From positions 1 through 5,758 of the IMG/VR virus record IMGVR_UViG_3300022758_000325: 5,758 nucleotides of DNA. One strand, 5' to 3'. The stretch's first letter is position 1. The number at the start of each line of letters is the position of its first letter. Below the pieces are notes generated by a model. That model had not been told where the DNA came from. It searched no databases and saw only the letters and a program-made list of their open reading frames with translations. Position numbers and translations under genes: made by a program. The DNA comes from a virus. This document shows positions 1 to 5,758 of the stretch, piece by piece.

Positions 1-127
1 AGAATACGATACAGAGCAGGTTATCACTAAGACCCCCTCGAAATAAAAACTTCCCCCCGTGCCCTTTAGGGTCAGGGGGGTTGTTTTTATTTCTTCTTTA
101 GTCATGCCATGCGATGACCCAAGGCAT
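1..127. repeat. Terminal direct repeat (copy 1); identical to 5632-5758; marks a circular genome of 5,631 bp
   Basis: Base-by-base comparison shows nt 1-127 equal nt 5632-5758 with no mismatch. The repeat stops only because the window ends. It contains the 3' end of the Zot-like CDS (1-46, duplicate of 5632-5677), the bidirectional terminator and the 3' end of the minus-strand 76-aa CDS. Confidence 0.97.
45..88. terminator. Bidirectional rho-independent terminator between convergent genes
   Basis: The sequence reads AAAAAC-TT-CCCCCC (45-58) ... GGGGGG-TT-GTTTTT (75-88). C53-58 pair with G75-80, an inner CCC/GGG stem (62-64/69-71) has loop TTTA, and A45-C50 pair with G83-T88. An A-tract lies on one side and a T-tract on the other. 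It sits between the Zot-like stop (44-46) and the minus-strand stop (98-100). Confidence 0.8.
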
Positions 128-328
128 TTCACTACCTATCCATGCGTCGTGGTAAATTGCCGCAATTTTAATGTCGAAATAGTCGTATTTTCTCTTTGCT
201 TTTTTACCGCCAATATACACTTTTATTCCTTTCCCCTTTAGTATCGCTGCCATGCTTAAGGCTTCTTTCCGGCTGTTGTACCATGCGAAGCGGTTTACAT
301 CCTTGTGTGTAATTGTTTCATGTGTCAT
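98..328 (-). CDS. Hypothetical 76-aa protein (second gene of the minus-strand cassette)
   Basis: The ATG at 326-328 (minus) is preceded by a perfect SD, AAGGAGG, 8 nt upstream (reverse complement of 336-343). The stop is TAA and the terminator at 45-88 follows. I recognise no family motif. Confidence 0.8.
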   Translation of the reverse strand: MTHETITHKDVNRFAWYNSRKEALSMAAILKGKGIKVYIGGKKAKRKYDYFDIKIAAIYHDAWIGSEMPWVIAWHD

Positions 329-346
329 TTTGTTGTCCTCCTTTAC

Positions 347-583
347 TCAATCGCGTAGAAAACTTTTTCCGTCTTCGGTTCTTGCGATTGTTTCCCAATT
401 TTCTTTATCAAGATATCTTGTTGTATCTACGTAGTCGATGTCGATCCGTTTAATAATGGAGAATGTGTAGGAATCTCCATTTTCGTTGGCTGCGCTGTAG
501 TCGAATCTTTTGTATAGATAGTTTTTTGTGCATACGATTCTGTTTCTAATGACTTTTTCAAGGAATCCTTTTTTTACTTTCAT
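347..583 (-). CDS. Hypothetical 78-aa protein (first gene of the minus-strand cassette)
   Basis: The ATG at 581-583 (minus) is preceded by SD AAGGGGA with 7-nt spacing. The stop is TGA, 18 nt before the next gene start. I see no TM segment and no recognisable motif. Confidence 0.8.
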   Translation of the reverse strand: MKVKKGFLEKVIRNRIVCTKNYLYKRFDYSAANENGDSYTFSIIKRIDIDYVDTTRYLDKENWETIARTEDGKSFLRD

Positions 584-612
584 TTTGTTTTCCCCTTTCT
601 TTTTATGTCTCT

Positions 613-641
613 ATTGTAGCATATGATTCTTTATTTGTCAA
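613..641 (-). promoter_or_regulatory. Near-consensus sigma70/sigmaA promoter driving the minus-strand cassette
   Basis: The minus strand reads TTGACA (636-641), a 17-nt spacer, then TGC-TACAAT (-10 at 613-618 with an extended TGn). A T9 run at 654-662 gives an A-tract upstream on the minus strand, which is UP-element-like. The 7-bp inverted repeat TCTATTG (610-616) / CAATAGA (639-645) brackets the -10 and -35 and could be an operator. Confidence 0.8.
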
Positions 642-728
642 TAGAAAATTCTATTTTTTTTTGGGAATTTTGCAGGCAGTTGCCACGTTTAGTCACGCGA
701 TAGCGTCTCCACCGCGTCCCCCGTCCCC

Positions 729-747
729 GCAAGGGCAAAGCCCTTGC
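729..747. other. Perfect 8-bp GC-rich hairpin (GCAAGGGC-AAA-GCCCTTGC) inside the non-coding GC-rich island
   Basis: The 5' arm is 729-736, the loop is AAA 737-739 and the 3' arm is 740-747. It lies between the two divergent -35 boxes, so neither mapped promoter transcribes it. Confidence 0.7.
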
Positions 748-870
748 CCTTCAATACCTGTCCGCATTGGCTTTTTCGCGCTGTATGTGGCATTTGTCGT
801 GTAGGGGGTACGGCTATATCTTTTAACGCTTTTCTTTTGTCCTGCGTGCTCCTGTGGCTGTTTATGGGCA

Positions 871-892
871 TTTTTTTATAATTATAAAAAAA
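871..892. repeat. Perfect 22-nt A/T palindrome TTTTTTTATAATTATAAAAAAA
   Basis: Every position 871+i pairs with 892-i, with the centre between 881 and 882. It sits immediately upstream of the + strand -35 box, so it is in UP-element position. It could also be a protein-binding or bending site. Confidence 0.75.
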
Positions 893-898
893 ACCTTC

Positions 899-927
899 TT
901 GACACTTCTTTTTTTTTGTGTTATTTT
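899..927 (+). promoter_or_regulatory. Sigma70/sigmaA-type promoter for the + strand gene set
   Basis: TTGACA (899-904) is followed by a 17-nt T-rich spacer and then TGT-TATTTT (extended TGn at 919-921, -10 at 922-927). The A/T palindrome lies just upstream. Confidence 0.65.
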
Positions 928-960
928 CTATTCACACGAAGGGCATTTGAATCTTCGCAT

Positions 961-995
961 AATTCCTTTCGTGAATTACGAAAGGAATTTTTTAT
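961..995 (+). terminator. Leader hairpin with T-tract (attenuator or terminator-like, possibly an operator)
   Basis: A perfect 12-bp stem is formed by AATTCCTTTCGT (961-972) and ACGAAAGGAATT (978-989) with loop GAATT. TTTTATT follows immediately. It lies about 30 nt downstream of the predicted + strand transcription start. Confidence 0.55.
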
Positions 996-997
996 TG

Positions 998-1011
998 CCT
1001 TTCGGGAAAGG
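998..1011 (+). other. Second leader hairpin CCTTTCGGGAAAGG, reusing the CCTTTCG/CGAAAGG motif
   Basis: CCTTT (998-1002) pairs with AAAGG (1007-1011) around a 4-nt CGGG loop. The same heptamer core forms both arms of the 961-989 hairpin. Confidence 0.5.
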
Positions 1012-1026
1012 AAAAAAAGTAAGATT

Positions 1027-1161
1027 ATGAGCTTATCGAATGCAGAACTTTACCCACAATTTTTAGTTTTGTATTACTCTGCTGAAAAATCCGGTCGTTT
1101 AGTTGAACTTCTGGAAATTGGTATTGCTTCGAATTTTCATGATTGCTGTTTCCGCTATTGA
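1027..1161 (+). CDS. Possible small ORF (44 aa, MSLSNAELYPQF...)
   Basis: This is the first ATG after the leader hairpins. Its SD-like AAAGGA (1007-1012) is about 12-14 nt upstream, which is long. I recognise no motif. It overlaps the next small ORF, which lies in another frame. Confidence 0.3.
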   Translation: MSLSNAELYPQFLVLYYSAEKSGRLVELLEIGIASNFHDCCFRY

Positions 1162-1252
1162 ATATCGTAAGCTTGTCTTTTCTGATGTTCTTGCTTCACA
1201 TGGTCTTTCGCTGAAGGTTCGTGTTTATCATCTTATCCGTGCTAAAATCTAA
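1139..1252 (+). CDS. Possible small ORF (37 aa, MIAVSAIEYRKLVFSDVLASHGLSLKVRVYHLIRAKI)
   Basis: The translation looks protein-like, but I see no SD before ATG 1139. This frame is open from 1103. It may be a +1 continuation of the 1027 ORF rather than an independent gene. Confidence 0.3.
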   Translation: MIAVSAIEYRKLVFSDVLASHGLSLKVRVYHLIRAKI

Positions 1253-1274
1253 AATCGTAGAAAGAGGTATTTTT

Positions 1275-1517
1275 ATGAAAATTAAAGTATATGGCAAGGC
1301 TCATCTTTTCGGGACGTCGAAGAAAACCGGCAACAAGTATGATTTCATCCAGCTTCATTGTTTAGTTCCTCAGCGTGGCGTCGAGGGTGAGGCCGCAAAG
1401 GTCATTTCTATTTCTCCTGCTATCGTCAATTATGATTCTATTATCGTCGGTAAGTCTTGTTCCGTCGAAGTTGATTTTGATGGTCGCGTTTATTCTTGCG
1501 TTCCTGAGAAGTTTTAA
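1275..1517 (+). CDS. 80-aa protein, candidate gV-like ssDNA-binding protein
   Basis: ATG 1275 has SD AAAGAGG (1261-1267) at 7-nt spacing. The size, beta-rich sequence, lack of a TM segment and position next to rep match filamentous-phage gene V proteins. The function rests on analogy only. Confidence 0.55.
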   Translation: MKIKVYGKAHLFGTSKKTGNKYDFIQLHCLVPQRGVEGEAAKVISISPAIVNYDSIIVGKSCSVEVDFDGRVYSCVPEKF

Positions 1518-1530
1518 TTCTTTTGCTGGT

Positions 1531-1623
1531 GGTTCGGGGGTTCACCCTATAAACATGTCGTGCCCCCTGAACCACTATTCCGACAAGTAGTAATACGTCG
1601 GAATAGTGGTACAAAAATGTACC
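1531..1623. promoter_or_regulatory. Cluster of three abutting inverted repeats just upstream of rep; candidate replication origin or nick-site region
   Basis: IR1 is GGTTCGGGGG (1531-1540) paired with CCCCCTGAACC (1563-1573), giving 10 bp with one bulged T. IR2 is a perfect 14-bp stem, ACCACTATTCCGAC (1571-1584) with GTCGGAATAGTGGT (1597-1610), and loop AAGTAGTAATAC. IR3 is GGTACA-AAAA-TGTACC (1608-1623). No T-tract follows any of them, so they do not look like terminators. Confidence 0.5.
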
Positions 1624-1638
1624 TTAAGGGGGTATAAA

Positions 1639-2473
1639 ATGGTTCAGTACAACAAGTCTGTTGTTACTGATACTGGAACTTATTCTATTGATTATTTTAC
1701 TTTTGACTTTCTTCTTTTAACTACAATTCGCATATTTGATTTGCTTCTTCTTGAAATAGAGAAACTTAAGAGTTCTTGTATCAAGTATCAACACTTCCAA
1801 ACTAATTATTTTGGTAATTTGAAAGAAGTTTTCAATGTGATTCACTTCATATTGAGCTTTCACAAAATAATTTTCAACTTCGTCTTTCGTTTAATCCGAA
1901 TCACTGTATAAATTCCTCTATATTGGTGTTCTTGCTCCGCTTTGTTCGTGTTAACTGTTCCGTTATTGCATTTCGTGTTTCTCGTTGTGATTTCACTTAC
2001 GATATTCCTTTTCATCCTGATTCTGTTATGTTGCTTACTCGGAAAAATGAAGGTCACTTAAAATCTACTCGTTATTATGGTGTGCGTGGTACATCCGGTT
2101 ATCTTCGTATTTATGACAAGCGCTTGGAAGAACAGTCTCGGTTAAAGGATGATTTGATAGGTCATGATTTAACTCGTCTTGAATGGGAAGTCCGTAATGA
2201 ACAGCCTTTTAAGTTTGATCAATTTGCTGTTCCTGATTTCTCATCTCTTTCTGGTGCTGTTGCTCTTCTTAAATATGTAGCTCCTGAGAATTATAATGCT
2301 GCTTTGCTTGAGCTTGATAAGCGCACTCGTAAGAAAGTAAAAGATTCTGTTTTTACTCCATATCCTTTGATCCTGAGTTTTTTTTCCACCTCAAGGAAGT
2401 CTATCTCAGAGAATACGGCTTGCTTGACACGTTCCCGCAGTCGTGGCCGTCTAAGTTGGATGTATGTATATAG
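1639..2473 (+). CDS. Rep_trans-family (pT181 RepC / CTXphi RstA type) rolling-circle replication initiator, with the reading frame interrupted by two -1 shifts
   Basis: ATG 1639 has SD AAGGGGG (1626-1632) at 6-nt spacing. The first frame carries the N-terminal motif YSIDYFTF. The next frame (open from 1818) carries HIELSQNNFQLRL, VSRCDFTYDIP, YYGVRGTSGYLRIYDKRLEEQ and LTRLEWEVRNE. The third frame (open 2333-2473) gives FDPEFFFHLKEVYLREYGLLDTFPQSWPSKLDVCI and stops at TAG 2471-2473, 6 nt before the tRNA. The family assignment comes from remembered motifs, not a search. Confidence 0.7.
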
Positions 2474-2479
2474 CTATTT

Positions 2480-2553
2480 CGCGGGGTGGTGCAATGGTAG
2501 CACGTCACGCTCTGAATGTGAAACTGCTGGTTCGAGTCCAGACCCCGCAACCA
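2480..2553 (+). tRNA. tRNA with anticodon CUG (Gln by anticodon), encoded CCA end and an initiator-type acceptor stem with a C1xA72 mismatch
   Basis: I folded the cloverleaf manually. The acceptor is CGCGGGG (2480-2486) with CCCCGCA (2543-2549), followed by A73 and CCA (2551-2553). U8 is present. The D arm is GTGC-AATGGTA-GCAC, which includes GG. The anticodon arm is TCACG-CTCTGAA-TGTGA, with U33, anticodon CTG at 2512-2514 and A37. The variable region is 4 nt. The T arm is GCTGG-TTCGAGT-CCAGA, with a TTCGA loop and a G49xA65 mismatch. Confidence 0.85.
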
Positions 2554-2601
2554 AAACGGATTTGACTTCCGTTATTTGATGCCGTGAAAGGTGGTGGCGA
2601 A

Positions 2602-3864
2602 GTGAAGAAAAAGCAGCGGTGCTTATTGAAGCGCTTCGTCGCCCTTGTCGCGGTTCTGATGTTTTGTGCGTCTCTTTGTGTCCCTGCGTTTGCTTCAAAT
2701 AATGCTCAATGGCGTAAATGGGTTATTACTGATGAAGCTATGTTACCTAATGAGCAGGGTACTAATTCAAAATATTTTCAGCTTACACCCTTTCAGGATG
2801 GTGCTGTTTATGCTGCTGTCGTTCAGTCTTTTTCCTCGAAGTTCCGTTTTACTGTTACTAATGATGATGGCTCCTCTGTTCATGGTGGCAATTCTTTTGC
2901 GCTGAATTGCTATAATTATCCTGATTGGTGGCGCTCTGCTATTCCTTTAGGTGCTTTGTCTTATATTCAAGTTGTGCCTAAGTCTATCGGGTATGCTTCT
3001 TCGCCTTTTGCATCTTCTTGGACTTCTGCTTCTACTGCTCGTCTTTACTTTTTTGATAGTAATAATCGTATTGACTCCCTTGTTTGGTCTACTGCTGGGG
3101 ACTCTTCTAATCTTACTTCTGTTGGCGGTTATTCTACGGCTGTTGCTCCTCATATTTATCTGACTGAAGCTTCCTTTCCCACCGAACCTTCTACTTTTAT
3201 TGTCTGTGGTGCTTTATGGGTGAATGTTGGGCAAACTTACCGTGTTTCCCTTTCCAGTTTCCAGAATATTGTTACAGGTTGGCCCATTATCTCGTCTGAT
3301 ACTCCTACTTTGGGCGTTGGGCTTTCTACTGCTTATCTTACTAATTTGTCTTCTGATCGTCTCGTTATGGGTGTTCGCGTTAATGACGGTTTTTATTGTA
3401 TGATGACTGCTGAGATCACTTTTTGGGTTGATGCTAATAAGTTGCCCTCTGGTCTTAAAGTTGGCGATGAATTCCCAGCTGATACTGATGCTTTTGATGA
3501 TTTGCGTGATTCTCTTATTGAACAGTTCCCGGAAGCTTCTGATAATATCCAAAATGGCAAGGACACTTTGACCGGTTGGAATGATACTGATACCGTAGAT
3601 ATTGATGTTGCTTCATCTGCTATGTCTGTTCTTAACGCCTTGTTTCAGAATCTCGGTTCTTTCCTCTTCATTGTTTCTCTTATGGTTTTCGGTGCTGTTG
3701 TTCTTCGTATGTTCATTAAAAAGGCGGTGTGGATGACTTTTACTGAATTCTTTAAGCAGGTTTTCGGGTTGTTTGGTTCCGGTGGCGCGCTCGTGATTGC
3801 CGTTGTCGTTTTCCTTGTTTCTCTCGGCATTTATAAATTCGTAAAGGATTGGTTACCATGGTAG
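2602..3864 (+). CDS. Secreted 420-aa protein with C-terminal membrane anchors; pIII-like adsorption or minor coat protein candidate
   Basis: GTG 2602 has SD AAGGTGG (2588-2594) at 7-nt spacing, which is more convincing than the GTG at 2584. The N-terminus MKKKQRCLLKRFVALVAVLMFCASLCVPAFA/SNN is a classic signal peptide. A long Ser/Thr/Gly-rich ectodomain follows, then two hydrophobic helices at the C-terminus. It is the largest ORF in the structural block. The function rests on architecture only. Confidence 0.7.
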   Translation: MKKKQRCLLKRFVALVAVLMFCASLCVPAFASNNAQWRKWVITDEAMLPNEQGTNSKYFQLTPFQDGAVYAAVVQSFSSKFRFTVTNDDGSSVHGGNSFALNCYNYPDWWRSAIPLGALSYIQVVPKSIGYASSPFASSWTSASTARLYFFDSNNRIDSLVWSTAGDSSNLTSVGGYSTAVAPHIYLTEASFPTEPSTFIVCGALWVNVGQTYRVSLSSFQNIVTGWPIISSDTPTLGVGLSTAYLTNLSSDRLVMGVRVNDGFYCMMTAEITFWVDANKLPSGLKVGDEFPADTDAFDDLRDSLIEQFPEASDNIQNGKDTLTGWNDTDTVDIDVASSAMSVLNALFQNLGSFLFIVSLMVFGAVVLRMFIKKAVWMTFTEFFKQVFGLFGSGGALVIAVVVFLVSLGIYKFVKDWLPW

Positions 3865-4025
3865 ATTTTGTTTCAACACTTGGTACGGTTACCTCGTTTA
3901 TTGCTAATGTGCTGAATCTCCCTTTCTTTGGCTTCGGTACCTTTGGTAACTTCGTTCTTGTCTGTCTCCTGCTTTCGCTTGTTGGTTTTGTTCTTCGTGG
4001 CCTTTGGGATGGAGGTGATAAATAA
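3858..4025 (+). CDS. 55-aa double-hydrophobic membrane protein (pVI/pVII/pIX-like minor virion or assembly protein candidate)
   Basis: It falls below the 60-aa cutoff of the ORF track. ATG 3858 overlaps the upstream stop (ATGGTAG). SD AAGGATT (3844-3850) is at 7-nt spacing. The product is MVDFVSTLGTVTSFIANVLNLPFFGFGTFGNFVLVCLLLSLVGFVLRGLWDGGDK. Its stop TAA overlaps the next ATG (TAATG). Confidence 0.65.
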   Translation: MVDFVSTLGTVTSFIANVLNLPFFGFGTFGNFVLVCLLLSLVGFVLRGLWDGGDK

Positions 4026-4423
4026 TGGAAGTTCCTACTATTATTAAAACTTGGGTTGATTCTGACGGCGTTTCCGTCTATACAGTGCAGTATAAAGATG
4101 GTAGCACTTGCGATATGACAGTCCAGCAGTACGATTATCTCAAGGCATCCGCGCAGGCTGTCGCCGACTTGGATGCTAATGCTTCTGCTGATTCTCAGAC
4201 GGAAGAAACTCCTGCTCCCGCTGAACCTGCGCAGAACATTTCCGAAAGTCCGGACCTTCGTGATGGCTATGTACCGCAGGAAGAAGATTTACCTTTTGAG
4301 GGGAGTTTGACAGCTTATGATGACCGCGCCGCAGATACTCCGGCTCTGTATGTTAATCTCCCTGCTGTCTCTAATAGTTTCACTGCTATTATGGATTGGT
4401 TCGGTGATACGTTTTTTTATTGA
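4025..4423 (+). CDS. Acidic 132-aa protein without a TM segment, function unknown
   Basis: ATG 4025 has SD GGAGG (4011-4015) at 9-nt spacing and is translationally coupled to the 55-aa ORF. A compact N-terminal segment is followed by an Asp/Glu/Pro/Ala-rich low-complexity region. By eye its codon usage is more G/C-ending than the neighbouring genes. Confidence 0.75.
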   Translation: MEVPTIIKTWVDSDGVSVYTVQYKDGSTCDMTVQQYDYLKASAQAVADLDANASADSQTEETPAPAEPAQNISESPDLRDGYVPQEEDLPFEGSLTAYDDRAADTPALYVNLPAVSNSFTAIMDWFGDTFFY

Positions 4424-4436
4424 ACGGAGTGAGACG

Positions 4437-4784
4437 GTGCACAAGTCCGGCTTTACGTCTGAAAGGTACTCCTATAATAGTTCGACTCAACTTATTCAGC
4501 TCCCTTACGAGGAAGATATTACTACTACATCTCAAGTTCTCAACCCGCAAGCTTGCGTTTCTGCTTTGCTTGTTGTCCTTGTCTTCATTACTACTGTTAC
4601 TTGGATTAAAAACGCGATTTGGGGGCGGCATGAGCTGATGGAAATTTTACCTTTTGCAATATTGTTTCGGCATCTTTTCTGTCCCCGAAATTGGTTATTT
4701 TATTATTTTCGCTGCTGTTTTCTCTATGTTGGTTCTCCTGTTGCGTCCGTGACAGGTTCCAAAATATTTTTTTTGAAAGGGTGA
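4437..4784 (+). CDS. Membrane protein candidate (115 aa from GTG 4437); the 3' half is uncertain
   Basis: GTG 4437 has SD-like ACGGAGT (4424-4430) at 6-nt spacing. There is a clear TM segment ACVSALLVVLVFITTVTWI followed by basic KNAIWGRH. After about 4640 the translation becomes Cys/Trp/Phe-rich and the other frames give equally plausible hydrophobic peptides. It ends with tandem TGA TGA (4782-4787). Confidence 0.45.
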   Translation: MHKSGFTSERYSYNSSTQLIQLPYEEDITTTSQVLNPQACVSALLVVLVFITTVTWIKNAIWGRHELMEILPFAILFRHLFCPRNWLFYYFRCCFLYVGSPVASVTGSKIFFLKG

Positions 4785-4790
4785 TGACTT

Positions 4791-4982
4791 CAGACTCCTT
4801 CTACTTCCATTGTTGGCGCGCTGCTTTCTCAGGTCGGCGAATTTTTCACTCAGATGATTACTTGGATGGGTCAGCTGATTGATTTCTACGAGCAGCAGCC
4901 GATTCTTCTCGTATTCGTCATTCTGACGATTGCAGGAATCGTGCTTCGTCTTCTCCGCCGTTGGATTCCTGGCCGTTCCTAA
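4791..4982 (+). CDS. Major-coat-protein-like ORF (amphipathic/acidic N-part, TM, basic C-terminus); start codon unresolved
   Basis: The frame is open from 4788 to 4982: (L)QTPSTSIVGALLSQVGEFFTQMITWMGQLIDFYEQQPILLVFVILTIAGIVLRLLRRWIPGRS. The TM followed by RLLRRW is the typical DNA-contacting tail of inovirus coat proteins. A strong terminator directly follows, as after gene VIII of Ff phages. The only in-frame ATGs (4854, 4866) lack an SD, and the SD at 4777-4783 is followed by CAG 4791. The conservative alternative is 4854-4982 (42 aa). Confidence 0.5.
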   Translation, partial: QTPSTSIVGALLSQVGEFFTQMITWMGQLIDFYEQQPILLVFVILTIAGIVLRLLRRWIPGRS

Positions 4983-4989
4983 AGTGTGA

Positions 4990-5038
4990 GAAAACGTCAC
5001 CGACCATTTTTTGGTCGGCGACGTTTTCTCGTTTTATG
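4990..5038 (+). terminator. Strong rho-independent terminator after the coat-like ORF
   Basis: GAAAACGTCACCGACCA (4990-5006) pairs with TGGTCGGCGACGTTTTC (5012-5028), with one AxC mismatch and loop TTTTT. The GC-rich core 4995-5023 is followed by TTTTCTCGTTTT. Confidence 0.8.
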
Positions 5039-5053
5039 AAAGGATTATATGTT

Positions 5054-5677
5054 ATGGTTTATGGTATTCTTATCTTTTGTATTTGCTGGCTTTTTGTATA
5101 TATCGATAATTATTGCAAAAATCCCTACAAATTGGAAGCTGTTGTTGGTTCAAAAGGTTCTGGCAAATCTCTGTATATGTCTCGTGTTGCTGATAAGTGG
5201 CTACGTTCTAATAAAGGGCTTATTTATAGCAATATGGGTATTGGTTATGAGTTAGAGCCGGAATATTGGAAACAGACCTTTGTTCCTGATTCCCTTATTC
5301 TTATTGATGAGATAGGCGTGCTCCACTCTAATCGTGATTTTAAGACTATGCCACGGGATGCTGTCGAGTTTTTCAAGATGCAGCGCAAATATCATTTAAC
5401 AATTATTGTATCTTCTCAAACTATGGATTTTGATAAAAAGATTCGTGACCTCTGCGACCGTATTTATTTATGCAATCGCATTGGCTGGTTCTGTCGCCTT
5501 ACTCCCTATCGCTCCTGTATCGCTATGGAACATCGCCCCGAGGGGGGCCAAGAGTTGGTCAACACGGTGCGGAAGGCGGGTCGGGCAAGGTGGTATACTA
5601 TCCCCAAGTCCGTGAAGCTGGTGAGTGCCTTAGAATACGATACAGAGCAGGTTATCACTAAGACCCCCTCGAAATAA
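5054..5677 (+). CDS. Zot / pI-family P-loop assembly ATPase (207 aa) with an N-terminal TM helix
   Basis: ATG 5054 has SD AAGGATT (5040-5046) at 7-nt spacing. Walker A is VVGSKGSGKS and Walker B is SLILIDEIG. FFKMQRKYHLTIIVSSQ matches the Zot-family HRH-G-D-I-Q block. The N-terminus MVYGILIFCICWLFVYI is hydrophobic. The upstream extension to 4961 in the ORF track runs through the terminator hairpin and is not credible. Confidence 0.85.
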   Translation: MVYGILIFCICWLFVYIDNYCKNPYKLEAVVGSKGSGKSLYMSRVADKWLRSNKGLIYSNMGIGYELEPEYWKQTFVPDSLILIDEIGVLHSNRDFKTMPRDAVEFFKMQRKYHLTIIVSSQTMDFDKKIRDLCDRIYLCNRIGWFCRLTPYRSCIAMEHRPEGGQELVNTVRKAGRARWYTIPKSVKLVSALEYDTEQVITKTPSK

Positions 5678-5758
5678 AAACTTCCCCCCGTGCCCTTTAG
5701 GGTCAGGGGGGTTGTTTTTATTTCTTCTTTAGTCATGCCATGCGATGACCCAAGGCAT
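5632..5758. repeat. Terminal direct repeat (copy 2), identical to 1-127
   Basis: See copy 1. It contains the true 3' end of the Zot-like CDS, the second image of the terminator (5676-5719) and the 3' end of the minus-strand 76-aa CDS (5729-5758, partial duplicate of 98-127). Confidence 0.97.
5676..5719. terminator. Bidirectional terminator (same physical element as 45-88)
   Basis: The sequence is identical to 45-88 (offset 5631). Confidence 0.8.

Follow-up and report, generated by a model that had tools for sequence, protein, structure and literature searches.

A replication initiator gene split by private one-base deletions, and an initiator-like tRNA beside it, in a gut inovirus contig

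The window analysed here is the whole 5,758-nt stretch of the IMG/VR virus record IMGVR_UViG_3300022758_000325. It consists of a 5631-nt unit followed by an exact terminal direct repeat of 127 nt, an assembly overlap, and thus holds a complete circular genome. A Zot/pI-type morphogenesis ATPase is encoded at 5054-5674 (PF05707, 24.4 bits against a cut-off of 20.3), and the records of the relatives annotate the same gene as 'zonular occludens toxin'. This ATPase, the small circular genome and the small hydrophobic coat proteins are features of Inovirus (Tubulavirales), and the phage is a small filamentous phage of the gut. Firmicutes-infecting inoviruses are known from the pig and human gut (PMC9723715, PMC6813254). 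We compared the window with relatives drawn from GenBank, IMG/VR, ENA/JGI metagenomes and one Oscillospiraceae MAG (L026). Its nucleotide identity to the gut inoviruses deposited in GenBank as 'UNVERIFIED: Inovirus sp.' (MT135287-MT135311) is 82-91%. The window and these phages have in common Zot/pI, the small circular genome, the gene order and an Oscillospiraceae-linked prophage relative, whereas frame-breaking indels occur in the window contig only. Large bacterial contigs carry some of the relatives as integrated copies (L017, 26.9 kb; L022, 138 kb; the MAG L026), and L024 is a deletion variant. The features discussed below are listed in Table 1.

Table 1. Features of the window, with positions in the 5,758-nt stretch
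Feature	Position	Strand	Remarks
Private +1 T insertion	1143..1144	+	Splits ORF 1028-1252; ATGA-TGCT in 10/10 relatives; one T out gives a 74-aa ORF from ATG 1028
Rep N-terminal segment, frame 1 (MVQYNK...NLKEVF)	1639..1832	+	Residues 1-65 of the relatives' intact Rep; dN/dS 0.08 vs L010
Deletion no. 1 (private, 1 nt), frame changes from 1 to 3	1829..1832 (T4 run)	+	T5, GTTTTTCA, in 21/21 relatives; T4 in window only
Rep central segment, frame 3 (QCDSLHIEL...RCDFTYD...YYGVRGTSGYLRIYDK...LTRLEWE...TPYP)	1833..2368	+	dN/dS 0.13
Deletion no. 2 (private, 1 nt), frame changes from 3 to 2	2366..2368 (T3 run)	+	T4 in 18/18 informative relatives
Rep C-terminal segment, frame 2 (DPEFFFHLKEVYLREYGLLDTFPQSWPSKLDVCI, TAG 2471-2473)	2369..2473	+	dN/dS 0.075
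T8 run, ordinary in-frame Phe-Phe-Phe stretch, not junction	2378..2385	+	L010: GAG TTT TTT TTC within intact ORF
tRNA, anticodon CUG, C1xA72 mismatch (initiator-like acceptor stem)	2480..2553	+	ARAGORN; Rfam 52 bits
Private 2-nt deletion + substitution	3728..3731	+	Window GGCGGT--GTGGATGAC vs GGCGGTTGACGGATGAC in four relatives
Private +1 T insertion in T7 run	4412..4418	+	Splits 203-aa 'protein F' homologue (4025-4638); thirteen relatives one base shorter: T6, T5 or broken run
Private +1 G insertion near end of 'protein F' homologue	4627..4628	+	GGGGGC-GCATG in all relatives
Private +1 T insertion in T4 run	4652..4655	+	Parts ATG 4638 from body of 37-aa hydrophobic ORF; CC-T[T/G]T, one base fewer, in all relatives; ORF repairable
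Major-coat-like gene	4775..4982	+	SD GAAAGGG 4775-4781; in-frame stops TGA TGA 4782-4787; CAG 4791-4793 likely start; TAA 4980-4982

An earlier note on this DNA had described a replication initiator (Rep) gene spread over three reading frames. This layout is borne out in the sequence, and all three frames show homology to intact Rep. Frame 1 runs from ATG 1639 to TAA 1909-1911. Following TAA 1815-1817, frame 3 opens at 1818 and continues across the tRNA gene to TGA 2577-2579. Frame 2 is open from 2333 to 2473 and stops 6 nt short of the tRNA; the Rep stop lies at the same distance upstream of the tRNA in intact close relatives. A run of eight Ts (T8) is present as described. With the intact Rep of MT135307 as tblastn query, residues 1-98 aligned to frame 1 (E 2e-37), residues 80-264 to frame 3 (E 6e-115, 91% identity) and residues 259-293 to frame 2 (E 7e-15). 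By these scores we consider the homology of all three frames to be far above chance.

The assignment of this gene to the Rep_trans family holds at the level of a profile, but not for the window's own sequence against the Pfam threshold. Both the repaired and the central sequence score 15.0-15.2 bits with PF02486, below the gathering cut-off of 29.6, and the Rep of the nearest relative, L010, gave no match to this model at E<=0.01. PF02486 is matched by 8/20 Rep homologues (best E 3.2e-7). A profile built from the family alignment and run with hmmsearch against the PDB matched the catalytic core of 4CWE_A (E 1.6e-11) and 4CWC_A (E 9.5e-11) over profile positions 88-217. The invariant blocks R-x-D-x-x-x-D, T-R-Y-Y-G, Y-D-K-R-x-E and R-x-E-W are present, and the tyrosines Y146, Y147, Y159 and Y256 are invariant. 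The window's Rep family thus shares the catalytic-core profile match and the invariant blocks with pT181 RepC, pC221 RepD and the pSTK1 Rep (PDB 4CWC, 4CWE). In contrast to those initiators, the window Rep, 278 aa long, diverges in its N- and C-terminal parts and belongs to a distant phage branch. We predict it to be a distant rolling-circle initiator of the Rep_trans type. A search of PHROGs gave a marginal match only (phrog_453, E 0.035).

Rep is split over three frames because the contig lacks a single T at two sites where every relative has one. An alignment of the window with MT135307 and MT135309 contains exactly two 1-nt gaps across 954 nt. At the second junction all 18 informative relatives read TAT CC[T/C] TT[T/C] (Y-P-F), with one T fewer in the window only. 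The earlier note had placed this junction at the T8 run. We found instead that the homology changes frame between TAT CCT and TT-G (2364-2368), 10 nt upstream of T8, and that frame 2 of the window already encodes F-D-P-E-F-F-F, corresponding to F-N/E/D-P-E-F-F-F in the relatives. That frame 3 seems to read through the tRNA gene is a side effect of the second deletion. When we scanned IMG/VR for the T4 state of junction 1, we detected just two chance 21-mer matches in unrelated contigs of 44-51 kb, and the T3 state of junction 2 had no matches there.

All 18 complete relatives carry Rep as one continuous ORF of 278-286 aa, and a protein database of 5.8 billion clusters holds 15 full-length Rep clusters of 278-291 aa with 638 member sequences. 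Putting the two Ts back yields an ORF of 278 aa that is 97% identical to L010, with 9 amino acid differences. The earlier note had named read support for an extra base at both junctions, restoring one continuous ORF, as grounds for refuting the split; here the extra bases are supported by the comparison with relatives. The overall dN/dS of the repaired Rep against L010 is 0.115 and 24 of the 29 differences fall at third codon positions, which shows purifying selection on the repaired frames. We read the gene as an ordinary single ORF of 278 codons (1639-2473) ending 6 nt before the tRNA gene; in this contig it is interrupted by two one-base losses in short T runs, T5 to T4 and T4 to T3. In an exact-sequence cluster look-up, the 90-aa N-terminal Rep fragment and a truncated 132-aa fragment of 'protein F' are singleton clusters found on a single contig; the window's intact SSB-like and Zot proteins fall in clusters of 222 and 3081 members. 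A look-up of encoding contigs, aimed at the source contig or a twin assembly, had no entry. In a protein search with both out-of-frame tails, the only matches were the fragment from the window itself and two spurious ORFs translated across the tRNA gene in other phages. Gene callers have already made orphan fragments from the lesions, and the protein database lists these as singleton clusters.

The earlier note had left three options for the split gene. Our comparison supports two of them, a defective genome and indel errors, but not the third, programmed recoding. With programmed recoding, Rep would be made through two -1 events, by ribosomal frameshifting or by slippage of the RNA polymerase, one of them at T8, giving Rep isoforms. 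We reject this explanation as very improbable because a slippery heptamer, a stimulatory fold and conservation are all lacking. Both shifts do have the same sign (-1), and a slip of tRNA-Phe on U_UUC at 1830-1833 would, as read from the sequence, recreate the wild-type peptide KEVFQ. However, neither junction contains an X_XXY_YYZ heptamer: the sequence is GAA GTT TTC AAT at the first and TAT CCT TTG ATC at the second, and agT_TTT_TTT lies 10 nt downstream of the latter. In favour of recoding, one U added at T8 would give a Rep with only 4 changed residues (LILS for FDPE). T8 was found in only 2/20 sequences, the window and L010. It is in frame in L010 and interrupted in the other relatives (TTTTTCTT, TATTTTTT, ATATTCCAG), which argues against its proposed role as a slippery site of frame change. 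Positions 2369-2445 fold a little better than shuffled sequences (z -2.0, 8/200 shuffles), though the hairpin includes the T8 run itself. We found no downstream stimulatory fold after junction 1 (1834-1910, z -0.56) or after T8 (2386-2479, z +0.60).

Conservation of the shifts among related genomes, which the earlier note had suggested looking for, is absent, as every relative has a single ORF. A shift is required in 0/21 relatives, in 0/15 full-length protein clusters and not in L010, which is 91% identical. Furthermore, five other frame-altering indels occur in the same contig at sites unable to be slippery (TT, GG, T4), and two inefficient events in series would leave almost no initiator protein. 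The window shares with programmed -1 frameshifting, as in dnaX, IS elements and the G/GT phage tail-assembly chaperone, a coding signal that carries on in the -1 frame past the zero-frame stop. In contrast to these systems it lacks a slippery heptamer, and neither a stimulator nor the two-frame layout is conserved. Transcriptional slippage at long A/T runs occurs in transposases of IS elements, in Thermus dnaX and in the rescue of frameshifted genes in Buchnera/Blochmannia. A T8 run within the gene is common to those cases and the window, but here it lies off the frame junction and is not conserved. As the criterion for transcriptional slippage we took a conserved homopolymer of at least ~8-9 A/T located precisely where the frame changes, and no such run is present. 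The T4 and T3 runs at the true junctions are too short for slippage to be efficient. Alternative genetic codes and stop reassignment were also discarded: the frame changes at the breaks, which are not in-frame stops, and the codon read by the tRNA is CAG, which is no stop codon. This outcome keeps a rolling-circle initiator from being wrongly reported as a case of double programmed frameshifting.

The contig contains eight small private indels, seven of them frame-altering and located in five genes (two in Rep and five in four other genes). The six beyond Rep lie at 882 and at the five further sites in Table 1. Through the lesion at 3728-3731 a g3-like gene loses its stop and is fused to the next small ORF (ATG 3733). 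The homologue of 'protein F' is detected in two frames by tblastn, and repair yields 203 aa. Mending the six single-base indels restores all affected ORFs; the 2-nt lesion at 3728-3731 was left out of that repair. The private indels of the relatives with lengths other than 3n are nearly all in intergenic DNA, and a Fisher test of 7/72 vs 3/476 gave p = 7.5e-5. For private coding substitutions, the synonymous to nonsynonymous counts are 50:22 in the window compared to 308:168 in the pooled relatives (p = 0.51), and the window's private substitutions depart from the neutral expectation with p = 1.6e-14. The damage consists of indels only and the substitutions are far from neutral; therefore the genes were under selection along essentially the whole terminal branch. 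We flag the public contig as bearing about eight indel lesions.

These comparisons make the split Rep of the contig either an error in the sequence or a dead copy; programmed recoding is not its cause. We infer a technical origin of the indels, in assembly, sequencing or base calling, which is the most likely cause and which we hold to be somewhat probable. The frame breaks would then come from indel errors during sequencing or assembly, with no recoding mechanism involved. We judge it rather unlikely that the indels are real mutations of a recently inactivated, non-autonomous phage copy in which Rep and several morphogenesis genes are broken; it might be a tandem prophage in decay or a defective variant that depends on a helper. 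Such a copy is favoured by the 127-nt terminal overlap, which equals the top k-mer of SPAdes/metaSPAdes and suggests a de Bruijn short-read assembly, where indel errors are rare; eight indels in 5.6 kb are unusual for Illumina data. Ion Torrent and hybrid data are also assembled with SPAdes, so the overlap does not decide against technical error. At 3728-3731 the change is complex, involves 2 nt and is no homopolymer miscall, which speaks against purely technical slips, and the integrated relatives and the deletion variant among the phages compared likewise favour real mutations. However, at least seven independent frame-altering mutations would be needed without relaxed selection on substitutions, since the private ratio of nonsynonymous to synonymous changes is not above that of the intact relatives. 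Neutral decay normally brings several substitutions per indel, and the best estimate for neutral substitutions on the window's branch is about zero. The contig also assembles as a circle, and the same truncated products were found in no other public assembly by the cluster look-up and the tail search.

The observation on the tRNA and the coat gene start codon is more valuable than the Rep frameshift. The tRNA is conserved beside Rep and is part of no protein-coding frame, and 11/19 of its pairs have covariation support. It could be viewed as a mere attP copy, but this is unlikely, as its stems co-vary and the tRNA is internal to the phage in prophage-like contigs. Its identity is 74% to E. coli tRNA-fMet, compared to 58-66% to phage elongator tRNA-Gln. 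Formylation is determined by the lack of a Watson-Crick 1:72 pair together with G2:C71 and C3:G70. Across 10 representative inovirus tRNAs, position 1:72 is C.A or G.A, C3:G70 occurs in 10/10 and G2:C71 in all except L040 and L041; an exception among the inovirus tRNAs is L167 with U1-A72. The phage elongator tRNA-Gln has a paired 1:72 and discriminator G. The anticodon is not the CAU of an initiator: the window has CUG, and its homologues have CGU, UGU or AGU. The anticodon stem of the window is UCACG/UGUGA with one G.U beside the loop, and 11:24 is U11:A24 and not A11:U24. The three consecutive G:C pairs of the initiator anticodon stem are not found in the window, and GGG/CCC is present in L020 only; most inovirus tRNAs differ from E. 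coli initiator tRNAs by lacking these pairs and A11:U24. A scan of IMG/VR for further NGU-type tRNAs returned two larger contigs only, one of which (L155) has an A1xA72 tRNA with anticodon CAG at the end of the locus. A pattern scan for tRNAs of the L038 type gave no matches.

The coat-like ORF has 63 aa with a hydrophobic core and a basic C-terminus. It contains no in-frame ATG, GTG or TTG upstream of 4852, yet codons 1-21 evolve as coding sequence. The coat gene is the sole site in the window genome that combines a SD, a CAG and an ORF. In the window and 25 other genomes of the close clade, in-frame stops precede the coat ORF by one to two codons, there is no usable ATG, GTG or TTG, and an invariant CAG is located at start-codon distance from the coat SD. 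Across homologous inoviruses the tRNA anticodon and the codon at the coat start site co-vary exactly. Anticodon CUG is associated with CAG in many lineages, CGU with ACG in MT135303, MT135301, MT135304, MT135294, MT135306 and MT135311, UGU with ACA in PQ006126, and AGU with ACU in MT135290 and PQ006110. For MT135304 and MT135294 the signal-peptide gene adjoining the tRNA likewise starts at a SD followed by ACG. Relatives without the tRNA have canonical or plausible canonical starts. Two other ways into the coat frame were rejected: the start of a mini-ORF (ATG/TTG AAA GGR TGA) is not conserved, being AAG or ACG in part of the genomes, and no slippery or stop context accompanies a +1 shift from the ATGATG that directly follows the SD.

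We think there is a reasonable chance, somewhat better than even, that the tRNA is a phage-encoded initiator type whose anticodon was changed from CAU to CUG, so that CAG 4791 would serve the coat gene as a private start codon other than AUG. Translation from non-AUG codons is known for E. coli initiator tRNAs engineered to have altered anticodons, such as the i-tRNA CUA (PMC6393288, PMC11744186). The inovirus tRNA resembles them in joining a non-CAU anticodon to an acceptor end of initiator type (1x72 mismatch, G2:C71, C3:G70), and in the presence of its cognate codon at the start-codon position of a gene. Unlike the engineered molecules, the inovirus tRNAs are natural and phage-encoded, their anticodon varies by lineage (CUG, CGU, UGU, AGU) and their function is predicted. 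A literature search found no description of such a coupling between anticodon and coat start codon; if confirmed, it would be a natural case of a virus with its own reprogrammed initiator tRNA. For genomes fetched afterwards, three of the four without the tRNA had a clear SD with ATG or TTG and the fourth, PQ006166, an in-frame GTG, and the anticodon rule foretold the start codon in 5/5 of the tRNA-bearing genomes.

The earlier note had described the replication initiator (Rep) gene of the window as spread over three reading frames, joined by two -1 shifts, one of them at the T8 run 2378-2385. We confirmed each coordinate that it gave for the tRNA gene, the T8 run, the stops and the open frames. 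Rep homology is genuine in all three frames: the uninterrupted Rep of the GenBank inovirus MT135307 aligned to frame 1 at 1594-1893 (E 2e-37), to frame 3 at 1830-2384 (91% identity, E 6e-115) and to frame 2 at 2366-2470 (E 7e-15). In MT135307 the homologous gene is a single continuous ORF of 278 aa counted from its ATG; its alignment with the window, 954 bases long, contains two gaps of 1 nt each and no others. We compared both junctions across 21 relatives (Rep identity 72-97%). At the first we observed G-TTTTT-CA in 21/21 relatives and G-TTTT-CA (1829-1832) in the window alone. At the second, TAT CC[T/C] TT[T/C] stands in each of the 18 informative relatives, and one T is missing (2366-2368) in the window alone. 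The frame change does not fall at the T8 run: frame 2 fits the relatives four codons earlier (FDPEFFF vs FN/E/DPEFFF); the same run is read in frame in the closest relative, L010, and is interrupted in the others. Rep is one ORF of 278-286 aa in each of the 18 complete relatives, and its stop lies 6 nt upstream of the tRNA in the close clade. Among 5.8 billion protein clusters searched, we found 15 with full-length Rep (278-291 aa, 638 members).

The extra base per junction that the earlier note had proposed to look for is carried by the relatives at both sites, and adding both gives one ORF. With one T inserted per site, the repaired ORF encodes 278 aa and shares 97% identity with L010, with 20 synonymous and 9 nonsynonymous differences (dN/dS 0.115; 0.08, 0.13 and 0.075 for the three Rep segments); read in the repaired frame, 24 of these 29 differences affect the third base of a codon. 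The apparent need for two -1 shifts is no biological feature of Rep: the two deletions belong to a set of eight indels private to a flawed or defective contig.

Beyond Rep we detected six more private indels, five of which alter coding frames (see table). Reversal of the six single-base indels, including the two in Rep, brings back every ORF that these hit. The private non-multiple-of-three indels of 15 relatives fall almost only in intergenic DNA, and the contrast in frame-altering indels between window and relatives gave a Fisher p = 7.5e-5 with three ambiguous cases scored against it. For private coding substitutions we counted 50 synonymous and 22 nonsynonymous changes in the window compared to 308 and 168 in the relatives (p = 0.51), and those of the window are far off the neutral expectation (p = 1.6e-14). 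This relative-like, non-neutral ratio shows that purifying selection acted normally on the repaired frames over essentially the whole private history, and yet the same lineage shows seven frame-altering indels. The frameshifted fragments form singleton clusters from one contig, whereas intact proteins of the window belong to clusters with 222 and 3081 members; in the protein database no other protein carries either out-of-frame tail.

Private indels outside Rep and other genes of the window
Feature	Position	Detail
Insertion	882	noncoding
+T	1143-1144	ORF 1028-1252 split
-2 nt	3728-3731	stop lost; g3-like gene fused to next ORF
+1 in T7	4412-4418	203-aa 'protein F' homologue split
+G	4627-4628	near end of 'protein F' homologue
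+T	4652-4655	37-aa ORF cut off from its ATG
Zot/pI-type ATPase	5054-5677	PF05707, 24.4 bits vs cut-off 20.3
Other genes		80-aa SSB-like protein, 380-aa signal-peptide protein, several small hydrophobic proteins, one tRNA

The earlier note had left programmed recoding, a defective genome and indel errors as explanations. The private indels speak for the latter two; recoding shows none of its defining features (heptamer, fold, conservation) and is highly improbable. Physically, a single-tRNA slip on U_UUC 1830-1833 would give the wild-type peptide and RNA-polymerase slippage at T8 would yield Rep with four altered residues, but neither has support, slippage at Rep leaves the five other frame-altering lesions unexplained and the frame layout is conserved in no relative. 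We found no X_XXY_YYZ motif at the two true junctions and no significant stimulatory fold past junction 1 (z -0.56) or past the T8 run (z +0.6). At 2369-2445 the signal is modest (z -2.0) and comes from a hairpin that includes the T8 run itself. An Rfam scan of the window returned the tRNA as its sole match.

The indels are probably technical errors. This is suggested by the indel-only signature with mixed insertions and deletions in short runs, by the number of essential genes affected although the contig still closes into a circle on assembly, and by the uniqueness of the frameshifted products. We regard it as rather unlikely that the contig represents a genuinely crippled genome copy, even though the lesion at 3728-3731 is complex and the terminal overlap speaks against technical errors. 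The window ends are an exact 127-nt direct repeat (1-127 = 5632-5758, circular unit 5631 nt), a length equal to the largest SPAdes k-mer; the overlap suggests that short reads were assembled with a de Bruijn graph, a method in which indels are rare. However, SPAdes is also run on Ion Torrent and hybrid data, which tempers this argument.

The assignment of Rep to Rep_trans held for the family profile, not for the window's own sequence, which at 15 bits is below the Pfam threshold of 29.6 and thus outside strict membership. PF02486 was matched by 8/20 homologues (best E 3.2e-7), and more distant Rep homologues have precomputed PF02486 matches. Across the core, the family profile matched two Rep_trans proteins of known structure, 4CWE and 4CWC (E 1.6e-11), with the family blocks R-x-D-x-x-x-D, T-R-Y-Y-G-x-R, Y-D-K-R-x-E and R-x-E-W. 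Judged by these alignments, Rep is distantly related to Rep_trans initiators and predicted to work alike.

With megablast we found pig-faeces 'UNVERIFIED: Inovirus sp.' genomes 80-90% identical to the window; more relatives came from IMG/VR, human-gut ENA assemblies and one Oscillospiraceae MAG. The window contig itself was traced to JGI/IMG by looking up its exact sequence. Together they fit the Firmicutes-infecting gut inoviruses of PMC9723715 and PMC6813254. Rep is 72-75% identical in three large bacterial contigs, L017 (26.9 kb), L022 (138 kb) and L026 (Oscillospiraceae bacterium UBA4632 MAG), which indicates that the clade occurs as prophages too; Oscillospiraceae are probably its host. 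The tRNA in these three is internal to the phage, away from the attachment boundary. L003-L006 (MT135292/305/293/296) have the structural module and tRNA in common with the window (tRNA identity 95.9% in three, 84.9% in MT135292). Their replication gene is another one, annotated as 'protein A', and replication and structural modules are therefore swapped among these phages. The L009 contig (IMGVR_UViG_3300029874_000159) ends inside Rep, where 35 nt at 3581-3615 repeat window 1893-1927 in inverted orientation; this has the look of a chimeric assembly or a hairpin artefact.

The tRNA gene (2480-2553, anticodon CUG) lies 3' of Rep across the relatives. It is missing, together with the g3-like gene, in the deletion variant L024 (ULXT01002404.1, 805-1460), where Rep is cut to 217 aa with an unrelated tail and the coat genes come directly after it. 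Compensatory changes at 11/19 pairs back the cloverleaf. The acceptor end (C1xA72, G2:C71, C3:G70, discriminator A) is the same as in E. coli tRNA-fMet, whose reference sequence was confirmed in 5426 genomes. Identity is 74% to tRNA-fMet vs 58-66% to phage elongator tRNA-Gln, in which, by contrast, 1:72 is paired and the discriminator is G. Canonical initiator tRNAs have three G:C pairs and A11:U24, whereas most of these inovirus tRNAs have neither, and L167 is an exception with U1-A72. By sequence they are initiator-like at the acceptor end, mostly with a 1x72 mismatch, G2:C71 and C3:G70.

Two in-frame stops directly precede the coat gene (4788-4982), and its first 21 codons, which evolve as coding sequence, contain no ATG, GTG or TTG in frame. 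CAG is invariant at start-codon distance from the coat SD in 26 close-clade genomes (window 4775-4793), and the window has one site with SD, CAG and ORF, at the coat gene. Across L001-L045, L048-L123, L163-L170 and the window, homologous tRNAs with anticodons CUG, CGU, UGU and AGU go with CAG, ACG, ACA and ACU, respectively, at the coat start position in every genome that carries one. In tRNA-bearing genomes the coat gene is without a usable canonical start, often with in-frame stops just 5'; tRNA-less homologues start with SD and ATG, TTG or a plausible ATG. Among about eight further, out-of-sample genomes the predicted codon was present in 5/5 with the tRNA; 3/4 without it have a clear SD with ATG or TTG, and PQ006166 has an in-frame GTG as putative start. 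Engineered E. coli initiator tRNAs with changed anticodons begin translation at the cognate codon (PMC6393288, PMC11744186); our literature search turned up no natural counterpart in phages. The signal-peptide (g3-like) gene directly 3' of the CGU tRNA starts at an ACG spaced from an SD, in the context GGGGG-N7-ACG in L038 (MT135304, about 3512-3600) and AAAGGAGGT-N6-ACG in L040 (MT135294, 224-330), with no ATG in either; more than one gene may therefore use the unusual start codon.

Related tRNAs were also seen elsewhere. The database proteins P0064 (NCBI 'protein B', Uncultured phage WW-nAnB strain 3) and P0065 result from spurious translation across this tRNA gene and the sequence 3' of it, reading AGWCNGSTSRSERET...TKTD.TSVIRCRERWWRSE in other small phages, which indicates that the tRNA and the downstream gene's leader are common to phages with unrelated replication modules. 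L155 (IMGVR_UViG_3300013947_000211), a 12-kb AT-rich contig that is not inovirus-like, has at the locus end a tRNA with A1xA72, G2:C71, C3:G70 and anticodon CAG (reads CUG); initiator-like tRNAs with altered anticodons may thus occur outside inoviruses. In five IMG/VR contigs of 5.6-7.4 kb without a coat homologue (L062, L067, L074, L110, L111) a canonical-looking initiator tRNA (CAU, C1xA72, GGG/CCC anticodon stem) adjoins an odd 91-96-nt 'tRNA-Asp', and the D-arm agrees with that of the inovirus tRNAs.

Follow-up and report, generated by a model that had tools for sequence, protein, structure and literature searches.

Carrying tRNA genes is considered a trait of large dsDNA phages. Examples such as the T5 tRNA-Lys resemble the gene described here in being encoded by the virus, in differing in sequence from the host isoacceptor and in being kept by selection (PMC11464382, PMC11555353, PMC4032129). 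By contrast, ssDNA and filamentous phages are not known to carry tRNA genes (PMC4032129), and PMC6813254 mentions tRNAs only as attachment sites. The earlier note on this DNA, a reading of its letters alone, had likewise not regarded them as a normal feature of genomes of inovirus size, in agreement with both sources, and no earlier report of an inovirus-encoded tRNA was found in the literature. The carrier in the present case is a 5-kb ssDNA filamentous phage with about ten genes and one tRNA and, unlike the codon-supply tRNAs of dsDNA phages, this tRNA comes without a matching shift in codon usage. The nearest functional analogue with experimental data is the engineered E. coli i-tRNA-CUA/3GC (PMC6393288), which combines an initiator acceptor stem with anticodon-directed glutamine charging (putative in the phage) and an elongator-type anticodon stem, as the phage tRNA does. 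It is, however, artificial, reads UAG and has an initiator body in E. coli, whereas the natural tRNA of the phage has the body of a tRNA-Gln and would read CAG in Clostridia.

The window, i.e. the whole 5,758-nt stretch of DNA that was analyzed, contains according to ARAGORN a single tRNA gene, a tRNA-Gln on the plus strand whose anticodon begins at nucleotide 33 of the gene (Table 1). Rfam model RF00005 aligns full-length (model positions 1–71) to positions 2480–2550 with 52.1 bits (E = 2.3e-9), the gathering score being 29 bits, and the minimum-free-energy fold of 2480–2553 is a cloverleaf. The tertiary nucleotides U8, A14, G18G19, U33, purine 37, the T-loop UUCRANU and the 3' CCA are all present. 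The complete tRNA gene with CUG anticodon that the earlier note had read by eye, including U8, the GG of the D-loop, U33, A37, the TTCGA T-loop and the encoded CCA, is hence borne out by ARAGORN and RF00005, both of which it had named as checks. Positions 2480–2553 are a complete, genuine tRNA-Gln(CUG) gene.

Table 1 Features of the window and of its tRNA gene.
Feature	Position	Strand	Description	Basis
Terminal direct repeat	1–127	 	127 nt, 100% identical to 5632–5758	Repeat search
Rep (replication-initiator) gene	1606–2473	+	Upstream of the tRNA	Weak Pfam Rep_trans match; ortholog alignment, tblastn
tRNA-Gln(CUG) gene	2480–2553	+	Complete, 74 nt, CCA encoded	ARAGORN, RF00005, fold, covariation
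Acceptor stem, 5' strand	2480–2486	+	C1 G2 C3 G4 G5 G6 G7; C1 unpaired with A72	Sequence
D-arm	2489–2503	+	GUGC-AAUGGUA-GCAC; U11:A24, G18G19, 7-nt loop	RF00005 alignment; same type in cellular tRNA-Gln(CUG)
Anticodon arm	2505–2521	+	UCACG-CUCUGAA-UGUGA; anticodon CUG (CTG in the DNA) at 2512–2514, U33, A37	ARAGORN, RF00005
Variable loop and T-arm	2522–2542	+	4-nt loop AACU; GCUGG-UUCGAGU-CCAGA; G49.A65 unpaired, U51:A63	RF00005, covariation
Acceptor stem, 3' strand, and 3' end	2543–2553	+	CCCCGCA, A72 at 2549; A73 at 2550; CCA at 2551–2553	Sequence
pIII-like gene	2602–3864	+	Long, secreted; downstream of the tRNA	ORF list; phrog_24417, phrog_22214
pI/Zot-like assembly ATPase gene	4961–5677	+	 	Pfam Zot E = 3.7e-5, above cut-off; phrog_25712 E = 2.7e-146

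The identical terminal repeat indicates a circular genome of 5631 nt, which the pI/Zot-like ATPase gene places among the inoviruses. Homologs of this ATPase form 84 clusters, nearly all on contigs of 4–6.7 kb, and one pI cluster alone comprises 3081 member sequences, showing that the phage group is abundant. The tRNA sits on the coding strand, in the 128 nt that separate the replication gene from the block of structural genes. In the window, two 1-nt deletions in T runs (~1829–1832 and 2366–2368) spread Rep over three frames and, with a third frameshift near 4400, may be sequencing errors; by homology, the true stop of Rep is the TAG at 2471–2473, 6 nt 5' of the tRNA, and the intact 289-aa Rep ortholog of MT135307 also ends 6 nt ahead of its own tRNA. 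A 218-aa open reading frame running through the tRNA (1923–2579) was rejected as a frameshift artefact, since homology places the end of Rep at this TAG. On the other side, the pIII-like gene likely starts with the GTG at 2602 after the Shine-Dalgarno-like GGTGGTGG and continues with a signal peptide; its final 43 codons match a separate small coat-like family. A sigma-70-type promoter was not found directly upstream of the tRNA, and the sole promoter-like match near it is antisense and lies within the tRNA itself. There is no convincing terminator at the tRNA, the downstream hairpin at 2555–2573 being no better than shuffled sequence. A role of the tRNA 3' end as primer-binding site was discarded, as a genome repeat search yielded no inverted repeat involving 2540–2553. 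The ORF list and Pfam revealed no integrase gene in the window genome. The tRNA takes up 1.3% of a 5.6-kb genome, and as nothing is dispensable at this size, it must pay its way.

Homologous tRNAs were identified on more than 100 independent contigs. Ninety-one metagenome contigs, mostly from human gut, carry the tRNA, as do seven GenBank pig inoviruses; tRNA-bearing IMG/VR contigs numbered 16 via the first tRNA pattern and 37 via pI/Zot, truncated contigs excepted. Four candidates for close relatives lacking the gene (L030, L038, L047, and L055) are uninformative, as their contigs break off at the pIII-like gene. In all 73 dereplicated 5-kb inoviruses from human and pig gut that were recovered with the tRNA, it lies on the coding strand, ~47 nt (median) 5' of the pIII-like gene, and an open reading frame of at least 300 aa begins a median of 47 nt past it in 70/73. 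The tRNA is an island of conservation in these genomes, aligning in 63/72, compared with only 4/72 for the 200 nt upstream. The earlier note had named relatives retaining merely the 3' part of the tRNA as the mark of an attP remnant; the gene is instead full length.

Analysis of 35 distinct homologs revealed standard pairs in 91.4% of the paired positions and compensatory, double-sided changes in 13/21 base pairs (116 cells). The observed covariation score was reached by 0/500 shuffles, and sliding the partner strand by 1–3 columns as a control left only 35–50% of positions paired. All five anticodon-stem pairs covary while the loop YUCUGAR is kept, the tertiary nucleotides listed above and the CCA are invariant or nearly so, and 49:65 is unpaired in 20/35 homologs. 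A72, A73, and CCA are likewise invariant in homologs retrieved independently of those bases (GenBank records, pI/Zot), and the anticodon CUG within a canonical loop is present in almost all of 80 distinct sequences. Standard pairing, covariation, and conserved anticodon and tertiary nucleotides together point to purifying selection on the sequence as a tRNA. On this comparative evidence, the tRNA-Gln(CUG) is a fixed and selection-maintained component of a clade of ~5-kb gut-Clostridia inoviruses. A few copies display odd anticodon loops, with C37 in MT135307 and MT135309, G33 in L036, and an 8-nt loop in L045. More distant relatives hold, in the same slot, a tRNA-Gln(UUG) (59.6 bits) or a tRNA with a Thr anticodon, UGU (55.9 bits) or CGU, so that the slot behaves as an elongator-tRNA slot. 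The versions with Thr anticodons mostly have a paired U1:A72, and the 1x72 mismatch together with A73 occurs with Gln anticodons only.

With CGCGGGG/CCCCGCA, A73, and CCA, the window tRNA has exactly the acceptor end of E. coli tRNA-fMet, for which a 77-nt tRNA-Met sequence served as reference (100% identical in 5426/5426 genomes, median 4 copies). The match given in the earlier note, including C1xA72 and A73, is exact against this sequence. The same note had found the other initiator hallmarks missing, and this holds as well: 11:24 is U:A, and the anticodon stem, with A29:U41, C30:G40, and G31.U39, is without three consecutive G:C pairs. Position 1:72 is unpaired in 35/35 distinct homologs, with 2:71, 3:70, and 5:68 invariant and 4:69, 6:67, and 7:66 covarying; among 79 distinct phage sequences, the base opposite A72 is G in 62, C in 17, and U or A in none. 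Cellular tRNA-Gln(CUG) of Clostridia/Oscillospiraceae has the form N1-G2-C3-G4-G5-G6. In an Oscillospiraceae host, the tRNA-Gln(CUG) next to an integrated relative (contig L264, 3698–3771) has G2-C3-G4-G5-G6 as in the phage, forming the same pairs G2:C71, C3:G70, G4:C69, G5:C68, and G6:C67, and the acceptor helices of phage and host differ exactly at 1:72 and 73, apart from a swap at 7:66. The “initiator acceptor stem” of the earlier note therefore stands as far as the identity to tRNA-fMet goes, but the stem is mostly that of an ordinary tRNA-Gln: with a body of tRNA-Gln type and pairs 2–6 as in the host tRNA-Gln, the initiator likeness reduces to 1x72 and A73. Judged from these alignments, the unpaired 1x72 and A73 are phage-specific, Gln-linked changes. 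Their fixation on a tRNA-Gln amounts to a natural experiment on initiator and elongator determinants and on Clostridial Gln-tRNA formation. With respect to ancestry, identity yields 48–57 matches against every tRNA class, be it tRNA-Gln or initiator.

Comparison with at least 120 cellular tRNA-Gln(CUG) genes (L056–L175), collected with a loose pattern that itself imposed the D-arm and loops, shows a common length of 74 nt, a 7-nt D-loop AAYGGUA, U11:A24, G10, a 4-nt variable loop, and YUCUGAR. Cellular tRNA-Gln also shares the T-stem, in which 51:63 contains a U but 49:65 does not. Unlike the phage tRNA, the cellular genes listed have a weak first pair, U1:A72 or A1:U72 (three with U1.U72), and tRNA-Gln of Clostridia/Oscillospiraceae hosts has G73 in place of the A73 seen throughout the phage sequences; Verrucomicrobia, too, have tRNA-Gln with A73. 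Identity of the phage tRNA to cellular tRNA-Gln amounts to 48–55/74, 55/74 being the best among the matches listed. The E. coli tRNA-fMet (metZWV/metY) shares C1xA72, G2:C71, C3:G70, G4:C69 to G7:C66, A73, and CCA with the window tRNA, but differs in its CAU anticodon, its G29–G31:C39–C41 pairs (29:41 is A:U in 30/35 phage variants), A11:U24 (U11:A24 in 35/35), and its 77-nt length with a 5-nt variable loop (74 nt and 4 nt in the phage); many members of the phage family moreover have G1 instead of C1. PMC6393288 assigns to this initiator acceptor end both its recognition by formyltransferase and its avoidance of EF-Tu and Pth. A further set, 74-nt tRNA-Met(CAU) genes of large phages (L185–L214, IMG/VR), shares with the window tRNA the 5' half CGCGGGG-UG-GUGUAAYGGUAGCAC, a variable loop of 4 nt, A73, and CCA; most copies also have C1xA72. 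These genes are set apart by CAU and by GGG/CCC in the anticodon stem, which makes them candidate true initiators; their common descent with the window tRNA is unproven, as identity is only ~48–51/74.

CAG accounts for 0.62 of glutamine codons, CAG/(CAA+CAG), in 41 tRNA-bearing genomes and for 0.62–0.65 in relatives where no tRNA was detected, values close to the overall G3/(A3+G3) of 0.60. The link between codon usage and tRNA function drawn in the earlier note is consequently not specific, the CAG share being the same with or without the tRNA and matching the general G3 bias. Its CAG counts were reproduced for the pIII-like ORF (9/13) and the 132-aa ORF (7/7), whereas the 6/6 given for a coat-like frame fits no plus-strand ORF. 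Third positions, described there as T/A-biased, are indeed rich in T (52%), but A is the rarest third base, so that G-ending codons generally outnumber A-ending ones. The idea of an AT-rich host lacking the isoacceptor, which would underlie the codon supplementation put forward there, is weakened by the host of the integrated relative, which has its own tRNA-Gln(CUG). With CAG not raised and one host equipped with this tRNA, a supply benefit is not evident. CAG gave no signal as a start codon either, its enrichment after Shine-Dalgarno motifs (2.25) being close to that of ordinary codons, compared with 5.7 for ATG. In two relatives with a CGU tRNA, the ACG share is 0.66 versus 0.57, from 47 codons only.

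We consider it fairly probable, on the strength of the sequence comparisons, that the phage encodes a tRNA-Gln(CUG) under selection that is charged with glutamine and serves as an elongator decoding CAG. The tRNA would be co-transcribed with its neighbors, cut out by RNase P with trimming of its 3' end and then charged, giving the phage a CAG decoder of its own, independent of host supply. The unpaired 1x72 and A73 would in that case tune Gln-specific steps rather than confer initiator function, and three such steps may be envisaged: how the charging enzymes open the end of the helix, how weakly the body binds EF-Tu, and how the tRNA withstands peptidyl-tRNA hydrolase or some host enzyme that acts on tRNA-Gln. 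GlnRS must open 1:72 and stacks on A72 and G2 (PMC1635274), absence of U in 49:65 combined with U in 51:63 of the T-stem is the weak-EF-Tu-binding pattern of tRNA-Gln (PMC1904265), and a tRNA with a 1x72 mismatch can still elongate if unformylated (PMC6393288). Several observations count against an elongator role. In E. coli, a 1x72 mismatch disfavors EF-Tu and, with G2:C71 and C3:G70, directs formylation; i-tRNA-CUA/3GC undergoes formylation and supports hardly any elongation in wild-type cells, elongating only where formylation is limiting (PMC6393288). U1 itself, which the phage tRNA does not have, may be required by bacterial GatCAB (PMC1635274, PMC2811023), and U1:A72 would be expected sometimes if a weak pair sufficed, yet is found in 0/79. 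The odd anticodon loops of a few copies and the lack of an evident supply benefit count here as well. An elongator tRNA-Gln might be kept for extra dosage of the CAG decoder or as a replacement for host tRNA-Gln that is inactivated in the course of infection; a plain shortage of the decoder is slightly disfavored by the evidence.

The second of these reasons leads to a counter-defence scenario, which shares the elongator mechanism and differs in the selective cause: a host or competing element would inactivate tRNA-Gln, by an anticodon-arm nuclease or an acceptor-end enzyme, and the phage tRNA would be a resistant substitute for CAG decoding. There are precedents for single phage tRNAs neutralizing tRNA-cleaving defences: T5 tRNA-Lys acts against PARIS (PMC11464382), a retron effector is countered by a phage tRNA-Tyr (PMC11555353), and phage tRNAs with resistance mutations are known (PMC13056530). 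Retention of exactly one tRNA by a minimal genome speaks for strong selection, lineages switch identity between Gln and Thr anticodons, the anticodon stem is the fastest-covarying helix (5/5 pairs), and the acceptor end is unlike the host at fixed positions; codon usage and the host with its own tRNA-Gln(CUG) offer no supply argument instead. Yet no nuclease targeting tRNA-Gln has been identified in these hosts, chronically infecting filamentous phages are not known to trigger such abortive-infection systems, and covariation of the anticodon stem is equally expected from drift under structural constraint, so that we regard this scenario as unlikely, if worth keeping in mind. The system lends itself to an unusually clean test of viral tRNA carriage, setting codon supply against defence evasion. 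More doubtful is that the Gln-charged phage tRNA is formylated by the host, fGln-tRNA then being excluded from EF-Tu, resistant to Pth, and used for initiation at CAG or for sequestration of Fmt/IF2, which would alter host initiation. The identity of the acceptor end to E. coli tRNA-fMet fits such a function, as do its changes relative to host tRNA-Gln, confined to 1:72 and 73 (the 7:66 swap aside), the mismatch left unrepaired in 79/79, the invariance of 2:71 and 3:70 while 4:69, 6:67, and 7:66 covary, and the coupling of mismatch and A73 to Gln anticodons. The mismatch with 2:71 and 3:70 constitutes the Fmt determinants, and a CUA-anticodon initiator tRNA is charged by GlnRS and formylated (PMC6393288); in addition, the CAU tRNAs of large phages join the same 5' half and C1xA72 to three G:C pairs. 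In the phage tRNA these three consecutive pairs are lacking (almost every variant has A:U at 29:41), the i-tRNA analogue of E. coli, likewise without them, is inactive in initiation (PMC6393288), 11:24 is U:A, CAG shows no start-like placement (2.25 versus 5.7 for ATG), and sister lineages fill the slot with tRNAs paired at 1:72. There is accordingly a slim and somewhat smaller chance that the phage tRNA would be a natural counterpart of i-tRNA-CUA/3GC, with an acceptor end evolved for host formylation and serving non-AUG phage initiation or interference with host initiation; it would then be a viral tRNA built across the initiator/elongator divide.

Non-decoding functions of the cloverleaf, as an RNase P/RNase Z cut signal between replication and structural transcripts or as a junction for module recombination with decoding incidental, appear very improbable. 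The tRNA does always mark the point where the variable replication module gives way to the structural one, homology with relatives begins or ends exactly at the tRNA ends, no promoter of its own was found, and some copies have non-canonical anticodon loops. A cleavage signal, however, needs neither the conserved G18G19 and T-loop nor A73 and an encoded CCA, and CUG in a canonical loop persists in almost all of the 80 distinct sequences despite variation at every anticodon-stem pair. Scarcely any credence attaches to a captured host tRNA, an attP remnant, or an assembly chimera. Many inoviruses integrate at tRNA genes (PMC6813254, PMC8530359) and a host tRNA-Gln is found 68 nt away from one integrated relative, but the phage gene is full length and covarying, its best cellular identity is 55/74 among the matches listed from a loose-pattern scan of reference genomes, and the window genome is without integrase. 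Prophages carry the tRNA ~2.4 kb within the element, and the same element was found at two different loci. Capture or an att site, which the earlier note had listed among its explanations, was rejected on these grounds, as the full-length, covarying gene is internal to relatives inserted at different chromosomal sites. Misassembly was dismissed because over 100 independent assemblies, made from many samples of pigs and humans, show the same arrangement. The GenBank records of the related phages are without tRNA annotation, and one annotated CDS begins inside the tRNA.

The window encodes, with very little doubt on our part, a real and selected phage tRNA, tRNA-Gln(CUG). ARAGORN called it as the sole tRNA of the stretch, and the Rfam tRNA model (RF00005) matched it end to end over 2480-2550 with 52.1 bits (E = 2.3e-9; threshold 29 bits). 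The minimum-free-energy fold is a cloverleaf. Every feature listed in the earlier note, from U8, the GG D-loop, U33 and A37 to the T-loop, CCA end and U11:A24 pair, was found in the sequence, and the anticodon stem reads without three G:C pairs in a row. The acceptor end of E. coli tRNA-fMet was checked and is identical to that of the window tRNA, as the earlier note stated; this 77-nt tRNA, annotated as tRNA-Met, occurs at 100% identity in every one of 5426 complete E. coli genomes, where its median copy number is four.

Features of the window and slot tRNAs of wider relatives (L-numbers, loci gathered in the analysis; pI, identity to the window pI protein)
Feature	Source	Position	Strand	Details
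tRNA-Gln	window	2480-2553	+	anticodon CTG at 2512-2514
tRNA, single bases	window		+	U8, G18G19, U33, A37 (read from sequence)
tRNA, T-loop and 3' end	window		+	UUCGA T-loop, encoded CCA (read from sequence)
tRNA, D-stem pair	window		+	U11:A24 (read from sequence)
tRNA, acceptor end	window		+	5'-CGCGGGG...CCCCGCA-A-CCA-3', C1 opposite A72 (sequence)
tRNA, T-stem	window			G49.A65 and U51:A63
Rep_trans-like replication protein (Rep)	window	1606-2473	T-rich	T-run deletions at about 1829-1832 and 2366-2368
pIII-like gene	window	likely start GTG 2602	T-rich	long secreted protein; Shine-Dalgarno-like motif GGTGGTGG before start
several small membrane proteins	window		T-rich	
RstB-like ssDNA-binding protein	window		T-rich	
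pI/Zot-type assembly ATPase	window	4961-5677	T-rich	Pfam Zot, phrog_25712
slot tRNA, Gln(UUG)	L314 (pI 74%)	3253-3326		G1.A72, A73, CCA
slot tRNA, Thr anticodon CGU	L308 (pI 62%)	1023-1100		U1:A72, U73
slot tRNA, Thr anticodon CGU	L177 (pI 56%)	1914-1987		U1:A72, U73
slot tRNA, Thr anticodon UGU	L310 (pI 57%)	1059-1132		U1:A72, U73
slot tRNA, Thr anticodon CGU	L176 (pI 62%)	640-713		G1.A72, C73

In these phages the tRNA is neither a one-off nor an artifact. Homologous tRNA-Gln(CTG) genes are present in seven GenBank 'Inovirus sp.' genomes from pigs, with tRNA annotation absent from 7/7 records. A tRNA-based pattern matched 16 IMG/VR contigs, every one 4.2-5.7 kb long, and a search based on pI/Zot retrieved 37, all but four of which carry the tRNA; these four are truncated exactly at the pIII-like gene. 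A metagenome scan added a further 91 contigs, mostly of ~5 kb and from human gut. The tRNA lies on the coding strand in all 73 dereplicated ~5-kb genomes, and in 70 of the 73 an ORF of at least 300 aa starts a median of 47 nt 3' of it. The window copy aligns in 63 of 72 genomes at a median identity of 90.5%, the 200 nt upstream of it in only 4 of 72, because replication modules are exchanged. The tRNA is a conservation island at a module junction.

Covariation was scored on 35 distinct sequences, three divergent variants among them. Standard pairs occupy 91.4% of paired positions, and double-sided changes affect 13 of 21 pairs (116 cells). The observed score was reached by 0 of 500 shuffles, and only 35-50% of positions still paired once the 3' partner was slid by 1-3 columns. 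Each of the five pairs in the anticodon stem covaries, with the loop YUCUGAR and its anticodon fixed. These results across the 35 sequences rule out a decaying fragment and argue for a working RNA with its decoding end retained. Several aberrant copies are possibly decaying or specialized: one (L045, 1578-1646) has a shortened D-loop and an 8-nt anticodon loop, read by ARAGORN as the 4-base anticodon ACTG, another (L036, 5134-5207) has G33, and those of MT135307 (L001, 1650-1723) and MT135309 (L002, 5343-5416) carry C37 and fall under the Rfam threshold.

The window tRNA and cellular tRNA-Gln(CUG) genes have a common body: both are 74 nt long, with the D-arm UGGUGUAAYGGUAGCAC and a variable loop of 4 nt. 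Acceptor stems of the Clostridial genes include AGCGGGA/UCCCGCU and UGCGGAA, and the host's own tRNA-Gln(CUG) in two contigs with integrated relatives has A1:U72 and G73. Pairs 2-6 of this host tRNA-Gln (GCGGG) are identical to those of the phage, so that G2:C71, C3:G70 and G4:C69 look like tRNA-Gln heritage rather than imports from an initiator. Position 1 is G in 62, C in 17 and U in none of 79 distinct phage sequences, whereas U1, which would pair with A72, is used by nearly all cellular tRNA-Gln. A72 and A73 are invariant in phage copies retrieved without constraint on those bases. As position 1 is never U, selection preserves the 1x72 mismatch itself and not merely a weak pair. Cellular precedent for a tRNA-Gln with an unpaired first position is provided by a U1.U72 mismatch in tRNA-Gln(CUG) of L069, L098 and L146 (Christensenellales, Firmicutes and Clostridia MAGs).

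Wider relatives were sampled with pI proteins 53-74% identical to that of the window. Five of them carry a tRNA with a homologous body at this place before the pIII-like gene (table), under different anticodons; the slot is therefore old and its anticodon changes over time. In several other sampled relatives (pI 53-61%) no tRNA was found in the slot. Among the sampled relatives, the mismatch is combined with A73 only alongside Gln anticodons, and the two traits point to Gln-specific biochemistry rather than a general phage-tRNA trait. Some Thr-type CGU slot tRNAs have a pyrimidine at position 37. A separate 74-nt family with anticodon CAU occurs in large IMG/VR phages of 20-295 kb and fragments of these (L185-L214). 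Its members have A73, GGG/CCC in the anticodon stem, a variable loop of 4 nt and, mostly, C1xA72, and their 5' half is that of the window tRNA. They look like compact phage-encoded initiator tRNAs.

Some metagenome matches are integrated relatives within bacterial contigs. Each comprises the tRNA, Rep, a secreted protein of ~600 aa and a membrane protein of 277 aa, and a gene for a tyrosine recombinase lies close by. In the flank, a phosphofructokinase shares 90-91% identity with Oscillospiraceae MAG proteins, in agreement with published work that used CRISPR data to assign gut inoviruses to Clostridiales (PMC8530359). Oscillospiraceae contigs (L229, L235, L253, L277, L294, L262/L264, L233) contain such integrated inovirus-like prophages, 7-8 kb in size, with the same kind of tRNA and a tyrosine recombinase in the vicinity. 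A 260-aa protein of a related inovirus (L308 4312-5094, L309 3072-3854) carries a Spo0A C-terminal domain (PF08769), which suggests a spore-forming Firmicutes host and, possibly, interference with sporulation control.

The three explanations offered in the earlier note were tested. Codon supply may be a reason for the tRNA but has no specific support: of the 38 Gln codons in the window 25 are CAG, its share is 0.62 across 41 tRNA-bearing genomes versus 0.62-0.65 where relatives showed no tRNA, and one host has a tRNA-Gln(CUG) itself. Overall G3/(A3+G3) is 0.60, and third codon positions are T-rich but A-poor, so the CAG preference is a general trend. Against a hybrid initiator, the anticodon stem is tRNA-Gln-like and CAG lacks start-codon-like placement, its enrichment after Shine-Dalgarno motifs being 2.25, like ordinary codons, versus 5.7 for ATG. 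An att site or captured host tRNA was rejected because the same prophage (99.5% identical) occupies two sites, at a distance of 68 nt from a host tRNA-Gln in one contig but adjoining rplU in another, with its tRNA ~2.4 kb inside the element; the closest cellular tRNA among the matches listed shares 55 of 74 positions.

We consider it probable that the tRNA is cut out of an operon transcript, receives glutamine and decodes CAG as an elongator, in which case mismatch, A73 and weak T-stem would be Gln-linked tuning. For charging, GlnRS must open the 1:72 pair, and it stacks on both A72 and G2; bacterial GatCAB tells U1:A72 from G1:C72, possibly with U1 as the key base (PMC1635274, PMC2811023). 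tRNA-Gln bodies bind EF-Tu weakly, having U in 51:63 but none in 49:65 (PMC1904265). For Clostridia, this acceptor-end role is a prediction from literature mostly on E. coli. Formyltransferase recognizes the 1x72 mismatch with 2:71 and 3:70, the mismatch also disfavors EF-Tu and shields from peptidyl-tRNA hydrolase, and initiator tRNA given a CUA anticodon is GlnRS-charged and formylated (mostly E. coli data; PMC6393288). A formylation-linked role, which seems improbable to us, would fit the acceptor helix: apart from a swap at 7:66, phage and host tRNA-Gln differ there at exactly 1:72 and 73, the two places that make the set of E. coli formylation determinants complete. A CUA variant without the three G:C pairs is formylated but has no initiation activity, and elongates only under limiting formylation (PMC6393288). 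Defense evasion, as a separate motive for keeping the tRNA, would fit the single tRNA per phage, the identity switching of the slot tRNA, the fast covariation of its anticodon stem and precedents in the literature (PMC11464382, PMC11555353), but no tRNA-Gln-targeting nuclease was identified, and we regard it as unlikely. Conservation of anticodon, A73 and CCA makes a purely structural or processing role very improbable. No earlier report of an inovirus-encoded tRNA was found in the searchable literature; the tRNA has an unexpected carrier and an unusual, fixed acceptor end.

The first and last 127 nt of the window are identical, and the genome is therefore circular, with 5631 nt. Its gene set, all on the T-rich strand, is inovirus-type. 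A 218-aa ORF seemingly crossing the tRNA is an artifact, as Rep in the close relative MT135307 is a single uninterrupted ORF of 289 aa that stops 6 nt short of the tRNA. In MT135307, the pIII-like CDS (1664-2986) is annotated with a start inside the unannotated tRNA. Two 1-nt deletions in T runs spread the window Rep over three frames; by homology its stop is TAG at 2471-2473, which leaves a gap of 128 nt before the pIII-like gene, and the tRNA lies in this gap. No sigma-70-type promoter was found directly upstream of the window tRNA, and we infer co-transcription followed by RNase P processing. A 'protein F'-like gene changes frame at about 4392-4417, with 4025-4423 and 4317-4784 both matching phrog_27347. 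Relative to intact orthologs, the three apparent frameshifts, two in Rep and one here, reflect either errors in the sequencing or a genome that is defective.

At 40-93, identical to 5671-5724, an imperfect palindrome of 54 nt with a G/C core (GAAATAAAAACTTCCCCCCGTGCCCT..AGGGTCAGGGGGGTTGTTTTTATTTC) overlaps the last codons of the pI/Zot gene; if the genome has a packaging signal or complementary-strand origin among these elements, the palindrome is a likelier candidate than the tRNA. Strong hairpins just before the Rep start (1568-1613; 17-nt arms, 94% complementary) and at the pI ORF start (4988-5030; 19-nt arms, 95% complementary) may serve as origins, operators or terminators. The pIII-like ORF ends with 43 codons (3733-3864; MTFTEFFKQVFGLFGSGGALVIAVVVFLVSLGIYKFVKDWLPW) that resemble a major coat protein and match phrog_22214, a small PHROG family separate from that of the rest; this piece is fused in frame to the pIII-like gene in the window and lies in a different frame in relatives.
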